Shown one piece after another: positions 1 to 64,000 of a stretch of DNA of 64,000 nucleotides. The stretch lies in IMG/VR virus record IMGVR_UViG_3300027126_000006. One strand, given 5' to 3'. The stretch comes from a virus. Positions within the stretch are counted from its first letter, which is position 1; every line of letters starts with the position of its first letter. Made by a program: the position numbers and the translations under genes. The notes under the pieces were generated by a model. It made no database searches. It was not told where the DNA came from and saw only the letters and a list, made by a program, of their open reading frames with translations.

Positions 1-3000
1 GGTCTTGTGATCAAATTACCAGTGATCTGAAAGTTTCCGGTATTTGATTCTAATGCAAGATTACATTCGCTTCTTTCTCTTCCGGCATTTAAGCAGTTAT
101 TTGCAAATACACTGTTGAACCCTGGAGCTGTGATGTCACCTATGGTCAATGGATAATTAAAGTCTTCGACTAAGAATCCCGTCTTAAATCTATCAAGCCC
201 TGTAGCAGCATCAACAACATTATAGGTTCTTAAATTATTTTCCACCGCAGTTAATGTTGAAAACTGCTCAAGTTTATATACACGATTCTCAAGCCGGCCG
301 ATATCCGACATTGTATATCTTGTAGTGGCTCTCCGTCTTAGTGTTATCTTTTTAACATCCCAAGTGTAAGCAGGTACAAAAATTGATGCTAGAACATACA
401 ATCCTTGTTTAACAGGAGGATCAGAGGGTACATCAGACGGTGTTCCTTGAATTACACTTATCTCTCCCATCTTATCCACAACCACATGATCTCTTCTTGG
501 CACGTAGTAATTGATGCCTGAAGACTGAATAAAGTAGTCGTTAGCTAAGGTGCTAGCAATATGAGCTCCTGTCCCTGTGAAGGTGCCGTTTGTTCCTACT
601 GATGGTCTAAAGTCCAGACACTTGAGTAAGTTGAAGGTTCGACCTGAAGCCGACGCCTTATAAGTGGTACCATACTTCTCCCCACTGACCCCGGCATAAC
701 TATTGATAGAGAAATAATCACCGGCACCGTGGGAATAATAATCATAAGTGATTGACAACGTGCCTTGAGGGGCTGGTTTACCTGGTTTGAGGTTTAGAAT
801 ACCTCTCAAGTATGCGTAATCTCGCTGCCCATTATCAAGTGTAAAATTATCTGTGATGTTAGTTGTTACACTGAGGTATGTTTGTGTGATGGATACAATT
901 TTGATCACATCATTGTGGAGCAATGTAATCCTAGATCCAATTACACCAGTGCCATTGTTAACTAGATTAATTGCATCACCGCCAGCAGTAGTTGCTAGTT
1001 GGAAGGTATCAAGTGTTGCATTTTTTACGTAGTATACAGTACCGGCAGTTATCCCCGTAGTAGTCGTTATGCTACTGAACGTAATCGGAGATCCATTAAC
1101 AAACTCATGCGACGCAAGAGTCACAAGATTAGTAGAATCTGTAAATGTAACGTTGCTTAACGTAGCAGATTCTGTAAAGTTAGCAACAAGAGTTTTTGTC
1201 GCAGGGTTTGCACTTACTTTACTAAGTACGTAAATTGTAACTGTTTCACTTCCTGCTGTTGGATTGTACCCATTCATTTGAATCGTTGATGAGTTAACGC
1301 CCGAACTATATACCGTAAAGTACGTGGTTGGAATGATACCTGTAGTTGCGTTGTTAGGTCCCGTCTTGTTGCTAACAGCGACCAATATACCGGGTTCAAT
1401 AGCCGGAACTTCTCCATCGACTGTAAAGCTACCATTCAGTCCTGTACCATACGTGATTGTAGCAGTAGTATTTTGCCATGCATAATATGTGATACCAGGA
1501 GCCGATTGCACTTCTGCTACAGGTAGAGGAAAAATATAGTTACTTCGACCTACGGATGATAATTGAACAACATCAGTTACTGTGCTTACAACCTTTCCTG
1601 CTTCATTAACGCTAGCGCCGTTTGTTACACTATCGTGTAATTGTAATGGGGCTAAGGATGCAGTAGATTTATGAGCATATACCTCATCCGTAGATATATT
1701 GTGGTATCCTACAGTAACTCTTCGAAGTGGAGTTGTTCCATCAGACCCATAGTGGGTCAAGTTGGTTCCATATGCAAACTGAAATCCATTAGATGCTATA
1801 GTATATTTGTATAACACCTTAGCTGCAAAGTTAGCTAACCCTGTTGTTGCTCTAATACCTCCAACATCATCAAATCCCTTACCAGCCTCAAACGTAACAT
1901 CATACACCCAAAGTTTATAAACAGCATGGGTTGTTTGATCGCCATCATGATAATCAAACGCCATCACTTTAGCTGAACCTACAAGAGTAGGTGATCCTAC
2001 TGTGACATCACTTGTATTATAGAGATTAACTGTTGTTCTTTGTTTTGGATTGATGGTAGACCCAAACATATCGGTAACAAAGAAGTACTGACCATACTCT
2101 GGCTTGAATGATATCGCTTTAGTCTTTATGTGTGCTGCGGTTCTACCTTTAGGTACTTGTATCAATCTTTGGTATAAGTTATCAACTTCAAAGCCTTCAA
2201 TATATGCTTTTCCAGGAGAGACTTTAACCACAAAGTTATCTGCATTGCCAGTTGGCGCATCGTATACTCCGCCATTTTTACCAACACGTAGACTTTCTGT
2301 TACAGAGCATCGTAATCCATTAACCACGTAGTTACCAGACTCATCGTATGTTCTACGAGCAAGAGATTTTTCAAGTTCATTGTATTTTGCGTACCGAAGA
2401 TGTTCTTCAAGGACACCTTCTCTATATCTCATCAGTTCAATATAGTCGTTGCTAATTGTACTTTCATATGGGAGTGTGGTAAGAGTCAGTTTAATTTTAT
2501 ATCGATCTGCACCTGGAGCAGCGTAGTTGAAGCTACCTTGGGCAGGATCCAGGAGAGTACCATCATCATCAACAGTAACAACACTCTCGGTGATTTGGAG
2601 TAAGACGTGACAATCTGGTGTTTGAGTATACTTTGATATTACAACCGATTGTTTATCGACCGTTACAAATGTTCCTCTTGTGTAAAATACACCTTCATTC
2701 ACAAATGCTAGCGATCCTATTCCAGTTGCTGCGGTGGCAGCAACGGTGGCTGTGATAGAAGGAGAGTCTTCAATCTCAATTCCTTCTCCAGCTGTAAAAC
2801 TCAGTGCACCTGAACTACTACCACTAACGTAACTAACATAAAAAGTAATTGGATCGGCACCGCTTAAGTCTACAGTCTTCCTCACATAAGCTCTTACGCC
2901 TGATGTCACACCTTCGATAATTTTACCTTCAAATGAACTAAGCGATACGCCTGATCCTAACGAAGCTATTTTTACATAAGGTGCATTTGTATCCCCGTAA

Positions 3001-3194
3001 CAATTCCCCGGTATGACAACAGATCCCTCTTGAAATACGTGGTTGCCAAACTTTTCTATCTGGCCCCGTAGTATAGTTTGCATCTGAGTAAGTTCGCGTG
3101 CTTGAACAGCGTACCCAGGCTTAAACAATACCTGATGGAAATTCTTTTGTTCATCAAAGTCATCATAGTAAGGGGCAGTATTGAATGTTTTCAT
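1..3194 (-). CDS. DUF4815 / VrlC-like large baseplate-tail structural protein (3' end runs off the window start; missing from ORF track)
   Basis: ATG at 3194 reads MKTFNTAPYYDDFDEQKNFHQVLFKPGYAVQARELTQMQ, the typical N-terminus of this family; later ARRTYDESGNY, RYTMSDIGRLENR and DRFKTGFLVEDF motifs. Confidence 0.85.
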   Translation of the reverse strand, partial: MKTFNTAPYYDDFDEQKNFHQVLFKPGYAVQARELTQMQTILRGQIEKFGNHVFQEGSVVIPGNCYGDTNAPYVKIASLGSGVSLSSFEGKIIEGVTSGVRAYVRKTVDLSGADPITFYVSYVSGSSSGALSFTAGEGIEIEDSPSITATVAATAATGIGSLAFVNEGVFYTRGTFVTVDKQSVVISKYTQTPDCHVLLQITESVVTVDDDGTLLDPAQGSFNYAAPGADRYKIKLTLTTLPYESTISNDYIELMRYREGVLEEHLRYAKYNELEKSLARRTYDESGNYVVNGLRCSVTESLRVGKNGGVYDAPTGNADNFVVKVSPGKAYIEGFEVDNLYQRLIQVPKGRTAAHIKTKAISFKPEYGQYFFVTDMFGSTINPKQRTTVNLYNTSDVTVGSPTLVGSAKVMAFDYHDGDQTTHAVYKLWVYDVTFEAGKGFDDVGGIRATTGLANFAAKVLYKYTIASNGFQFAYGTNLTHYGSDGTTPLRRVTVGYHNISTDEVYAHKSTASLAPLQLHDSVTNGASVNEAGKVVSTVTDVVQLSSVGRSNYIFPLPVAEVQSAPGITYYAWQNTTATITYGTGLNGSFTVDGEVPAIEPGILVAVSNKTGPNNATTGIIPTTYFTVYSSGVNSSTIQMNGYNPTAGSETVTIYVLSKVSANPATKTLVANFTESATLSNVTFTDSTNLVTLASHEFVNGSPITFSSITTTTGITAGTVYYVKNATLDTFQLATTAGGDAINLVNNGTGVIGSRITLLHNDVIKIVSITQTYLSVTTNITDNFTLDNGQRDYAYLRGILNLKPGKPAPQGTLSITYDYYSHGAGDYFSINSYAGVSGEKYGTTYKASASGRTFNLLKCLDFRPSVGTNGTFTGTGAHIASTLANDYFIQSSGINYYVPRRDHVVVDKMGEISVIQGTPSDVPSDPPVKQGLYVLASIFVPAYTWDVKKITLRRRATTRYTMSDIGRLENRVYKLEQFSTLTAVENNLRTYNVVDAATGLDRFKTGFLVEDFNYPLTIGDITAPGFNSVFANNCLNAGRERSECNLALESNTGNFQITGNLITR

Positions 3195-3195
3195 A

Positions 3196-5748
3196 TTAGA
3201 ATGTTAAGTAGGTTCTAACAGCCAAAGCTGATGTTGATGAAGGAGTGAATGTAGTTCTGTTTGTGACATATAGTAGATTACCGGAATATTTATCCAGAGT
3301 CGGAACGAAAGTTACAGCAGATACTGTGTATGTCTGAGACGGATTAGATTCACGAGATATCACGCTACCAGGAGGTGGCGTATATTCAATATTACCAAGC
3401 AATTGTAACTTTATTGTAGTTCCTGATTTAGATATTACTCTAAACCGATGGGTATTGCACACGACAATTTCATCAACCAGAAAGTTATTTGGTGCACTTG
3501 TCATCACAACATCATACGCCGCAATGATAGATTGAAAGGCAATCTTTTGAAATGTGTTGATGTCAGTTGGGTTTTCAATTAATCCAAATTGCCTATAATC
3601 TTGTGTGAGTGCATTAAGAGCAATATCATCATCTCTAATTAAGCTATATACTGCAACGGTATCAGCATATAGTTCCTTCATAGCATCAGCGCCATGTCCT
3701 CCAGGTGGCGGGAGTACGGCATAAGCTTTGACATTTATATTAGGCACCCCAAGTCTTAGAGAGTCAGTAAAAGTCAAATTTGCGTATGTATATCCACTTC
3801 CTTTGTTTGTTACATCAATCCTTGTAATCTTACCATCAACGACTGTACATGTAGCGGTGGCCCCTACACCATCTCCAGTAATTGCTACTGTTGTACCATT
3901 ACCAGTACTGTAGCCTGTACCACCATTGACAATATTAAACCCGGTAACTAAACCACTAATATTAACGATTGGAGTAATGTCTGCGTTAAATCCATCACCC
4001 GTCACAGTTACCGTAGTTCCGGATGTTCCGTATCCCGATCCACTATTCACTAAAGTAACACCTGTGATAACTCCGCCTGTAATGATTGGCGTTGCCAATG
4101 CACCTGTTCCTGTTCCATTGATGGTGAGAACAGTTTTAGCGTGATATCCCGTGCCACCTGCTGCAATTATTCCCGTTCCATTGTTAACTAGGTCAATTGT
4201 AGCTCCGCCGGCAGTTAGTGACAATTCGAATGTATTTGCAGTAGCAGATTTGATGTAATATACTGTATTTGCAGTAATCCCAGTGGTAGTTGTTATTGAG
4301 CTAAACCTGATTGGGGAATCGTTAACAAATCCATGCGATTCGAGTGTCACTAGGTTTGTTGTTCCGTTAAAAGTAACATTTCCGCCTGGAGCAACTTTGA
4401 TTGTGTATATCTCCCCTGGAATGGCCGTTTGTTCTACATCAGATTGATTAGATGCATAGTCCGCTCCACTAATCACAGCTGAACAGAATGCAGGAGTAGT
4501 ACTTACTCCAGTAACCACTAAATTAATATATGAGTAGTCTTGACCGGTAGTACTAACAACAACGTCCACCAACTGGCCGTTATAGATTACAGGAGTGAAG
4601 GCAGCACCTTGACCATCACCAGTTGAGACTATAGCAGCTCCTGATGAATTTGTTGGATATCCAATACCTGGATCTTCAATATAGATATAGTCGATACGAC
4701 CATCCTTTATCTTAGCCCACACTTTTGCTGAGATATTACCTGGGTATTTGGCAGTTCCACCAGCAAGAGATGTTACAGATAGTGTCGGTGCTACGGTCCA
4801 CCCTGTTCCTGCATCAATTACCTTAATTTGTTGTATAGTGCCTGCGCTATCAACCCCAGGGATTAGTATTGGGTTAGCCCCAGCTTTAGCAGTACCTGTA
4901 CCATCAGTGATTAAGTTTATAGCAGACCCAGTTGGTGTAGCAGCTAATTGAAAGTAATTGGGAGTTGAGTTGATGACGTAGTACCGCGTGTTGATCGATA
5001 TACCAGTAGTTGACGTGATTGCGGAAAATTCTACTTGCATCCCATTAGAGTATCCATGGGATGTCCAATTCACTCTATTAGTCGAGTCTGTGAATGTGAC
5101 AGAACCTCCAGGTAGTTTAGTACCGCCTGAAATATCTATTGATGTCTGTATAGTTCCAGAATATCCTGAACCACTATCTGTAACGATAACTTCTTCAATT
5201 GCTCCCCTAGTATAGAAGGAGTCAGAAAGAGACTTTTGAACTGGCATCTTACCGCGCGACAAGAACTTCTGCCGCTTAAATGATGGTATGTTATACATAT
5301 ACTTCCACACATACCCATCAGTCAAGTATAGTAAAAAGTTAGTATTTCCTACACCAGTTGGCTTGATGGTGGAAGGAGCTCCATTATTGTTATACAGGCA
5401 TTTGTATACGTTATACTCATCTTCTTCACCATCTGTCACACAATAGAAATTTACACCTTTCATTACCGCTGTGTGATCCCACTCCGCAAACACCGTACCA
5501 GATCCCCACGAATGGCTTTGCGTCACTGCTGAAATTTCTGATGGTATTACTTTTCTGAGGAATAACATACCATCACGCACATCATTATCATTAATCAAAG
5601 CATCATTAGCTTCCTCTGGAATAGTGTCTGATACACTCCAGGGTTGTGTTCTACCGAGAAAGTAGTAGTAATTTGATCGCTGACGATAGATGTCATTCAA
5701 CAGTCTAGTGCATAGACTCGTTTTAAATTCCGGACGAATGTTTGCCAT
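3196..5748 (-). CDS. baseplate wedge protein gp8-like, with inserted beta-rich repeat domains
   Basis: YNVYKCLYNNNGAPSTIKP, DGYVWKYMY, PPGGHGADAMKEL, DYRQFGLIENP and DKYSGNLLY motifs; synteny. Confidence 0.85.
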   Translation of the reverse strand: MANIRPEFKTSLCTRLLNDIYRQRSNYYYFLGRTQPWSVSDTIPEEANDALINDNDVRDGMLFLRKVIPSEISAVTQSHSWGSGTVFAEWDHTAVMKGVNFYCVTDGEEDEYNVYKCLYNNNGAPSTIKPTGVGNTNFLLYLTDGYVWKYMYNIPSFKRQKFLSRGKMPVQKSLSDSFYTRGAIEEVIVTDSGSGYSGTIQTSIDISGGTKLPGGSVTFTDSTNRVNWTSHGYSNGMQVEFSAITSTTGISINTRYYVINSTPNYFQLAATPTGSAINLITDGTGTAKAGANPILIPGVDSAGTIQQIKVIDAGTGWTVAPTLSVTSLAGGTAKYPGNISAKVWAKIKDGRIDYIYIEDPGIGYPTNSSGAAIVSTGDGQGAAFTPVIYNGQLVDVVVSTTGQDYSYINLVVTGVSTTPAFCSAVISGADYASNQSDVEQTAIPGEIYTIKVAPGGNVTFNGTTNLVTLESHGFVNDSPIRFSSITTTTGITANTVYYIKSATANTFELSLTAGGATIDLVNNGTGIIAAGGTGYHAKTVLTINGTGTGALATPIITGGVITGVTLVNSGSGYGTSGTTVTVTGDGFNADITPIVNISGLVTGFNIVNGGTGYSTGNGTTVAITGDGVGATATCTVVDGKITRIDVTNKGSGYTYANLTFTDSLRLGVPNINVKAYAVLPPPGGHGADAMKELYADTVAVYSLIRDDDIALNALTQDYRQFGLIENPTDINTFQKIAFQSIIAAYDVVMTSAPNNFLVDEIVVCNTHRFRVISKSGTTIKLQLLGNIEYTPPPGSVISRESNPSQTYTVSAVTFVPTLDKYSGNLLYVTNRTTFTPSSTSALAVRTYLTF

Positions 5749-5757
5749 ATTCTGCTA

Positions 5758-6240
5758 TCAGTTGATTGTCACGTTCCAGTTAATCGTAAGAGTGTCGGCA
5801 GCTTCCTTGGCCACTGCACCAAATACTGTTCTACATAACATCGTACCACTGTTGATAGCACTGCTATTGAAGAGGCCGGCCTCTCTAAGAGCAGCATTGG
5901 TACCCTCACCAGGAGCAAAGATTGCTTGGAATGAAGCTACGTTATTTGAACTTGATGTAGTGCTGAAAGCTTTACGTGTGCTGGCCACTGAACCGGAGGT
6001 AATTTCTGCTTCAAGTCCAGTATTAGCGGCTGCCGGTGCTGTGCTACCAGTGCCTAGACCCATATGAGACATCGCATTATTAATAGTTGTTCCTTTAGCC
6101 AAATAGTTGGCCATCACATTTTTACCTGCTGTTACAATCAGGTTTGGAATATAGATATGTTGTTTAACATTCTGAGAAGGCCCTAGAAGGATGATTTCTA
6201 GCTCACCCTTCATTGTGAATAGTTCGTTAATGTTGGACAT
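5758..6240 (-). CDS. small virion/tail structural protein
   Basis: NLIVTAGK...MGLGTG...LREAGLF...DTLTINW pattern seen in phage tail-fibre-base proteins; lies between gp7 and gp8. Confidence 0.6.
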   Translation of the reverse strand: MSNINELFTMKGELEIILLGPSQNVKQHIYIPNLIVTAGKNVMANYLAKGTTINNAMSHMGLGTGSTAPAAANTGLEAEITSGSVASTRKAFSTTSSSNNVASFQAIFAPGEGTNAALREAGLFNSSAINSGTMLCRTVFGAVAKEAADTLTINWNVTIN

Positions 6241-6251
6241 TGGTATGCTCC

Positions 6252-8465
6252 TTATCCGAGGGTTAGAGTCTTAACTGCTACGTTATAGTACTCCGAGAAG
6301 TATGCTTCTGAGTCGTATATATCAACTGTTAGTGAGGATGTATCTGCAGAAACCATTGTTGCTGTTTCAAGTAACCCAGTAGGTTCTACTTGCTTAGTTA
6401 GGTCTTCGGTTGCTACTGCACTATCAGATATTGGTTTAACTACTGATATACTATTTATCGCGTCTGTTGGTGCTGATAATGTATCACTTGCAGGTTTATC
6501 TAATAATTTAGCTGCACTATCATTAGATGTGGCAGTATCAGATGCCGGCTTTGTAATCAATTTAGCTACATTGTTATCATCAGATGTAGCTGTATCATCA
6601 ACAGGTTTAATTATTAACCTACTTATTATTGAATCGGTTGGTTCTGCTAACGTCTCATCTCTAGGTTTATCGATGAGTTTTGCAACACTATCCTCTGGAG
6701 TAGAGGAGTCTGTTAACGGTTTTACTAACAGCTTACTAGTAATTTGTTCTGTTAGTGCAATAATTTCAGGAAGTGGTTTCTCAAGTATTTTGTTTGTTAA
6801 CAAGTCTACTGGAACACTAAATTGATCAAAGAAGTTCAGTACTGTGTCTTTTGATACAGTACTTGCTGTTATATTAAACGCAAGACTATCTCTTATATCA
6901 AATGTAGTGTATAATTTGGTACCGGCTGGGTGTAGTGATTGTAACACTCGTTTGAAACTCTTAGTGTTAACTTCACTAAACACATCATAGGAAAACTGCT
7001 GATAATATAGGTTGTCTTGTGTGTGAACCGTTTGATCCGATACAATGCTATTATTGGTTAACCAACTTCCAGGAAGATTGACGATTGTGTCGTATCCAAT
7101 CTTGACGATTGCATGAGCACCATAATAATCTTCTTCATTTAGTAAGTTGATTGCTGAGTCGCCTACAATGTCCACAAATGGCCCACTAGGACCTTCCGTC
7201 GCTAGGGTAAAGGTATTTGTTGTAGCGTTTTGAACGTAATAAAAAGACCTTGGCGTAGTGTCGGTAATTAAGTTTGTGTAAATGGTCGACGTTTTCAGTT
7301 CAACGATGTCGCCGTTTGCTAGACCATGGTTGGCTAACGTAATTGCATTTGTTACTGTATCAATAGTACCAGTCCCAACTACAAGTCCTGTACAGACATA
7401 AGGTACAGGAACTAGTGCACTAGTGAAGTCTATTACAACACCACCTACAGTGTTTGTGAGTTTTATCTGTTTAGGAGAAAGTACTTCATGGACATAGTAC
7501 GTTGTCCCTTCCACTATTTGTGTAACAGAGTCTTTCGTTATCTTTTGGAATACTATAGGACTATTAACACTAAGCCCATGATTATAAGAAAACTCAATGT
7601 AGTTATTTGTTGTGTCAATGAACCCGCGATTGAACTCAGTCCCTGCAGCTCCGCCAATAAACAGTCCAGTGCCAGAAGTAATCGAATGATTATACCCATG
7701 CTTCGTAATTTCAGCATGTATAATCCCGCCTGTTGGTGTCGTCGATATTACTTTGGCCAGAGATGGTAGAACTGTTCCTGGTATTGTAAACACTTGACCC
7801 TTTTGCCACTTTTCTCCGGGATCAATAACATTGATTGATGCAGGTGATGGTATCAAAGAACCAATGTATATTACTGCGCCGTTACTATTCTTAATATTGA
7901 CGAGTTGATTTACATAGGTAGGTATGCCGTACAAAGTATTGAAGAACAGTCTTACTTCATCATTACCTATATCTGTATATCGTATACATCTAACGCGAAG
8001 GTCTTCTCCAGTTGATTCGCGTACATAAAAGTATTCAAACGTTGATGGAAATTCGCCGTATATCTTACTAACAGTGATGAAGCTCTCTCTTTGCCACTTA
8101 GAGTTAGATGCTTTAAATACCTGATCGTAAGGATACTTTACCGAGGCCAAATCATCTTGATATACAATGCGAAGGAGATTTGTTAGAGCAGCTTCGGACC
8201 CTTTAGCACTGTAAATCTCTTTGATATTTTTAATGTACTTGAGATCAGGTGCGTCATTGAACAAACCATATACGTCTAAGCGATTCCTGAAGTACTGAAC
8301 AAACTGTTCAGGCGTTTTATCGATGTCGTTAATTGTTTCGAGGTGGTCGCCGTGGTTCTCTGACAACCACTTATAGTATTGCTTTACGAATTCGACGAAA
8401 GCAGGATACTGTTCCCTGACAAATTCAGGGAACTGATTCTTAACGACAAGTGGTAGAATATCCAT
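6252..8465 (-). CDS. baseplate wedge initiator gp7-like
   Basis: QFPEFVREQYPAFVEFVKQYY, IKEIYSAKGS, QDNLYYQQFSY and LHPAGTKLY motifs. Confidence 0.8.
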   Translation of the reverse strand: MDILPLVVKNQFPEFVREQYPAFVEFVKQYYKWLSENHGDHLETINDIDKTPEQFVQYFRNRLDVYGLFNDAPDLKYIKNIKEIYSAKGSEAALTNLLRIVYQDDLASVKYPYDQVFKASNSKWQRESFITVSKIYGEFPSTFEYFYVRESTGEDLRVRCIRYTDIGNDEVRLFFNTLYGIPTYVNQLVNIKNSNGAVIYIGSLIPSPASINVIDPGEKWQKGQVFTIPGTVLPSLAKVISTTPTGGIIHAEITKHGYNHSITSGTGLFIGGAAGTEFNRGFIDTTNNYIEFSYNHGLSVNSPIVFQKITKDSVTQIVEGTTYYVHEVLSPKQIKLTNTVGGVVIDFTSALVPVPYVCTGLVVGTGTIDTVTNAITLANHGLANGDIVELKTSTIYTNLITDTTPRSFYYVQNATTNTFTLATEGPSGPFVDIVGDSAINLLNEEDYYGAHAIVKIGYDTIVNLPGSWLTNNSIVSDQTVHTQDNLYYQQFSYDVFSEVNTKSFKRVLQSLHPAGTKLYTTFDIRDSLAFNITASTVSKDTVLNFFDQFSVPVDLLTNKILEKPLPEIIALTEQITSKLLVKPLTDSSTPEDSVAKLIDKPRDETLAEPTDSIISRLIIKPVDDTATSDDNNVAKLITKPASDTATSNDSAAKLLDKPASDTLSAPTDAINSISVVKPISDSAVATEDLTKQVEPTGLLETATMVSADTSSLTVDIYDSEAYFSEYYNVAVKTLTLG

Positions 8466-10279
8466 TAGCTTCTACTGGAGGTAAACTTGTATGGGTCTGT
8501 TGGTAGATCAACAATAGCCGAAACTGTTAGTAAGGCCTCATCAATATATGCAAACTGATGCTGGGTTGAAGCCACATCATTCGATTGAGGTTTGATAGTA
8601 AATGAGAAATTCTCATCATCATGACTAATAATATTTAGTCCAGTTATATACATAGTGCCACTACCATAGTCAACTGTACCAACATTCTTTACAGCTATCT
8701 TTTCGCCTGTGTTGTTATAGTAAAACAATCGAAGGGTTCCTTTGAGAGTGTCGACAGGAACATCTTCAATATAACACGTCTCTGTTGTGTCGGCAGCAGT
8801 AAATGCTCCTGACAAGATAGATTCTTCTGCTACCCCTGAGGAGTATATTGGATTTCCTAATGGGATTGTATATGATGATTCAATCCCATATATTGGTACA
8901 ATCTCTTTATGTAGTTTGACGGTTGTAATGTTACCAGTGATTGATCTATCTGTACCATCTATGATACTGTTTAACTTTGAAAACTTAAGAACTGAATTGA
9001 AGTCATTCAGAACAGTATTGTTGTAGTTGACAATGTTTAGACGAGTGAGAGATTCGATATCCCCTGCCGTCTTTGTTGTATATTGAGGATTATAATATAC
9101 GGAGGTGTGGAGTTCAATTTTTAGATACTCCGGGTCAACAATTTCTGCTGATATAGAGAGAACTTTCCTTGGTCCAACTATACTTTCAATTATGTATTTT
9201 TTCTCATCTACTGTCAACTGATCATTTGTCTCCGGAACAACGGAAATGAACACCTTACCGTACTGAGGTGGACTCATAGTCTCCCCACCCCATACATTGA
9301 CAGACTTAGAGTTAGAGAAGTTGTTCTTAATTATTGTCTTATAGTCATCAATAGTAACGCATCTATTCTGAGACGCAAACGCTCTTGGTGCTGCCCATCT
9401 AATTGATTCTATATCTTCTGCGAAACTACCATTAGAAGCAGATGTTATGGTACTCACTACAGCAGATCCGCTGTTTGGCACTTCTCCGGCAAACGTAAAC
9501 GCATTAGCTCCATTCAATAACGACCCATTACAAGTCATGTACGTTATTGTAATGTAGTTACCATTATCAAGAGATCGACCAACAACACCATTGCCAAACT
9601 GTATCTCATACAAGCCTTCATCCGTTTCCTTGATAAAGTATGCATATGACGCAGAGTTGATGTTCATCACAGTCTCTGCCCGCGTGTAAGTGTCATACAC
9701 ATTGGATCCAGAGTTCTCTTGAACTCGTACTGTTAGTGTATTAAGATCGACGTTGGTGTTGGGGATGATGTATGTCTCACCTTCTGCTACCGTATAGGCA
9801 TATGTCAGTTCATTGCCTTCTTTGATTACCACATTATTGAATATAAACTGCGACCCTGTACGGATCGATGTATATGCTTGTGTGGTATTGAATACGTATG
9901 GTACACCATCCACTTGTGTAGTGAACTTAGTTCCTTTACCAATCGTATATGTGTGGTCTGTATTTGTACCTGCATTAATTGTTAAGTTTACAACTGCAAG
10001 TGCCCCAGTAGCAGACCTCGGAATGTAACCAAGCTCCTTTGCTTTTGATACCACGCTTGCTCGTTTTGAAGCAGAATCAATGAACATCTCATTGATTGCA
10101 AGGTTTGTGTAGAGGGCGTTGTAGTGAGTGTTGTATGCTAACACATCAAGAAGCAAGGACAATCCAGATCCATCAAAGTTATAATCTGTATACTGAGCTT
10201 GACCGGATAGGTATTCTTTGAGAGAAGCCTTGATCTCATCAAACTCTAATGCGGTTGTTGTAATCTTTTGGTTAGCCAT
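8465..10279 (-). CDS. baseplate wedge subunit gp6
   Basis: LEFDEIKASLKEYL...DYNFDGSGLSLLLDVLAYNTHY, SQNRCVTIDDY and WGGE...YGKVFIS motifs. Confidence 0.93.
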   Translation of the reverse strand: MANQKITTTALEFDEIKASLKEYLSGQAQYTDYNFDGSGLSLLLDVLAYNTHYNALYTNLAINEMFIDSASKRASVVSKAKELGYIPRSATGALAVVNLTINAGTNTDHTYTIGKGTKFTTQVDGVPYVFNTTQAYTSIRTGSQFIFNNVVIKEGNELTYAYTVAEGETYIIPNTNVDLNTLTVRVQENSGSNVYDTYTRAETVMNINSASYAYFIKETDEGLYEIQFGNGVVGRSLDNGNYITITYMTCNGSLLNGANAFTFAGEVPNSGSAVVSTITSASNGSFAEDIESIRWAAPRAFASQNRCVTIDDYKTIIKNNFSNSKSVNVWGGETMSPPQYGKVFISVVPETNDQLTVDEKKYIIESIVGPRKVLSISAEIVDPEYLKIELHTSVYYNPQYTTKTAGDIESLTRLNIVNYNNTVLNDFNSVLKFSKLNSIIDGTDRSITGNITTVKLHKEIVPIYGIESSYTIPLGNPIYSSGVAEESILSGAFTAADTTETCYIEDVPVDTLKGTLRLFYYNNTGEKIAVKNVGTVDYGSGTMYITGLNIISHDDENFSFTIKPQSNDVASTQHQFAYIDEALLTVSAIVDLPTDPYKFTSSRS

Positions 10280-10671
10280 TATCGAGTTCTCTGTAAAATC
10301 AGGTTAACTGTTATTGGTTCTGAGGTGTTTACAATCACAAATACTATCGACACGTATATGCTATTGTTATCTACGTTTGGCCGGACATCGACGTTAATTA
10401 AGTTTACTCTTGGCTCAAAATTTTCAATAGTATTTCGTATTGAAGTAATGATCATTGCTTTTGTAAGCGGAGTGAACATTTCAAACAACAAACTATTCAC
10501 CTCAGATCCTATCTCTGGATGGAATAGTCTCTCGTAGTGATTAGTCAACACTAGGTTCTTAACCGATTGTTTGATAGCATTATCGTCAAACTTTTTCGAT
10601 ATATCACCAGTATCGGGGTGAGCAATAAAGTTTAGATCGATATCGGCAAATGTTCTGGTATATCTTGACAT
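10279..10671 (-). CDS. baseplate wedge subunit gp25
   Basis: AIKQSVKNLVLTNHYERLFHPEIGS and IENFEPRV motifs. Confidence 0.92.
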   Translation of the reverse strand: MSRYTRTFADIDLNFIAHPDTGDISKKFDDNAIKQSVKNLVLTNHYERLFHPEIGSEVNSLLFEMFTPLTKAMIITSIRNTIENFEPRVNLINVDVRPNVDNNSIYVSIVFVIVNTSEPITVNLILQRTR

Positions 10672-10674
10672 AAT

Positions 10675-10950
10675 TTAGCCGCCGATGAAGACGTTACTGG
10701 AACCTTGAGCTACTACAGATCCACAAGTGATTGGATCTCCAATTCTTCCTGCTGATTTACCGTTAACATAAACTGTCGATGATCCCATTGCTAAAGTGCC
10801 ACTATGGCCAAAATGAATTGCCCAGCCATCATCTTCACGATGAACTCCAATGCCATTTACAAATACATTACTTGATCCTTGTATACTAGGTCTTGGAGCT
10901 GCCTTTGCGTGGCCACTGCATAGATCACCAATACGAGTTGCTGCTGGCAT
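10675..10950 (-). CDS. PAAR-repeat spike tip protein (gp5.4-like)
   Basis: MPAATRIGD...GSSNVFVNG...AGRIGDPITCGS. Confidence 0.92.
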   Translation of the reverse strand: MPAATRIGDLCSGHAKAAPRPSIQGSSNVFVNGIGVHREDDGWAIHFGHSGTLAMGSSTVYVNGKSAGRIGDPITCGSVVAQGSSNVFIGG

Positions 10951-10973
10951 ACATTCTCCGTGTAGTTATTAGG

Positions 10974-10981
10974 TATTTATA
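10974..10981 (-). promoter_or_regulatory. T4-type late promoter TATAAATA upstream of the PAAR gene
   Basis: forward tatttata 24 nt upstream of the PAAR start. Confidence 0.7.
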
Positions 10982-12725
10982 CTATCAATTTAGTAATAGC
11001 TGATTTATAATTTTGTAGTTCCTCAATTTGAGCTTGCTGCTCTTTGATAGCTTCTACTAATAGACCAACCATGTTGCCATAAGCTAGTGATAGATGATCT
11101 CCATGAACTACAGCCTCCGGTAACACCTTTTCAACATCTTGTGCTATCAAGCCTATCTGGCGATCGCCAGTGTCTGTTCGAGTATACGTGTATCCAGTCA
11201 ACTGACGCACTTTGGAAAGTGCGTCAGGTATTTGTTGTAAATCTGTTTTCAAGCGAATATCAGAGTAAGCGGTGACGTTACCTTGAGCAATGAAGTTACC
11301 GCTAGTATCAGAAGTCCATCTATAGGTGTTTGCTCCATTTGACCAACCTCCAAGTCTAAACACATTGTCTGTGTCTAGACCCATGTTAATAGCGTATGCA
11401 CCAGTTCTGTGAAACGACATAAGGGTACCGCCCGTGCCGGCATTCTGGATCTGAAACTGATCAGATCCACCGTTGGTACCTACTGTTACAGATGTAGTTT
11501 TGCTAATAGTAACGGATGTGAACTGTGGGTTAGCAGGAGCGGATCCTGTATAACCAATAATACCCTGGGATCCAGTATAACCGATTACGGTAGACGCAGA
11601 TCCAGTATAACCAATAATACCCTGGGATCCAGTGTATCCAATAATACCCTGGGATCCAGTATAACCGATTACGGTAGATGCAGATCCAGTATAACCAATA
11701 ATACCCTGGGATCCAGTATAACCGATTACTGTGGACGCGGATCCAGTATAACCAATAATACCCTGGGATCCAGTATAACCGATTACTGTGGACGCGGATC
11801 CAGTATAACCAATAATACCCTGGGATCCAGTATAACCGATTACGGTAGATGCAGATCCAGTATAACCTTGGCTACCTGTATAGCCTTGTGATCCAGTATA
11901 GCCTCGGCTACCTGTATAGCCTTGTGATCCAGTATAACCTTGGCTACCAGTATAGCCAATTGGACCCTGTACCGTAGATGCTGATCCAGTATAACCTTGG
12001 CTACCTGTATAGCCTTGTGATCCAGTATAACCTTGGCTACCAGTATAGCCTTGTGATCCAGTATAACCTTGGCTACCAGTATAGCCAATTGGACCCTGTA
12101 CCGTAGATGCGGATCCAGTATAGCCTTGGCTACCAGTGTATCCAAGAGGCCCTACTTGCCAAGACCCATCACCGCGTAACCATGTAGAGCTATTTGCTGT
12201 GCCAGACCCTAAACGAGCAGTTGATACTGTACCAGCGTTTAAATTACTAGCATTTTGATAATAGGATCCCTCTTGACCATCTAAAAGATCAGCGTTAAGG
12301 TTTGTGACGGCAGTCGTGGACGCAACAGTAAGAGGAGCAGTTCCTGTTGTGACTGATGATTTAAGAACGGTTCCTCGAATAGACCCATTGACTTGTAGCT
12401 TGTCGGTTGCATTATCAGTTCCCGTACCTAGCAGTACGTTCCCGCCATACTGGCCAACCTTTACCAATCCTGTATCAAGAACCTCTATGCTTGGAATTCC
12501 CGAAACATCGTTGACTGAAAATATAGTACCAGATAATGAATTGGTAACACTAAACAGCTGACCACTGGATCCTTCAAATGACAGGGTACCATTGTCTGTG
12601 GGATAGACATTTAAACTAATCGTCTGCGGCCCTGTCGACGCATCTGCACCCTTAAACTCAATCTTAGGATCAGCCGTCTGTCCTATGTTGGGTGTTATTA
12701 CTATGTTTTTATCTGAAAGTGCCAT
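10977..12725 (-). CDS. tail fibre with collagen-like GYTGSx repeats and C-terminal intramolecular chaperone (peptidase S74)
   Basis: Gly-X-Y repeats; AYSDIRLKTD...IGLIAQDVEKVLPEAV...YGNMVGLLVEAIKE. Confidence 0.85.
   Translation of the reverse strand: MALSDKNIVITPNIGQTADPKIEFKGADASTGPQTISLNVYPTDNGTLSFEGSSGQLFSVTNSLSGTIFSVNDVSGIPSIEVLDTGLVKVGQYGGNVLLGTGTDNATDKLQVNGSIRGTVLKSSVTTGTAPLTVASTTAVTNLNADLLDGQEGSYYQNASNLNAGTVSTARLGSGTANSSTWLRGDGSWQVGPLGYTGSQGYTGSASTVQGPIGYTGSQGYTGSQGYTGSQGYTGSQGYTGSQGYTGSASTVQGPIGYTGSQGYTGSQGYTGSRGYTGSQGYTGSQGYTGSASTVIGYTGSQGIIGYTGSASTVIGYTGSQGIIGYTGSASTVIGYTGSQGIIGYTGSASTVIGYTGSQGIIGYTGSQGIIGYTGSASTVIGYTGSQGIIGYTGSAPANPQFTSVTISKTTSVTVGTNGGSDQFQIQNAGTGGTLMSFHRTGAYAINMGLDTDNVFRLGGWSNGANTYRWTSDTSGNFIAQGNVTAYSDIRLKTDLQQIPDALSKVRQLTGYTYTRTDTGDRQIGLIAQDVEKVLPEAVVHGDHLSLAYGNMVGLLVEAIKEQQAQIEELQNYKSAITKLIV
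11540..12146 (-). repeat. tandem 18-45 nt repeats encoding GYTGSQ / GIIGYTGSASTVI
   Basis: repeated ggatccagtataacc units visible in the DNA; boundaries approximate. Confidence 0.9.
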
Positions 12726-12756
12726 AGCGTTCTTTTCTTAGATGGTGTTGTATTTA

Positions 12757-14064
12757 TTAGATCCCGTACCGACCACGGAGAGCATTAAAATTGGCTTTAA
12801 CCTCAGCAGCGGATAGCTTCCTGGTGTATAGTTTAACAGCATATATCCTTCCATAGTATCCACCTGCATATCCGCTACCAATTGTTATTGGTGTGCTGTG
12901 AGTTGTTAGTGTACCAAAGGAATGAGCGTATGAATTATATTCAACTCCATTCTTATACCATATCGATTGAGTCGTATCTCTGGTAACACATATACATGCT
13001 GTTTCATTCTGTAATACAGTAAATGAAGATGTATGACCAATATATGGTTGTGCGTTACCTGCCCCATCACCATAATAGTAGTTTATGCTTCCATCAGGCT
13101 CATGTGTGAGTGTGCCATATCCACCGTATGCTTGATTGTAAGGATTTCTTCTATTGGCATCATTTTCTTCGGGTTTAAGCCATATCTCTATTGTTTGTTC
13201 TGATGGAAAATCAATAGATGGAATCGTAAACCCATTATTATTCAGGAAACTTATGGTGCCATCTGAATTGTAGCTTGCATCAGAGATGGTTGCAACTCGG
13301 TTAGATGTTAAATCTATTATTGATTCTGTATTTGAACGAGTAAAGCTTTTACTAAATGTGGAACCTACTCCTGTTTCAATCTGTACATCGGCAATCTTTA
13401 CTGTTCCTCTATTTCCGTAATGACCGTACATATAGCAGGCCCACCACGATGCTGTATCAATTACAGCATTAAGTGTAAACGTAGCATAAACTCGTTGCCA
13501 CGTTCCTACTTTTGTATTGAATGCAGTTCCCTGAGAGTTGCTTTGTCCATCCCAAAAGTTATATGTCGCATCCGATAATCTTTTAGAGTACATACCTGCG
13601 TTAGCACATTTTGTAATATCACTGGTCCACGACAACCATGATATTGTGTATGTGCTACCTGCAGTCAATCCCATATCTGAAGGAAATGAGTTTCCTTGAA
13701 GGGCAAAACTTTTAGCTTTCCATTGCCCATCAACATCTCTCATTGTCACTACTGGCCTTTGCAGATCTTGTTCATAGGTCCATATTGCATGATAAGTGTT
13801 AGTCCAGTCAGTTACTCCTGTATTAACATAACCAGTAATTTCCGAACCTAAGTCGTTATAGACTCTAATTGCATCTGGATGTTTGGCGTTCCATGTTCCT
13901 GATGCTGTTGCACTATAGCTTGCATATGATGAATCTACTCTAGGATTTTGGAAGTATGCATGATTTGAGGTTGGCTTACCCTTCCATGACTTCACTGTAT
14001 TTCCGACATCATAGTAAAATACGAGTCCGGTCTCATCGAGCATTGGTCCTGCGCTCACACTCAT
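12757..14064 (-). CDS. LamG/concanavalin-A-like virion protein
   Basis: GLVFYYD N-terminus; TIEIWLKP; C-terminal VKLYTRKLSAAEVKANFNALRGRYGI. Confidence 0.8.
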   Translation of the reverse strand: MSVSAGPMLDETGLVFYYDVGNTVKSWKGKPTSNHAYFQNPRVDSSYASYSATASGTWNAKHPDAIRVYNDLGSEITGYVNTGVTDWTNTYHAIWTYEQDLQRPVVTMRDVDGQWKAKSFALQGNSFPSDMGLTAGSTYTISWLSWTSDITKCANAGMYSKRLSDATYNFWDGQSNSQGTAFNTKVGTWQRVYATFTLNAVIDTASWWACYMYGHYGNRGTVKIADVQIETGVGSTFSKSFTRSNTESIIDLTSNRVATISDASYNSDGTISFLNNNGFTIPSIDFPSEQTIEIWLKPEENDANRRNPYNQAYGGYGTLTHEPDGSINYYYGDGAGNAQPYIGHTSSFTVLQNETACICVTRDTTQSIWYKNGVEYNSYAHSFGTLTTHSTPITIGSGYAGGYYGRIYAVKLYTRKLSAAEVKANFNALRGRYGI

Positions 14065-15257
14065 ATGCCATACCTCCCACGTTGAGCATTAAAGTTTTGT
14101 CTGACTTCGGAAGGGGATAAGGATCGGTTATAGATTCGAACCGCCGGAATCTTTCCGCTGAAGTAGGTATTACCTATACCATTCCATGCTCCAACGTAGG
14201 CAGCCATAGTTCCATTTGTGGTAGAAGTTGCGCTCGATGCACTTATAACGGATGTTCCGTTGACGTACAGTGATACAGTTGACCCATTGTCAGTTGCTGC
14301 CACATGGTACCATGTATTCAGAGATAATCCTGTTGAGTAAGCTACATTATATGAAGTATCAGATGTATTGAAATTATGATGTCGAAGTTGTAGTTTAGAG
14401 TCTGGGCCCACTAACGAAAAGATCCAACCATTATACCCACCATATGGTATTACTATTTGGTGTCCTATATTGGTATCGGGGCTATGGATGGTGTGGTATA
14501 TCCATGACTCTACAGTAAAATTATTTGGACTACTTTGTGTGTATGGAAAGTACAATACGTTAGACGTTCCGTCAAAACTAAAGCTACCATCTACATTATA
14601 TGTTAGGCTAGTTGCTGTTATTGTATTGTTGCCTAATAGATCAAGTAGTGCTTGGGTATTAGATCTAGTGCCACTGACATATGGTGATGTTAAGCCTTCT
14701 TCAAACATCTCATTATATACATCAAAGGTGTTGCCAACATATGTTGTATCAGCTCCTGTCGATACACCGTATGTTAGTATAGCAAATCCGGTTGGAGATG
14801 CAGATGCTGTAAACTTATAGACTAGATAGTACCAACCTTGGCCAATCAACGTTTGAGTTATAGAAGTAGCCGTTAGAGTATTTGATCCAGAAGCTTCTGG
14901 GTTACCTTTACTTGCATCGCAAACAAATGAGGGTGTAGTTGTATTAGATCCGTTGTATCTGATATAGCACGAGAAGCTGTAAGATTGTCCTACTGTTAGT
15001 GCTGGGACAATCATTGCACGAGCTACGTTGACGGCAGATGTTATAGTGTACCTGTTGACGTTAGCAGACTCTTGGTTTAGTCGAGTGGATGCTGTAACAA
15101 CTGGTCCACTTGCATATGCATAAGTTTGAAGAGATAGTGGAACGGTAGATATTAAGTTGGAAGTTGGCCGACCCTTCCACGACTTCTGAGTGTTTGCCAT
15201 GTCATAGTAAAACACCAATCCATTTGTAGCAATCTGCGGTGAATGGTCAAGAGCCAT
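14061..15257 (-). CDS. LamG/concanavalin-A-like virion protein (paralogue of the adjacent gene)
   Basis: FTVESWIY, WYHVAAT, LYVNG and RIYNRSLSPSEVRQNFNAQRGRYGI. Confidence 0.85.
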   Translation of the reverse strand: MALDHSPQIATNGLVFYYDMANTQKSWKGRPTSNLISTVPLSLQTYAYASGPVVTASTRLNQESANVNRYTITSAVNVARAMIVPALTVGQSYSFSCYIRYNGSNTTTPSFVCDASKGNPEASGSNTLTATSITQTLIGQGWYYLVYKFTASASPTGFAILTYGVSTGADTTYVGNTFDVYNEMFEEGLTSPYVSGTRSNTQALLDLLGNNTITATSLTYNVDGSFSFDGTSNVLYFPYTQSSPNNFTVESWIYHTIHSPDTNIGHQIVIPYGGYNGWIFSLVGPDSKLQLRHHNFNTSDTSYNVAYSTGLSLNTWYHVAATDNGSTVSLYVNGTSVISASSATSTTNGTMAAYVGAWNGIGNTYFSGKIPAVRIYNRSLSPSEVRQNFNAQRGRYGI

Positions 15258-15363
15258 ATATAGCCTCGTACTGCTCTGGCGTCATTTCTATAAACATAGG
15301 CATCCCGTCTTGATCTTGTTCATTCACAAGATAGTTGCCGTTTTCTAAGATGGTATATGTCAT
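15247..15363 (-). CDS. small hypothetical protein (38 aa, MTYTILENGNYLVNEQ...), not in ORF track
   Basis: fills the gap between two genes and overlaps both ends (ATGA coupling). Confidence 0.55.
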   Translation of the reverse strand: MTYTILENGNYLVNEQDQDGMPMFIEMTPEQYEAIYGS

Positions 15364-16247
15364 ATGGAGTTTGTGTTAACAGGGGATGTATATAGCATAA
15401 CATCGTCAATTAAATACTTCGCTGAAGTCGCCTCACTACGGGCATAGTTACCTAAGTTCATGTACTTTATAAACTTTGTACCATATCTAAATGGAAGTGA
15501 AGAGTTTCTGTTTTCTCCAGTAAACCACCCACTATCATATAATGTCCATGTTTCTGGTATCTCAGGTACCCAAATATAATTGAATGTACCGCCAGCCACT
15601 CCTCTGGCAACTGGGGTGCCTATTGGTAATGAGTGTCCAATGTTAGGCATCGTTGTATCTGCTGCTCCATCAGAGGATAGTTTTAATCTATATTCTGTCC
15701 CATTTCCGGAGATATCTACAATTTCATTGTAGTAAAGAGTGTAATCTCCAAACCCTATCCGTGTATACTGCCAGGCTGTTGAATATAGTGGGTGGGTGGC
15801 AGGGTAAAACAATACGTTCCGGAAATAATATAGAACGGTGACAGGGTCCCAACCGGAATTGGATGCAATGTATATGTATTGATCTCCTGGGTTACATGCT
15901 CTAGTGAGGGTAGTATTACCTACACCACCACAATTCCGAAGGTCTACAAAATTATAGAATTGATCGTAGGTGGCAAATCCTAGGTGCCCGTACCCGAGGT
16001 AATTGTTTGGAGAACTTCTTGATATCGTTTTAGCTCGTACTGTCATTCTATAATACTTGGAAGTATTCACTGAAATAAACTCACCGCCAAGTACATGTTG
16101 GTTGTTCTGTTGCATTAATAAGGAATATTTTCCACTATAACTATCAGCGGAGTATATAGGACTGAAAGTAAAGTTTGCATTGGTTCCTGTCTCAAAGTCT
16201 CCATTTGTAAATAAACCGCGCTTTGACTTTCCATACACAACACCCAT
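15360..16247 (-). CDS. virion structural/receptor-binding protein (carbohydrate-binding-like); start probably MGVVYG
   Basis: NGDFETG...IDDV beta-sandwich pattern; located in the tail-fibre cluster; ATG directly after the upstream stop. Confidence 0.55.
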   Translation of the reverse strand: MGVVYGKSKRGLFTNGDFETGTNANFTFSPIYSADSYSGKYSLLMQQNNQHVLGGEFISVNTSKYYRMTVRAKTISRSSPNNYLGYGHLGFATYDQFYNFVDLRNCGGVGNTTLTRACNPGDQYIYIASNSGWDPVTVLYYFRNVLFYPATHPLYSTAWQYTRIGFGDYTLYYNEIVDISGNGTEYRLKLSSDGAADTTMPNIGHSLPIGTPVARGVAGGTFNYIWVPEIPETWTLYDSGWFTGENRNSSLPFRYGTKFIKYMNLGNYARSEATSAKYLIDDVMLYTSPVNTNSI

Positions 16248-16248
16248 A

Positions 16249-19035
16249 TCAAAACTCCACTTGCAATTTCTCAACATCAATCCGCTCAGCAAACACAGTA
16301 TAGTAGCAATGGATCAATGATGGCATAAGTTCTGTGTTAGCAAGAAACACCTTATTGTCTTCAACTGCCTTGACGTATATAGTTTGATGAGATCCAATTG
16401 ACGTTATGTTTACAGTGATTGAGGTAGGATCGACTAGCTTTGTCCAGTAGTCTGGTAGCTCAATAACATTTGTTCCTTTCAGCTTACCTCTAACATACAC
16501 TCCATTTTCTGGACCCTCAAGAGACCCATAACGAAGTTTCATTCCAGGATTAGATGGATGATCAATTACGAACGACTTAGTGGTTGCAGCAAATGATCCG
16601 TTAACTTCTAGTTTATATCCGGGAGTAGTTGTTCCAATACCAACATTGCCGTTTCCTCTAATCACCATTAAGGTATTAGAGTTGTATCCGCTGCTATACA
16701 GGCTTCCAAATACCATACTAACCGTGCTACCGTCATATTCTGTGGCTATTCTACCCGTGATGTTAGTTGCATCGCTCCATCTAATTCCGCCGCGATCGCT
16801 TCTAGAGGTATCATATGTTACGTGCAGTCTTAATAATTCTGTGCTACTGGAGCTGCTTCCTAGTTGTAACAATGCATTGGGTGACCCTGTACCAATTCCC
16901 AGTCTACCAGACGAGTCAATGGCCATCTGAGTAGTACCATTCTTAACAAATAAAGTACCACCTGTATGATCAGCATCGATACTTCCAATATATAAAGTAT
17001 TTACTGCGTTCATACCGAATAATCTAGTTGTCGTCCCGGCAGCTAGTTTGCCTTTTAGATAGGTTGCATTGTCTTGTTGTATATCACCACTAACATGCAA
17101 TTTACTTGCTGGTGAACTCGTCCCAATCCCGACGTTGCCGGAGGAGTCGAGGCGCATATACTCATTACCACCAATCGACCAAGTTTGAGCGTTCGTAGTC
17201 CCGGTGGAGTAGGTCATTTGGTAGTTAGTAATACCCGCCGTTTGAGTAATCCGCAGGCGGTTGTTGTTGCCTGTCGATGTCTCAAGCAGTTGAATGCCTA
17301 CGCCGGATGCGCCGTGGATATCCAATTTATAAGCAGGCGAACTTATCCCAATGCCGAGATTTCCAGCAGAAGTGAGACGTATGCGCTCTGAGGCGTTACT
17401 GAACGTCAACGAACCGTCAACACGGTTGTTATCGATCGTCCATACGCCCCCCTGAGAGTCCAGCTTTAACCGCGCAACTGCCGAGGAGTCGGTTGAAAAG
17501 TTAGTTATCTGCGCTGCTACTACCCCCGCAACCGTTCCAGACACATCCAACTTTGACGCCGGTGCCCCCGTCCCAATGCCTACATCACCAGTGGAATTAA
17601 TACGCATGCGCTCGATACCGGCGGTGCCAAATATGAGGCCGTAGTATCCAAACATTCCGGTACCGGACCCGGCCATCCCAGTGTAGGTTCCCCACCCAAT
17701 TCCATAACTAGGGACGGTTACGCCAGCAATCGTGCCCGTATCTGTCTGTGCCAAATATCCAATGCGCCCCGTTGATGGGACATTAATGTTTCCATTGACC
17801 TGTAGGACATTGGTGCTATTATCCCATGTGAGGTTTGCAGATCCTGCTGTAGTTCCACTATTGTTGTATAATACCTGTGTGTTGGACCCACCTATTGGGC
17901 CCGCAGATCCAGTGTAACCTTGGCTACCGGTATATCCTATAGCAGCAAATGCTCCAACTGATCCAGTGTATCCCTGCGATCCAGTATATCCTTGGCTACC
18001 TGTATAACCTTGTGATCCAGTATAGCCTTGGGACCCAGTGTACCCCTGTGAGCCGGTATATCCAATAGATCCGGTATACCCTTGGCTACCTGTATAACCT
18101 TGGGATCCAGTATATCCAATAGGTCCTTGTACTGTCGATGCTGAACCAGTATATCCTTGACTGCCAGTATATCCTCGAGAACCAGTATAACCTTGGGATC
18201 CAGTATACCCTTGGCTACCAGTATAGCCTTGGGATCCAGTATATCCAATAGGTCCTTGTACTGTCGAGGCAGATCCAGTATAGCCCTGGCTACCTGTATA
18301 TCCAATAGATCCAGTATACCCTATTGGACCTTGGATAGTCGATGCGGATCCTGTATACCCCTGGGACCCAGTATAACCTTGAGATCCCGTATACCCCCAG
18401 GACCCAGTATATCCCTGGCTTCCAGTATACCCTTGGCTACCAGTATAGCCTTGGGATCCAGTATATCCAATAGGTCCTTGTACTGTCGAGGCAGATCCAG
18501 TATAGCCCTGGCTACCTGTATATCCAATAGATCCGGTATATCCTTGACTGCCAGTATATCCTCGAGAACCAGTATAACCTTGGGATCCAGTATATCCTTG
18601 GGAGCCAGTATAACCTACTCCCGCGTACGCCCCACTAGATCCTGTATATCCAATCGATCCTGTATATCCAATTGACCCAGTATATCCTTGGCTACCTGTA
18701 TATCCTTGACTACCGGTGTATCCTCGGCTACCTGTATATCCATCAACACCAATGTACCCAGCAGACCCTGTATATCCAATAGCAGTGGAAGCGGATCCTG
18801 TATATCCCCGAGGTCCACCGGGCAAAATTGATTCCCATACGGTACCATTCCATATGTTGAGTAACGGTACAGTTGTATTATACCACAACGCTCCTAATTG
18901 AGGATCCTGTGGTGCTGTTGCAGATATTGTAACAGAACCACCATGCTCAGCTATCCATTGAAAGTTGATGTCTAGGTCGGATAGCTGAACTGTATCTTGC
19001 TTAGTAGCAAAGGTTACAGGAAGATTTATTGCCAT
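16249..19035 (-). CDS. long tail fibre with collagen-like GYTGSQ repeats and GNVGIGT repeats
   Basis: repeated ERMRI..GNVGIGT..P..KL.V.G units; C-terminal KSFVIDHP...LRYGSLEGPENGVYVRG...IELPDYW. Confidence 0.85.
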   Translation of the reverse strand: MAINLPVTFATKQDTVQLSDLDINFQWIAEHGGSVTISATAPQDPQLGALWYNTTVPLLNIWNGTVWESILPGGPRGYTGSASTAIGYTGSAGYIGVDGYTGSRGYTGSQGYTGSQGYTGSIGYTGSIGYTGSSGAYAGVGYTGSQGYTGSQGYTGSRGYTGSQGYTGSIGYTGSQGYTGSASTVQGPIGYTGSQGYTGSQGYTGSQGYTGSWGYTGSQGYTGSQGYTGSASTIQGPIGYTGSIGYTGSQGYTGSASTVQGPIGYTGSQGYTGSQGYTGSQGYTGSRGYTGSQGYTGSASTVQGPIGYTGSQGYTGSQGYTGSIGYTGSQGYTGSQGYTGSQGYTGSQGYTGSQGYTGSVGAFAAIGYTGSQGYTGSAGPIGGSNTQVLYNNSGTTAGSANLTWDNSTNVLQVNGNINVPSTGRIGYLAQTDTGTIAGVTVPSYGIGWGTYTGMAGSGTGMFGYYGLIFGTAGIERMRINSTGDVGIGTGAPASKLDVSGTVAGVVAAQITNFSTDSSAVARLKLDSQGGVWTIDNNRVDGSLTFSNASERIRLTSAGNLGIGISSPAYKLDIHGASGVGIQLLETSTGNNNRLRITQTAGITNYQMTYSTGTTNAQTWSIGGNEYMRLDSSGNVGIGTSSPASKLHVSGDIQQDNATYLKGKLAAGTTTRLFGMNAVNTLYIGSIDADHTGGTLFVKNGTTQMAIDSSGRLGIGTGSPNALLQLGSSSSSTELLRLHVTYDTSRSDRGGIRWSDATNITGRIATEYDGSTVSMVFGSLYSSGYNSNTLMVIRGNGNVGIGTTTPGYKLEVNGSFAATTKSFVIDHPSNPGMKLRYGSLEGPENGVYVRGKLKGTNVIELPDYWTKLVDPTSITVNITSIGSHQTIYVKAVEDNKVFLANTELMPSLIHCYYTVFAERIDVEKLQVEF
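17900..18810 (-). repeat. tandem repeats encoding GYTGSQ / GYTGSASTVQGPI
   Basis: visible 18-nt periodic DNA repeats; boundaries approximate. Confidence 0.9.
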
Positions 19036-19553
19036 GGCCAAATATCCTCGTTCCAATCAGTGCGTTCGTTCCAACGATTGATCCACACGACAGAGTTGTT
19101 GTTATTATTCTTCCAAGTTGCTGTTATTTCTTTATATCCGCCAGTTTTCAAGAAGGACATTAGACGATTTCTATTAGATGATAAGTTATTGTTGACAATG
19201 ATCTGATACAATTTTGTTTCGTTATTAGCGCTGGCAGTGTAATGGAAGGTTATTGTTTCTGCTGGGTCTGCTGTAAAGCTGAAAATTGATTGTCTATCAA
19301 TTTCAGGTACACCTCGGAGAGTATCGGCTGATTGCACATCCAATCCAGATTTATATTGGACATCGTCATTGAAGGGATGCCTAAAGAACCCACTAATCTT
19401 ATTGCCTAAGATTGTTACATAAGGGTTTGTTACAGATGGTGTTATAGTAACAGGATGTTCTGTTACACCATCTGTATATTTAATAGTATACTCAAACTCC
19501 GTACCTTCATACACAGTAGCAAGAACAGTTTGATCTGGCGTAAACATTCCCAT
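19026..19553 (-). CDS. hypothetical virion protein
   Basis: ORF tightly packed between gp5 and the tail fibre. Confidence 0.6.
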   Translation of the reverse strand: MGMFTPDQTVLATVYEGTEFEYTIKYTDGVTEHPVTITPSVTNPYVTILGNKISGFFRHPFNDDVQYKSGLDVQSADTLRGVPEIDRQSIFSFTADPAETITFHYTASANNETKLYQIIVNNNLSSNRNRLMSFLKTGGYKEITATWKNNNNNSVVWINRWNERTDWNEDIWPWQ

Positions 19554-19554
19554 A

Positions 19555-22275
19555 TTAGATTAATACAAATGATGTTTTGTTAGTGACCTTATCATCAACC
19601 ATGGTGAAGCACATCTTACGATTTACGCCACCACCAGATGTGTCGCCGGCCTTCAATCCCCTATATCCAATGTGGATCCAGTTCCATCCCTTAGATGGAG
19701 CATATTCAAGAATTAGCTGGTCATATGGGATGGTTCTTTCGATTTGTTGAATTAACTCATATGTGTGTGGGTGACGAGCTGATCCACCTGGCTTAAGAAG
19801 GCCAATATCAACTGCACGTCCCATTCCATGATCGCTATTTCCACTACCCTGACGATATCCTGATGTGATTCTCCATAACTTACCATACCCAGCCATTCCT
19901 TCTGGAAGAACACTCAGTAGTGGTTCCATACAATTAGCAGCAACTTGAGCAAGGTTACATACAATCTGCTGTTCTGTTAGCCCCATTTGGGCAACTAATC
20001 TATGCTGACGGTTGAATCCACCATCAAAGAACATACCTAAGGTAAAGTTGGGTGATAGTCTAAACGTCCCAGTAAATTCAGATACATTTTGAACAATCGC
20101 ACATGGAACAACAGTATTCGTATTTGCACCTCCGGATGGCTTAGCTTCTTCCTGTGGTGTAACGGTTTCTGTCTTACCGTGGTCAGCTTCTGTCTTTGTT
20201 TTAAACTCTTGTCCGTCTTTTGTAGCCCACTGATCTGGAGTTTCAAACTGATACGGCTTCTCTCCTTCTAGTGGAGGTGGTGAAAGGAAGTCCATTCTAA
20301 CATTGAGAGCTTCTTTGGCACCAGGTGTAGTTAGAGAATACGATGTAGCATCAGACGCAACCCCACTATTCAACCACACATTGGATCCATCAACGCCAAT
20401 ATCACCACCGGCCTTAATACTTGCAGAGGCACCTGATGAGAGGTTAGCAGCTCCCCCTGATTTCATTTCAAGGTTACCGCCTGCTTGTAAACTAGACAGA
20501 CCAGTCGAGTACATCTTGAAGTCACCGCCAACAGCAATAGACATATTGCCTGTGACGCCAATGTCATAGTCACCACCAACTTCCATCTTTGCTGAGCCAG
20601 CGACTTCAATATTAGCATCTGATCTACAGTATATGTTAATGTTTCCGTTTACAGTAAGGTTAGCAGAACCTTGAATGTATATCACACCATTACGATCAAC
20701 AATCTGGTAGTCATCTCCAATTATTCTTGTAACACGAGTTCCATTTACGTCAATCTCTTCAAATGTACCAGCTCGATGGTACCGGTGGGTACGCTCATAT
20801 CCAGGAGTGTCATCAAACTCTTGAATGTGGCCTGATTCCGTCTCATAAGTGTGATTGAACGGATACTTAGCACCATATGGAATTGTTGGTTGATCAACTG
20901 TACCTTGACCAAGAGCTAAAGGAATACTTCGGACTCTCTTTGAATTCTTGAGAGGAACAATTGTCCCATCAAACATACCACGAGCTAGACGGTGCGTATC
21001 TGGCTCTTTTAGTAGCGCCTTGAGAGGATACTTTTTGTTTGGGTCCTTGAATCCCGACTCACCATCTGTTGGAGGACTTGGAACAAAGGTTTCGTTAGGC
21101 CCTAAAACAACTGTAGTGGGTGGTGGATCACCGGCCGTCTTCTCAACTGCTTCTATAGCTGTTGTCTCAGTCTTAGTTCCATAGAAGTACTCATAGTATT
21201 TTAATCGCTTTGCTAGTGCTGTATCATTTGCAGCAGCTCCAACAGCAGTCTTAGCAGCATAGAAGTACCCGGGATTAGCGTTGGCTGGAGTAGATGCAGG
21301 TGTTCTTCTTTTAATGTAGTGAGCAGCACATAGTGCGCTAACATCGACGTCAGTAATCAACAGATCTGGATTAGAAAGAATGTCTACACCCATGACTTGT
21401 GAATACACTTTGTAGTTGGATCTACCAGTAATCTGGAGCATTCCTCTACCATAATACTTACCACCATCACCTGCTTGGGTATTTCCTAACCCTCTTCCGT
21501 TATTTTCTGGAGCATATACAAAGTCAAAGAACGACTCTCGTGTACCTTTCCAGTAAGCATACTTCTCAGCAAGTTCTGGTTTTCCGTTAAACGTATAGCC
21601 AAAAGTTCGCATTAGATTAGGAGCTGGATACACGTATCCTTCAGGAACAGCTTGCCATCCCGATTCTCCTCCACATAATGCAAGGAGAGTACACTTTTGC
21701 TCTCTAGTTGTTAACCCAACTTTATCAGCAGCAGCGATTAGAGCTTTAATTCCAGCGGCCGCTGCAATGCGATTTCCTTTGTACCAGGGAGGAGGTTCTG
21801 TTGGAATGTCAGTCGTTACTGTAGTTGTAGCTGGTTTTGTAGCAGCGTCAGCTTGGTCTTTAGCTTGAGGTTGTGATGCTGGTACTGGTGCTGTTTGAGC
21901 TGGAGCAGACTCAGTAGCCGGTTGTGTTACTACTTCCGGTGGATCGTCAAATAGCTTTCCAATCGTAACACTTTCTGCTTGAGGAATTCCACCAAGCGTA
22001 CCCATCATAATTGGTTGCTGATTGTATGGAGGATCTCGGAAAATGATTAGGATTGATGTCCCTTCCACTGGACCTAGAGGTGAATGTCCAATACCATTCA
22101 TTGATGCGGAAGTTAGTGGTCCTACTGGATAAGCCCAGGGTAGATCGTTGGTAGGAAGAATCGACTTATCATGGGTGTGAAGACCAACTATTCGAACTTG
22201 GCACCGACCAAGTTTCAAGGGGTCCATTCGGTTTTCTACAACCCCGATATAGAACATATTACTTTCGGTAGACAT
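19555..22275 (-). CDS. baseplate hub / central spike gp5 with GH19 lysozyme domain and C-terminal peptidase M15-like domain
   Basis: OB fold GVVENRMDPLKLGRCQVRIVGLH; GH19 LGNTQAGDGGKYYGRGMLQITGRSNY; YPFNHTYETESGHIQEFDDTPG; ITSGYR..SDHGMGRAVD..WIHIG. Confidence 0.92.
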   Translation of the reverse strand: MSTESNMFYIGVVENRMDPLKLGRCQVRIVGLHTHDKSILPTNDLPWAYPVGPLTSASMNGIGHSPLGPVEGTSILIIFRDPPYNQQPIMMGTLGGIPQAESVTIGKLFDDPPEVVTQPATESAPAQTAPVPASQPQAKDQADAATKPATTTVTTDIPTEPPPWYKGNRIAAAAGIKALIAAADKVGLTTREQKCTLLALCGGESGWQAVPEGYVYPAPNLMRTFGYTFNGKPELAEKYAYWKGTRESFFDFVYAPENNGRGLGNTQAGDGGKYYGRGMLQITGRSNYKVYSQVMGVDILSNPDLLITDVDVSALCAAHYIKRRTPASTPANANPGYFYAAKTAVGAAANDTALAKRLKYYEYFYGTKTETTAIEAVEKTAGDPPPTTVVLGPNETFVPSPPTDGESGFKDPNKKYPLKALLKEPDTHRLARGMFDGTIVPLKNSKRVRSIPLALGQGTVDQPTIPYGAKYPFNHTYETESGHIQEFDDTPGYERTHRYHRAGTFEEIDVNGTRVTRIIGDDYQIVDRNGVIYIQGSANLTVNGNINIYCRSDANIEVAGSAKMEVGGDYDIGVTGNMSIAVGGDFKMYSTGLSSLQAGGNLEMKSGGAANLSSGASASIKAGGDIGVDGSNVWLNSGVASDATSYSLTTPGAKEALNVRMDFLSPPPLEGEKPYQFETPDQWATKDGQEFKTKTEADHGKTETVTPQEEAKPSGGANTNTVVPCAIVQNVSEFTGTFRLSPNFTLGMFFDGGFNRQHRLVAQMGLTEQQIVCNLAQVAANCMEPLLSVLPEGMAGYGKLWRITSGYRQGSGNSDHGMGRAVDIGLLKPGGSARHPHTYELIQQIERTIPYDQLILEYAPSKGWNWIHIGYRGLKAGDTSGGGVNRKMCFTMVDDKVTNKTSFVLI

Positions 22276-23557
22276 TATCTAAATCCTGAATAAAGGAGTC
22301 TTTGATTAGTTGCATTGTGCACTCGTGCTTTTCTCTACTAATCTTGTGGCAAATCGTTGCAACTAAGTAGTTACCAGATAATAATTTATCCATTGAGTCT
22401 TCAGGTGAATCCTTGCCTGCGATTGATCCTCTGATAGGAATCTGAACTGTTACCTTTTGCCCAGCAGTATATTTACTTCTACCGGGTACCGTGATCTCTA
22501 ATTTTGAAGCTTCTGCAGCGCTAATTAGATGATTACGTCGTTGCATGAATGATATATTGCTTACATCCTGATATCCTTCAAAGTTGTTGAAGTATCCGGG
22601 TTCGTTGAATATACGAGAGCTACCTTGAAAGACTAAGTTGTTAGAGTGTAAAGAAAATTTGTTGAGGTGCTTGTCTTTTTCGGTTGTAAACGTAGGCTTA
22701 AATCCTACATGAGAATATCTCTTCGTAGTGATATCGTATGATATCAGTTGCGACCCATACATCCCCAATTGAATTCGATCAACATAATTAAAGTTTTCGG
22801 GGATGTTATAGTTTAAAATCTTTGAGAAGTCTGCTTCTACATCATGTGTAGATGAGCCTCCATTGATGTTGCTCTTTGAAACTAAATCTGTGTAGTTGTC
22901 GGCAACAAACTTAGATTGGATTGGATTGTCATATAATGTCTCAAGCGACTGGAAGATAAATCCGCCTCTATTTTCAAAAAATACATAGTCGGGAGTTCCT
23001 GCCGAGCTTTGTGCTTGTGATGTCAAATACATTATATTCTGTACAGGTGACCAGAAGTTTGAAACATATTTCGTTGAGTTTGAAGTCTCCTCAATTGCGT
23101 AGTCTTTCACACTCTCTAATGCAGTGCTATCCTTTAATATCTTTTCAACAAGCGTAGATACTTTACCGGAAAACGTCTTCGAGAGCTTCTTGTTAAGGTC
23201 AACAATTCCCTCGATTGACATCAAATGTAAAATATAAACCTGCTCTCGTTCAGCTGACTTCTCTGCGCCATCCATCTTATAGATATAAAAGATGTTGGTG
23301 AATACATCTTTATCATTAGATCCTGGAGTTCTAAACTGAAGGTCTACGCGCTCTTCTCCAACTAAAGGAATCTTATTTGGCAGGTCAATTGGATCTTTCA
23401 GAACCATTCTAGCTGTAATGAATGGTGCAAATATGTCCTCAAACACTTCAACGTACGCTAGTTGATTGGTGATGTCGACAGAGGTGCCGTTTAGAGATAC
23501 AATATTACATGCAAGTATCTCTACATCACCAGCAAATGTATTCTTGAAGTATGACAT
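22259..23557 (-). CDS. baseplate hub / tail protein (gp27-like)
   Basis: VFEDIFAPFITARM..D, YVFFENRGGFIFQSLETL and LSGNYLVATICH; located between gp53 and gp5. Confidence 0.7.
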   Translation of the reverse strand: MSYFKNTFAGDVEILACNIVSLNGTSVDITNQLAYVEVFEDIFAPFITARMVLKDPIDLPNKIPLVGEERVDLQFRTPGSNDKDVFTNIFYIYKMDGAEKSAEREQVYILHLMSIEGIVDLNKKLSKTFSGKVSTLVEKILKDSTALESVKDYAIEETSNSTKYVSNFWSPVQNIMYLTSQAQSSAGTPDYVFFENRGGFIFQSLETLYDNPIQSKFVADNYTDLVSKSNINGGSSTHDVEADFSKILNYNIPENFNYVDRIQLGMYGSQLISYDITTKRYSHVGFKPTFTTEKDKHLNKFSLHSNNLVFQGSSRIFNEPGYFNNFEGYQDVSNISFMQRRNHLISAAEASKLEITVPGRSKYTAGQKVTVQIPIRGSIAGKDSPEDSMDKLLSGNYLVATICHKISREKHECTMQLIKDSFIQDLDNVYRK

Positions 23558-24051
23558 TACTTAATGAACTGTTCTAATTGATTTACTAACTGCGGAACTG
23601 CATCAGGGTGTATGATCTTTATCCTACGCTTGGATTCATTGACACTTTGTTCATAATCCCAGTTTGTCACTGCCGTTGCACCAAATGTACCAGGCAAAAC
23701 AATACTCCCATCAGCTAGCTGGTAATGTTTTATACTGTATAAATTTGCCCCGTATTTTTCTGTGGCATACTCAAGAAGGTCACGGTCACTGAGAGGAAAG
23801 TCGTTGATGTAATCAAAAGTTTCGTTCGTTAACATTACCACCCAATGGTATAGAGGAGATCCGTATACCTTTGCTGCAATGATTTCTGGTGTATCTCCAT
23901 CTTGTATATCGTACGAATCATATAATGTGATGGAGCTAAGCACGTCTCTACGAATCCGTACGTTAAGGGTAACGTCCCTCACAGCACGAACAACAGTTTC
24001 CCCATTTATTATGAATTCATAAGGGATAATAGGAAATTTTTTGAAATACAT
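23557..24051 (-). CDS. baseplate wedge protein gp53
   Basis: MYFKKFP, YDIQDGDTPEIIAAKVYG..YHWVVMLTN and YEQSVNESKRRIKI. Confidence 0.92.
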   Translation of the reverse strand: MYFKKFPIIPYEFIINGETVVRAVRDVTLNVRIRRDVLSSITLYDSYDIQDGDTPEIIAAKVYGSPLYHWVVMLTNETFDYINDFPLSDRDLLEYATEKYGANLYSIKHYQLADGSIVLPGTFGATAVTNWDYEQSVNESKRRIKIIHPDAVPQLVNQLEQFIK

Positions 24052-25223
24052 CAGTATCCGTCCTGAATATTTTCTTTTGTGAGGAGTGCCAACTCTTTGA
24101 ATGTCAGGGTTACATTAATTTGGGTCGGATGTCCATCCGGAAACATGGCTACTACCCCCTGTGGCATGTAGGAGATATTCATATCAGTCAATACACAAGA
24201 AGTGTGTCGGTGGAGGCTTTTATTTTCCTCACCGTTGTGGTAGTATGCAATATCAAACTCTGAAGGAACTAGATACAAAAACTCGGATTCACTTTTAAAC
24301 TCCGGGTGCATGTGCAACTTGAACATCTTAATGATTGCCTGTACGTTCCGTGCCTCTGTGAAGCTCTTCGGGTGGAATTGATATGAAAATGTAAATGTCC
24401 TGAAATCTACATTCTTAAACAGCTGTTCTGATTTGGGATTTGCAGCAACCCCTGCACCCTTTGCGAGGAATTTGCCGATCCCTGGTGTACTTAACGCTAC
24501 AGATGCAGCATAGTCAGTCGCAGCACCACCTCTTCCTTCAGCAGATACTAATGCCTTAGCAATATCAGCAACAGATCCTCCTAGATTACCAGCTATTGAG
24601 TTTAGGACCTGTGAACCGGCCATTGTCTCTTCTTCGTAATTTACACCATACTTGATAGAAAGGTCTGTTGGAATGTGAAGAGCAATACACGTTTTTAATC
24701 GCTTAAACTTCTTCTGAGTAGCTAATCTTCCAATTGTATTTCCTATTACCGCTCCACCAGCAGTATCAGCTACCTTGGCCGCCACTGCACCTCTTCCTGT
24801 TAGTTCAATTCCTGCACTACCTAAAATCTTCTTGGTTAATCCACTTGAAGCTCCGGCTATTGCTCCTGCTGTTGTTGCAAGAGTTTTACTATTAACGTCG
24901 GTTCTACTGACGTTGCCACTAAACCTTTCTGGCTGCTCTGATGATACTATAGATGGGTCAGCTCGTATGATCTTAGAATCTTCATGTACATTTAGGTAAA
25001 ATATTACGTAATTGCCTCCATACTCTGACGTATTTAAGAGGTCTTCGGGATATGAGTGTTGATTCGCGGAATAGTTAGTCGGATTCCATTGTATGCTATT
25101 ACCGCGTCTAACAGAATCAGAAGCTTTTGGTTGTCCCGCTACAGAAGGCTGTGAGCTAGATGACCCCACCTGAGCCATCAATAAAGCATCATCGGTGCCA
25201 GTAGCCATTCCATCGTTTGCCAT
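24051..25223 (-). CDS. baseplate tail-tube cap gp48
   Basis: NPKSEQLFKNVDFRTFTFSYQFHPKS..EA and LTFKELALLT. Confidence 0.88.
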   Translation of the reverse strand: MANDGMATGTDDALLMAQVGSSSSQPSVAGQPKASDSVRRGNSIQWNPTNYSANQHSYPEDLLNTSEYGGNYVIFYLNVHEDSKIIRADPSIVSSEQPERFSGNVSRTDVNSKTLATTAGAIAGASSGLTKKILGSAGIELTGRGAVAAKVADTAGGAVIGNTIGRLATQKKFKRLKTCIALHIPTDLSIKYGVNYEEETMAGSQVLNSIAGNLGGSVADIAKALVSAEGRGGAATDYAASVALSTPGIGKFLAKGAGVAANPKSEQLFKNVDFRTFTFSYQFHPKSFTEARNVQAIIKMFKLHMHPEFKSESEFLYLVPSEFDIAYYHNGEENKSLHRHTSCVLTDMNISYMPQGVVAMFPDGHPTQINVTLTFKELALLTKENIQDGY

Positions 25224-25267
25224 ATCGTGTACCCTAAATAAAATGTAAGCGCTTAACCTATTTATTT

Positions 25268-25723
25268 ATGCCACACTATCATAAAAGAAAATACATTCCC
25301 ATCCACCCAGAAAAGTATGAAGGGGATCCCACAGACATCATTATGAGGTCTTCATGGGAGACCAAGTTTGCCCTATGGTGTGATAATAATCCTAATGTAC
25401 TAAAGTGGTCATCGGAAACAACAGTGATCCCATATGTATGTCCTACCGATAATAGACCTCACCGCTACTTTGTAGACTTTAAGATTAGAGTGAAGACCAA
25501 GACAGGATCGTTAAAGACCTACCTTGTTGAAATCAAGCCAGAAAAGCAGACAAGACCACCAGATACACCCAAAAGGAAAACCAGGCAGTACATTGCAGAA
25601 GTAATGACGTGGGGAAAGAACGAAGCTAAGTGGAAGGCAGCAACAAATTACTGTAAGGATAGAGGATATGAATTCATCATCCTTACAGAACGGGATTTAT
25701 TCAACACCTCAGGGCGGACATAG
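25268..25723 (+). CDS. head completion nuclease gp4 (TnsA-like)
   Basis: KYEGDPTDIIMRSSWE, WSSE, HRYFVDF, LVEIKP and NEAKWKAA. Confidence 0.93.
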   Translation: MPHYHKRKYIPIHPEKYEGDPTDIIMRSSWETKFALWCDNNPNVLKWSSETTVIPYVCPTDNRPHRYFVDFKIRVKTKTGSLKTYLVEIKPEKQTRPPDTPKRKTRQYIAEVMTWGKNEAKWKAATNYCKDRGYEFIILTERDLFNTSGRT

Positions 25724-25725
25724 TG

Positions 25726-25754
25726 ATTATAGCGGCCGAAAAAAATAATGTCAA
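25726..25754 (-). promoter_or_regulatory. consensus sigma70 promoter (TTGACA-N17-TATAAT) pointing antisense into gp4
   Basis: forward attata 25726-31 and tgtcaa 25749-54 with a 17-nt spacer. Confidence 0.7.
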
Positions 25755-25762
25755 ATTTTTCT

Positions 25763-25770
25763 TATAAATA
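25763..25770 (+). promoter_or_regulatory. T4-type late promoter TATAAATA
   Basis: exact motif 5 nt before the gp2 start. Confidence 0.8.
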
Positions 25771-25775
25771 ACAGT

Positions 25776-26354
25776 ATGGGAATATACACCACAATCTTTC
25801 AGAAGAACCAATACGACTTGCAACAGATGGCAAAGAAGTCGCAGAGTTGGTTCCAGCAGCAGGCTCAAATGCTGGGCGGGCAGCGTATCGCTCCAATGAC
25901 CTTGATTAGGTCCGACTCATCGAAGAATGTCACCAAGATCATTCCGGGTGAGATGTATTTGTTTGCTTATGATCCAAAATTAAAAGACACTTTACCATAC
26001 TGGGATATGTATCCTTTGGTCTTTCCATTCAGACGGCTTCCAGATGGATTTATTGGTCTAAACATGCACTATCTACCTTACATGCTTAGGGCTAGGATTC
26101 TAGATAGGTTGATGAGTTACGCTACAAATAAGACGATGGATCAGACCACGAGATTGAAGTTCTCATGGGCCACAATCCAGAGTGCATCTAAGTTGCAGCT
26201 TGCAGAGTCTTGTGTTCATAGATATCTGCTCAGCAATGTTAAATCTCCCTTCAAACGAATTGAATCTGCTCACTGGGCAACAGCTCTCATGCTCCCAGTA
26301 GAGAAGTTCGTAGGGTCCTCAAAACAACGTGTATGGACTGAATCGCTAAGATGA
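25776..26354 (+). CDS. DNA end protector protein gp2
   Basis: MYLFAYDPKLKDTLPYWDMYPLVFPF...FIGLNMHYLP. Confidence 0.93.
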   Translation: MGIYTTIFQKNQYDLQQMAKKSQSWFQQQAQMLGGQRIAPMTLIRSDSSKNVTKIIPGEMYLFAYDPKLKDTLPYWDMYPLVFPFRRLPDGFIGLNMHYLPYMLRARILDRLMSYATNKTMDQTTRLKFSWATIQSASKLQLAESCVHRYLLSNVKSPFKRIESAHWATALMLPVEKFVGSSKQRVWTESLR

Positions 26355-27088
26355 GTACAATCAAAGACTTCATTGCTCAAGTAAAAACGAGAGGAGCGGC
26401 TCGGGTCAACAGATATATTGTGCAATTGCCCATGGTATCGAAAGATCACATCACGGCATCCGCACTATATTGTGAGAGTGTAACATTACCTGGAATGTCT
26501 GTGAATACGAACCCATATATGATAACCAGTGAAGCTATAGACTTCCCCTCCAATAGGATTTTTGAACCCGTAAACATGACATTCTATGTTGACTCAAATT
26601 TATCTCTTAAGACGTGGTTTGATGCCTGGGTACGATATTCAATAGATGATAGGACAGGAGCAGTGAACTACTATCAATACTATGCCAAAGATAGTGATAT
26701 TAGTATTACAGTACTAGATGTAAATGATACCCCCGTATACAAATGTACACTATACGAGGCTTGGCCAAAGACTGTCGGAGATGTAGTTCTTTCAGCTGTA
26801 GATAATAATGTGATGAGGTTAAACGTGACGTTTAACTATCGTAAATGGTCTTACGAAGTATTGAATTCATCTAACCCAGAAGGAACTATCCGTAGCAGAT
26901 CAAGTCGACCAATAGAAGCTAATGGTCCTAATGAAGGTGATGTTCAGGGAATCATCACTGGAACTCCAGATGAGCTTACTACTAATGTATCAATGATTGC
27001 TCCAATAGGTCCTGTCTCTTCTGGATCACTATATAATATGAGTATGCCAGCATATGAAGATGATGGCACCCCTACTTTTGTGACGTAA
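26351..27088 (+). CDS. tail tube initiator / tube-like protein (gp54/gp19 family)
   Basis: CESVTLPG, MTFYVD and LYEAWPKTVG...LNVTFNYRKW. Confidence 0.8.
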   Translation: MSTIKDFIAQVKTRGAARVNRYIVQLPMVSKDHITASALYCESVTLPGMSVNTNPYMITSEAIDFPSNRIFEPVNMTFYVDSNLSLKTWFDAWVRYSIDDRTGAVNYYQYYAKDSDISITVLDVNDTPVYKCTLYEAWPKTVGDVVLSAVDNNVMRLNVTFNYRKWSYEVLNSSNPEGTIRSRSSRPIEANGPNEGDVQGIITGTPDELTTNVSMIAPIGPVSSGSLYNMSMPAYEDDGTPTFVT

Positions 27089-27089
27089 T

Positions 27090-27494
27090 ATGAATACACT
27101 CAATGATAAGTTTGGTATAGAAACACTGCCAGTAGAAGTTGTAACCAAGACTGGTGAGGTTATTGTACCTGCACCTAATAGCGATGAAGAAGCTATTGAG
27201 TATGATTATGAAAAGACGAGGAACAATCTACATTCTCTTCTAGAGCAAGGTCAAGATGCGCTAATTCATGCACTTGAAGTAGCAAAGCAATCAGAACATC
27301 CGAGGGCATTTGAGGTAGTTGGTGGCTTAATGAAGCAACTTGCTGACGTTAATCATCAACTACTCGATCTAACAGAAAAGAAACAGAAACTCAAGGGCAA
27401 ACCAACAACAACACCAGACAAGCAAGTGACAAATAACAACGCTTTCTTTGTAGGTTCTACAGCTGAATTGAACAAATTATTAAAAGGTGAATAA
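27090..27494 (+). CDS. terminase small subunit gp16
   Basis: DYEKTRNNL...LEVAKQSEHPRAFEV...NNAFFVGSTAELNKLLK. Confidence 0.85.
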   Translation: MNTLNDKFGIETLPVEVVTKTGEVIVPAPNSDEEAIEYDYEKTRNNLHSLLEQGQDALIHALEVAKQSEHPRAFEVVGGLMKQLADVNHQLLDLTEKKQKLKGKPTTTPDKQVTNNNAFFVGSTAELNKLLKGE

Positions 27495-27496
27495 TT

Positions 27497-28210
27497 ATGG
27501 CTTTACCAATCAACACAATGCCCGTGTACACACTGACTATTCCTTCGACAAAGAAGGAGATGAAATATAGGCCGTTTCTTGTTAAGGAAGAAAAATCTCT
27601 ATTAGTAGCTCAACAATCCGAAGATAGTATGGTGATGTTGGATACAGTAAAAGCTGTAATTGCATCATGCGCTAAGACGCCAATTGATGTCGACAAGTTG
27701 GCAACATTCGATGTAGAGTACATATTCTTGCAACTTCGGGCAATGTCAATTGGAGAGGTTGTTGATCTAACTTTTAAGTGCGATACGTGCGAGGATGAAA
27801 AGGCTAGAGCTAAGGTATCATTGAATCTTCAGGAAGCTAAGGTAGTGTTTCTGGATGAACACACCACCAAGATTCCTCTATTCAACGACGTTGGTATGGT
27901 AATGAAGTATCCTACATTGGATATTATTAAGAAAATTGAAAACTACAATTCAACAGACATCGAAGATAAGATTAACAACACAATTGAGTGCATTGATTAC
28001 ATCTACACAGGGGATGAGATGTTTCCTGCTGCTGATCAGACACAAGAAGAGTTACGAGAGTTTGTGGAAAACCTAACAGCAGACCAATTTGATAAAGTTC
28101 AACAATTCTTCAATACAATGCCATCTCTACGACAGTATGTCAAATATAACTGTCCTGTATGCAATAAGCCACATGACAAATATGTTGAAGGACTAGCAAG
28201 TTTTTTTTGA
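27497..28210 (+). CDS. baseplate hub subunit / assembly chaperone (gp26-like)
   Basis: MALP...YRPFLVKEEK.LL, DVEYIFLQLRAMSIGE, CPVC...GLASFF. Confidence 0.88.
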   Translation: MALPINTMPVYTLTIPSTKKEMKYRPFLVKEEKSLLVAQQSEDSMVMLDTVKAVIASCAKTPIDVDKLATFDVEYIFLQLRAMSIGEVVDLTFKCDTCEDEKARAKVSLNLQEAKVVFLDEHTTKIPLFNDVGMVMKYPTLDIIKKIENYNSTDIEDKINNTIECIDYIYTGDEMFPAADQTQEELREFVENLTADQFDKVQQFFNTMPSLRQYVKYNCPVCNKPHDKYVEGLASFF

Positions 28211-28395
28211 TATGCCTAGCGCACGATGACTTATATAACTACTACAAGACAAATTTTTCATTGATGCAGTACCACAAGTATACGCTAGGCGACATTGAAA
28301 ATATGGTACCGTTTGAACGTGAGATTTACGTTAACATGTTGATACAATATCTTGAGGAAGAAAAACAAAGGTTGCAGCAAAAAAAACAAGGGTAA
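28207..28395 (+). CDS. baseplate hub assembly catalyst (gp51-like); possibly expressed by -1 frameshift from the upstream gene
   Basis: YYKTNFSLMQYHKYTLGDIENMVPFEREIYVNML; weak TTG start inside a T8 run. Confidence 0.85.
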   Translation: MICLAHDDLYNYYKTNFSLMQYHKYTLGDIENMVPFEREIYVNMLIQYLEEEKQRLQQKKQG

Positions 28396-28398
28396 ACC

Positions 28399-29916
28399 AT
28401 GGCTCAAGTTATTAAGTTTTCGGATATTGTAGCAGCACAGAAAAATCAGCAGATGGCAGTGAATGCTGAACAGCTACAAGAACTGACCCGTGCTGTCATT
28501 CACCAAAGCGAAACTCAATCTGCGAACCAAGAAAGTTTTATTCAGAACCTTAACGACACCCTTAAGAAAGGGTTTGATAAGGTCACAAACGAATTAAAAT
28601 CAATTGGCGAACTCCAATCTAAATTGGGAGTCATTGCAGCCCAAGGATCCAAATATACACCTCAATCAGCCTTGCAGCAGATTAAAGGTGGAATACAGCA
28701 GATGGGTACAATTGAAGGCTTCATTGACGTTGAAAAATCAACAGGATTAATTGGAAATGCTCTGAAGCGCCGGCAGGCAAGAAAAGAATTCATCCAAGAA
28801 CAGATGGAAATGGATACTACTCTCACAGGAACAAATGAAGAAAAGAAAGTATTACTGACGGAACGATTTAAAGAGGTAGAGAAGTTAAGATCACAAGCCA
28901 ATGTAACTAACAACAAGGTAGATCGTTTACGAGAAAAAGGATACAGCGATACTCAGATAGAGAGAACATCCATCTACCAAGAAATGAAACAGATTAACGA
29001 GCGACTACAACAAGTAGATGCTTTATATAAAGAGAGACTTGAAATAGAGAATCAAAGTCAGAGGGATACTACTCTGCCACTGGGTCAATCGAGAATCAAA
29101 GTTAATGATATGATTGCAGCAAATGATCCTCTAATCACATCAGAAGAGAAGCAACAAGATGCACTAAAGATCCAGCAAGATGTTGCTGGAGAAACTATAA
29201 GGAATCAGATAGACACCATAATAATACTCAGACAACAAGAAGATATTCTTAAAAAGGTTGAAGAAAATACTAGAGCCTTTTTGACGAAAGAGATTTCTAC
29301 AAGTAGTGGAGATGGAATCGAACTTAGTGGAAAGGCAGTATTAGGTGGAGGTAAAGCTATAGCCACTGGAGCTAGAGCAGCGTTATCAGGAGGAGCTCGA
29401 TTAGCTTCAGTAGCATTACCTTATGCTGCTCCTGCTGCCATTGCTTATGGTGCCGCTAACGTCGTTGATTATGGAGTAGGTAAACTGGGTATTGGAAAAG
29501 ATGCAGAAGGCAATGACATTGCTGTCAACGCAGAACAAGATGATAAGAATTGGGAGAAAATGACCACATTCCAGAAGCTTCAATCTGGTTTTGCCCGTGG
29601 CATTGAAAAGACTGGATCGTTTGTTGGATTGAGTAATATAGCAAGAGAGGCTCAGGCGAAGAGAATTGAAAGTGAAACAAAGTACCTCCAAAAACTAGAG
29701 CCAGCGCAGGCGCCTTCAATGGCCAATATAGTAGAAGGCCAATCAATTGAAGTTGGAACATCCAAACAATCAATATCATCTGCTCCAGTAGTAATCAATG
29801 CACCCCAGAGTACCAACATCGATAATAGTACCTCAAACTTCGGCGGTAAGCCAGTTACGAGGAATACTGATTCCACAATGTCAGATCTCAATCGATCACG
29901 ATACAGGTTCGCATAA
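28399..29916 (+). CDS. coiled-coil baseplate hub / tape-measure-like protein (gp29-like)
   Basis: helical Q/E/K-rich body, Gly/Ala-rich segment and C-terminal PVVINAP motif; synteny after gp26/gp51. Confidence 0.5.
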   Translation: MAQVIKFSDIVAAQKNQQMAVNAEQLQELTRAVIHQSETQSANQESFIQNLNDTLKKGFDKVTNELKSIGELQSKLGVIAAQGSKYTPQSALQQIKGGIQQMGTIEGFIDVEKSTGLIGNALKRRQARKEFIQEQMEMDTTLTGTNEEKKVLLTERFKEVEKLRSQANVTNNKVDRLREKGYSDTQIERTSIYQEMKQINERLQQVDALYKERLEIENQSQRDTTLPLGQSRIKVNDMIAANDPLITSEEKQQDALKIQQDVAGETIRNQIDTIIILRQQEDILKKVEENTRAFLTKEISTSSGDGIELSGKAVLGGGKAIATGARAALSGGARLASVALPYAAPAAIAYGAANVVDYGVGKLGIGKDAEGNDIAVNAEQDDKNWEKMTTFQKLQSGFARGIEKTGSFVGLSNIAREAQAKRIESETKYLQKLEPAQAPSMANIVEGQSIEVGTSKQSISSAPVVINAPQSTNIDNSTSNFGGKPVTRNTDSTMSDLNRSRYRFA

Positions 29917-29918
29917 AC

Positions 29919-29946
29919 AAAAAGGGGCCAATGGCCCCTTTTCTTT
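29919..29946. terminator. bidirectional intrinsic terminator between convergent genes
   Basis: aaaaaggggcca-a-tggcccctttt with T-runs on both strands. Confidence 0.85.
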
Positions 29947-29959
29947 AGATCAGTTGATC

Positions 29960-30904
29960 TTACTCTTCAGCGATTGATTTGAAGTAGGACATCATATCCT
30001 CGTCATCATCTTCATCTAGACCAGCTGCTACAGCCTTGCGTGGCTGAGGAGCAGGTTTGGATGGCCGAGCAGGTTTGGCAGCAATAGTTTCAACTTCTTC
30101 GTCTTCGGCAGTTGCAGCCTGATATGCCGTCTCTGCCATTGAAGTACCAGAAAGTACTGCATCGAGCTTAGCCTTCAGCTCATCGTATGTCTTGAAGTTC
30201 TTAGGATCAAGAAACTCGTTCAGGTCGTACTGCTGCTTAGCAACATCAAGGATCTCTTGATCGTCGTCGGCTACAGCAGATACAGACTCAAACTCTGATG
30301 AGTCGTAGTTTGGATACTTGTCAACTACTTTCATCCGAAGCTTGAAGTTAGCACCTTCCCAGTAATCGAACACATTTACAGGATCCTCGTCCTCGAATGT
30401 TGGTCGAGCTTTCGCCATGATCTTGTCGAAAATCTTCTTACCAAACTTATAGAGGAACACCTTACCGTTGTTCTCTGGATGCTTTGGATCATTGACAACA
30501 AGAATGTTAGCAATGTAGTTCAGCTTACGCTTTTGGTTGCGTGCCTGCTTCCGCTCAGGTGAGTTATCATCACCAGAAGCATTCCACAACTTCATATTCA
30601 GCTCGCCAACAGGATCAGGCTTGCCGATTGTCGTCAGTGAATTCTCAATATACCACCGACCAGTCGGGCCCTTGAAACCATGAGACCATACCTTGACCCA
30701 AGGTAGCTGATCTTGATTTGTGTTGGGGAGAAAGCGGATCGTTGCTGTTGCGTTGCCCGCCTTGTCGCGCTCTGGTTTCCAGAAACGAGTGTCTTCATAA
30801 GACTTAGTGCTGGATTCTGGATTAGTGCTCTTCTCAAACTCCTGAGACATCTTGCTGAAGCTTGAGTTCCGTGATGCGCGTAGTGATTTTAGATTTAGTT
30901 CCAT
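29960..30904 (-). CDS. single-stranded DNA-binding protein gp32
   Basis: DTRFWKP..DKAGNA.ATIRFLP, WYIENSLTTIG..DPV, FLYKFGKKIFDKI and acidic tail. Confidence 0.96.
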   Translation of the reverse strand: MELNLKSLRASRNSSFSKMSQEFEKSTNPESSTKSYEDTRFWKPERDKAGNATATIRFLPNTNQDQLPWVKVWSHGFKGPTGRWYIENSLTTIGKPDPVGELNMKLWNASGDDNSPERKQARNQKRKLNYIANILVVNDPKHPENNGKVFLYKFGKKIFDKIMAKARPTFEDEDPVNVFDYWEGANFKLRMKVVDKYPNYDSSEFESVSAVADDDQEILDVAKQQYDLNEFLDPKNFKTYDELKAKLDAVLSGTSMAETAYQAATAEDEEVETIAAKPARPSKPAPQPRKAVAAGLDEDDDEDMMSYFKSIAEE

Positions 30905-30960
30905 TTTGTATTTCCTTTAAACGTAGTATTGACGTAGTATTGCGTATGATTCATTACAAA
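30905..30960 (-). promoter_or_regulatory. putative gp32 autogenous translational operator (unstructured repeats)
   Basis: aatcatacgc-aatactacgtc-aatactacgt repeats just before SD AAGGA. Confidence 0.5.
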
Positions 30961-30961
30961 C

Positions 30962-31165
30962 TTACTCTTCACGTGTCTTATTTATAATGATCTCATCCTC
31001 AATTGAAACTCCATCGTCAAAAATATCATCTTCGTCTTCTTCATAGACATTGATGTACTTCATGCCACCAGTCTTTCGATTATTTGCATGGCGATGGTGT
31101 TTGCCTCGACGGCTGCCTTGATGTTCATCATCGAATGATGGTTGATGCCGAACTGTCTTACCCAT
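30962..31165 (-). CDS. conserved small hypothetical protein
   Basis: ORF between gp59 and gp32; basic N-terminus and acidic C-terminus. Confidence 0.65.
   Translation of the reverse strand: MGKTVRHQPSFDDEHQGSRRGKHHRHANNRKTGGMKYINVYEEDEDDIFDDGVSIEDEIIINKTREE
30979..30986 (-). promoter_or_regulatory. late promoter TATAAATA upstream of gp32
   Basis: forward tatttata. Confidence 0.55.
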
Positions 31166-31757
31166 GATACGTGCCTTGTTGCTCCTCTTTAAATTGCATA
31201 TAGGCGTCTGCTACCTTCTGCTTATCAAACTTAACGAACCCAGCAGACTTTTCAATCTTTGAGAGCTCGCTATCTAACAGCAAAGCCACGTGAGGACTCT
31301 GCTTAAACTTCGAAACAACTCCGTCCAACTTATTAAGGATGACCATTGTCTCTAACGTGATTTGTTTAGCCATGTATAATTGTAACACATCGGGGATTTT
31401 ATTTCCACTAAATTCATACTGAGCTCCAGACTCAGCAATTGTACTGAGGTCGTCACGGAAAATCTTAGTCATTGATTGACGACGTCGAAGATACTCTTTG
31501 TAGTTGGTCATCCCAGAGTTCGGATCATACACAACATCAGGATTGTCGTACATGAAGTTTGATGCAATGTACTGAATGTACTCTTTCTCGAGTTTAAACT
31601 GACGAGCCAACTTCTCGAAGATCATCCGATCGTTCCTACCAACAAACTTCTCCATGGAACTTTTTACACGGCCATTGGTAACGAACACATCGTACTTCTG
31701 GGAAGTGAAATGAAGCTTCACTGCCGTGTAGTATTTGAATGCTCTAAACCCGTCCAT
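31158..31757 (-). CDS. helicase loader gp59
   Basis: YTAVKLHFTSQKYDVF...RND..IFEKL...ITLETMVIL. Confidence 0.9.
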   Translation of the reverse strand: MDGFRAFKYYTAVKLHFTSQKYDVFVTNGRVKSSMEKFVGRNDRMIFEKLARQFKLEKEYIQYIASNFMYDNPDVVYDPNSGMTNYKEYLRRRQSMTKIFRDDLSTIAESGAQYEFSGNKIPDVLQLYMAKQITLETMVILNKLDGVVSKFKQSPHVALLLDSELSKIEKSAGFVKFDKQKVADAYMQFKEEQQGTYHG

Positions 31758-31981
31758 TATACATCCAGCTGTGCTTGTTCAGGGAGGTAGTTGAGATTGC
31801 GAAAGTCTTGTTCAAGTTTCTCACGAAGAGACTTGTTGATCTTCGACGCGATATCTTCTGGTTCAAGACTATGCTCATTGCAGTACTCGAGTGTTGCCTC
31901 GAGATAAGTTACCTTATGATCGACTGCATACTTCTCAATATAAAGAGAAAGTTCGTTTGCAGTCCTAAAAACATTTTCCAT
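31757..31981 (-). CDS. late-transcription coactivator gp33
   Basis: IEK...YLEATLEYC....EPEDIASKINKSLREKLE...LNYLP. Confidence 0.88.
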   Translation of the reverse strand: MENVFRTANELSLYIEKYAVDHKVTYLEATLEYCNEHSLEPEDIASKINKSLREKLEQDFRNLNYLPEQAQLDV

Positions 31982-32236
31982 TTATACCCCTGCTTTGTTG
32001 ATGTAAAAGTTAGTCACGCGGATCAAGTCATTCAACGTGGAGTACTCAGATAGCATCATCTTGTATGTCTTCCACTCATCTGTGTCAGTATCTCGCTCAT
32101 CCATATTCGAGTTCGATAGGAACACGCTAAAGAACTTGTCCATTTTCATCTTAGCCACAACGAGTTTATTGTAGGTGTTGTTTAGTTCGGTTGCGGATTC
32201 ATCTTTCAGAGATTCACGGATCAGTTTATAGTTCAT
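31982..32236 (-). CDS. hypothetical protein (start probably MNYKLI)
   Basis: ORF track; ATG directly after the upstream stop. Confidence 0.6.
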   Translation of the reverse strand: MNYKLIRESLKDESATELNNTYNKLVVAKMKMDKFFSVFLSNSNMDERDTDTDEWKTYKMMLSEYSTLNDLIRVTNFYINKAGV

Positions 32237-32237
32237 G

Positions 32238-32543
32238 TTATCGTCGCATGGAAGCCAAGTCTTTGGCCTCTTCTTGTTTGAAAATAGGAATGGCATTCGA
32301 CTTGTGGAGAGTCCCAATACCAAGTAACTTATCACCAGTATACATCAGAACATCTTTTTTGACACCGTTGCCAATTCCATCGCCGAGACTAGGAATCGGT
32401 TTCGTTTCGCGAATGTAAGGTCCCGTTGATGTCACAGTTACACCACGAAGACTTCGTTTGAGAGCTCGCTGCTCTTTCAGCATTGCCTTACGAGCCTCGA
32501 GTTGTTTCTTGGACAGGTTTGATCGTTGATTAGTATATATCAT
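32238..32543 (-). CDS. conserved T4-like hypothetical protein
   Basis: YTGDKLLGIGTLHKSNAIPIF..EEAKDLASMRR motif common in T4-like phages. Confidence 0.75.
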   Translation of the reverse strand: MIYTNQRSNLSKKQLEARKAMLKEQRALKRSLRGVTVTSTGPYIRETKPIPSLGDGIGNGVKKDVLMYTGDKLLGIGTLHKSNAIPIFKQEEAKDLASMRR

Positions 32544-32570
32544 TTTACAATTGTCTCACACAATTGAATA

Positions 32571-32804
32571 TTATTCAACGATCGACTCAAGCCAATTCTG
32601 ATGAGACTGAACAACCTTTGCCTTAGCAGCAGGAGACCAGACAATCTCATCACAGCGACCATTGACGTAGGTCAAGACACGGTACTCAGCTCCTAGCGAT
32701 TCGAGATCGTTAACGAGCTCAGACATTTCATGTTGATCTTCGACAGTCATACTGAAGATGAAACTTTGGTTGTTGAATTGAACTTCTTTGTAGTCTTTCA
32801 TCAT
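32571..32804 (-). CDS. hypothetical early protein
   Basis: ORF with purine-rich RBS. Confidence 0.6.
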   Translation of the reverse strand: MMKDYKEVQFNNQSFIFSMTVEDQHEMSELVNDLESLGAEYRVLTYVNGRCDEIVWSPAAKAKVVQSHQNWLESIVE

Positions 32805-32819
32805 TTTCTCTCTTTGAAT

Positions 32820-33302
32820 TTAAGCAGGAATCCCAAGACCAGCGAGACAATCTCGCGTGGTGTAGAATGAATCGCGGCCATCGCGAGTAGCTGCAATTTC
32901 GACGGTCGCGCCGATCTCACTGATCAGGTGCATCTTACGATTGTTGTACTCCACCGTAACATCGTTGATTTCGAAATAGTCGCCAAAGTCTTCACGAAGC
33001 AGTTGACGAGCTATATAAAGCGACTCTGCAAACAACATCACATTGAGTTGTTTTTCTTCGCCCTCAATACTGAGGTTGTACATCACTAGGGAATTCATAA
33101 CCTTGCTTTCACTTTTCATCATAAGTACATTATCCGACAAATCGGAATTAATGTCAACGGCCATCTCATCCGCTGCAATCTGCAGCTCGCTGTTGATGTC
33201 CCAGAACTGACCCTCTTGTCGAACGGTATCCGTCCACCGTGCGAACTCAAACTCGAATTCCATAACATCTGCAGCATTCCAGTTCTCAGGATACATAATC
33301 AT
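32820..33302 (-). CDS. hypothetical early protein; contains an internal promoter and may be two proteins
   Basis: ORF track; promoter at 33129-33157 lies inside it. Confidence 0.5.
   Translation of the reverse strand: MIMYPENWNAADVMEFEFEFARWTDTVRQEGQFWDINSELQIAADEMAVDINSDLSDNVLMMKSESKVMNSLVMYNLSIEGEEKQLNVMLFAESLYIARQLLREDFGDYFEINDVTVEYNNRKMHLISEIGATVEIAATRDGRDSFYTTRDCLAGLGIPA
33129..33157 (-). promoter_or_regulatory. early promoter TTGACA-TTAATTCC...GATAAT
   Basis: 17-nt spacer; conserved extended motif. Confidence 0.75.
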
Positions 33303-33529
33303 TTACCTTGTTGATGGAGTTTGTTGGCGTTCAGCTTGACCATAGATTCGACATGCTTCAGAAACCGCTTCTGCGAAGCTTTGCTTTCGCGTCGCAGGAA
33401 GCTCGTGATCGTACCATGAAGATACCCTTGAGCGTAGTGGCGATCTTCGCTGTCGAGCAGTCGATTGAGAGTATTCATCTGCTTGTCAATCTGATCTACG
33501 AGGGTGATTTCGATCGCTGGCTGTTTCAT
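33299..33529 (-). CDS. hypothetical early protein (MKQPAI...)
   Basis: RBS GGAG downstream of the promoter at 33560-33588. Confidence 0.6.
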   Translation of the reverse strand: MKQPAIEITLVDQIDKQMNTLNRLLDSEDRHYAQGYLHGTITSFLRRESKASQKRFLKHVESMVKLNANKLHQQGK

Positions 33530-33559
33530 TTCATCTCTCCGTTCTTTCACTGTAGGGAC

Positions 33560-33588
33560 ATTATCACATAATTCGGAATTAATGTCAA
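33560..33588 (-). promoter_or_regulatory. early promoter TTGACA-N17-GATAAT
   Basis: ggaattaatgtcaac motif. Confidence 0.8.
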
Positions 33589-33606
33589 CAGCGGGGAAAT
33601 GCCCGA

Positions 33607-33867
33607 CTATTTTGGTAGGGTATTTTGATCAACCCCGAAAGATGCCTTGATGGATTCGATGCAGTAGCTACGGAATGCGTCTTCGATCTGATTCCGGTAA
33701 TCTTGGTAGCCAGGAGGAACACCTTCTACGATCTTAACACACTCCCGAACAATCAACTCGGCGAACTTATTCCTATCGAATTCCCAATGTGGTGATCGCT
33801 CACTATACAACGGCTCGTTGGTATGAGTCCAACACTGTTCAGCAAGTTCACGAATTCGTTCGTTCAT
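33607..33867 (-). CDS. MNERI-family small protein, copy 1
   Basis: MNERIRELA...KFAELIVREC...SFGV. Confidence 0.75.
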   Translation of the reverse strand: MNERIRELAEQCWTHTNEPLYSERSPHWEFDRNKFAELIVRECVKIVEGVPPGYQDYRNQIEDAFRSYCIESIKASFGVDQNTLPK

Positions 33868-34073
33868 TCTTCAACACCGAAACTATCCAATATTGCGGCA
33901 CCAATATTCTTCCTACCTTGATGCTCCATAAGACCAGCAGTAATCGCACATTCCCTGACAATCAACTCGGCGAACTTTTCTTCCCATAAGAGATCGTACA
34001 AATCATCTCCAGCAAAATGCTGGTCACACCACACATCGGTCTGTTGGGCCAATTTAAGAAATCGTTCGTTCAT
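33864..34073 (-). CDS. MNERI-family small protein, copy 2
   Basis: MNERF...KFAELIVREC...SFGVEE. Confidence 0.75.
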   Translation of the reverse strand: MNERFLKLAQQTDVWCDQHFAGDDLYDLLWEEKFAELIVRECAITAGLMEHQGRKNIGAAILDSFGVEE

Positions 34074-34085
34074 ACTACACCTTAG

Positions 34086-34469
34086 TTACTGAGCATAATC
34101 AATTTTTGACCAATCACAATCATCCATGATATCTACTTGAATGTTAGGATGATCTTCAGCTTGTTTTAAGATACCAGCCAACACCGAATACCCATATCCA
34201 GTTGTTCGGTAGTTGTTCTTGTGGCATCGGTATATCGACCCTGAGTATCCTTTGAATAAGTAACAGTTGCCATCCTCTTCAACACTAACGATACCGCTAT
34301 TGATCTTCCACGATTCGCCTTGAGTGTATCCACCGTACCACTGGGCAAATACTTTGTATGTGATCATATTCAAAGTATCTTCAACGAACCTAACGATCAC
34401 CCAAGCATCGGGTGTATACTCTGTAGAATTCATATAGTCGCCTGCAGTGGTAAATTTTAGGTCGTTCAT
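34086..34469 (-). CDS. conserved phage hypothetical protein
   Basis: YTPDAWVI...YKVFAQWYGGY..GESWKINSGI...GYSGSIYRC. Confidence 0.75.
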   Translation of the reverse strand: MNDLKFTTAGDYMNSTEYTPDAWVIVRFVEDTLNMITYKVFAQWYGGYTQGESWKINSGIVSVEEDGNCYLFKGYSGSIYRCHKNNYRTTGYGYSVLAGILKQAEDHPNIQVDIMDDCDWSKIDYAQ

Positions 34470-34660
34470 TATTCAATACCAAAATGCTCAAACATCTGCC
34501 TAACCGCTTGGCTATTTTCATCACCAACAAATGGTGCGCATTCCAGAACAATCAACTCGGCGAACAGTTTCTTATCAAAAATCTCCTGCCTGTAATCAGG
34601 ATCATCGGGTTCAATCACCCGGGTTGCTTGCTGGATCAGTTCTTGAATTCGTTCGTTCAT
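34469..34660 (-). CDS. MNERI-family small protein, copy 3 (ORF track extends it to 34756)
   Basis: MNERIQEL...LFAELIVLEC...HFGIE. Confidence 0.7.
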   Translation of the reverse strand: MNERIQELIQQATRVIEPDDPDYRQEIFDKKLFAELIVLECAPFVGDENSQAVRQMFEHFGIE

Positions 34661-34752
34661 TATTTCCGCCCCCACGCTTGATCTTGACACTTCTTCCAAG
34701 TCTTTGCGACCCACTCGCTCATCTCTTGGGGTGTGATTGGCTTGTTCATAGT

Positions 34753-34953
34753 TCACCCCTTGAAGTAGTCTACCACACGACCACGACCTGCGTCAATAAC
34801 TCTAGCCAGAATGTGCTCTCCGCCTAGTTGAGCCTTGGCGAACATTCGGGCTTCATCGAGGTCATCAAAGTAAAGAACCTCGTCAGTCCAGGGATCGGTG
34901 GTACCATAGTAGGTACCGTCAACATCTTGGAGTTCAACATAGAATTCAGTCAT
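34753..34953 (-). CDS. hypothetical early protein (MTEFYV...)
   Basis: ORF track; coupled to the upstream stop. Confidence 0.6.
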   Translation of the reverse strand: MTEFYVELQDVDGTYYGTTDPWTDEVLYFDDLDEARMFAKAQLGGEHILARVIDAGRGRVVDYFKG

Positions 34954-35096
34954 CACATAACCTCCCACCAAATATCAGGATTCTTTTTCTTACGATCAGT
35001 CCAGTACTTGATAGCCCATTCAATGTCGGTCTCAATCGCAATCGGAACCCGATTGCCAGTAACCGGATGCTTCCACGTGCCGATGTAGACTTTCAT
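34953..35096 (-). CDS. small hypothetical protein (47 aa, MKVYIGTWKHP...)
   Basis: read manually; fills the gap, stop overlaps the next start. Confidence 0.55.
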   Translation of the reverse strand: MKVYIGTWKHPVTGNRVPIAIETDIEWAIKYWTDRKKKNPDIWWEVM

Positions 35097-35101
35097 CATA
35101 A

Positions 35102-35227
35102 TCACAGCACTTCCTGTTCGAGGATCTCAGTAGAGTAGCGGTCACCATACTCAGAGCAGACCGCCTTCTCATAGGAATCATATACGCCGCGAACGACACC
35201 AGCAAACATTACAATGTAAACCTTCAT
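35102..35227 (-). CDS. small hypothetical protein (41 aa, MKVYIVMFAG...)
   Basis: read manually; RBS GGAG after the promoter at 35257-35285. Confidence 0.6.
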   Translation of the reverse strand: MKVYIVMFAGVVRGVYDSYEKAVCSEYGDRYSTEILEQEVL

Positions 35228-35256
35228 TTCTTGCTCCGTTCTTTCACTGTAGAGAC

Positions 35257-35285
35257 ATTATCTGATAATTAGGATTTAATGTCAA
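35257..35285 (-). promoter_or_regulatory. early promoter TTGACA-N17-GATAAT
   Basis: shares its leader sequence with the 33560 promoter. Confidence 0.8.
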
Positions 35286-35460
35286 CACAGAGCTCACGTG
35301 TGTTTTCTGCAGGAGAAGCGAGTGATTTAGGAGGTCGAAGGGGTTGTTGCGGAGTTTCTGTGATCTCCCCTCCGTGCGATTGCTGGTACATTTCTGCCAT
35401 TGACTTGATGTAAAATTTCATTACTTTACCTCGTTTCGTAACCAGCGTGTATCGCATCAC
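35269..35460 (-). CDS. hypothetical early protein
   Basis: SD AAGGAG; promoter at 35479-35507. Confidence 0.55.
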   Translation of the reverse strand: MMRYTLVTKRGKVMKFYIKSMAEMYQQSHGGEITETPQQPLRPPKSLASPAENTRELCVDIKS

Positions 35461-35478
35461 ATTACTCCTTTACCTAAG

Positions 35479-35507
35479 ATATTAGATGATTATGGATTTA
35501 ATGTCAA
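35479..35507 (-). promoter_or_regulatory. early promoter TTGACA-N17-TAATAT
   Basis: ggatttaatgtcaac motif. Confidence 0.65.
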
Positions 35508-36175
35508 CTCGCCTTCTTTTTCGCAGCAGGGCGCGTTGTCGCTTTCTTCTTCGCTTTGGCTGCAGCGTTGTCTTTCCTCTCTGCAGCCTTTTGCTTCGCT
35601 TCGAAGAACTGAACTCGCTTAGTCATTCGCTGTTTAATATCTTCTGCATCGAACCAAAGTTCAACACCAGCTTTGACTTGAGCCATTTCCTCCTTTGTGA
35701 GGAACCCTTCATATGTTTCGGCGAGGATCTTTTCTACTTGACGAACGGTAAATTCCGTATGGAGTTTTACGTTGCCAGCTGTTCCAACAGATCCGAAAGA
35801 TGCTGTGTGGACCATTGAGTATGCACTATCCAATACAATCACCTCATCGCAATACATCGAAATAATTGATGCTGCTGAATGACATGCACCAACAAGGACG
35901 GCTGTCACTTTTGCTGGTGTGTTCTTCAGGCCTTCGATGATCGCCATAGCAGTATCAAGCTGACCACCTTCTGAATTGATGATTAGGTTGAATACATCGT
36001 CATCCCCTGCATTAAACAGGAGGGAAATCAACTCACGATATTCAGAAGGATCTCCAATGCTACCGTCAAGGAAAACATCGTGATGTTGGTAGCTATGGAC
36101 TACCGAGTTGATATACTGGTCACCCTTAAGAAGAGCTGCCAGAGACATTGGACTGCCTAGATTTTGTTCTTTCAT
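35504..36175 (-). CDS. ClpP-like serine protease
   Basis: INSEGG, ACHSAAS (catalytic Ser), MVH (His) and WFDAED. Confidence 0.85.
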   Translation of the reverse strand: MKEQNLGSPMSLAALLKGDQYINSVVHSYQHHDVFLDGSIGDPSEYRELISLLFNAGDDDVFNLIINSEGGQLDTAMAIIEGLKNTPAKVTAVLVGACHSAASIISMYCDEVIVLDSAYSMVHTASFGSVGTAGNVKLHTEFTVRQVEKILAETYEGFLTKEEMAQVKAGVELWFDAEDIKQRMTKRVQFFEAKQKAAERKDNAAAKAKKKATTRPAAKKKAS

Positions 36176-36743
36176 TATCCACTCCATAAAAAATGTGCTG
36201 GCCGATTCTGGCTGTGACCCTCAAGTTTGTCATTCCTAGTTCGCTTTTGTGTACATAATCAGCATGGTAAAATAGTGCACCACGGGTGATATCAGGAAGG
36301 GTACGATAATTTATAAAAACATCATGCGCGATCTTCCAAATTTCTTGATATGTTTCGCGATTGAAGGCTCTTCTTACAGCAGTCATTCGCGACCTCTCAT
36401 CACACCACCAGGAGAATTGGCAAACAGGGCCAACTTGTTGTTTAACCACTTCACAAACGGTCTTTGGAAATCTGCGTGAAGTAGCCCGGTTCATTGTGAC
36501 AAACGCTACTGCACGTTTGCCTTCTTTACTCTCTGAACGCGCTTCGAAATAGATGTTGGCAGCCAGACAATCAATCTGCGCTTTCATATGTTCATCGATG
36601 TGCGTCTGTTTATATGTATGGGTAGTAGGCTCCTTGTTAACAGAAACAATTTCAGCTTTCACAGGCTTACTATCCTGCGTGGATCCAATGGTCAATAAAG
36701 TCGTCAGGAATGCGGCAATGCAAGCAGATAGATTTGGTTGCAT
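36126..36743 (-). CDS. cell-wall hydrolase SleB / Hydrolase_2
   Basis: CLAANIYFEARSE, VTMNR, FPKTVCEVV, CQFSW, GALFYHADYV and IGQHIFY. Confidence 0.92.
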   Translation of the reverse strand: MQPNLSACIAAFLTTLLTIGSTQDSKPVKAEIVSVNKEPTTHTYKQTHIDEHMKAQIDCLAANIYFEARSESKEGKRAVAFVTMNRATSRRFPKTVCEVVKQQVGPVCQFSWWCDERSRMTAVRRAFNRETYQEIWKIAHDVFINYRTLPDITRGALFYHADYVHKSELGMTNLRVTARIGQHIFYGVDNERTKSRQSNVSGSSS

Positions 36744-36804
36744 GATCTTCCTTATGTTGTAGGGTAATATTGTAATAATACCCGGTTAGTGAAGTACAGT
36801 CAAA

Positions 36805-36812
36805 TATAAATA
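36805..36812 (+). promoter_or_regulatory. late promoter TATAAATA
   Basis: exact motif 30 nt upstream of the lone plus-strand gene. Confidence 0.75.
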
Positions 36813-36842
36813 TTCAACAACAAAAATGGACTGTACACGAAA

Positions 36843-37250
36843 ATGAAACAGTACGATATCGACAGAGATGGCATTGTGACATCCCAGGATATTGATAATG
36901 CAGATCACATCAGTGAAATAGTTCTACGAGAAGAGAAAGCTGCCACGCAAAAAAGAATGGCGTGGGTTGCCTTCGCTTTAATGGCAGTGTTTACTGCAGT
37001 TCTCTTTTCACCGATTGTAACAGACGCGCGAGTCCACGCTTTAGCAGACTTGTTGGGTCTATTTTACATTGCCCAGGCAGGTATTGTGGGCGCATACATG
37101 GGCGTCACAGCTTGGATGTCTAATACTGCATCCAGAAGTTCAAGTTACGGTTATGGTGGGCCAATTGCCCCTAAACCAGCAGATCCTAAAGACACTTCTC
37201 GATTCAGGGCTCCAGACCCCGATGATGTTCCGCCACCTAAAGGGCGCTGA
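36843..37250 (+). CDS. two-TM membrane protein (holin-like) with N-terminal EF-hand-like loop
   Basis: DIDRDGIVTSQD; QKRMAWVAF..TM..IVGAYMG; own late promoter. Confidence 0.65.
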   Translation: MKQYDIDRDGIVTSQDIDNADHISEIVLREEKAATQKRMAWVAFALMAVFTAVLFSPIVTDARVHALADLLGLFYIAQAGIVGAYMGVTAWMSNTASRSSSYGYGGPIAPKPADPKDTSRFRAPDPDDVPPPKGR

Positions 37251-37878
37251 ACTGATCTCTTAGTTCTCGGAACTTAAAGATCCAATCATTCCTCTTTTCT
37301 TGGAATATCAACGGGTCATGGTCATCAACGCCCATGATAATCAGAAGTCTTCCAACAGGAATTCCTGTTAACTCCTCAAACATAACTGCATATGCCGAAG
37401 TCTGCATAAAGTAGTCATGAATCCAATCTCTTTGCTTAGGCTTTGATGCAGTCTTAAAATCAATCACATGCAGCTTGCCTTCATACTCAGCAATACAATC
37501 AACTGTTCCAGCCACCTTAAGATGATGTGAATATAGTTGTGTCTCAAGGCAGTGAATATTATTTATCTTATCCAGAAATGGCTTGATAGAATTGAACACC
37601 TCAACATCCGGCAGCGATGGCTTAGCATAGCCAGTCTTCAGATAATCCTCACAAAGAGTGTGTACAGCAGTACCACGCTTTGATGCCTTTTTGCTGATCT
37701 GGTTAGCCTGCTCATGTCCTACCCTATTCCGCCACTCCTGTATGTGCTTAGCTTTGTGTTGGCCAACAACAGTAGTGACAGAGGGATATGCGTTCCCGTC
37801 GGGAGTCTGATAGAGTCTGCCTCCATCAGAATCCACACGCACTAATTTTGGAATGTCATGGTGAATAAAAGTCTTCAT
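37237..37878 (-). CDS. PD-(D/E)XK Cas4-like exonuclease
   Basis: YPSVTTV, RGTAVH, AGTVDC, VIDFKTA and YFMQTSAYA. Confidence 0.9.
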   Translation of the reverse strand: MKTFIHHDIPKLVRVDSDGGRLYQTPDGNAYPSVTTVVGQHKAKHIQEWRNRVGHEQANQISKKASKRGTAVHTLCEDYLKTGYAKPSLPDVEVFNSIKPFLDKINNIHCLETQLYSHHLKVAGTVDCIAEYEGKLHVIDFKTASKPKQRDWIHDYFMQTSAYAVMFEELTGIPVGRLLIIMGVDDHDPLIFQEKRNDWIFKFRELRDQFSAL

Positions 37879-38498
37879 GCAAAATAGTTCATAATTTTAT
37901 CGTAGTATGCTTGCCGATGATCAAGACCATTGTAGCCTCCGTTGACGGCCTTGGTCATTCTCCGAACATCTCTATCATCAGCATACACATTAATGTTATT
38001 AATTGTCCAGTACCATGTTGCAGTCGCAATCGACACACTCTTATCATTAATCAAGACGTCAGGATCTTCCATAATGAAATCTTCATTTCCTGGATAGACA
38101 TCACGAGCAAAATGTAGGTAGTTGTTTCTGCCCGTCAGATGGATAGGTCCTCGTCCACGAAACTTCCAACCATCCTCTGTCTCAGCAGGACCATTACCCA
38201 TCCGATTGCCATATGCATAGCTGGCAACTAGAACTGGTTTGTAGTGGCATTTGTTGGCTAGTTCTCGATTAAAGATTCGTGGCCACACTTGCATCATACG
38301 ATCGGCAGAGTAGTTCATGTTCTCTTCGAACCATCGCCAGCCACCTGTCTCAGCACCACATTGAGACAGAAATCCAGCTACACGATCAAGCGTATCGATG
38401 TCAAATGTTGGGAGAGTTACGTTTAGCGCATCAACCCATTCATCAGCTTCAATTGCAGTGGGAAATACACTCTTAAAAAATTCAGATGTTATTTGCAT
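37875..38498 (-). CDS. GH19 chitinase-like endolysin
   Basis: AGFLSQCGAETGG..FEENMNYS, YGNRMGN..DGWKFRGRG.IHLTGRNNY and VNGGYNGL..R. Confidence 0.9.
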   Translation of the reverse strand: MQITSEFFKSVFPTAIEADEWVDALNVTLPTFDIDTLDRVAGFLSQCGAETGGWRWFEENMNYSADRMMQVWPRIFNRELANKCHYKPVLVASYAYGNRMGNGPAETEDGWKFRGRGPIHLTGRNNYLHFARDVYPGNEDFIMEDPDVLINDKSVSIATATWYWTINNINVYADDRDVRRMTKAVNGGYNGLDHRQAYYDKIMNYFA

Positions 38499-38502
38499 TT
38501 TC

Positions 38503-39264
38503 CTATCCTTGAGAGTCCATTATATCTTCGTATTTAAGTTTAGCTAAGATGTAATCACGAACTAATGAAGAACGAACGATATCATCTACCGTGAATTCAA
38601 TCCTCGTGAATGCTTCCATGTGATATGCAATATCGAAGAACTTTAAGATACCACTAACATCATTCTTTTTCTTGTTTAAGTCTGTCTGGCGATAATCTCC
38701 ACACCAGATGATTTTCGATCGATACCCAACTCGAGTCATAACAGTATCGATCTCTTCGTAAGTCAAGTTCTGCATCTCATCAACAATAATGATTGCATCA
38801 TCAAACGACATCCCGCGAATGAACGACGTGGAGATGAATTCGATGTGATGTTGCTCTTCGAGTCTATCCCATGCATCTTTCCTACCAAAAAGAGTTTCGC
38901 AGATTTGTCTGTATGGTTGTTGATAGATCTCCATCTTTTCATTCACGTCACCAGGAAGATGACCAATCTCTCTTCCCTGCACTGCTGAGCGAACAACAAT
39001 AATTTTATTGAAAGGGTTGGATTTGTCTAGGACTTCTTCAATCGCCTTATACATGGCACAGAAAGTTTTACCAGTACCGGCAACACCATGTAGAGCTATA
39101 AAGTAGTCTCCTGTCTTGTATGCTTCGAAGAACTTCTTTTGATTTTCCGTAAGAGGGTCGAAAGTCTTTAGGTCGTCTATCCTTAATTTAAGGTGATTGT
39201 TTGGTTTGATTGGTTTTACATTATCTTCTTCTTGTTCAGATACTTTTACAGCACGACGAGCCAT
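38503..39264 (-). CDS. phoH: PhoH-family ATPase
   Basis: GVAGTGKT, IGHLPG, SFIRGMSFD, DEMQN, GDYRQTDL and DIVRS. Confidence 0.95.
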   Translation of the reverse strand: MARRAVKVSEQEEDNVKPIKPNNHLKLRIDDLKTFDPLTENQKKFFEAYKTGDYFIALHGVAGTGKTFCAMYKAIEEVLDKSNPFNKIIVVRSAVQGREIGHLPGDVNEKMEIYQQPYRQICETLFGRKDAWDRLEEQHHIEFISTSFIRGMSFDDAIIIVDEMQNLTYEEIDTVMTRVGYRSKIIWCGDYRQTDLNKKKNDVSGILKFFDIAYHMEAFTRIEFTVDDIVRSSLVRDYILAKLKYEDIMDSQG

Positions 39265-39274
39265 CTGATTCCTT

Positions 39275-39517
39275 TCAAATGTTGGTTGTCCTATTTAGAA
39301 CACTCCCGGGAGTTGTTGCGTGAATTTTTTGAAGCACCTCTTTGAACCCACCACTATTTTTAACACCTATCCGAATAGGGTCTGCGGCAACTGGTGCGGC
39401 CAATATAACTTGCTCGAGATGTGGATTGTCTTTGAGGAATTGTTCCCTACCTGACATTGACATCACCATCTCAGTTACTTCACCTGACCGCTTGTCTCTA
39501 AAATTATATGTTGGCAT
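39275..39517 (-). CDS. FmdB-like regulatory protein
   Basis: MPTYNFRD...FLKDNPHLEQ...GFKEVLQKIH. Confidence 0.75.
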   Translation of the reverse strand: MPTYNFRDKRSGEVTEMVMSMSGREQFLKDNPHLEQVILAAPVAADPIRIGVKNSGGFKEVLQKIHATTPGSVLNRTTNI

Positions 39518-39525
39518 AAAATCCC

Positions 39526-39858
39526 TTAACAATGATTATCCGTGGGGTCAAAAATATCCAGGAGATTACCGCATATCCAGTTGGCAAACTTACCACGCCA
39601 GCTGTTTGGATCAGTTTCTATGTAACGCTTCAAGCGAGCCGTAACAAGCCACTCTCTCGGAATATCTAAAAACACTACAGATGCAATTGTAATATTACTC
39701 AATGCATCTACTAACAGACCAAGGAACAACCAAGGCCCGCCAAGTATATATGTTGTTGTGGATAGCTTCTTGTGTAGATGAGCTCTATACAACCCCATCA
39801 CCAACACATACAAAGACCAAAACGCCCACAAGTATACAATTAAGTAAAGTACAATCAT
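39526..39858 (-). CDS. membrane hypothetical protein
   Basis: TM segments; VTARLKRY...LLDIFDP..HC. Confidence 0.7.
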   Translation of the reverse strand: MIVLYLIVYLWAFWSLYVLVMGLYRAHLHKKLSTTTYILGGPWLFLGLLVDALSNITIASVVFLDIPREWLVTARLKRYIETDPNSWRGKFANWICGNLLDIFDPTDNHC

Positions 39859-40043
39859 GTCCCCTCTTCCTCTTTTTTGTTTACAAGAATGGCATCGTGC
39901 TTAAGCACGATGTTACTATAACCCGATGGCGTTCGCGATAGAAACTCCGTCTCGTACTCACACAGCAATGGTACATCTTGTCCTACCATACCAGCATACC
40001 ACATGCGAGAATCGCTACATTTTAAAATACGGATTACTTTCAT
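39855..40043 (-). CDS. hypothetical protein
   Basis: ORF track; coupled to the next gene. Confidence 0.6.
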   Translation of the reverse strand: MKVIRILKCSDSRMWYAGMVGQDVPLLCEYETEFLSRTPSGYSNIVLKHDAILVNKKEEEGT

Positions 40044-40061
40044 ATATATCTTCCCGTAAAC

Positions 40062-40084
40062 AAAAAAGGGAGCCGAAGCTCCCT
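40062..40084 (-). terminator. intrinsic terminator with UUCG tetraloop
   Basis: AGGGAGC-TTCG-GCTCCCT-TTTTT on the minus strand. Confidence 0.9.
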
Positions 40085-40107
40085 AAGAAACTCTAAACTA
40101 CTCTATG

Positions 40108-40536
40108 TTACTTCTGGACGTTGTAGTAGTAAGTAGTCGCTCCAGCTTTCTGCATCTCGAGCTCAGTCATAAACGCGTTGATGATCTCACCACGCGACTT
40201 ACCTTGCTTAGTAAGATTGATGAACAACTCACGAGCTCGAGCGAGCTTAGAGTTTGCACGAGCATTGCGCTCGACTTTCACCTTAGCAGGCTTAGGTGCT
40301 TTGACAGCTTTCGCCTTAGCAGGCTTAGCTACCTTCTCCTTCACTGCTTTGACGAGCTTCGTCTGCTCAACAGCAGGTTCGTCTTCCGGAATCTCAGGCA
40401 GAGACATTCCAGTCATAAGAGAGATGTCACCCTCCGCTTCCGGATACTTCTGGATGAGAATCTCACGAGCCTCTTCGGTCGTATAGGACTGAACGAGGTG
40501 GTTAAACATCGCTTGCATCACTTGTTCGCTAACCAT
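40108..40536 (-). CDS. basic early protein with PAK-rich linker (putative DNA-binding)
   Basis: KPAKAKAVKAPKPAK; C-terminal IINAFM.EL.M.KAGATTYYYN; SD AAGGAG. Confidence 0.65.
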   Translation of the reverse strand: MVSEQVMQAMFNHLVQSYTTEEAREILIQKYPEAEGDISLMTGMSLPEIPEDEPAVEQTKLVKAVKEKVAKPAKAKAVKAPKPAKVKVERNARANSKLARARELFINLTKQGKSRGEIINAFMTELEMQKAGATTYYYNVQK

Positions 40537-40561
40537 AGTATAACTCCTTAGGATCAAAAAA

Positions 40562-40870
40562 TTACTGCACGTTCGGCTTGGTCACAACCACAGGGCTCGG
40601 CTTGCGAGCTTTCTTCTTAGCAGCGAGACCAACGGTTCCTACTTCCTTCGACAAGTTCTTCTTATACAGTCGATCGAGGCGGTCCTCGAGTCGCTGGATC
40701 GCAGCCTTACGCTTCACCTCACGAGCTTCACGCTTCGCTTGGACAGCAGCAGCCTTAGCAGCCTTCAGTCGAGCAACTTCATCGTTGATCATCTGATCAA
40801 CACGGTCGCGTTCTTGTTTGAGGTTCGAAATGGTTTCGGCAATCGCCATCAGTTGTTCAGTCGTCATCAT
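40562..40870 (-). CDS. basic coiled-coil early protein
   Basis: ORF with RBS after the promoter at 40917-40945. Confidence 0.65.
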   Translation of the reverse strand: MMTTEQLMAIAETISNLKQERDRVDQMINDEVARLKAAKAAAVQAKREAREVKRKAAIQRLEDRLDRLYKKNLSKEVGTVGLAAKKKARKPSPVVVTKPNVQ

Positions 40871-40916
40871 AATATAGTTCCTTTCAGGTTAGGTGCAGAT
40901 CACTTACTACAAGACC

Positions 40917-40945
40917 ATTATAGGTCAAATTGGAATTAATGTCAA
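40917..40945 (-). promoter_or_regulatory. early promoter TTGACA-N17-TATAAT
   Basis: perfect consensus plus TTAATTCC. Confidence 0.88.
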
Positions 40946-41151
40946 CAGCGGACACTCGTCACACACTCGTGCTCGAGGAGCACACGGCACACCGGTTCGC
41001 TGCGCCAGCGAAGCGAAATCGGCTCCTCGAGCACAACGGTGTGTTGAACTTTGCCGCCGTACTTGACGCGCGACAGTTCGACACGACCCTTGACAGGGTA
41101 TTCACCCATGTACTTGCCTTCAACAATCATTCCTTCAAAATTCCACATCAC
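40942..41151 (-). CDS. hypothetical early protein
   Basis: one-gene cassette between two promoters. Confidence 0.7.
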   Translation of the reverse strand: MMWNFEGMIVEGKYMGEYPVKGRVELSRVKYGGKVQHTVVLEEPISLRWRSEPVCRVLLEHECVTSVRC

Positions 41152-41172
41152 GTTTCCTTATTCAGTATGATC

Positions 41173-41201
41173 ATTATAGGTCAAATTGGAATTAATGTCA
41201 A
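41173..41201 (-). promoter_or_regulatory. early promoter TTGACA-N17-TATAAT
   Basis: identical 29 nt to the 40917 promoter. Confidence 0.88.
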
Positions 41202-41303
41202 CGGTCGTTATCGCGGGGATTTACAGCGAAAAGTGCCAGCACAGCCGCGATAATAACAACATACAACCCAAACCAGATGCAGAATGCAGCAAATACACTC
41301 ACA

Positions 41304-41477
41304 TTATTCTCCTTTACTGCAGATGTACACTACGATACATCCAGCGATAGTCAGCGACAGAACCAACGTCCAGTCGAGAAGCGTTGCAGAAGCAGGAAGC
41401 TCGGTGATCCCACCAGCACCGCCAACAGCCATCAACAAGCCAGCAACAAATCCAATCTTTTTCATAAAATCATCCAT
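41304..41477 (-). CDS. small two-TM membrane protein
   Basis: MDDFMKKIGFVAGLLMAVGG...; follows the promoter at 41500. Confidence 0.6.
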   Translation of the reverse strand: MDDFMKKIGFVAGLLMAVGGAGGITELPASATLLDWTLVLSLTIAGCIVVYICSKGE

Positions 41478-41499
41478 AGCGTGTTTCTTCAGTATGATC

Positions 41500-41528
41500 A
41501 TTATAGGATAAATCAGAATTAATGTCAA
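41500..41528 (-). promoter_or_regulatory. early promoter TTGACA-N17-TATAAT
   Basis: consensus; shares its leader with the 41173 promoter. Confidence 0.85.
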
Positions 41529-41851
41529 CCGGTGAATTTTGCGGTGTGTTTGCACGATCCACGAAAGCGTCCTGCAGGGCAGGAACAGGTGTAGTTTCCG
41601 TCTCTCAGAGCAACAGTGTACACTGCACCCCTCGATCCCTTCACATACCAGGTATCCGTCTTATCCCTTGTCCGGACAAGGACCTTGTATGTTCGACCTC
41701 TCCAGCTCATCTCGAGCGGCTTCGTGAACAATTGAGGAAACTTCTCACCAACCTTGATGTAGCCATACGCATACCTCATATCATCCGACATGATGTACTT
41801 GTGGTTGGGAAAGTCTTCTGCCCAAACAGTGGTTTCTTGTACTGTAATCAT
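41525..41851 (-). CDS. SWIM zinc-finger protein
   Basis: YTCSCPAGRFRGSCKH. Confidence 0.75.
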   Translation of the reverse strand: MITVQETTVWAEDFPNHKYIMSDDMRYAYGYIKVGEKFPQLFTKPLEMSWRGRTYKVLVRTRDKTDTWYVKGSRGAVYTVALRDGNYTCSCPAGRFRGSCKHTAKFTG

Positions 41852-41857
41852 AAGTAC

Positions 41858-41886
41858 ATTGTAGGGCATTTGGGAATTAAAGTCAA
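41858..41886 (-). promoter_or_regulatory. early promoter TTGACT-N17-TACAAT
   Basis: ggaattaaagtcaac variant. Confidence 0.7.
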
Positions 41887-41896
41887 CAAGCGGATT

Positions 41897-42472
41897 TTAC
41901 GTCAGTTTTGCGCGTAATCTTGAGTGTGATGGTAGAGCAGACTTCAGAAACTCCATCTGATCAGCAAGGATCTTCCTGTTGCACATAATCAACCCCTCTT
42001 CACGACATGGAATGTATGGAAGATAGAGAAGAGACATTCCACACTCTTCAAGAAGGCGATCATCCTTCTTGTTGTTGCAGCGTCTACATGAGGTAACACA
42101 ATTCATCCAGGTATGACCACCTCCACGTGACTTTGGAGTGATGTGGTCATTAGTAAGATCACGGTACTCACACTCTTCACCACAGTAAGCACAAATGTTC
42201 AGATCTCGGCCGAACAATGTACGGTTGGTCAGCATCAGGGGCTTTCGTTTTGGATGGTGGGTCCCTCTAACAGCTATGATCGATGAGAATGAAACTCGAG
42301 ATCTGTTTCCAGATAGTTTGTTCTCACCGCCGTGCTTGGTCCACGACCAGTCCCCTGTTTCCCATGCTACAACGTCTTTGACTTTATATGTTACAGCATC
42401 CTGCCAGGTCGACCAGTGTGTCGGCGTTCCGTGTTCGTTTAGTGTAAGTATCAATGGGGTCATTTGAATCAC
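41897..42472 (-). CDS. HNH endonuclease (McrA-like)
   Basis: LFGRDLNICAYCG, DHITPKSRGG..TWMNCVTSCRRCNNKK. Confidence 0.9.
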   Translation of the reverse strand: MIQMTPLILTLNEHGTPTHWSTWQDAVTYKVKDVVAWETGDWSWTKHGGENKLSGNRSRVSFSSIIAVRGTHHPKRKPLMLTNRTLFGRDLNICAYCGEECEYRDLTNDHITPKSRGGGHTWMNCVTSCRRCNNKKDDRLLEECGMSLLYLPYIPCREEGLIMCNRKILADQMEFLKSALPSHSRLRAKLT

Positions 42473-42483
42473 TAACTCATGTT

Positions 42484-42822
42484 TGTGGGGGTATTGGATA
42501 ACAAGGAACCCCCGAAACCCCGCTTAGCCGATCAAGCAGCTAAGGCAAATACCTCATCGTTGGCATTTGTGGTTATTGCTTCTACGACCGGGTAATCCCA
42601 ATCCTAACGACTTTCGCATTGCCGAACTGTCCACTCTGTTACTCATTGCCCTGTCGAACCTATTTCGCCCCCATCAAAAGTAATCTAGTTTGGATTCGAA
42701 CCTTGTCCATGTATTGTCTACCTGCACGTCCCACCGTACTGGCCAGATTACTTTTGGTGGAGGCGGCGAGGCACTGCCCCCCGCGTCCAGAACACTTTTC
42801 TCTTTGCTTCATACAGTCATTC
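42484..42822 (-). ncRNA. ssrA: circularly permuted (two-piece) tmRNA; tag peptide ANDEVFALAA
   Basis: acceptor piece ends CGCCTCCACCA at 42755; coding piece starts GGGGGCGAAATAGGTTCGAC at 42672; G3:U70 pair; tag ORF 42564-42532; outer ends approximate. Confidence 0.92.
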
Positions 42823-43293
42823 TTATAATATCTCAAACCTCAAATTAGCGTGGTCTGGATATTGTACTGCCACTTCTCCTTCAGGACATTTATAATTGAT
42901 ATGCCCCAAAAGAGTTGCTGTTCCTTTTGCTATCATACTACGGTGATCTTTATCAATAGTAAAAGTGTATGCAAAGGTGTCAACTCTATGATTAGCTGGC
43001 CCAGAAAACTTCGTGACACTGGGTGTAGCTGGGTGAGCGTGATACTTGCTATCTTTTACTTCAATCGCGAATCCTGTCACATCACAATCATTTCTTAGTT
43101 TTTCTCGAGCTACTACTACATCAAACGTACCATCAACTGGTCCACTTGATATACGAAAATGTTCAGGGTGCCACTTTAAAATTTCTTTCGATGCTATCTG
43201 CTTCCATACTTCAAAACCGCCACCTAACATTGCAAATGTCGCTGCGATAACACCCAAGACTTTCTTCAAGCCTTCGATGTCTAGGGAAAGCAT
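42823..43293 (-). CDS. membrane-anchored hypothetical protein (probably late)
   Basis: N-terminal TM; ACTAAATA late-like motif near 43341. Confidence 0.6.
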   Translation of the reverse strand: MLSLDIEGLKKVLGVIAATFAMLGGGFEVWKQIASKEILKWHPEHFRISSGPVDGTFDVVVAREKLRNDCDVTGFAIEVKDSKYHAHPATPSVTKFSGPANHRVDTFAYTFTIDKDHRSMIAKGTATLLGHINYKCPEGEVAVQYPDHANLRFEIL

Positions 43294-43323
43294 TGATCCT
43301 CCTTTGATGAAAGTTAATCGTAT

Positions 43324-44046
43324 TCACGTAACCATGTAATTATTTAGTATGACCTTTATGGTCACTAGATTCTTGTAGTGTAAAATATTATCACTCATTG
43401 AATTGATGCTGTCAACAATCCTTTGACGGACCTCGAGGTCACTGAACACAAGATCCAATGGCTTAACATCTACTCGAACGAAGAACAGACTGCTATCCTG
43501 ATCTAGTGGAATTGATGTCTGCCTTTCTGTTCTGAAATATAGATCACTGATAGTTTTAGGAACACTTTGAGGTTTTGACTTTGGATGCTGACTTAGTGAA
43601 GCACTGTTTGTGATAGTCCATACAGATCTCTCGAATGGTTGCCTGCACATCGCTTCTGCGATTCGACTCGATGCATTGACTAACTTCTCCCCATCAGCAA
43701 CGGCCTCATGTATAGATGTAAGAGACATTCCTAACCGTTCTCGAGGAACCCAACTACTTGGAAAACAGAAACAAATTGCCGTCAGTATCCCTTTATGAAG
43801 AATAGCAACATCTTCTTCGAAGTTTAATGCAAAACTCGCAATATTGCTGGTACGATTAACTTTACACAATTCACTTGCTTTTAACACCAGGTCGCCACCA
43901 CCTTCTAACGAACCATACAGATCAGTACCCCACATGATCATCTCACATACTTTGTTGTACCCTAGTCGAGGTGATACTGTAAACAAAGGCCCACTAGCCT
44001 TCTGCATATGTGGGTTGGTTGTGTAGGGTACCTTGATCTCAACCAT
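43324..44046 (-). CDS. DUF3445 / heme-dependent oxidative N-demethylase alpha-like protein
   Basis: EEDVAIL, CFCFPSSW.P.ERLGMSL..IH..V, FERSVWTI and FRTERQT. Confidence 0.78.
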   Translation of the reverse strand: MVEIKVPYTTNPHMQKASGPLFTVSPRLGYNKVCEMIMWGTDLYGSLEGGGDLVLKASELCKVNRTSNIASFALNFEEDVAILHKGILTAICFCFPSSWVPRERLGMSLTSIHEAVADGEKLVNASSRIAEAMCRQPFERSVWTITNSASLSQHPKSKPQSVPKTISDLYFRTERQTSIPLDQDSSLFFVRVDVKPLDLVFSDLEVRQRIVDSINSMSDNILHYKNLVTIKVILNNYMVT

Positions 44047-44587
44047 CGATCAGACCTTGAATAAACCAGATCGGTACTTGTCTGTTCGTCCATCTTGCAA
44101 ATCGTGCTTTCTTCTCTACATAGAACTTCTTGTACGAGGATAGAGAATCACCCAACACTTTACATTCGTCAGGCATTGCCGGAGTTGGAGATGTAAATGG
44201 TTTGCCGCTAATTGTAGAGGGACAACGATATAATACCTCCCTGTACTGCTCACATGCATGCCTTCTACCGTAACGATGCGTATACTCTTCCAAGAGACAT
44301 ATCCACATATCGTAGAGCCATCTATAGTTCTCTTTACTCGCGCGAGTCCAGATAGCAGAGGGATGGTTAACATGAGAGGCCTTCATTAGGCTAGATTCTA
44401 ATAAAGGGTGTTGCCATCTTCGAATCTTGCGGCCGCTCGACGTCAAGCTAACATATTCTTGACCATCAAGAATTCTGTGTGCTGTTGACATCAACTGAGC
44501 ATATTCGATAATCATCTTCACGACATGCTTATCGCAATGCATCTCAGCACAAGTCTTAGGATCAGAGTCTAAGTAGAAGATGTTCAT
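44039..44587 (-). CDS. pyrimidine-dimer DNA glycosylase / DenV-like protein
   Basis: MNIFYLD..P..CAEMHCDKHVVKMI.EYAQLMSTAH, HVNHPS..W and EYTHRYG. Confidence 0.85.
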   Translation of the reverse strand: MNIFYLDSDPKTCAEMHCDKHVVKMIIEYAQLMSTAHRILDGQEYVSLTSSGRKIRRWQHPLLESSLMKASHVNHPSAIWTRASKENYRWLYDMWICLLEEYTHRYGRRHACEQYREVLYRCPSTISGKPFTSPTPAMPDECKVLGDSLSSYKKFYVEKKARFARWTNRQVPIWFIQGLIDG

Positions 44588-44595
44588 GATATAAG

Positions 44596-44671
44596 TGGCC
44601 TGCCCGGCAGGAATCGAACCTGCGACCCACAGCTTAGAAGGCTGTTGTTCTATCCCCTGAACTACGGGCAG
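44596..44671 (-). tRNA. tRNA-Arg(UCU)
   Basis: cloverleaf CTGCCCG/CGGGCAG, anticodon loop CTTCTAA, encoded CCA. Confidence 0.95.
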
Positions 44672-44677
44672 AATAAA

Positions 44678-44881
44678 TTAGCAGCCTTCGTCTCTGGCAA
44701 TATCAGCTAGAATCTCTTTAGTGAGAACATCAACAGCAGAGAGTACACATTCTTCTGTACTCAGGATGTCTTGATAGTCGTTTGACTTTCGTTTGAAGAT
44801 CAGATCGTAGTTGTCACGATACGATTGAGTAGTACCTTTTGTTTGAATACTATCACCTGTAATATCGTTCTTTGCTACCAT
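44678..44881 (-). CDS. small hypothetical protein
   Basis: MVAKNDITGDSIQTK..Y.DNYD.IF motif; SD AGGAG. Confidence 0.7.
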   Translation of the reverse strand: MVAKNDITGDSIQTKGTTQSYRDNYDLIFKRKSNDYQDILSTEECVLSAVDVLTKEILADIARDEGC

Positions 44882-44897
44882 AATAAACTCCTAATGG

Positions 44898-44976
44898 TGG
44901 TCTCCGAGGTGGGATTCGAACTCACGTTATTCCTCATCCCAAATGAGGTGCCATAACCGGACTAGGCGACTCGGAG
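44898..44976 (-). tRNA. tRNA-Pro(UGG)
   Basis: CTCCGAG/CTCGGAG, loop TTTGGGA, CCA; one A-C mismatch in the T stem. Confidence 0.9.
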
Positions 44977-44985
44977 ATTTTAATC

Positions 44986-45309
44986 TTACTGAACTACGAT
45001 TTGGACAGTGCGCACACAATTGCACTCGGGAATAAACACGTTAACATTTCGATAGTTCACTACCGGCTGTGGCATGACATAATGAGGTTGCTGGTAATAA
45101 ACTGGAGCAGGAGGAACATAAGCAGGAGCCGTGTACACAGGCGCTGCATAGACAGGAGTCGTAGCAGCCCCAATGGCAGCTCCAACAATGAAACCTCCAA
45201 CCAACGGTGCTACCCAACCATGATTGTGGTGACGATGACCGTGAGGGCCCGCAACAGCCACAGTGGCAGCAGAAGCAATCACGACACCAATAAGAAGTTT
45301 CTTAAACAT
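44986..45309 (-). CDS. secreted His/Pro-rich protein
   Basis: signal peptide, HGHRHHNHG, glycine-zipper TM and PVY repeats. Confidence 0.7.
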   Translation of the reverse strand: MFKKLLIGVVIASAATVAVAGPHGHRHHNHGWVAPLVGGFIVGAAIGAATTPVYAAPVYTAPAYVPPAPVYYQQPHYVMPQPVVNYRNVNVFIPECNCVRTVQIVVQ

Positions 45310-45338
45310 AGTTTTACATCCTTGTGTAGTATATGTAC

Positions 45339-45367
45339 ATTATAACACAAGACATATTTATTGTCAA
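45339..45367 (-). promoter_or_regulatory. early promoter TTGACA-N17-TATAAT
   Basis: consensus hexamers. Confidence 0.8.
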
Positions 45368-45376
45368 CAGGTGAAT

Positions 45377-45703
45377 TTACAGTGTTTTTGTGCCGCCTTC
45401 GTATGGTTTTGCTAAGTTAGACTCTAACATCAATCCCGATACATCTTTACCCTCAACTTCAATCTCAGCAAGATAATACCCCCACTTAGTTGCTTTCTGA
45501 GTACATACGACAACACTTTTATTGAGAGCAATACTCTGTAAAAGTTTTTTGGCTTCTTCAAAGCCTGGTGTACCACGTTCTGGGGTATCGATGTGAGCAA
45601 TACGAAGTCTCTGTACTGTTGTGAGCTTAAATCCAAGATCAATCACTGCATCGACAGTATCTCCGTCAACCACATTTGTAATCTTTGCATTATACTTGTA
45701 CAT
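45377..45703 (-). CDS. thermonuclease (SNase) family protein
   Basis: VVDGDTVDA.IDLGF...RLRIAHIDTPE...KWGYYLA. Confidence 0.85.
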   Translation of the reverse strand: MYKYNAKITNVVDGDTVDAVIDLGFKLTTVQRLRIAHIDTPERGTPGFEEAKKLLQSIALNKSVVVCTQKATKWGYYLAEIEVEGKDVSGLMLESNLAKPYEGGTKTL

Positions 45704-45704
45704 C

Positions 45705-45878
45705 TTACTTCTCCGTAACTTTCTGGGCTACATTGCCAGTGATATATGCTGCAACTGTGGCAATCACTACTGCAGAGTATACACCATCTGCAATCAATCC
45801 AAACTGGACCAAGAAGTGGCTAGAGGCCAAACTTAGTAGTGCAAGGATAAATTTTCTACTGATGATTTTATCTACCAT
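45705..45878 (-). CDS. small two-TM protein (holin-like)
   Basis: MVDKIISRKFILAL...AYITGNVAQK. Confidence 0.55.
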   Translation of the reverse strand: MVDKIISRKFILALLSLASSHFLVQFGLIADGVYSAVVIATVAAYITGNVAQKVTEK

Positions 45879-45885
45879 AACATCC

Positions 45886-46191
45886 TCATGAAGTTCTATT
45901 ACCGCTGTTATAACCAATGATGCATGAAGCAACAGCGTCTTTTGTTGTTTTGATTAGTGTAAATGATTTAGTTTCTTCATTTGACCACAATGAAAGGATG
46001 GTGCCGTTATCTTCAATGATAGTCCACTTCATCTTCTCTTTGTACTTATCAATTTCCTTTAAGACGTCGGAAGTAGGACCACAAACAACCTCTAGATCAT
46101 ACTTAAAGAAATTTTTAAGACTATCGTTAGGTCGTGCACTAGCAATAGTTGGGAGTACTACAAGTGCAGCTAAGATGTATTTTAACATCAT
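45886..46191 (-). CDS. secreted hypothetical protein
   Basis: signal peptide; VVCG...SCIIG. Confidence 0.65.
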   Translation of the reverse strand: MMLKYILAALVVLPTIASARPNDSLKNFFKYDLEVVCGPTSDVLKEIDKYKEKMKWTIIEDNGTILSLWSNEETKSFTLIKTTKDAVASCIIGYNSGNRTS

Positions 46192-46206
46192 GTGATCCTT
46201 GATGTG

Positions 46207-46260
46207 ATGCTTCAGTAAAAGTTATATATGGGTGCAGAGATATAACTTTTACTGAAGCAT
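46207..46260. repeat. perfect 21-bp inverted repeat in the 3' trailer of the unusual tRNA-Ile
   Basis: atgcttcagtaaaagttatat-N12-atataacttttactgaagcat. Confidence 0.9.
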
Positions 46261-46264
46261 GGGG

Positions 46265-46357
46265 TGGTGCCCCTGGTTGGAATCGAACCAACGACCTGCC
46301 GCTTATCTGGCGCTGACGGGGTATAAATCCGCTGCTCTACCGCTGAGCTACAGGGGC
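46265..46357 (-). tRNA. atypical tRNA-Ile(UAU) with a 23-nt extra arm carrying a second GAU anticodon-like loop
   Basis: GCCCCTG/CAGGGGC-ACCA, normal D and T arms, anticodon loop TTTATAC, extra CGC-CAGATAA-GCG-GC-AGGTC. Confidence 0.85.
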
Positions 46358-46397
46358 ATGAAGAGGAGATTTCTCTCCTCTTTTCTAACCCTAGAGC

Positions 46398-46661
46398 TTA
46401 GCCAAAGACCTTCTGCATGAAGCGGCCTGCCGTTACAACACTACGAGTTGGTGTACCAAAGCGATAGAACACCTTGACACGACCCTTTGTATCCTTACGC
46501 TTGTTGGCGTAGATTGAATAGCCCTCATCGCGAATTTCACTGATTCGTGCAGCAACAGTAGCCCGGGTAGTTTTGTACTGAGCAGCAAGTTGAGCTGCAG
46601 TCTTCTGCTTACCCTCGATAACTAGTTGCACAAAAATCTTATCTTTCATTGACAGTTCCAT
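46398..46661 (-). CDS. HTH DNA-binding protein
   Basis: TAAQLAAQY..TRATVAARISEIRDEGYSIY. Confidence 0.75.
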   Translation of the reverse strand: MELSMKDKIFVQLVIEGKQKTAAQLAAQYKTTRATVAARISEIRDEGYSIYANKRKDTKGRVKVFYRFGTPTRSVVTAGRFMQKVFG

Positions 46662-46754
46662 ACTATTCTCCTTGAGATTATAAAAAGTACTCTTTCAAGT
46701 ACATGACCATTATAACACAGAACACAACTTCATTCAAATTTATTTTGTGTTCTT

Positions 46755-47060
46755 CTATGTGTGCACGATCTCTTTGATGTTGGTGAACGAGATTGCGTGC
46801 TCACATATCCTACACGGTTTTGCCAAAAGAGGCTGGCCGCTTTTACCATAACGCATGATAACAATCTTATGCGCTTTATTCAGATCCCTGCATCTTGCGA
46901 TCGCGTGGATCTCTGCATGAACAAACACTTTATAGTCTTCTCCGACATCCTTAGCATACTTAGCCTGTAATGGGTGGGTCTTCACGTATGAATTCCTACC
47001 CATGCTCAACAAGTTGCCACGCTTGTCGTAAATCAAAGCTGTAATATCATGTTTACTCAT
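46755..47060 (-). CDS. zinc-dependent cytidine/nucleoside deaminase-like protein
   Basis: HAEIHAI and AKPCRIC motifs. Confidence 0.8.
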   Translation of the reverse strand: MSKHDITALIYDKRGNLLSMGRNSYVKTHPLQAKYAKDVGEDYKVFVHAEIHAIARCRDLNKAHKIVIMRYGKSGQPLLAKPCRICEHAISFTNIKEIVHT

Positions 47061-47068
47061 ATCCGTAC

Positions 47069-47097
47069 ATAATACAGTGTACAGGATTAAATGTCAA
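47069..47097 (-). promoter_or_regulatory. early promoter TTGACA-N17-TATTAT
   Basis: ggattaaatgtcaa variant just upstream of the deaminase. Confidence 0.65.
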
Positions 47098-47224
47098 GTT
47101 TATTTTCGTTTAACTGCTCGACTAGGTCTTCAACATCAAGGTCCTCAACGATGTCGTAATACTCATCCTTAGCGATTACTTCTTTCATCCACTCGAGTAC
47201 TTCCGGGTCTACTTTGGTCTGCAT
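47087..47224 (-). CDS. small acidic protein (45 aa)
   Basis: read manually; SD AAGGA. Confidence 0.55.
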   Translation of the reverse strand: MQTKVDPEVLEWMKEVIAKDEYYDIVEDLDVEDLVEQLNENKLDI

Positions 47225-47236
47225 GTTGTGTTCCTT

Positions 47237-47944
47237 TTACTTCTTTAGTTGACTATCAATCCACTTTTGGGCTTCGGGTGTGTGATCTTTCGATGATACA
47301 ACCTTGCCGAAATGCTTGTGAATCTTATCCAAGCGGTCGAGATGTTTCTTTCTCTCTTCAGGTGTTGCCTTTTGCATGTCGATTGAGTTGTCCACACTGT
47401 GGAAGTGGCTCCCGAACATATCCTTATAATGATCCTTTGATTTGTGAACATTTGTCCACTTTTCTTGTCTGACCTCTTCTGGCACCTCGCGGCCGCCTAA
47501 CTGGCCACGCATTACGTTTCGTTTTTTTGATGTCTCATTATCGGTGTGAACGAAGACCATGTGAGTCTGGTATCCCATCGACTCGAGGTGGTCTTTCATT
47601 GCTTTGATCTTGTGATGGTCGTCGCCGGTACCGTTAATGATTATACCATTCCTACCATGCTCCGAAAGCTTCTTTTTGAGCTCCGCAGTATGCTTTGCTT
47701 TAACGCGAATTACATCTCTCTTAGATTGTTCATGCTCTGGCATCTTAGGATCTAGGCCGTGCTTCTTCATTAGATGTTCAAGAGGAACATCAGAGTTGAT
47801 TTCCCGTAGACCATGTCCTGCTAATGTCTTATGCATTACATAATCTTTGCCTGAACCAGGTGATCCGGCCATGAATACGGCTCGGAAGATCCCTTTGTCG
47901 TGAACTCCCTCTTGAATAACTAAGTACTGTTTAAAGTTTAACAT
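47237..47944 (-). CDS. zeta-toxin-like P-loop kinase (true start MLNFKQYL; ORF track extension through tRNAs is spurious)
   Basis: AVFMAGSPGSGKDYV, IIINGTG, MVFVHTD.ETSKKRN..R and REVPE. Confidence 0.8.
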   Translation of the reverse strand: MLNFKQYLVIQEGVHDKGIFRAVFMAGSPGSGKDYVMHKTLAGHGLREINSDVPLEHLMKKHGLDPKMPEHEQSKRDVIRVKAKHTAELKKKLSEHGRNGIIINGTGDDHHKIKAMKDHLESMGYQTHMVFVHTDNETSKKRNVMRGQLGGREVPEEVRQEKWTNVHKSKDHYKDMFGSHFHSVDNSIDMQKATPEERKKHLDRLDKIHKHFGKVVSSKDHTPEAQKWIDSQLKK

Positions 47945-47982
47945 GGTTGTATCCCATACAGACAATGTAATGAGACTATTTA

Positions 47983-48058
47983 TGGCTCCCCGACGTGGAC
48001 TTGAACCACGGACCCAAGCATTAACAGTGCTTTGCTCTACCGACTGAGCTATCGAGGA
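47983..48058 (-). tRNA. tRNA-Asn(GUU)
   Basis: TCCTCGA/TCGGGGA-GCCA, loop CTGTTAA. Confidence 0.95.
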
Positions 48059-48064
48059 ATTGTA

Positions 48065-48139
48065 TGGTGGACCGGCGGAGGATCGAACTCCGACTAAAGG
48101 CTTGCAAAGCCCCTGTGCTCCCATTATCACTACCAGCCC
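48065..48139 (-). tRNA. tRNA-Ala(UGC)
   Basis: GGGCTGG/CCGGTCC with G3:U70, A73, loop TTTGCAA. Confidence 0.9.
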
Positions 48140-48230
48140 ATATTGAAACACACTGGTACTTCCCTTCTCAGGGGCAGGAAGTTTATGGCTGTTGCCCCAC
48201 TCCAATACCAACCAATGTGTTTTAAAATGG
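48138..48230 (-). ncRNA. stem-clamped structured RNA cassette D (between tRNA-Gly and tRNA-Ala)
   Basis: CCATTTTAAAACACATT...AGTGTGTTTCAATATGG enclosing an H-type pseudoknot (GGGGCA/TGCCCC, ACTTCC/GGAAGT). Confidence 0.7.
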
Positions 48231-48301
48231 AGCGGGATAGGAGAATCGAACTCCTTTAGCCAGCTTGGAAGGCTGGAACTCAACCAATGAGCCAATCCCG
48301 C
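48228..48301 (-). tRNA. tRNA-Gly(UCC)
   Basis: GCGGGAT/ATCCCGC-TCCA, loop CTTCCAA. Confidence 0.95.
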
Positions 48302-48498
48302 AAGGTGCTTCCTCTCTGCGGCGGTAATTATAGTGCATCGAACCTTTGGGATTCAAGAGATACACCCTCCACCCGCTTCCCGACCAGAAAGGATTATCGC
48401 ATTGCCAGCGCTAGTTCGGTTAGACTAGAACCACCCGTGCCTATCACAGCACTTCTCATCTTGCGGGTCACAATAGCAGTTGATTAGACTGCACGTTC
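48302..48498 (-). ncRNA. putative structured ncRNA between tRNA-Tyr and tRNA-Gly
   Basis: GC-rich, no credible ORF; helices GTGCT/GGCAC, CTAGT/ACTAG, GTGTATC/GATGCAC, GCGG/CCGC. Confidence 0.55.
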
Positions 48499-48586
48499 TG
48501 GTGGGTGTGGATGGATTTGAACCACCAGCGTTTCTTATGTCACGGATTTACAGTCCGCTGCCTTCAACCGTTCGGCACACACACCC
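48499..48586 (-). tRNA. tRNA-Tyr(GUA)
   Basis: GGGTGTG/CACACCC-ACCA, loop CTGTAAA, long variable arm. Confidence 0.92.
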
Positions 48587-48596
48587 TAAAACTTAA

Positions 48597-48731
48597 TTAT
48601 ACAAGTTCGTAGTCCTCTTTGCCTACACCACATTCCGGACAACTAAAGTAGTCGGGGAGTTCCTCCCACTTACCTTCAGTTTCCTCATCATGTACATGAC
48701 CACAAACAATACAAACATGATCTTGTTTCAT
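48597..48731 (-). CDS. rubredoxin (44 aa; not in ORF track)
   Basis: MKQDHVCIVCGHVHDE...WEELPDYFSCPECGVGKEDY. Confidence 0.9.
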   Translation of the reverse strand: MKQDHVCIVCGHVHDEETEGKWEELPDYFSCPECGVGKEDYELV

Positions 48732-49177
48732 AGACCCTCCAACACTTGCTTATATGCATTTGCATGACGCTCTTCAACTTTCTTCAAAGCATTGAAACGC
48801 TTCTCAGCTTTATTCAAGACATCCATAAACTGCGCTGCGTGTTCCTTGCTTTCTTGAATCTGTTCTTTTGCAATTTGTGCTGCATGATGAATACCTTCAG
48901 TTTGAGCGATTGCTAGGAACTGAGGATACATTTCAGTATACTCGTATGTTTCACCTGCAATTGCCTTTTCCAAGCATTCCTTTGTTGAAGGTTTGCCAAT
49001 CAGCAATTCTAGGTGACCCCATGCATGCTTGATCTCTTGATCAGCAGTGTGCTCAAAATGTTTAGCAACATCTTCGTATCCCTCTTCCCTTGCAATCTGC
49101 GCAAAGTATCGATACTTAATATGTGCCATACTTTCGCCCGCGAGGGCGCTTTCCAAATTCTTAAGTGTAACAGACAT
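48728..49177 (-). CDS. rubrerythrin
   Basis: TLKNLESALAGESMA..KY.YFA..AR.EG, E..HA, GETYEYTEMYP and VEERHA. Confidence 0.92.
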   Translation of the reverse strand: MSVTLKNLESALAGESMAHIKYRYFAQIAREEGYEDVAKHFEHTADQEIKHAWGHLELLIGKPSTKECLEKAIAGETYEYTEMYPQFLAIAQTEGIHHAAQIAKEQIQESKEHAAQFMDVLNKAEKRFNALKKVEERHANAYKQVLEGL

Positions 49178-49198
49178 ATCTTTCCTTTTATTAAACAA

Positions 49199-49261
49199 CC
49201 ATATTGAAGCACACTAAGCCACGCTCTGAACCTGGACTCTTAGTAATGTGCTTCAATATGG
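49199..49261 (-). ncRNA. stem-clamped RNA cassette C
   Basis: CCATATTGAAGCACATT-N29-AGTGTGCTTCAATATGG. Confidence 0.72.
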
Positions 49262-49430
49262 TTATCCACTCCCTACTGTGGACTCCCATAGTCTTTCTGC
49301 TCCCGGACGACGATCCGATCCCGCCTTTGAGTGACCAGTCTACTGCCTCCGAGTTTGACAGTAGAGCATTTAGCGCCGCAGTGTGCTGCTGGGTCCTAGG
49401 GAATTGGACTAACAAGCAGGGCGGGTCAAT
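49262..49430 (-). ncRNA. putative multi-helix ncRNA with kissing loops
   Basis: CCCGCC/GGCGGG, GTCC/GGAC, TCTACTGTC/GGCAGTAGA, TCCAC/GTGGA; loops TCCCTA and TAGGGA are complementary. Confidence 0.6.
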
Positions 49431-49512
49431 TTCTTAAAAATAAGGGGCACCTCACATGGTTGTTTAAGAGTAGGCGCATCCTTTCGGCACTCGCACACTC
49501 CCCCATCTAAAA

Positions 49513-49633
49513 CCATATTGAAACACACTGTACTATCTAGATGGGTCAGTAGCTGTATCGGCCGATTATCTACTATCACCACCCTACGCTCCCTTGGGCC
49601 TTCGGGAATGGCTTACAATGTGCTTCAATATGA
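49513..49633 (-). ncRNA. stem-clamped structured RNA cassette B
   Basis: CATATTGAAGCACATT...AGTGTGTTTCAATATG enclosing TTCCC/GGGAG and GGGT..TAGTAG/CTACTG..ACCC helices. Confidence 0.7.
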
Positions 49634-49662
49634 GAACAAAATGTTGTTCAAATATTGCTAGT

Positions 49663-49690
49663 TTTTAAAGAGCGTTGCTGATCTCTCAGC
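49663..49690 (-). promoter_or_regulatory. rrn-like antitermination leader: boxB-like hairpin plus boxA
   Basis: GCTGA-GAGA-TCAGC then CGCTCTTTAAAA (rrn boxA is TGCTCTTTAACA), just after the promoter. Confidence 0.7.
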
Positions 49691-49699
49691 GTTGAGAAC

Positions 49700-49728
49700 A
49701 TTATACCAGAGGTCTGATTTAATGTCAA
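49700..49728 (-). promoter_or_regulatory. promoter TTGACA-N17-TATAAT for the RNA operon
   Basis: consensus hexamers. Confidence 0.85.
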
Positions 49729-49834
49729 CCATATTGAAGCACACTGACGCGGCTCTACACAGCAAACTAGGGGGCGCTCCTAGTCACCGTCCCTGCAACC
49801 GCTGAAACAGGTGGGACAATGTGCTTCAATATGG
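49729..49834 (-). ncRNA. stem-clamped structured RNA cassette A (3' trailer of tRNA-Thr)
   Basis: CCATATTGAAGCACATT...AGTGTGCTTCAATATGG; interior GTCC/GGAC, ACTAGG/CCTAGT and pseudoknot GCGGTT/AGCCGC. Confidence 0.72.
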
Positions 49835-49907
49835 TGCCCCTGGACGGACTCGAACCGCCAACCTACTGATTACAAATCAGTTGCGCTACCAATTGCGCTA
49901 CAGGGGC
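49832..49907 (-). tRNA. tRNA-Thr(UGU)
   Basis: GCCCCTG/CAGGGGC-ACCA, loop TTTGTAA. Confidence 0.95.
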
Positions 49908-49926
49908 ATTTCTCAACAACAAGATA

Positions 49927-49955
49927 ATTATATATCAGTACAGTTTTATAGTCAA
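49927..49955 (-). promoter_or_regulatory. promoter TTGACT-N17-TATAAT for tRNA-Thr
   Basis: hexamers with 17-nt spacer. Confidence 0.8.
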
Positions 49956-49967
49956 CAGTTGTTTCTG

Positions 49968-50594
49968 TCAATCCCACAGGCAACGATAGTACTTCCCGAA
50001 CAACCTTAGACCATTGTGGATTCGGTCTGCATGCACTCTCATTCCCTTATCATCATACTTAATTGTGTGAACCATATCAGCAATGGGCTTTGAATAGTCA
50101 ACACCAGAGTGATCAAAGAACTGGCTCTCCCAGTCTGTGTTTAGTTGTTCGAATGCCCATATGATTTCGTTGAGAACCCAATCCCAACGGTCATGAATAA
50201 TCTCATACTCATCGTGTTCATCCTCTGTGTAGAAAGGGAACAGGTATTGAGTGAACTCTTCATGGGTTGTAATCTTAAGATGATCAGGAACATCCTCTTG
50301 ATCTACATTGGGAGATCCATGCTTTACATCGCGCAACTTGTACAGCATTGGCAGGATAATGTACGCAAGCGTCGAATCCATTGACCATACATCATAACCA
50401 TCGATCCGCACCTTAATGTTACGTTTTCGAAGTTTGTGGATCTTATTGCACAGTTTATCAAGACCAGGAACTGAGGCTAAGCGATCGCCAAGTTTTTCAA
50501 CTTCAGCGCTATCCGGATCTTTCCAAAACAGGACCTTTTCTGCAATCTGAAAAGGTCCAATATAGTTAATGTATGGGCCAATGTAGACTTTCAT
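49968..50594 (-). CDS. conserved phage hypothetical protein (start MKVYIGPY)
   Basis: DVWSMDSTLAYIILPML, RWDWVLNEIIWAF and NGLRLFGKYYRCLWD. Confidence 0.75.
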   Translation of the reverse strand: MKVYIGPYINYIGPFQIAEKVLFWKDPDSAEVEKLGDRLASVPGLDKLCNKIHKLRKRNIKVRIDGYDVWSMDSTLAYIILPMLYKLRDVKHGSPNVDQEDVPDHLKITTHEEFTQYLFPFYTEDEHDEYEIIHDRWDWVLNEIIWAFEQLNTDWESQFFDHSGVDYSKPIADMVHTIKYDDKGMRVHADRIHNGLRLFGKYYRCLWD

Positions 50595-50699
50595 ATCAAT
50601 CCTTCTTGTCTTTACGATCGCGCACTTTCCACCCAATTACATACGCAACACCAAACGATACACAAAATGCGATCCAAAAGGACAAAATAACTTCAAGAG

Positions 50700-51158
50700 T
50701 CATTTCGTCTTCTCGATTGTAGTTACGAATGTTTCAATCTTCTTCTCGTCGGTCCATGACTTCAGATAATCATTGTCTTGATCGCATAGGGCAATCACTT
50801 CATCCCTACTAACTTCTCGCGAGCTAACAATAGTTTCACCAAGATGCTTTTGAGAGAACTCTTTTCCTTCTTCCATGCAGACAGTATCTTCAGCCCATGT
50901 AGTGGCGCTGCATGGATATTGGCGAGAATTGTGGTCAGCAGGAACTTCAATCACATACCTCATACGATATTGAGACAGAGTTTCAACAAGCACATACTTA
51001 TTCATAGCTTTCTTCCTAATAGTCCAAGTTCCATCTTCATTATCAATCCACTCTAGAGTATCACCAACACTCCACCCACACTCCTCCATCAGCTCATCGC
51101 CTAAAGGAAGGATCAAGTCACCAGTATCTGGATCTGTTTCAAGCGTCACGATCATCAT
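50700..51158 (-). CDS. AbrB/MazE-like N-terminal domain fused to a hypothetical domain
   Basis: GDLILPL.DELM...GW.VGDTLEW. Confidence 0.65.
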   Translation of the reverse strand: MMIVTLETDPDTGDLILPLGDELMEECGWSVGDTLEWIDNEDGTWTIRKKAMNKYVLVETLSQYRMRYVIEVPADHNSRQYPCSATTWAEDTVCMEEGKEFSQKHLGETIVSSREVSRDEVIALCDQDNDYLKSWTDEKKIETFVTTIEKTK

Positions 51159-51333
51159 GGTCCTCCATTGTAAGGGTAGTCATGTAAAATCCACATCCTT
51201 TAAGGAACAGCTCGAGATTCTCAAACACTTCGGGGAGTGTTACACCTCGGAACGTCCTAGTACAAACATCTCCATTGATGTCAGTATACTTTAGCTCAAA
51301 CACATGGCGTTTGTCAACATTATCTTCCATCAT
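51139..51333 (-). CDS. hypothetical protein
   Basis: ELFLKGCGF motif; overlapping gene chain. Confidence 0.6.
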   Translation of the reverse strand: MMEDNVDKRHVFELKYTDINGDVCTRTFRGVTLPEVFENLELFLKGCGFYMTTLTMEDHDDRDA

Positions 51334-51548
51334 TCACTTCTCCATGCCCAATTAACACAGATCCAGTCCATCAAGCAGTCCTCGAAACAGTAGTTAGCAT
51401 CAACATGATCTTGACCAAACTTATCACACATCTTCCCATACCAATATGGGTAATATTCCTTTCGGATTTCTTCCTCAGACATCGTTGTTATCTTATGTCC
51501 AATTGATGGGTCGTCGCCATCATAGTCATTGAAAGAGTAGTATCTCAT
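51330..51548 (-). CDS. hypothetical protein
   Basis: ORF track; overlapping chain. Confidence 0.65.
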   Translation of the reverse strand: MRYYSFNDYDGDDPSIGHKITTMSEEEIRKEYYPYWYGKMCDKFGQDHVDANYCFEDCLMDWICVNWAWRSE

Positions 51549-51720
51549 GTGGTCCTATTGTGGTGGTATCGGTCTGAACAATGACACGATATACTTAAAT
51601 GGGTGCGACAGCAATGCTACCGTCACTAGTGTGAAGAAACTAATGAACAGGAATGTCCATGCTAACATGAACATCTTGACTATCAAATCAATCAACCTAT
51701 TGAGAAGATTGAACATAATT

Positions 51721-51930
51721 TTACTCAAGTCCAAAATGTTCTTTTAGTCGCCTTGGATACTCGCTAGCAGGAATTCTCTGATCAACAAAATCTTGAATCA
51801 ACTGTGAGCATTTAGTAACAAGTGCAATTGACAACTCTCCGGCCACATCATAGTTCGTAGTCTGAAATCTCCACTTCTTACCTGCTGCTTCCCGAGCATT
51901 GAAATAGAACTCTTCAAAAATATTGTTCAT
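51721..51930 (-). CDS. divergent MNERI-family-like small protein
   Basis: ...LVTKC...LKEHFGLE ending. Confidence 0.6.
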   Translation of the reverse strand: MNNIFEEFYFNAREAAGKKWRFQTTNYDVAGELSIALVTKCSQLIQDFVDQRIPASEYPRRLKEHFGLE

Positions 51931-52310
51931 GAAAACTCCCTGGAAGAGAAAGAGTATCCGTCCTCATCATCCCAATCATATTCAGGGTTGAACCAAGAAT
52001 ACTTGTCATTACGACCAGCATCATTATGCACCTGATTCTTGCGGCCAGTTGATGGATTGACATAGTTAGGAGATTTCCAGTTCTCAACAAGATCAACGAA
52101 CGATTCATAATCCATACGTTCTCCATATTCGTTCATAATGATTTGGTCTTTCAGAAACTCTTTCCATCGTTTCCAAGAAGTAAGATGATCGTACTTGTAT
52201 CCCTGGAAAGTAAAAGCCCACCCATAAGAATCTTTACCAATATGATACTCTTCATCATATCGATTGCAGCATTCACAAAAATTCTTAGCAACGTAGTAGT
52301 TTGTACCCAT
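51927..52310 (-). CDS. hypothetical protein
   Basis: MGTNYY..C.CC...HIGK.SYGW.F. Confidence 0.7.
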   Translation of the reverse strand: MGTNYYVAKNFCECCNRYDEEYHIGKDSYGWAFTFQGYKYDHLTSWKRWKEFLKDQIIMNEYGERMDYESFVDLVENWKSPNYVNPSTGRKNQVHNDAGRNDKYSWFNPEYDWDDEDGYSFSSREFS

Positions 52311-52320
52311 GACTATTTCC

Positions 52321-52677
52321 TCAATAACCGTGACTCATAAGATAATTGTACACTTCACTAGGATTTTTGTCAAATCTTTCTTTTGGTGTTTGCCCATCGA
52401 ACGCTTTGTTAGGTCTATTCCACCAATCATCAGCAAGATCCTTACCGACTAAAGCAATGACCAGAGCCTCCGATCTTTGCCGGAGTACATTAGTAGCTTT
52501 AGGTCGTATGTAAACCTTCCACGCTTCCTTACATTGATCCTCTTCACTGAAGTACACTGGTTCCCAAGACTCGCCATAGAGTTTTTCCCAATCTAGTCCA
52601 TTGGTTGTGCGGTAATAACTACCATCATCTGATTCCACTTGCCAAATTTTAAATACCACATCACTTACAAATTTCAT
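52321..52677 (-). CDS. protein with C-terminal Xre/MbcA/ParS-like antitoxin (DUF2384) domain
   Basis: ADDWWNRPNKAFDGQTP...VYNYL. Confidence 0.65.
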   Translation of the reverse strand: MKFVSDVVFKIWQVESDDGSYYRTTNGLDWEKLYGESWEPVYFSEEDQCKEAWKVYIRPKATNVLRQRSEALVIALVGKDLADDWWNRPNKAFDGQTPKERFDKNPSEVYNYLMSHGY

Positions 52678-52679
52678 GA

Positions 52680-53501
52680 CTATTCAACCTCGACGTTTGT
52701 AAATCCTCTGTTCTTCTTTCCATACTCTTTGTAACTGTCAACTGATGAGCCATATCGCTTAAAGGCTTCTAGAGGATCTTCTCCATATGCTATTTCAACA
52801 GAGTGCCCCATAGTACCACCTTTCCAACTTCCTTTATTATAACCTGTTTCCTTGGAGAATTCAAGGTCTAGTGTATACTTGATTAGTGGCTTTCTGATAT
52901 AGCCTAGCCACTTGAACCAACCAATTCCATGCCGCCACATTCTCTTGCTGATGTAGCAGGTGGCGATGATCTCTTCACCATCATAGTCGTTGAATCGAAA
53001 CTTGATCTTGGGTACATCTTTTTTGATTTTATGATGTTCTTTCCAATCAGTTATGCCATTCTTATCGGCAAGGATAGTATATGATGACCACTCAGGTGTG
53101 AAGAACTCTTCATGTTGGAAAGTCATGTTCTTCCAAGGAATGGAAAACACTTTGGTGTGATCGGAGTTCTTCTTATCATTCGATGACCAACTGCCAGGTT
53201 GAATACCGTAGGACAGATGAATAGAATTTTCTGTTACAGAAATTCCATATTGGCGTTGGATATATTCCCAATAACCACCTGTAGGGCTTTTTGACCATTC
53301 ATACTTGGATGTATCTACCCACTTCTTACGCGGCTTGAAGAATTCAGGAACACGAAACCACCAAGAGTGGCCAAAGAGTGCAAAGTGAAGATTGCAATAA
53401 TTAGTCATCGAGTGACCACTTTCATAGTATTCGTGAGGGTTGGATACAGTGAGTGCGAATGTCCAAAAGTCACTCTTTGCATATTCTTTTAGTTTAATCA
53501 T
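52680..53501 (-). CDS. Trp/Tyr-rich hypothetical protein
   Basis: LDLEFS.E.G..KGSWKGGT.G motif. Confidence 0.7.
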   Translation of the reverse strand: MIKLKEYAKSDFWTFALTVSNPHEYYESGHSMTNYCNLHFALFGHSWWFRVPEFFKPRKKWVDTSKYEWSKSPTGGYWEYIQRQYGISVTENSIHLSYGIQPGSWSSNDKKNSDHTKVFSIPWKNMTFQHEEFFTPEWSSYTILADKNGITDWKEHHKIKKDVPKIKFRFNDYDGEEIIATCYISKRMWRHGIGWFKWLGYIRKPLIKYTLDLEFSKETGYNKGSWKGGTMGHSVEIAYGEDPLEAFKRYGSSVDSYKEYGKKNRGFTNVEVE

Positions 53502-53511
53502 GAATCTTCTC

Positions 53512-53898
53512 TTATTCAACACCATTAGTGAACATTTGTTCTTCAAGTTGAGCAAGCAGTGTTCTTGCCCTTTGTGTATCTTCGTCATACAGCGCCACTC
53601 TCATTTCAATAATGAGAGGTCTAAACTCTCCAAACATTTCTTCAATCATTCCTCTCTTAACAGTCTGTAACATCTCCTGAAATGCATCATGCTGAGCAGT
53701 TTTTGAGATTTCATCTTCAAGCCACGCAACAGCCGTAAACCTGGCCTGAATTCTATACTCTTTTGCTAACTTATGAGGATAAAAAGAAGAGCCTACGTCA
53801 GACACTGATTTAGTTACCTCTAGGTACCTTAGCTTGTCGCGCATCGCTCGAACATTACCAGTGGTAGTTGCGGTGATTGCTTTTGCTAGCTTACTCAT
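53512..53898 (-). CDS. hypothetical protein
   Basis: ORF track; coupled genes. Confidence 0.65.
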   Translation of the reverse strand: MSKLAKAITATTTGNVRAMRDKLRYLEVTKSVSDVGSSFYPHKLAKEYRIQARFTAVAWLEDEISKTAQHDAFQEMLQTVKRGMIEEMFGEFRPLIIEMRVALYDEDTQRARTLLAQLEEQMFTNGVE

Positions 53899-54413
53899 TA
53901 TAGTACCTCATTTGGAAACTGTTCCGTTGGCAAGAACCGATACTTGGTTTCAGGAGTATATGGAAATTGGATAGGCTCCATAGACTCACGGCTTGTGAAA
54001 TATGATTTGAATGGTTTGCCATCATCAATGTCAGGATTAGACACCCATTCCCAGAACACAACAGCATCTAGGTAATATGGATCACCGTTAAAGCGGTCTG
54101 ATTGCTTAAAGACTGCACCACAACGGTTGTTTTGATATACTGATACATTGTTAGTACGATCATCATTGATATGATTCCATTCCCAATCCTCTCCTGTCAA
54201 TGGTGTAAGGGGGTTGAACTTAGCCAATTTAGAGAATAGTTCAATCGCATATGGTGCAGAAGAACCGGAATGTCCTTCATCAGAAAATACTTCAAGAAGT
54301 TTCAAGACATGATTGCAAATAGCTTCCTGCATCTCATCAATGTATGAACCGTCATCTTTGATCCACCCTGCTGCACGAAATTCTCTTTGTGCGTGTGAAA
54401 TTAAATTACTCAT
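53898..54413 (-). CDS. conserved phage hypothetical protein
   Basis: FSDEGHSGSSAPY...PLTPLTGEDWEW...QNNRC..VFK. Confidence 0.75.
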   Translation of the reverse strand: MSNLISHAQREFRAAGWIKDDGSYIDEMQEAICNHVLKLLEVFSDEGHSGSSAPYAIELFSKLAKFNPLTPLTGEDWEWNHINDDRTNNVSVYQNNRCGAVFKQSDRFNGDPYYLDAVVFWEWVSNPDIDDGKPFKSYFTSRESMEPIQFPYTPETKYRFLPTEQFPNEVL

Positions 54414-54628
54414 TCTTGAACTCCTAAATGTTTCATAACTAATTCTTTCACAGGTTGATATACTTCAAACCTTTCATCCTCAATCTTAGCAAACACTTCT
54501 CTGACAATCAACTCGGCGAACTTTTCCAACTCTGCTTGACTAAATTTCCAAGGATGTTCAAGTGGTTCTGCAATACAAGATAACCCACCACCAGCCCGTA
54601 GAGCAAGTTCACGAATTCGTTCGTTCAT
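54410..54628 (-). CDS. MNERI-family small protein, copy 4
   Basis: MNERIRELA...KFAELIVRE...HLGVQE. Confidence 0.75.
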   Translation of the reverse strand: MNERIRELALRAGGGLSCIAEPLEHPWKFSQAELEKFAELIVREVFAKIEDERFEVYQPVKELVMKHLGVQE

Positions 54629-54996
54629 CGCGGGTCCATCCCACCATCGCTGACGATATCACTATATTTGCCGCCAGCACCTTGTTTAATTTTCTTCTTT
54701 AATTGATTAAGTTCTGCTTTCAGTCTACGGTTCTCTGAATCGGCCCAGCCTGCTCGTTCCTGCATATCACGCATCTGCTTGTCAAAATCACGATCACTGG
54801 GGGTAAGTGGTTCTTCTGGAGTCAGAATGAATTTACCTGCATCCCAATCAAATCCCTTTTGAACAGATTTTACCCCAACAGAAGGTCGCGCTCCAACTGT
54901 ACTGTATGGTAGTTTAATCTGAATCACCACATCTGGGTCATCGCGTTCATATTCAAGAGCCCTATCCACAAATCGTTTTAGTTCACTCAGTTTCAT
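54625..54996 (-). CDS. hypothetical protein
   Basis: GFDWDAGKFIL motif. Confidence 0.65.
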   Translation of the reverse strand: MKLSELKRFVDRALEYERDDPDVVIQIKLPYSTVGARPSVGVKSVQKGFDWDAGKFILTPEEPLTPSDRDFDKQMRDMQERAGWADSENRRLKAELNQLKKKIKQGAGGKYSDIVSDGGMDPR

Positions 54997-55177
54997 CTTC
55001 AATCCATTCATGTCTATGTTGCTTCCAACAAAGCATAGCCTTTTTCAATTGATCCATTTGTTCAAGTCGGATGTGGTCCATAATTCCCCACTCCTCTTTG
55101 CGCTCTGACATTCTCCACAAATCATCATGATGATCTTGTAGGGCTTTGATTACAACATCAAACTTCTCTTCACTCAT
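54983..55177 (-). CDS. hypothetical protein
   Basis: ORF track. Confidence 0.6.
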   Translation of the reverse strand: MSEEKFDVVIKALQDHHDDLWRMSERKEEWGIMDHIRLEQMDQLKKAMLCWKQHRHEWIEDETE

Positions 55178-55181
55178 TATA

Positions 55182-55667
55182 TTAGATTCCCAGGGACCTT
55201 TTCAGAACCATTTCAACGTATTCATTTAACGTAACATCAGCTTCGTGTGCGAGCTTGAACAACAACATCATTTCCTTTTCCTCTAGCTCCAAAGGAATCT
55301 TCACTCTTGTATCATACTCGATTCCTGATTTAATGGCAACAGCCTTTTCGATCCAATCTTCAGGAAGATCCAAATCGATAAACTTAACCCCATCCCAGGC
55401 TTCCAGTTCTTTGGGCTTATCGACAAACTCGGGATTGATCAATCGATATGATCGGTTGTTCTTATAATCGTGTGCTGCTACTTCATATACAAGATGTTCT
55501 TCGTCGGTAGATTTACCCATCTGGAACACAATCTCCAACGCGTATCCATCGTGGCAGCCATTCCAAGAACTAAAAGAATAAGCATCAGGGTAGTTTGAAT
55601 TGAAGTAGTTGCTACCTTCAGTGATCATATACCCTGCAACTTCCATCCATTGTTTTAATGTAATCAT
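55182..55667 (-). CDS. conserved phage hypothetical protein
   Basis: C-terminal LAHEADVTLNEYVE (RHH-like). Confidence 0.7.
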   Translation of the reverse strand: MITLKQWMEVAGYMITEGSNYFNSNYPDAYSFSSWNGCHDGYALEIVFQMGKSTDEEHLVYEVAAHDYKNNRSYRLINPEFVDKPKELEAWDGVKFIDLDLPEDWIEKAVAIKSGIEYDTRVKIPLELEEKEMMLLFKLAHEADVTLNEYVEMVLKRSLGI

Positions 55668-56041
55668 TTCATGCTCCTGATTGCTGCTGCAACAATATTG
55701 GGGTTAGTAGTGTCGAATGTCTCGACCAACTGAGCGCACTGCTCACGCTCGGCAGTAGTGACAAGGGCGGCGAACCGTTGCAGATACGGAGTGATCTCCC
55801 ACTCGGCTACCCAGATCATCCTTCGGTTCGTCTTGAACCCGGCTTGCTCAGCCATGCGGATGATATCATCCAGATTCATTTGACTGCTTGTTGATTGTTC
55901 ACGTTTATCCAGCGCGTCTGCGGCTTCCAACAACAGTTCCACAAGCCGATCCGGTTTGTTCTCTTGAACACTTTTGCGTGTTGATATTTGCAAACGAATC
56001 TCAGCGCGCTTACGCAAGCGAAAAACCAAATCTTGATTCAT
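55664..56041 (-). CDS. hypothetical protein (two apparent modules; the second resembles the MNERI family)
   Basis: RLRKRAEIR module followed by DDIIRMA..AG...RFAALV..AEREQCA. Confidence 0.6.
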   Translation of the reverse strand: MNQDLVFRLRKRAEIRLQISTRKSVQENKPDRLVELLLEAADALDKREQSTSSQMNLDDIIRMAEQAGFKTNRRMIWVAEWEITPYLQRFAALVTTAEREQCAQLVETFDTTNPNIVAAAIRSMK

Positions 56042-56217
56042 TACGAAATCTCTTTCACCACTTCATTCATATACCCACGAAGCCATTGTTCTGCTCCTTC
56101 AACCGTACAATGAGTATTACAGAATCCACATGAGATCCAAAACGGCCAGTACCAAGTCCTCTTTTGAACTTCGTAACCACAATACTGATCTCGAACAATA
56201 CGATATCTTGTTTTCAT
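56041..56217 (-). CDS. small hypothetical protein (58 aa, MKTRYRIVRD...)
   Basis: read manually; SD AGGAG. Confidence 0.55.
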   Translation of the reverse strand: MKTRYRIVRDQYCGYEVQKRTWYWPFWISCGFCNTHCTVEGAEQWLRGYMNEVVKEIS

Positions 56218-56381
56218 CGACTTCTCCTACAAAGGTCTTTTTGATGTTCCGTAGCATCAGGTCTGATCTCTATATCAGCGCATGAGTTCTTTTGCGGGCT
56301 GTATGAAATTGAACTGACAATAAGTGTCACTACAATTACGACCGCTGATACCAGCATTACTACTTTATCCATCGTAGTCAT
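56214..56381 (-). CDS. small membrane-anchored protein
   Basis: read manually; N-terminal TM and two Cys. Confidence 0.5.
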   Translation of the reverse strand: MTTMDKVVMLVSAVVIVVTLIVSSISYSPQKNSCADIEIRPDATEHQKDLCRRSR

Positions 56382-56752
56382 GGCCTATCCCAAAATGAGT
56401 TAATCTTCTGTTCTGCATCCTCTACACCAAACTTCTTACAGAAAGCCATCAACAGTTTGTCCTCATAATCCTGTCCATATATTGAATTATGAATAGCTAG
56501 ATATCCTGCATCTTGGGCTGGTGCATAAGCCTCAGGCCCAAACCCAAACACCTGGTAAAGTACATACCGATAAGATCCCTTCTGCTTGATCTCCCCGTCA
56601 AAGATTCGACGAGCAACAGCACAGAATGCTTTTAGTTGGTCTTCTTTTGAAAGTGAGGTCCAAAACAACTCCTGATCTGCTTCAATCTCTTTCATCGCTT
56701 TGGTGAAGGCGTCACCAACTTCATTTAGGACAGAATGTAAGTTGTCGTTCAT
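56378..56752 (-). CDS. hypothetical protein
   Basis: GSYRYVLYQVFGFGPEAY motif. Confidence 0.7.
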   Translation of the reverse strand: MNDNLHSVLNEVGDAFTKAMKEIEADQELFWTSLSKEDQLKAFCAVARRIFDGEIKQKGSYRYVLYQVFGFGPEAYAPAQDAGYLAIHNSIYGQDYEDKLLMAFCKKFGVEDAEQKINSFWDRP

Positions 56753-56754
56753 AA

Positions 56755-56937
56755 TTATCCTAAAGGATCCCAATAGTAGTTTGTTTGATCACTTTGCAGG
56801 TCTGCCTCAAATGCCGACCTTAGCCATTCAACTAGAACTTCAGGCTTCTTCCTCGCGAAGACATCGATGTCTTCATAGAATCGTTCAGCTTTGATGCAGA
56901 ACCCTTCAGGTTCATAAAACCAATCTTCAAATTTCAC
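56755..56937 (-). CDS. hypothetical protein
   Basis: ORF track. Confidence 0.6.
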   Translation of the reverse strand: MKFEDWFYEPEGFCIKAERFYEDIDVFARKKPEVLVEWLRSAFEADLQSDQTNYYWDPLG

Positions 56938-57127
56938 GTTCTTCCTCCCAATACCTACAATAGAAGTAATCTCCCATGTCGGTAATCATCTTACGAGGAT
57001 ATCCCTCTGACACCAACCAATCGTGGAATTCTTCTCTGGAAAGAATATCTCTTGGTTGAGGTTTTGGAAACCCATACTTCCAGCCCGAAGGTGGATCACA
57101 CATCACCACTTTCTTTTTCTTTTTCAT
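56927..57127 (-). CDS. hypothetical protein
   Basis: DPPSGWKYGFPK motif. Confidence 0.7.
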   Translation of the reverse strand: MKKKKKVVMCDPPSGWKYGFPKPQPRDILSREEFHDWLVSEGYPRKMITDMGDYFYCRYWEEEREI

Positions 57128-57128
57128 T

Positions 57129-57503
57129 TTAAATTGCTTTCTTGAAATAGTTGAAGTTCAAGCCATTAATCCAACAAAGGTGCTCAAGGTCCAGTGCATT
57201 ATCTGCGTCCATGATCCATCGAATAGCTGTATCGCGATCTCCAGCACCAGCCACGATCGTATCTTCCACTCGTTTCTCAAACGTCTCAGCAGCTTCAGCT
57301 TCCCTCATGCGGTCGAGCTCAATTGAGCGCTCCATTACAACAATAAGACGGTCCCATTCTCGCTGCCGCTCATCATCGGAATAAGAATTCCAGCGTTCCC
57401 AAAACATAGAGCTGGGACGCATGCCAAATGCGTCTTTGTGCAGATCGCTAACAATGTTGTTGTCGAAAGTATAGGCCATTTCATTAATCATCTCATTCAT
57501 CAT
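57129..57503 (-). CDS. hypothetical early protein
   Basis: SDLHKDAFGMRP and GAGDRDTAIRWI. Confidence 0.7.
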   Translation of the reverse strand: MMNEMINEMAYTFDNNIVSDLHKDAFGMRPSSMFWERWNSYSDDERQREWDRLIVVMERSIELDRMREAEAAETFEKRVEDTIVAGAGDRDTAIRWIMDADNALDLEHLCWINGLNFNYFKKAI

Positions 57504-57509
57504 ACCAAT

Positions 57510-57538
57510 ATTATATGATAAAACGGAATTAATGTCAA
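57510..57538 (-). promoter_or_regulatory. early promoter TTGACA-N17-TATAAT
   Basis: ggaattaatgtcaac motif. Confidence 0.85.
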
Positions 57539-57547
57539 CCCTGTATT

Positions 57548-57964
57548 TTACCGGGTGGATTCGCGGGCCATCCTACGGTAATCGGCGTTGGATGGGTGGA
57601 CACCATCACCTGCTACACTTGTTTGAGATCGCATGATGATGGTGTCGCCGAACTCGCTTGCTACCATATCGATTGCTTTCTGTGCTTGTGGTCTCCTCCA
57701 CATCCCAGCTCCAATCCAAAACACTTGTTTGGCTTGGATTGCATGTCTCATCTTTCGTAGTTCATCTTCTGTCTTAATCCGCCCATGATCATTAGAACCT
57801 AGGCTGATGATCACAGTATCGTATATAGCGGAGGCAGCTTGAATCATGTAGCGCTCATTCCAATCCTTGCTCGTAATGCCAACTTTAACATACCGTACAC
57901 ATTCTTTACGGTGAGCTGCAATACCAGCTGCTGTACTGTCACCAAGGATCATGCAGTAATCCAC
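57548..57964 (-). CDS. SGNH/GDSL hydrolase-like protein
   Basis: ILGDSTA, ISLGSND and DGVHP. Confidence 0.8.
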   Translation of the reverse strand: MDYCMILGDSTAAGIAAHRKECVRYVKVGITSKDWNERYMIQAASAIYDTVIISLGSNDHGRIKTEDELRKMRHAIQAKQVFWIGAGMWRRPQAQKAIDMVASEFGDTIIMRSQTSVAGDGVHPSNADYRRMARESTR

Positions 57965-58263
57965 GGAATGTCCTCTTTAGTGACTACAGTCTCTCTCCCA
58001 TCATATTCTCTAATCCAGAAATCAACTCCCTGAGGAATCCATGTGACTCCAAGGTAAGGCACTGCAAGCACGCATGATGAATTCTGGCCATCGTACACAT
58101 ACTCCACATACGACATCAGTTCTTCAAAATTACGATCCTCAATCAGCTCAACGATCTTAGGATCGAAAAGCATCTCTTCATTGCCCCACCATGAGAACCA
58201 CCCTGCGCCATGTGCAATTGTATGCACTACAGCGACTTTACCATCACGGATCAGTTTTTTCAT
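57949..58263 (-). CDS. hypothetical protein
   Basis: GAGWFSW...FDP.IV...IREYDG.E. Confidence 0.7.
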   Translation of the reverse strand: MKKLIRDGKVAVVHTIAHGAGWFSWWGNEEMLFDPKIVELIEDRNFEELMSYVEYVYDGQNSSCVLAVPYLGVTWIPQGVDFWIREYDGRETVVTKEDIPWITA

Positions 58264-58405
58264 TTTGCTTTTCAAATCCAAGGAAAAGGATACCATACTG
58301 AAGATAGAGCCATTTGATGAATTCTTCCACTTCTTGAGATTGTGGTTGGTAAACAGAATAAGCCACGCGAACTTTGTTCAGCCACTCTTTATCGTTTCCG
58401 CTCAT
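58244..58405 (-). CDS. small hypothetical protein (MSGNDKEW...)
   Basis: SD GGAGG. Confidence 0.55.
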   Translation of the reverse strand: MSGNDKEWLNKVRVAYSVYQPQSQEVEEFIKWLYLQYGILFLGFEKQNEKTDP

Positions 58406-58426
58406 CTCTCCTCCTACAAATTGGTT

Positions 58427-58503
58427 TGGTGGGCCCACTTGGGTTCGAACCAAGGACCAATGGATTATGAGTCCACTGCTCTAACCGTCTGAGCTATAGG
58501 CCC
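58427..58503 (-). tRNA. tRNA(CAU), most likely Ile2 (lysidine type)
   Basis: GGGCCTATAGCTCAG...CTCATAA...TGGTC...TGGGCCCACCA resembles bacterial Ile2. Confidence 0.85.
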
Positions 58504-58505
58504 GA

Positions 58506-58590
58506 TGGTACCTGAGACCGGAATCGAACCGGTACGCCTTGCGGCTGCGGATTTTAAGTCCGCTACGTCTACCTATTCCGTCACTCAGGC
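58506..58590 (-). tRNA. tRNA-Leu(UAA)
   Basis: GCCTGAG/CTCAGGT-ACCA, loop CTTAAAA, long variable arm. Confidence 0.95.
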
Positions 58591-58599
58591 ATTACTAGT

Positions 58600-58628
58600 A
58601 TTGTACTGATGTACAATTTTAAAGTCAA
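58600..58628 (-). promoter_or_regulatory. promoter TTGACT-N17-TACAAT for the tRNA-Leu/Ile2 pair
   Basis: hexamers with 17-nt spacer. Confidence 0.7.
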
Positions 58629-59347
58629 CTATTTACAAAGTAAAATTGTTGGTAGTGATCTACCTTTGTATCTATCAAGTGATGTACTCTTGGGGTTCCT
58701 GTCCAGACCCAGTCTTCAAAAGAGTACCGGTAATCAGGGCCACCAGGATAAAATCGCGGTCTTCCTGTTTGGTACACTTGTGACTGTAAGGGTTCAGGAA
58801 GTCTACGAATGTATTCAGACTTAGACCACCAAAAATTCCCACTAACCATATGGTCCTTGCATACTGCATCTCTTACCCCAACAAGATCGATGTCCTGTCG
58901 TTGAATAGCTCTCACTGCCGTAGTCCACTGGCCAATGCAGTAATGGTTAAGGACATCCCTCCAACTAGTCACTTGGGGTTGATTGCTTGCTGCCCCTTTA
59001 CTATGGAAGTAGAGTACAATGGAATCATTATCAATGCAGTGACGATACAACCTTTCGATAGTCTGTCCTTCATATATGTTGATATGGTGTCCTGTATCTC
59101 TTATATCTAAGATTTTAACAAACGGATACTTAGTTGAGACATAGTAGTTGAATGTTTGGTACAATGGCTCATTAGTAACCGAATGGCACCAATGCATTGG
59201 CATTGTTGCGCATAGATTGACATTTGCAATCTTATGTAAAGAACTATCACGTATCAACGACAATTGTTGGTCAACATACCAAGTCCATCTCATAGATCCT
59301 TGATGATCTGGAGGAATATAGACATGATAGAATACTTCTATGTTCAT
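58625..59347 (-). CDS. hypothetical protein, possibly glycosyltransferase-like
   Basis: YEGQTI..L, VLYFHSKG, SGNFWW.KS.YI..L and RY.FE.W. Confidence 0.6.
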   Translation of the reverse strand: MNIEVFYHVYIPPDHQGSMRWTWYVDQQLSLIRDSSLHKIANVNLCATMPMHWCHSVTNEPLYQTFNYYVSTKYPFVKILDIRDTGHHINIYEGQTIERLYRHCIDNDSIVLYFHSKGAASNQPQVTSWRDVLNHYCIGQWTTAVRAIQRQDIDLVGVRDAVCKDHMVSGNFWWSKSEYIRRLPEPLQSQVYQTGRPRFYPGGPDYRYSFEDWVWTGTPRVHHLIDTKVDHYQQFYFVNS

Positions 59348-59775
59348 TGCTGTTTGAAAGTATTAACACCAGCTCGGCCAAGAAAATACAATCCTTGATC
59401 AGTCTTGTAAGTGTCTCGCCAGTATAGATTAGTGATACCAGCTCCATGAATCATCTTTGCACATTCAATACATGGGGCATGGGTGCAAAACATAGTGGCA
59501 TTCTTACCAGACTCACCATCGCGTGCTAGCTTTAGGATTGCATTTGCTTCAGCATGAATGACTTCTGGTTTGGTGACTGTTGTTGGCGGAAGTTCGCCTG
59601 TGTCAATTACTACTTCGCATTCATTACTCCATCCAGCAGGAGTGCCGTTGTATCCAATCGAAATGATTCGATGGTCTTTCACAACAACAGCTCCTACTTT
59701 CAAACGTGTAGCTGTTGAGAGTTGTGCAAACCTCTCAGCCACATCCATGTATGCACTAATCCACTTTGGTTTCAT
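59344..59775 (-). CDS. cd: dCMP deaminase
   Basis: KVGAVVV..RIISIGYNGTP, HAEANAI and THAPCIECAK. Confidence 0.92.
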   Translation of the reverse strand: MKPKWISAYMDVAERFAQLSTATRLKVGAVVVKDHRIISIGYNGTPAGWSNECEVVIDTGELPPTTVTKPEVIHAEANAILKLARDGESGKNATMFCTHAPCIECAKMIHGAGITNLYWRDTYKTDQGLYFLGRAGVNTFKQQ

Positions 59776-59830
59776 ATTTTAGCTATCCACTCTACAAGTC
59801 GGTCAAATAGAGTAGGTTTAGGAGGAATGT

Positions 59831-60340
59831 TTACAGGACCACTTGGGGGCTCGCCGACTTGCGAGGTCTTCCCCTGGGCCTTACGGATTTTTTTGTTGCT
59901 ACTTCCTCCTTCTTAACTTCTTGAGGAGGTAGCTGTGGGATGAATCCAGCTGCAGCTACTGCTTCACGAGTGATGTTTGGGTATAGATTAGTAAGAGTTT
60001 GATCTTTGACGGCAATCAAGATTTTAGCTTCTTCTAGATGAACTGACTCCAGCATCTGAATAAACAACTGCTCGCGTTTAGTGTTGGATAGATCTTTGCG
60101 AGTGAACAAATAGAACCTACGAATCTCTTGAATGAACCGTGCTGGCGTCATTCCAATAGGTTCAGGACTCGGTTTGTATGGGGGCTCGCCATCTGGTAGT
60201 AGAAACTTACCCTGCGCGGTGAAGGCATGCATAAACAGCACACCAAGAGGACCACCATTACCTACTTTACGATACGTGGTTTGGAATAGCGACGGATCCT
60301 TGTTAAGGTCGCGAAGTACTTCCGTAATATACTGTGCCAT
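59831..60340 (-). CDS. conserved T4-like hypothetical protein
   Basis: LPDGEPPY, KREQLFIQMLESVH.EEAKIL..VKD. Confidence 0.75.
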   Translation of the reverse strand: MAQYITEVLRDLNKDPSLFQTTYRKVGNGGPLGVLFMHAFTAQGKFLLPDGEPPYKPSPEPIGMTPARFIQEIRRFYLFTRKDLSNTKREQLFIQMLESVHLEEAKILIAVKDQTLTNLYPNITREAVAAAGFIPQLPPQEVKKEEVATKKSVRPRGRPRKSASPQVVL

Positions 60341-60341
60341 A

Positions 60342-61238
60342 TTAAAACTCCTCAATGCTGTCAAGCAGTAGACGACAGCGATGCTTGATGAAATAATTAT
60401 ATATGCTCATCTTACTGCCTTTTGGCTTCTGTGTCAAAAACGATTCGAGAATCGATAGTTCAATGTCAGGTGGAATCATATCGAGATTAATTAGTTGATT
60501 ATTCCTGTCCCAATTACGACGCTGCTCGTCATTCTCACATGCATCGCGGCCAAGAGTAATGAATCTTTCCAGCTTGGCTGATGTCATCTTATTCTGGCGA
60601 GTACCTTCTGTAACAAACACGTCATCAGGAGATAGTACATTAGGAATACCATCATCTCCAGCCTTTGCAATATGTTCGGCAAGATAGGTCTTGGGATTAG
60701 GGCAATGAACTGCTTTCTTCTGGATAGGGCTCCATTGACTGACGTTATCATACTTATGGAGTTGCTTGAAGTCACCATCAGACGATACGATCATCACAGG
60801 CTGTTTCTCTTCAAACATACCACGATCAACCATACCACCGGTCTGAGTCCACTTACATAGAGTTCCAATAATATCATCAGCCTCTGCTGTATCGATATGA
60901 ATCACTTTGTACGGGAAGTGCTCTACTAGATCATCCCGAATGCTTGAGATCGTATCGAAAATCAACTTCCAGTCGAGGTCGGATTTCTCACGTGTCTTCG
61001 ATCGCCCAGCCTTGTAGTATGGAAACAACTGTTTCCTCCAATACTTCTTTCCATCGCAGGCTAGAACCATCTCGCCATACTTGTCGCTATACTTGGTTTT
61101 GTAATACTTCAATCCAGTTAGGATAGCATGACGGATAATGTTCACTGCTTCCGCTTTGTTCTCAGAGGTCTTCTTGAGATCAGATTGGAATGCAAAGATA
61201 TTCGCGATAGCCACTTGGCTGTAGTCAATAATAATCAT
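60342..61238 (-). CDS. rnh: T4-type RNase H / 5'-3' exonuclease
   Basis: IIIDYSQ, YWRK..FPYYKA.R, EADDIIG, SSDGDFKQL, DGIPNVLS and RNNQLINL. Confidence 0.95.
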   Translation of the reverse strand: MIIIDYSQVAIANIFAFQSDLKKTSENKAEAVNIIRHAILTGLKYYKTKYSDKYGEMVLACDGKKYWRKQLFPYYKAGRSKTREKSDLDWKLIFDTISSIRDDLVEHFPYKVIHIDTAEADDIIGTLCKWTQTGGMVDRGMFEEKQPVMIVSSDGDFKQLHKYDNVSQWSPIQKKAVHCPNPKTYLAEHIAKAGDDGIPNVLSPDDVFVTEGTRQNKMTSAKLERFITLGRDACENDEQRRNWDRNNQLINLDMIPPDIELSILESFLTQKPKGSKMSIYNYFIKHRCRLLLDSIEEF

Positions 61239-61250
61239 ATCGAACCTTTA

Positions 61251-62360
61251 TTAGTTTGCTGCCAGAAGGATCATGTCCTCGTTGATTCGAGCTCGAGGGC
61301 TAGAAGCCTTAGCCTTGACAGCTTTCCAAGCATTAGCCATAGCACGCTTACCTGTAGATGCAAGTCCCTTAAAGAACTTCTCCGGATCACGAAGAGTCTT
61401 AACAGACGACTTCTCGACATCGTAATTTGTGACTGACATCCCACTGACGCCAAGATAACCATTATCGGCACCATAGTATACAATCAACTTACGATTAGCT
61501 GTATTGTACACCCACAGCTCGGATGCCCCAATGATCTTATCAGCAGTAATTGACTTCAATTTCAACTCAGGAAACTCTTTCATGTAAACCATATTCTTAG
61601 CAACTACTGAAGCAGGTTTAGCTTTGCGAGCGCGCGGCTTGCGTTGAGCTTTAGCAGATACAGCTTGCTGGTTACAATCAGCAACAATCTGTCGCATGAA
61701 TTCAGCATACGCTTTCAATCCACGCTTAGTATATTGGCCGTACCCTTCTTTCAGTTGAACGTCTTTACCAGCAATCGCTTCATCGAGCTCAGCAAGAACT
61801 CCTTCAAACATCGCACCAATCTTCTTGGCAACGACACCGGACACCTGCTTAGATAGCAGGAACGACTTCATAGAGAACTCGGTTCCGTTAATTAAGTAAT
61901 CGTCAATCGCTCCTTCAACTTCACCCGCTGCAACTCGAGCAGACTCGTTAATACGATCTTGGACAGAGATCGTCTGTCCAGTTGATTGAATCGTAACGGC
62001 AGCAGGTTTTGGCCTTGCATACTTAACTTGAAGTTTCTCGATAGAGACGAGAAGAGATTCAAGAGTATTCAGATCGACGTATTGGTCTCGCATCACGAGA
62101 CGGCCAATCACACCAATCGGTCGAATATCCGAGAATGAAGCCTTGCTAAGGAGATAGGTTGTGTCTTTAACCTTAGCAACCTTAGTCATATACTTCTCTG
62201 CTGAAGAACGATAATCCTTTTCTTCCCAGTTAGCATTATACCAATTCAATGCTTTGATTAGGTCAGCCTTGAAAGACTCTTTGGTGGTGATCGGCTCGAT
62301 GCCACGAATGATAGCCATCGAAGTCTCGATGGACTGCTTGCGACGTTTAGTTACAGCCAT
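61251..62360 (-). CDS. conserved T4-like hypothetical early protein
   Basis: ALNWYN, QLKEGY, IIGASELWVYNT.NRKL, KTLR.PE and RINEDMILL. Confidence 0.75.
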   Translation of the reverse strand: MAVTKRRKQSIETSMAIIRGIEPITTKESFKADLIKALNWYNANWEEKDYRSSAEKYMTKVAKVKDTTYLLSKASFSDIRPIGVIGRLVMRDQYVDLNTLESLLVSIEKLQVKYARPKPAAVTIQSTGQTISVQDRINESARVAAGEVEGAIDDYLINGTEFSMKSFLLSKQVSGVVAKKIGAMFEGVLAELDEAIAGKDVQLKEGYGQYTKRGLKAYAEFMRQIVADCNQQAVSAKAQRKPRARKAKPASVVAKNMVYMKEFPELKLKSITADKIIGASELWVYNTANRKLIVYYGADNGYLGVSGMSVTNYDVEKSSVKTLRDPEKFFKGLASTGKRAMANAWKAVKAKASSPRARINEDMILLAAN

Positions 62361-62386
62361 AATGGTTCTCCATTCAACAAGACATC

Positions 62387-62415
62387 ATTATAGTCTGCTT
62401 GCGAATTAATGTCAA
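62387..62415 (-). promoter_or_regulatory. early promoter TTGACA-N17-TATAAT
   Basis: gaattaatgtcaac motif. Confidence 0.85.
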
Positions 62416-62433
62416 CAGCCAAAAACAACCGGG

Positions 62434-62706
62434 TTATTGCGCTTCGTTTTTGATGTTGACAACCATTTCGTAGAGCTGTTCGAACTCATCTTGAATGGCA
62501 ACCTCTTCACTAAAGCTCTGTTTGTGGTAGACACGGATCATCTTGTTTACTTGCTTCTTTGGAATCTGATATGTATCAGAGATATCCTTGGCAATATCTT
62601 TAATCAGGTCACGCTCGGCACCAATCCGAGTCATTGAGTTGGATGCTTCTTGAAGAGCATCGCGAATTTTCTTTCGATCATATGTAGAACTAATAGTCAT
62701 AATCAC
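62434..62706 (-). CDS. dsbA: double-stranded DNA-binding protein DsbA
   Basis: EASNSMTRI.AERD.IKDI...KMIRVYHKQSF..E...FEQLYE. Confidence 0.85.
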   Translation of the reverse strand: MIMTISSTYDRKKIRDALQEASNSMTRIGAERDLIKDIAKDISDTYQIPKKQVNKMIRVYHKQSFSEEVAIQDEFEQLYEMVVNIKNEAQ

Positions 62707-62709
62707 CTC

Positions 62710-62982
62710 TCAATTATAAGATAAAACTTCTGTCACAGATTCCCACTTAAAGCTTCGCCACTCCCCTTTATCGAGATCGAATACTCGTTGCGTGGTTTCA
62801 GAAGAGCTGCTACCTGAACCTTTCGGCCGTTTGTCGACGGGGATGAGAGATTCTGCGAGGGTGCAGCGCATAGTTCGCGTTGTACCATCGGATTTTTCAA
62901 AAGTAATGCGCAGATCTTGTTTTGATTCGTCATGCAGTAGGCCCTTTACCTTTTGTTTAGTTTCTTCGTCAATGAACATCAC
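62710..62982 (-). CDS. WYL_2 / SH3-like domain protein
   Basis: ITFEKSDGTTRTMRCTL...VFDLDKGEWRSF. Confidence 0.8.
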   Translation of the reverse strand: MMFIDEETKQKVKGLLHDESKQDLRITFEKSDGTTRTMRCTLAESLIPVDKRPKGSGSSSSETTQRVFDLDKGEWRSFKWESVTEVLSYN

Positions 62983-63004
62983 GTTTCTCCATAACTAAAG
63001 CACT

Positions 63005-63033
63005 ATATTATCTCATTATGTACTTAACGTCAA
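63005..63033 (-). promoter_or_regulatory. promoter TTGACG-N17-TAATAT
   Basis: variant of the early motif. Confidence 0.55.
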
Positions 63034-63035
63034 CT

Positions 63036-64000
63036 TTATTTCCAGTACTTACTTTCTGGGTTGAATACTGGATGTTCTGTCGCTCCGATCGCTGTAGCAA
63101 CATCATCTGACATCTTCACGTTTGTTTGTATAGTGATTGACTTGTGGTTGGTAGGGACCTCTTCTTTAGGCTCAGGTGCGATTACATCAGGTACAGGTTC
63201 CACTAACGGCTCGGGATCAGGTACTGGAGGTTGGACTGCTGGTATATCTACAGGTTTGCGAGTATGTAGTAGAGACCAATTCGCTGCAATTAGCATGATC
63301 ACAGCTAAGGGATCGAACACCGACACAATGAGGATGATTACCCACCGTACAGACTTCTCGAGAAGATTCTGGTCAATGGAGTCGCCGTAGATCAGAGATG
63401 CGATGTACTTTATAGGCCCAACTTCTGCCTCGACTTTTCGGATCTCGGCGGCTTTGGGCGATCGCTCTTCTCTAAGTCGCCCAATCTCTTTAGAGCTCTC
63501 TGCAATCTGGTTACTGAGGGCAGATCGCTCCTTAGCTTGTTGACGCCTGATTGTAATTGATCGGTCGACTGCTCTTGTGTCCGTGTCCTTACTCGATCTC
63601 GTAATAGTCTCATTAACTTGAGCATCCAATTGTGTAAGAGATTTACGAGCTTCATTTATCTTTTCCTGTTCTGTTTTTATCTTCTCGTCAATTAGATCTA
63701 CCTGAGCTTGTATATCGGCTGTTGGAACGCCTTGATCAAGATGAGCCTTTGACAGATATCCAAAGATTCCCATCGAAGTAAGAAACATCAGAATGATAAG
63801 AGCCAGTGTCAGATAGCTCTTCATAAGAATTGGAATTTCCTTCCAATTCCTGTACAACCATGAAGCAACAATTAACTTAGATGCCTCTAGTGCAGATCCC
63901 ATCACTGCAATAGAAATAGGGGCTGATGCAAAGATAGCCATCAACCCAACAATGGAGTAAAACGCTGCAATCCCTGATAGTGCTAGGGCATTTGCAAATA
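63036..64000 (-). CDS. membrane protein with coiled coil (start lies beyond the window end)
   Basis: frame stays open to the edge (FANALALSGIAAFYSIVGLMAIF); TSMGIFGYLSKAH, EVGPIKYIA and VFDPLAV. Confidence 0.75.
   Translation of the reverse strand, partial: FANALALSGIAAFYSIVGLMAIFASAPISIAVMGSALEASKLIVASWLYRNWKEIPILMKSYLTLALIILMFLTSMGIFGYLSKAHLDQGVPTADIQAQVDLIDEKIKTEQEKINEARKSLTQLDAQVNETITRSSKDTDTRAVDRSITIRRQQAKERSALSNQIAESSKEIGRLREERSPKAAEIRKVEAEVGPIKYIASLIYGDSIDQNLLEKSVRWVIILIVSVFDPLAVIMLIAANWSLLHTRKPVDIPAVQPPVPDPEPLVEPVPDVIAPEPKEEVPTNHKSITIQTNVKMSDDVATAIGATEHPVFNPESKYWK

Follow-up and report, generated by a model that had tools for sequence, protein, structure and literature searches.

The 64,000-nucleotide stretch of viral DNA analysed here (IMG/VR record IMGVR_UViG_3300027126_000006, hereafter the window) contains, on its minus strand, a 93-nt gene (46265..46357) for a tRNA that carries two anticodon arms in tandem, the first presenting UAU in the normal position and the second being an anticodon-arm-shaped hairpin with GAU at the centre of its loop. 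This two-armed layout is widespread. Comparison of the family members indicates that the gene very probably specifies a functional elongator tRNA that carries isoleucine and decodes AUA. The best explanation of the whole molecule, on which our confidence is evenly balanced, is that this isoleucine-charged AUA reader uses its second arm as an identity handle for isoleucyl-tRNA synthetase (IleRS).

The gene in the window is a real tRNA. ARAGORN identifies it as tRNA-Ile(tat), and the Rfam model RF00005 matches it over its full length with 60.6 bits (threshold 29, E 4e-13), with 19 nt taken up as an insert within the variable region. Reading along the minus strand, on which all of the features of the gene lie, a 7-bp acceptor stem leads into a class I D arm (46334..46348) with a 4-bp stem and G18 G19, which is followed by position 26, the UAU arm, a single linker base, the second arm, an ordinary 5-nt variable loop (46293..46297, placed by spacing) and the T arm (46276..46292), the D and T arms being assigned from both the sequence and the alignment of relatives. 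The discriminator is A73, at 46268, and the CCA end is encoded (46265-46267). The first arm, which would do the decoding, spans 17 nt (46316..46332), and its five-position stem (G.U, C-G, G-C, G-C and A.C in the window) covaries in homologues. Its 7-nt loop, U-U-UAU-A-C, provides U33, the anticodon UAU that reads AUA (46323..46325 in the ARAGORN assignment), A37 and C38, and all of the features of a UAU-type tRNA-Ile, namely UAU in a 7-nt loop, U33, A37 and A73, are therefore present.

The second arm is also 17 nt long (46298..46314), and its stem has three Watson-Crick pairs with a G.G and an A.C position at the base. Its 7-nt loop carries A at the position equivalent to U33 and, at loop positions 3-5, the pseudo-anticodon GAU (46305..46307), which is delineated by family conservation. 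RNAfold predicts a five-arm cloverleaf but places the second loop one register off, as an 8-nt loop; the register used here is comparative, being taken from covariation, and is preferred. The parse proposed in the initial annotation, a tRNA with a UAU arm and an extra GAU arm, proved exact in all its coordinates when set against ARAGORN, Rfam and the sequence, and its statement that the acceptor stem is the same as that of the phage tRNA-Thr is also confirmed by the sequence. In class II tRNAs the long arm comes after positions 44-45 and leaves only 1-3 nt before the T stem, as in E. coli tRNA-Leu, whereas five unpaired nucleotides follow the second arm of the window tRNA and its D stem is of the 4-bp class I type. 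The anticodon, moreover, is UAU and not the CAU of the lysidine-containing tRNA-Ile2.

BLAST searches recover genes of 88-93 nt that are annotated as tRNA-Ile(tat), from one Acinetobacter phage and from 43 records of Vibrio phages; Vibrio phage Thalassa and Acinetobacter phage qsb1 provide homologues that can be cultivated. Five BLAST homologues with unrelated acceptor stems have an identical second loop together with compensatory changes in the second stem. We also scanned IMG/VR and one genome per prokaryotic species using a pattern in which part of the D arm, the UAU loop (with U33, UAU and A37) and the T arm were fixed, 29-38 bases between were left free, and the second loop was not required. 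The family counts that follow are of unique sequences and not of independent events, and the patterns sample part of the family. The matches listed include 194 unique long-insert UAU tRNAs from phages and bacteria, and 169 of these have a G-A-Y hairpin, defined as at least 3 bp closing a 7-nt loop with G-A-Y at loop positions 3-5, a frequency well above what chance would produce. Of these listed members 157 have GAU as their triplet and 12 have GAC, G and A being invariant, while there are 34 distinct second stems and 81 distinct acceptor strands; the consensus of the second loop is Y, N (A in 121), G, A, U/C, N, R. The expectation of the initial annotation that GAU would be kept in homologues while the stems covary was thus borne out among the matches listed. 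Its stricter form, an invariant GAUAA, holds for G and A only, since the third base may be U or C and the next base is free.

In an alignment of 98 sequences (A2), no sequence lacks pairing at any of the three inner positions of the second-arm stem, and each of the four second-arm pairs has undergone compensatory change, with both of its bases varying; in the 169 listed members, mismatches are usual at the outermost one or two positions of this stem. Discriminator A73 is present in 97 of the 98 aligned relatives. The window tRNA has every feature of the family (the UAU arm, the Y-N-G-A-Y-N-R loop, the spacing and A73), and its closest relatives are 90-93% identical to it, with compensatory stem changes, the nearest one listed (L012) being 93% identical. 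The remainder of the 194 listed sequences, which have no such loop, are mostly tRNAs from metagenome-assembled genomes (MAGs) of DPANN archaea, in which the insert follows the anticodon loop and there is no intact 3' stem strand. We read these inserts as introns, and the tRNAs that contain them are a natural negative control.

Some members of the family have features of their own. The commonest pair at 1-72 in the 98-member alignment is G1.U72 (45 of 98), which is unusual for elongator tRNAs; the window tRNA has G1-C72. The triplet GAC, the valine anticodon, occurs in the second loop of 12 members (L041, L044, L073, L328, L361, L375, L377, L413, L415, L427 and others) and is preceded by G in 11 of them; such members may be variants that are tolerated, or tRNAs by which valine is inserted at AUA. 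Odd two-armed tRNAs were also seen in which UAU is accompanied by a GUA-centred second loop, with the 10-nt spacing to the T stem kept, or by an AGC-centred loop, or in which AGC stands in both loops (L021/L026/L028/L084; L019/L109; L532).

The arm is linked to the UAU anticodon. Three scans of the same scaffold with an AGAU-loop arm, in which position 35 was not A, position 34 was not U with A35 retained, or UA was followed by a base other than U, gave no genuine case of such an arm with a non-UAU anticodon. The apparent non-UAU hits were UAU tRNAs in a shifted register, inserts read as introns, or chance matches, and a broader search for other second-arm tRNAs on the scaffold returned mostly intron-read inserts, many of them from giant-virus contigs. 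The position of the arm also follows a rule. Of the 169 members among the matches listed, 114 have 10 nt and 53 have 9 nt separating the last base of the second loop from the T stem, a spacing that corresponds to five stem positions plus a 4-5-nt variable loop, as in a normal anticodon arm; on the other side, the linker between the arms is 0-4 nt and the distance from the first arm 3-9 nt in the same members. With this constant spacing on the T-stem side and a variable one towards the first arm, the first arm is anchored to the D arm and the second to the T arm, each canonically.

These observations suggest how a tRNA of this kind might work. The UAU arm would read AUA on the ribosome, delivering the isoleucine that the tRNA carries, and the second arm would act as a mimic of an anticodon arm, showing to the host IleRS the triplet GAU, which is the anticodon well recognised by bacterial IleRS. 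The stretch from position 26 to the variable loop is taken up by the two arms, one after the other, and since spacing is normal on the D-arm side for the first and on the T-arm side for the second, either could in principle stack under the D stem. An arm swap could then present the GAU arm to the synthetase and the UAU arm on the ribosome. The identity handle needs such a swap because IleRS, a monomer, approaches the tRNA from the side away from the variable region. For the phage, the benefit would be extra capacity to read AUA, a codon that it uses heavily, without lysidine formation. Taken by itself, apart from the more secure reading of the gene as an AUA reader, this mechanism is one to which we give even confidence at most, and perhaps slightly less.

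The distribution of identity elements between the arms bears on this proposal. In E. coli the isoleucine set consists of A73, G34 A35 U36, t6A37, A38, C4-G69, U12-A23 and C29-G41 (PMC9976931). The window tRNA has A73, C4-G69 and U12-A23, and its first arm has U34, C38 and G29-C41; in its second arm, G, A and U are found together with A38 and a C-G pair at the 29-41 position. Across the two-armed family C4-G69 is not conserved. Among the matches listed, and in keeping with the proposal, C38 occurs in the first loop of 121 of the 169 two-armed tRNAs (72%), compared with 12% of the 104 unique one-armed viral UAU tRNAs listed, in which A or U is usual; the second loop has A38 in 84%, and 143 of the 169 (85%) have C-G at the 29-41 position of the second arm.

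A UAU tRNA is charged poorly by E. coli IleRS, a problem that M. mobile solves on the enzyme side, by means of Arg865 in its IleRS (PMC3575796). The two-armed tRNA looks like the opposite of the M. mobile solution, in that the triplet preferred by the enzyme is kept on a second arm. One-armed tRNA-Ile(UAU), or tRNA-Ile3, as known from M. mobile (PMC3575796) and as seen in viral contigs, resembles the two-armed tRNA in having UAU and A73, in reading AUA without lysidine, and in being used where TilS is absent. It has a short variable loop, whereas the two-armed tRNA has a whole GAU arm added and would represent a solution on the tRNA side. Genes for one-armed tRNA(UAU) are abundant in viral contigs, with at least 104 unique sequences (L120-L238). 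Judged from the genes, phages would have two solutions for reading AUA without lysidine, the one-armed and the two-armed UAU tRNAs.

Two families of suppressor tRNAs share the two-armed plan. The first amber case came from a scan for other tRNAs with long inserts, and its second loop, which differs from the first by one base, shows CUG. About 45 unique tRNAs that combine a CUA arm with a CUG arm of tRNA-Gln were found in viral contigs (L635-L723, e.g. L639 and L649, and also L537), and these have a covarying second hairpin with a tRNA-Gln loop, a spacing of 9-10 nt, and Gln-like acceptor and D arms. The contigs are 100-190 kb long, and when TAG is read through their median coding density rises from 0.30 to 0.59 by a crude measure. 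An opal counterpart, in which a UCA arm would be followed by the CCA arm of tRNA-Trp, was predicted before the scan for it was made, and a rough estimate was that only a few chance hits would be expected; at least 66 unique tRNAs with both arms well formed were obtained from metagenome contigs (L724-L842, e.g. L744 and L725). The 66 listed include 44 covarying second stems and have a 5-bp second hairpin, with a 9-nt spacing in 63, and the listed tRNAs have G73 in 65 of 65 and an acceptor beginning A1-U72, of the tRNA-Trp type. Both scans required both loops, which means that they show the existence and architecture of the two families and not an association between the arms, and U33 in the second loops was likewise fixed by the scan patterns.

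The amber and opal families are like the isoleucine family in the order of the arms, the 9-10 nt spacing to the T stem and the covarying second stems, and in all three (Ile, Gln-like and Trp-like) the triplet on the second arm is the one cognate for an anticodon-reading synthetase. They differ from it in reading stop codons and in having U33, the base fixed by the patterns, in the second loop. For GlnRS and TrpRS, as for IleRS, the anticodon is a major identity element (PMC9976931). No description of either suppressor family was found in the literature searched. The suggestion of the initial annotation that the second arm serves the synthetase gains support from these two parallel families for anticodon-reading synthetases, and that support is comparative in kind. 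We propose tentatively, with somewhat less than even confidence, that the three families may use a general trick in which each synthetase meets its cognate anticodon on the second arm (GAU for IleRS, CUG for GlnRS, CCA for TrpRS) and the first (UAU, CUA or UCA) is shown to the ribosome, possibly by an arm swap, such that phages and some bacteria could achieve lysidine-free AUA reading and stop reassignment with unmodified host synthetases.

Bacterial matches in the family scan come from many Actinomyces species, from Acidobacteriota, from several Proteobacteria and from others. In the Actinomyces tRNAs the second loop, which has U33, A37 and A38, matches the anticodon loop of tRNA-Ile(GAU) perfectly, and the Pseudoxanthomonas copies have the same second arm and acceptor stem as the window tRNA. 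TilS was not found in three Actinomyces genomes (the A. timonensis chromosome, G001, together with G002 and G003), and is present in Pseudoxanthomonas and in a Pyrinomonadaceae MAG. Among the 51 tRNA genes of the complete A. timonensis chromosome, the only CAU tRNAs are one initiator and one elongator Met, and tRNA-Ile2(CAU) is absent; there is one normal tRNA-Ile(GAU), and a 93-nt two-armed UAU tRNA is the only possible AUA reader. That A. timonensis has neither TilS nor tRNA-Ile2 is good evidence that the two-armed design is a working AUA reader, and we infer that the Actinomyces tRNA is charged with isoleucine. AUA is very rare in Actinomyces (15 of 22,325 codons sampled, or about 0.7 per 1000), and nearly all of its occurrences are in spurious GC-rich frames. 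The Actinomyces IleRS is of type 2, with a DUF5915 C-terminus, and those of Pseudoxanthomonas and the Pyrinomonadaceae MAG are of type 1, with a zinc finger. Since the two-armed tRNA is found beside both types, with or without TilS, the arm is not tied to one type of IleRS.

In the Actinomycetales, the strict UAU pattern matched three of 201 genomes, all with two-armed tRNAs, a result that is uninformative on Bifidobacterium. The possibility that the A. timonensis tRNA arose by recent duplication from the resident tRNA-Ile(GAU) was considered and is unsupported. With either arm deleted, the two-armed tRNA resembles the resident tRNA-Ile(GAU) no more than it does the tRNAs for Lys, Arg or Glu, the identities being 0.73-0.77.

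The window contains ten tRNA genes according to ARAGORN, the others mostly matching A-ending codons. The phage record has a GC content of 42%, and AUA accounts for 16.6 per 1000 codons in the window, which is 25% of the isoleucine codons. A CAU tRNA (58427..58503, minus strand), located by ARAGORN and from the sequence, has C4, C5 and an Ile2-like variable loop and resembles tRNA-Ile2 when classified by eye, in agreement with the tRNA-Ile2(CAU) that had been placed at 58427. It is a second possible AUA reader and would need TilS from the host; a search of the 82-kb virus record, itself about 50% complete, gave no TilS gene. The phage seems, then, to carry two AUA readers, one dependent on TilS and one free of it. 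The earlier proposal of TilS-independent AUA decoding is upheld by the Actinomyces homologues but qualified in the window phage, where the Ile2-like tRNA means that the two-armed tRNA is not the only route.

Upstream of a small ORF and the tRNA, a consensus scan found a promoter-like site (46709..46737, minus strand) with 10/12 matches and an extended -10 TG, in a scan whose site count is no higher than that of shuffles; the site may drive transcription of both. Beginning 4 nt past the CCA of the tRNA, a perfect hairpin of about 21 bp without a U tract (46208..46260, minus strand) gives only weak, microRNA-like matches in Rfam, and we regard it as a putative processing or termination element. 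The same RNA-gene region includes a circularly permuted tmRNA (42484-42876, minus strand; Rfam tmRNA_permuted 114 bits, alpha_tmRNA 72 bits). A megablast comparison of 12 kb of the window with the phage collection gave no match. The permuted tmRNA and the nearest bacterial copies of the two-armed tRNA hint, and only hint, at Proteobacteria as the host group.

Several observations count against an identity handle for IleRS. Mimicry of the anticodon arm is partial, the U33-equivalent being mostly A and position 37 being free, and t6A37 is a strong determinant for bacterial IleRS. A strict read-out by IleRS should not tolerate a valine anticodon, as is present in the GAC members among those listed. 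One-armed tRNA(UAU) is common in viral contigs, so that the arm is not generally required; there is no clean correlation with the IleRS type or TilS of the host; and the window phage has an Ile2-like CAU tRNA as well. The side from which IleRS approaches the tRNA also counts against the handle, which would have to rely on a hypothetical arm swap.

Some of these observations would be accommodated if the tRNA were an isoleucine-charged AUA reader whose second arm serves a partner other than IleRS. The arm might dock on the ribosome to limit misreading of AUG by U34, or guide an enzyme that modifies U34 or A37, G-A-Y being the site that the partner recognises. We consider this unlikely, although it is the alternative that survives best. 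A fidelity device would be useful, in that a UAU anticodon without modification reads AUG as well as AUA on the ribosomes of E. coli (PMC3575796), and the retention of only G, A and a pyrimidine, with GAC in 12 of the 169 listed members, suggests a partner that is looser than IleRS; the presence of the arm with both types of IleRS points the same way. Such a partner leaves unexplained, however, why the second triplet is cognate in three families (GAU for Ile, CUG for Gln and CCA for Trp) and why its spacing to the T stem is that of a true anticodon arm.

It is less probable again, and in our view improbable, that the second arm is left over from a duplication of the anticodon arm, whether retained for two-headed decoding, with UAU reading AUA and GAU reading AUC and AUU, or kept only for folding stability. 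The perfect tRNA-Ile(GAU) loop in Actinomyces would fit such an origin, as would the canonical spacing of each arm on one side and the U33 of the Gln and Trp second loops, although that base was fixed by the scan patterns. In the isoleucine family, on the other hand, the U33-equivalent is A in 121 and G in 22 of the 169 members among the matches listed, which should prevent the U-turn and decoding, the base of the second stem usually has one or two mismatched positions, and Actinomyces has a separate, normal tRNA-Ile(GAU). A role in folding alone leaves unexplained an invariant loop triplet over 34 different stems.

The resemblance of the second loop to that of tRNA-Ile(GAU) could also mean that the arm is a decoy or sponge, absorbing a host anticodon nuclease or toxin, and phage tRNAs do counter tRNA-cleaving defences. 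We know of no nuclease specific for tRNA-Ile(GAU), and this reading is doubtful to a greater degree than those above: a decoy need not be tied to UAU, as the arm is, the design is chromosomal in Actinomyces, where it is the sole AUA reader, and the Gln and Trp parallels sit in suppressor tRNAs, to which the logic of identity is better suited.

A very small probability attaches to the window tRNA being a class II-like tRNA charged with leucine, in the manner of nematode nev-tRNAs, or with valine or threonine, AUA being recoded. Nematode tRNA(UAU) with a long variable arm, reported to be leucylated in vitro (PMC3333845, PMC4300185), provides a precedent, A73 would fit both leucine and valine, the GAC variants show the valine anticodon, and the acceptor stem of the window tRNA is common to the phage tRNA-Thr. 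The D arm is nevertheless of class I, and the second arm precedes a retained 5-nt variable loop and does not occupy the class II position; E. coli LeuRS, in any case, needs specific D-loop and tertiary elements and not a long arm (PMC9976931). The 81 acceptor versions among the members listed show that a Thr-like stem is no family trait, and the two-armed tRNA lacks the anticodon bases that ThrRS and TyrRS recognise. Recoding is also at odds with Actinomyces, where the tRNA is the only possible AUA reader and there is no sign of a changed code.

Weakest of all is a precursor from which one hairpin is removed to leave an ordinary 76-nt tRNA, which is hardly credible even though deletion of either arm does give a canonical class I tRNA, as an excised arm needs no invariant triplet or fixed spacing and the archaeal intron-read tRNAs of the same scan look quite different; we also know of no bacterial enzyme that excises such hairpins. 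The alternatives that the initial annotation had kept in play, namely Leu or Thr charging, a nuclease decoy and a spliced precursor, all fit the data less well than an identity handle does.

Natural tRNAs with two anticodon arms were not found described in the literature searched. The nearest concept is the engineered pseudo-anticodon arm of Mukai 2020 (PMC7590224), in which a pseudo-anticodon in the variable arm recruits the synthetase and the real anticodon reads another codon. That system is artificial and combines an allo-tRNA chassis with HisRS fused to an additional anticodon-binding domain, whereas the two-armed UAU tRNA is natural, has a 7/5 class I scaffold and has no extra protein domain known to go with it. 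Class II tRNAs (Leu, Ser and Tyr), nematode nev-tRNA-Ile(UAU) (PMC3333845) and the Acidobacteria allo-tRNA(UAU) (PMC5389517) are similar in having a long arm between the anticodon and T arms and, in some cases, UAU. The two-armed tRNA is set apart from them by its class I D arm, its 7/5 branch and the full 4-5-nt variable loop that follows the arm, as well as by a 7-nt loop with a conserved triplet and by A73 where Ser-type tRNAs have G73. Allo-tRNAs have an 8/4 or 9/3 acceptor/T branch (PMC5389517), and the window tRNA has a 7-bp acceptor and a 5-bp T stem, both of which covary. Compared with tRNA-Ile2(CAU) and TilS, which perform the same task of reading AUA as isoleucine and achieve identity and decoding through one modified base, the two-armed tRNA needs no TilS, and its identity would come from a separate arm.

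The rules of tRNA identity assume that an anticodon-reading synthetase and the ribosome use the same anticodon, an assumption that accounts for the usual alteration or loss of charging when an anticodon is changed. If the second arm is indeed an identity handle, it would constitute a new identity mechanism in which one triplet is shown to the enzyme and another to the ribosome. This would explain how phages can have AUA readers in hosts whose IleRS rejects UAU, and how Gln or Trp could be placed on the suppressor tRNAs of stop-recoding phages by unaltered host enzymes. It would also offer genetic-code engineers a ready-made device for orthogonality, so far an engineered concept only. Where such genes are annotated as plain tRNA-Ile(tat), or are missed, the codon-reading capacity of phages and of Actinomyces is mis-stated.

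Follow-up and report, generated by a model that had tools for sequence, protein, structure and literature searches.

The tRNA clusters of phages are usually seen as codon-supply devices. That of T4 also holds small RNAs other than tRNAs, species 1 and 2 (rnaC and rnaD), of which species 1 can be cleaved in vitro by RNase III. RNase III processing stalks, such as those of the 16S and 23S rRNAs and of the early R sites of T7, are long helices of about two turns in which the sequences to either side of an RNA pair with each other, so that it can be freed from a polycistronic transcript; RNase III cuts them in a stagger with 3' overhangs of 2 nt, and the T7 sites, several per genome, share a consensus. 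Bacterial Y RNAs such as YrlA, which are bound by Ro/Rsr, join a conserved terminal stem of their 5' and 3' ends to a variable, sometimes tRNA-like module, and a bulged-C helix belongs to Y-RNA anatomy. T4-type phages further contain PeSLs, composites of an early promoter and a stem-loop (terminator) that flank protein-coding ORFs (PMC2839356, PMC4122927). Here we explore a stretch of 64,000 nucleotides, hereafter the window, from IMG/VR record IMGVR_UViG_3300027126_000006, which stems from an uncultivated T4-like river phage. Its tRNA block holds four copies of a conserved 17-bp stem, the clamp, around unrelated interiors, the cargos.

The clamp in the tRNA block

The first-pass annotation, made from the letters of the window alone, had proposed four such elements, and their positions and common stem were borne out (Table 1). 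All lie on the minus strand and have the 17-bp clamp CCAUAUUGAARCACAUU / AGUGUGYUUCAAUAUGG in common, the interiors being unrelated. With up to three mismatches allowed the arm motif matches nine times in the window, against 0.28 matches expected, and none of 100 shuffles reaches nine; paired clamp arms make up eight of the nine. Every element folds much better than its own shuffles (z -3.1 to -7.3). Position 16 of the clamp is U.G in all four elements and position 11 varies between G-C, G.U and A-U; the shared wobble and the single varying pair had thus been read correctly. The clamp is less regular than had been supposed: the stem is shared, but two positions in the 5' arm of element 4 do not pair (U.U at 5, A.C at 8), and element 2 starts with UCA instead of CCA. 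The tRNA ends placed by means of ARAGORN (3' ends of tRNA-Thr at 49832 and of tRNA-Gly at 48228, start of tRNA-Ala at 48139) match the assignment of the leading CCA to tRNA-Thr and tRNA-Gly and of the closing GG to tRNA-Ala.

Table 1. RNA genes, clamp elements, promoters and protein genes of the block, in the order in which the minus strand is read.
Feature	Coordinates	Strand	Remarks
Sigma-70-type promoter	49927..49955	-	11/12 consensus positions; upstream of tRNA-Thr
tRNA-Thr (UGU)	49832..49907	-	CCA 49834-49832 supplies the 3 nt that open clamp element 1
Clamp element 1	49729..49834	-	arms 49834-49818 and 49745-49729; cargo 49817-49746, 72 nt
Perfect sigma-70-type promoter	49700..49728	-	12/12 consensus positions plus TG extension; adjoins end of element 1
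Clamp element 2	49513..49633	-	cargo 87 nt; no adjoining tRNA
Non-coding stretch	49262..49512	-	more RNA modules with other closing stems
Clamp element 3	49199..49261	-	cargo 29 nt
Rubrerythrin gene (48728-49177) and rubredoxin gene (48597-48731)	48597..49177	-	inside RNA operon
tRNA-Tyr (GUA)	48499..48586	-	
Unclamped non-coding RNA region	48302..48498	-	kept in at least 17 other loci
Promoter-like site	48356-48327	-	within unclamped region 48302..48498
tRNA-Gly (UCC)	48228..48301	-	its CCA opens clamp element 4
Clamp element 4	48138..48230	-	cargo 59 nt with credible H-type pseudoknot
tRNA-Ala (UGC, G3:U70)	48065..48139	-	G1G2 = last two bases of element 4
tRNA-Asn (GUU)	47983..48058	-	final RNA gene in block

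The protein genes near the elements are those of rubrerythrin, rubredoxin and a P-loop kinase. Four riverine metatranscriptomes contain positions 49300-49432 in contigs that are short and of high depth. These libraries consist of assembled contigs, from which no start, end, strand or level can be read, and the gap in their coverage around elements 1-2 carries no meaning of its own.

The perfect promoter directly after element 1 recalls the terminator/promoter composites of T4-type PeSLs, and element 1 alone has this layout. That the clamps act as intrinsic terminators or attenuators between transcription units is nonetheless extremely improbable: no U-tract follows them and a scan for terminators was negative for the minus strand of this block, a promoter follows only 7 of 246 elements among the matches listed from the scan described below, and many elements sit between, and overlap, co-oriented tRNAs.

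Occurrence and conservation in other phages

A motif scan of IMG/VR yielded at least 120 viral stretches, and all counts for the family refer to the matches listed. These hold at least 270-280 elements in at least 118 loci, beside at least 1516 tRNA genes. The clamp is therefore widespread, with more than 100 other phage contigs carrying the same stem around many different inserts. All four complete clamp-bearing genomes are T4-like, a Gp23-type capsid gene being present in 4/4, and psbA is absent from these four and from the record of the window. Relatives matched through the upstream 222-aa gene are without clamps at the corresponding place.

Read in tRNA sense, the 256 elements among the matches listed have U.G at position 16 in 200 cases and G.U at position 11 in 86, positions 2, 12, 13 and 14 show 17-35 wobbles each, and A.C or C.A pairs are rare apart from position 8. 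Since G.U is common and A.C rare on the tRNA strand, the clamp is under selection for RNA pairing. In the same matches positions 3-5, 9-10, 15 and 17 are near-invariant in sequence, beyond what pairing alone would ask. Conservation over the 17 bp is far above the needs of pairing or any known RNase III preference, which points to an added sequence-specific reader or to recent horizontal spread. Beyond the 17 bp the listed matches have position 18 paired in about 79% of elements, with variable sequence, and of 246 elements 157 have A|U and 33 have G|U as the bases before and after. Counted without interruption, the helix comes to a median of 19 pairs and to 17-21 pairs in 80% of the listed elements; it thus measures about 19-20 bp and the discriminator base is usually part of it.

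The connection with tRNA ends is precise, the listed elements overlapping the 3' end of a tRNA by exactly 3 nt in 90 cases and the next tRNA by 2 nt in 29. The clamp tracks cargo, not tRNA processing per se: among the matches listed all 669 tRNA-tRNA spacers of 30 nt or less are without clamp, and the smallest clamp interior is at least 23 nt. Nor is it a general processing device, because a complete genome has only 1-3 canonical clamps. No consistent neighbour gene was found, the commonest neighbouring protein family occurring in 26 of 121 loci (matches listed).

No described family was found for the elements. With gathering and E-value thresholds Rfam gave no match on clamps or cargos in the window, where only tRNAs and a permuted tmRNA were identified, or in 13 clamp-rich loci, where only tRNAs and one group I intron were. 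Both arms with a gap of 27-57 nt gave 0 matches in 185,579 prokaryote genomes. BLAST against cultured phages returned similarity of tRNAs only, element 3 having no match, and of five cultured relatives searched by pattern only Synechococcus phage BUCT-ZZ01 has an element, a divergent one at ON615601.1 117245-117371. In the literature search no paper contained the motif string or an account of such cassettes. For a family of clamp-stem RNA cassettes we thus found no earlier description, and the first-pass annotation had not recognised one either.

Cargos and their conservation

Among the matches listed the 256 unique elements have interiors that fall into 174 clusters. Several cargo families are conserved with compensatory changes, so that structural conservation of interiors across phages, on which the first-pass annotation had staked its reading, is found. 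The cargo of element 3 is near-invariant across 8 genomic contexts, and that of element 4 was found in at least 4 clamp variants of other phages, in which the loops vary and the stems are kept. Exact-word scans with the cargos of elements 1 and 2 gave 0 matches; a homologue of element 2 at locus L061 keeps the fold via one compensatory pair, and the cargo of element 1 is an orphan of which no relative was located.

One cargo family resembles a tRNA in having a 7-bp stem, a D-like hairpin and a canonical T-arm, and is reminiscent of YrlA. This family and the near-invariant clamp positions would suit a clamp whose sequence is recognised by an RNA-binding protein, from host or phage, with the cargo as effector as in Ro/Y-RNA particles. 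A TROVE/Ro gene is absent from five clamp-bearing genomes, the clamps have no YrlA or Y-RNA match in Rfam, the listed matches lack a conserved neighbouring gene, and the clamp sequence is without a Y-RNA-type bulged-C helix; such a protein-binding handle is accordingly judged rather improbable.

Two H-type pseudoknots had been proposed, of which one stands. In element 4 two interleaved 6-bp Watson-Crick helices, matched in 1 of 1000 shuffles, form a credible pseudoknot. The pseudoknot of element 1 (4+6 bp with G.U) is not evidence of structure because an equal one appears in 978 of 1000 shuffles. The conserved pseudoknot of element 4 invites comparison with the pseudoknotted type III antitoxins, and cargos could in principle be anti-defence decoys that mimic them, possibly circularised after excision. 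tRNAs before clamps are biased to Glu, Lys and Leu among the matches listed, which may only reflect shared ancestry, and tRNA-Lys is a known target of anticodon nucleases. Against this, no ToxI-like or other antitoxin RNA family was matched in Rfam at E<=5 and tandem direct repeats are absent, so that antitoxin mimicry, and with it an anti-defence role, found no support and is very improbable. Circularised RNAs are likewise unsupported, and the RNA contigs, which would not show a circular junction reliably, contain none. A guide function, also considered at first, gained nothing from the search for antisense targets of the four cargos, which gave none above chance in the 82-kb record.

Exchange of cassettes

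Near-identical flanks occur with different cargo or with an empty site among the matches listed. In the window, 49262..49512 and locus L051 share 94% identity as far as the element 3 clamp; there L051 continues with a different cargo and a different downstream flank, so that a mosaic boundary lies at element 3. In a co-occurring strain a gene stands directly after the CCA of tRNA-Thr. Since flanks that are almost the same differ in their cargo or enclose none, also at element 3, the cassettes are exchangeable. The view of a modular system, in which one conserved RNA clamp holds interchangeable structured payloads, is tied to tRNA ends and is selected at the RNA level, is supported.

Cassettes of this kind might also be selfish or neutral DNA, passengers that spread by recombination via their arms without function for the phage, the clamp being kept since a tRNA operon tolerates an insert that is folded out. 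Presence/absence and replacement polymorphism, few copies per genome and orphan cargos such as that of element 1 would all agree with this, and it would also predict the asymmetry between the RNA strands. We consider it unlikely, given that several cargo folds are kept by compensatory changes and some are near-invariant in eight contexts, and that neither a transposase nor a recombinase regularly lies nearby (commonest family in 26 of 121 loci, matches listed). Target-site duplications of 3 bp or more, which would have marked DNA MITEs, were not found among the matches listed (k=3 in 6 of 246 elements against 3.0 when permuted, k=4 in 1, k=5 in 0), and by this test the elements are not MITEs.

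Proposed mechanism

The reading of the clamp-stem cassettes that we rate highest, at an even chance, is a mechanism in which the clamp would set the cargo apart, a cut by a double-strand RNase would release cargo and tRNAs, and the arms would act as recombination handles. The operon would be transcribed from sigma-70-type promoters. In the transcript the conserved helix of about 19-20 bp would close the inserted RNA; it typically starts at the discriminator base and CCA of the tRNA before it and can finish on G1G2 of the tRNA after it. It would keep the cargo folded away from the tRNAs and join the flanking ends like a normal short spacer. An endonuclease specific for double-stranded RNA, most probably RNase III of the host, would then cut inside the clamp. 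After the cut the tRNAs would keep short tails of single strand, to be trimmed at the 5' side by RNase P and back to CCA by exonucleases, and the cargo RNA would be closed by a short stem. At the DNA level the near-invariant arms may serve as short homology handles, by which co-infecting T4-like phages would gain, lose or swap cargo.

That the RNAs are freed by tRNA processing, by an RNase III-like cut or by both, as first proposed, is plausible, and the helix length of 19-20 bp fits; cleavage of the clamp by RNase III itself is conjectural. No Ribonucleas_3_3 domain was found in the record of the window or in four complete clamp-bearing phages; the same search matches 8 of 14 control bacterial genomes, and RNase III is common in bacteria.

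More tentatively, and with less probability than the mechanism above, the cassettes of aquatic T4-like phages might form a dual-purpose 'RNA integron', an RNA excision and stabilising stalk whose DNA arms trade a pool of small RNAs. The stalk would make any enclosed sequence a discrete small RNA alongside the phage tRNAs, and short-homology recombination would trade functional small RNAs, hundreds in number (aptamers, tRNA mimics or decoys against host defence or RNases).

With this family, the tRNA clusters of many uncultivated T4-like phages also appear as expression platforms for a wide, exchangeable range of small structured RNAs absent from databases. If the clamp is a defined processing and stabilising module, it would explain how foreign RNAs are inserted harmlessly between tRNAs, it would mark out hundreds of candidate functional RNAs, and it could be a natural scaffold for designed RNA expression. 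The divergent copy lies in a cultured phage, BUCT-ZZ01, whose host Synechococcus elongatus PCC 7942 is tractable, so that experiments are possible.

Comparison with known systems

MITEs resemble the cassettes in their terminal inverted repeats of about 17 bp and their presence/absence polymorphism. The cassettes differ in lacking target-site duplications, in their unrelated interiors (174 clusters for 256 unique elements, matches listed) and, because the wobble is asymmetric, in selection on one RNA strand. The tandem repeats beside an endoribonuclease toxin gene that mark ToxI-like RNAs are not seen, there being neither a repeat array nor an Rfam match.

YrlA shares with the cassettes the combination of a conserved terminal stem and a variable, sometimes tRNA-like module. 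The cassettes have another stem sequence, no Rfam match, no Ro gene and, unlike YrlA, are embedded in tRNA precursors; the only Rfam match to YrlA was sub-threshold and fell on two tRNAs, the tRNA-like cargo having none.

PeSLs are, like the clamps, short conserved repeats in plastic regions of T4-like genomes where indels and replacements arise by recombination, and the clamps too are a conserved motif that bounds indels and replacements in related T4-type phages. In contrast to PeSLs the clamp arms are inverted, pair as RNA and enclose the swapped unit, and a strong promoter with a terminator is not their rule, with a promoter after 7 of 246 elements (matches listed) and no U-tract terminators.

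With RNase III stalks the clamps have in common the long helix, of about two turns, formed by flanks around an RNA, and their uninterrupted double strand is close to the 20 bp of such stalks (median 19, 80% at 17-21, matches listed). The clamp differs in a sequence near-invariant in more than 100 phage contigs, in starting exactly on the tRNA discriminator or CCA and in enclosing interchangeable small cargos.

Closest in setting are species 1 and 2 of T4, co-transcribed in a T4-type tRNA cluster as non-tRNA RNA genes, which the clamp elements also are. By BLAST the clamp elements show no homology to cultured phages, T4 included, beyond the tRNAs. T4 has two fixed RNAs, whereas the clamp family combines a common stem with swappable interiors.

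RNA-gene island and clamp elements

The window contains the motif of the clamp arms, i.e. of the two strands of the conserved 17-bp stem, nine times with at most three mismatches against 0.28 expected, and eight of these nine matches are the paired arms of elements 1-4. Each element forms a single long terminal helix enclosing a structured interior, hereafter cargo, with z-scores of -3.1 to -7.3 relative to shuffles. The register proposed in the first-pass annotation agrees with the tRNA ends: clamp positions 1-3 are the CCA of tRNA-Thr in element 1 and of tRNA-Gly in element 4, and the final two clamp bases of element 4 are G1G2 of tRNA-Ala. Two details escaped that annotation: the 5' arm of element 4 has two non-pairs, and element 2 begins with UCA and has no tRNA contact. 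The window's parent is an 82-kb IMG/VR virus record, estimated to be about half complete.

Features of the RNA-gene island and its surroundings (window positions)
Feature	Position	Strand	Observation
RNA-gene island	49960-47980	minus	Transcription order: sigma-70-type promoter, tRNA-Thr, element 1; second promoter (perfect), short leader, element 2; non-coding modules, element 3; rubrerythrin and rubredoxin genes, tRNA-Tyr; 197-nt non-coding stretch, tRNA-Gly, element 4, tRNA-Ala, tRNA-Asn
Element 1	49729-49834	minus	
Element 2	49513-49633	minus	
Module region	49262-49512	minus	Between elements 2 and 3; about 250 nt, additional stem-closed modules
Short contigs	49300-49432		In four riverine RNA libraries; depth far above flanks (e.g. 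1276 vs 170)
Element 3	49199-49261	minus	29-nt cargo
Rubrerythrin and rubredoxin genes	48597-49177	minus	Among RNA genes of the tRNA operon
Non-coding stretch	48302-48498	minus	tRNA-Tyr/tRNA-Gly interval; no clamp, no Rfam match
Promoter-like site	48356-48327		In 3' part of the non-coding stretch
Element 4	48138-48230	minus	
P-loop kinase gene	47237-47944	minus	Directly 3' of tRNA-Asn; Pfam Zeta_toxin and AAA_33, weakly polynucleotide-kinase PHROG; N-terminus MLNFKQYL... similar to capsid-targeting-like motif
tRNA-Ile	46265-46357		93 nt
Hairpin	46207-46260	minus	Perfect 21 bp, 12-nt loop, 4 nt past CCA of tRNA-Ile; sequence family distinct from clamp; no U-tract
Permuted two-piece tmRNA	42484-42876	minus	Rfam tmRNA_permuted, 114 bits; no ARAGORN call
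HNH endonuclease gene	41897-42472	minus	Adjoins permuted tmRNA

A rubrerythrin homologue is present in 11 clamp-bearing loci among the matches listed. At least 17 other loci with clamps share the non-coding tRNA-Tyr/tRNA-Gly interval at 73-86% identity; it appears to be a further phage RNA, unnamed and widely distributed. Part of the module region is fused directly to a tRNA ending in ACCA in a co-occurring strain, and its first hairpin turns up again in another viral locus, L111, on the downstream side of a cassette of the element 3 type.

Distribution of the clamp family

An IMG/VR scan using one arm as query returned at least 120 stretches. The matches listed hold 280 clamp elements in 118 loci, among 1516 tRNA genes; 90 elements share exactly three bases, CCA, with the 3' terminus of a tRNA, and 29 share two bases with the 5' terminus of the tRNA that follows. 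A Gp23 capsid gene of the T4 type is present in all four complete clamp-bearing genomes among these matches, which are 172-400 kb in size; psbA is absent from them, and each carries only one to three canonical clamps. A search for both arms 27-57 nt apart gave no hit in 185,579 genomes of bacteria and archaea, an Rfam search of the window and of clamp-rich loci gave no family for clamp or cargos, and the motif string was found in no paper, nor did keyword searches find one describing such cassettes. The clamp elements are a large RNA family, so far in phages only, of which we found no description.

Pattern searching of five cultured relatives identified a clamp copy only in Synechococcus phage BUCT-ZZ01, where it encloses 85 nt in a fully paired 21-bp stem, departs from the consensus by three compensated changes and adjoins a permuted tmRNA. 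A CDS annotated as 'hypothetical protein' (ON615601.1 117163-117357; 3664-3858 of the stretch analysed, L149) overlies this element together with the first part of the permuted tmRNA and probably represents mis-annotated RNA genes. Among the matches listed for loci L008-L127, the tRNAs immediately 5' of a clamp are skewed towards Glu (24), Lys (19) and Leu (19), and are never Met, Ser, Asp, Cys, Trp or His, though these are common in the arrays; the bias may be mere shared ancestry of the loci. One related phage contig with seven clamp elements (L038) also has a group I intron within its tRNA array (13185-13378, minus strand; Rfam, 53 bits).

Selection on the RNA helix

Elements were oriented by the strand of the neighbouring tRNAs, a criterion independent of pairing, and pairs were then tabulated. 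Among the matches listed, position 16 is U.G in 200 and position 11 G.U in 86 of the 256 unique elements, positions 2, 12, 13 and 14 show 17-35 wobbles apiece, and complete Watson-Crick exchanges occur at positions 6, 7, 8, 12 and 14, whereas A.C and C.A, which on the opposite strand would be wobbles, are rare bar one variant at position 8. Position 18, immediately inside the conserved sequence, is paired in about 79% of these matches, with diverse pair types. The bases flanking the element are A-U in 157 and G.U in 33 of 246 listed cases, therefore the helix normally takes in the tRNA discriminator base; its median contiguous length is 19 pairs, with 80% of the matches listed in the range 17-21. 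The wobble pattern and the length distribution together show that what is selected is an RNA helix, read on the tRNA strand and tightly constrained in length, which bears out the earlier proposal of selection on RNA pairing instead of DNA inverted repeats. Target-site duplications of at least 3 bp, by which DNA MITEs were to be recognized, were not found around the elements among the matches listed, which argues against a transposon-type element; flanking 3-bp repeats occur at 6 of 246 elements against 3.0 in permutations, 4-bp repeats at 1 and 5-bp repeats at none.

Same-strand tRNA-tRNA spacers number about 1400 among the matches listed; none of the 669 spacers of at most 30 nt has a clamp, all clamp-bearing spacers exceed 60 nt, and clamp interiors are of at least 23 nt. 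About half of the listed elements are without tRNA contact and still keep the CCA...UGG base, and CCAU at the start and AUGG at the end also mark a few less common stem families of these arrays. The clamp accompanies the cargo, not tRNAs as such.

Conservation and exchange of cargos

The 256 unique interiors among the matches listed fall into 174 sequence clusters. Several interior families, as the modular proposal required, are found in different phages with the fold preserved: one has 13 pairs changed on both sides, another forms a tRNA-like four-way junction with canonical T-arm and a covarying stem. The element 2 cargo has a relative in another locus (L061) with one compensatory pair, and that of element 3 is near-invariant across eight different genomic contexts. 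The element 4 cargo occurs within at least four different clamp variants, its loops varying and its pseudoknot stems unchanged, which represents conservation and not covariation since the search pattern fixed most stems. Its predicted pseudoknot is credible, a comparable 6+6-bp one appearing in only 1 of 1000 shuffles; the one claimed for element 1 does not hold, since 978 of 1000 shuffles contain one. Interior clustering among the matches listed and an exact-word scan gave no relative of the element 1 cargo.

Near-identical flanks and identical arms enclose unrelated cargos in several pairs of loci (L102 and L094; L009 and both L015 and L059; L081 and L065; L050 and L019), and only a short AT-rich spacer is found where a relative has a cassette in L008 versus L084 and L084 versus L034. 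Locus L051 matches the window at 94% identity across the module preceding element 3 and into the 5' arm of this element; its cargo then differs, its 3' arm is again the same, and the sequence beyond is unrelated. In co-occurring strains (RNA-library contigs) a ribosome-binding site and start codon directly follow the tRNA-Thr CCA, replacing element 1. The modular-cassette reading was right in outline: one clamp with exchangeable structured cargos in many phage loci.

Processing and relation to known systems

Directly established are a strand-specific, length-constrained RNA helix registered on tRNA ends, and conserved, exchangeable cargos with mosaic boundaries at the arms. A cut within the clamp would simultaneously yield three products: the preceding tRNA, whose short 3' tail exonucleases could trim back to CCA; the following tRNA, whose short 5' leader RNase P could remove, U standing immediately before G1; and the cargo RNA capped by a stem. 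RNase III itself is a tentative candidate for an enzyme that would cut the clamp; no RNase III domain (Ribonucleas_3_3) was found in this record or in the four complete clamp-bearing genomes. The near-invariance of the clamp sequence exceeds what pairing requires; it could be due either to horizontal spread via the arms or to a reader that recognises the sequence. No Ro/TROVE gene was found in five clamp-bearing genomes, no conserved neighbour gene in the clamp-bearing loci among the matches listed, and no antisense targets above chance in the available 82 kb. Circularisation, guide function and antitoxin mimicry, all raised in the first-pass annotation, are without any support.

The family makes phage tRNA operons a widespread and tractable platform for expressing small RNAs. 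Among described systems, the closest at the level of DNA is the modular shuffling mediated by promoter-early/stem-loop cassettes (PeSLs) in T4-type phages (PMC2839356, PMC4122927); PeSLs, however, are promoter/terminator composites flanking ORFs, whereas a promoter follows the clamp in only 7 of 246 elements among the matches listed. At the RNA level, the classic RNase III processing stalk has the same layout, a 19-20-bp helix formed from both flanks of an RNA in a polycistronic precursor. Known counterparts of the clamp family are processing stalks, T4 stable RNAs and shuffling of the PeSL type.
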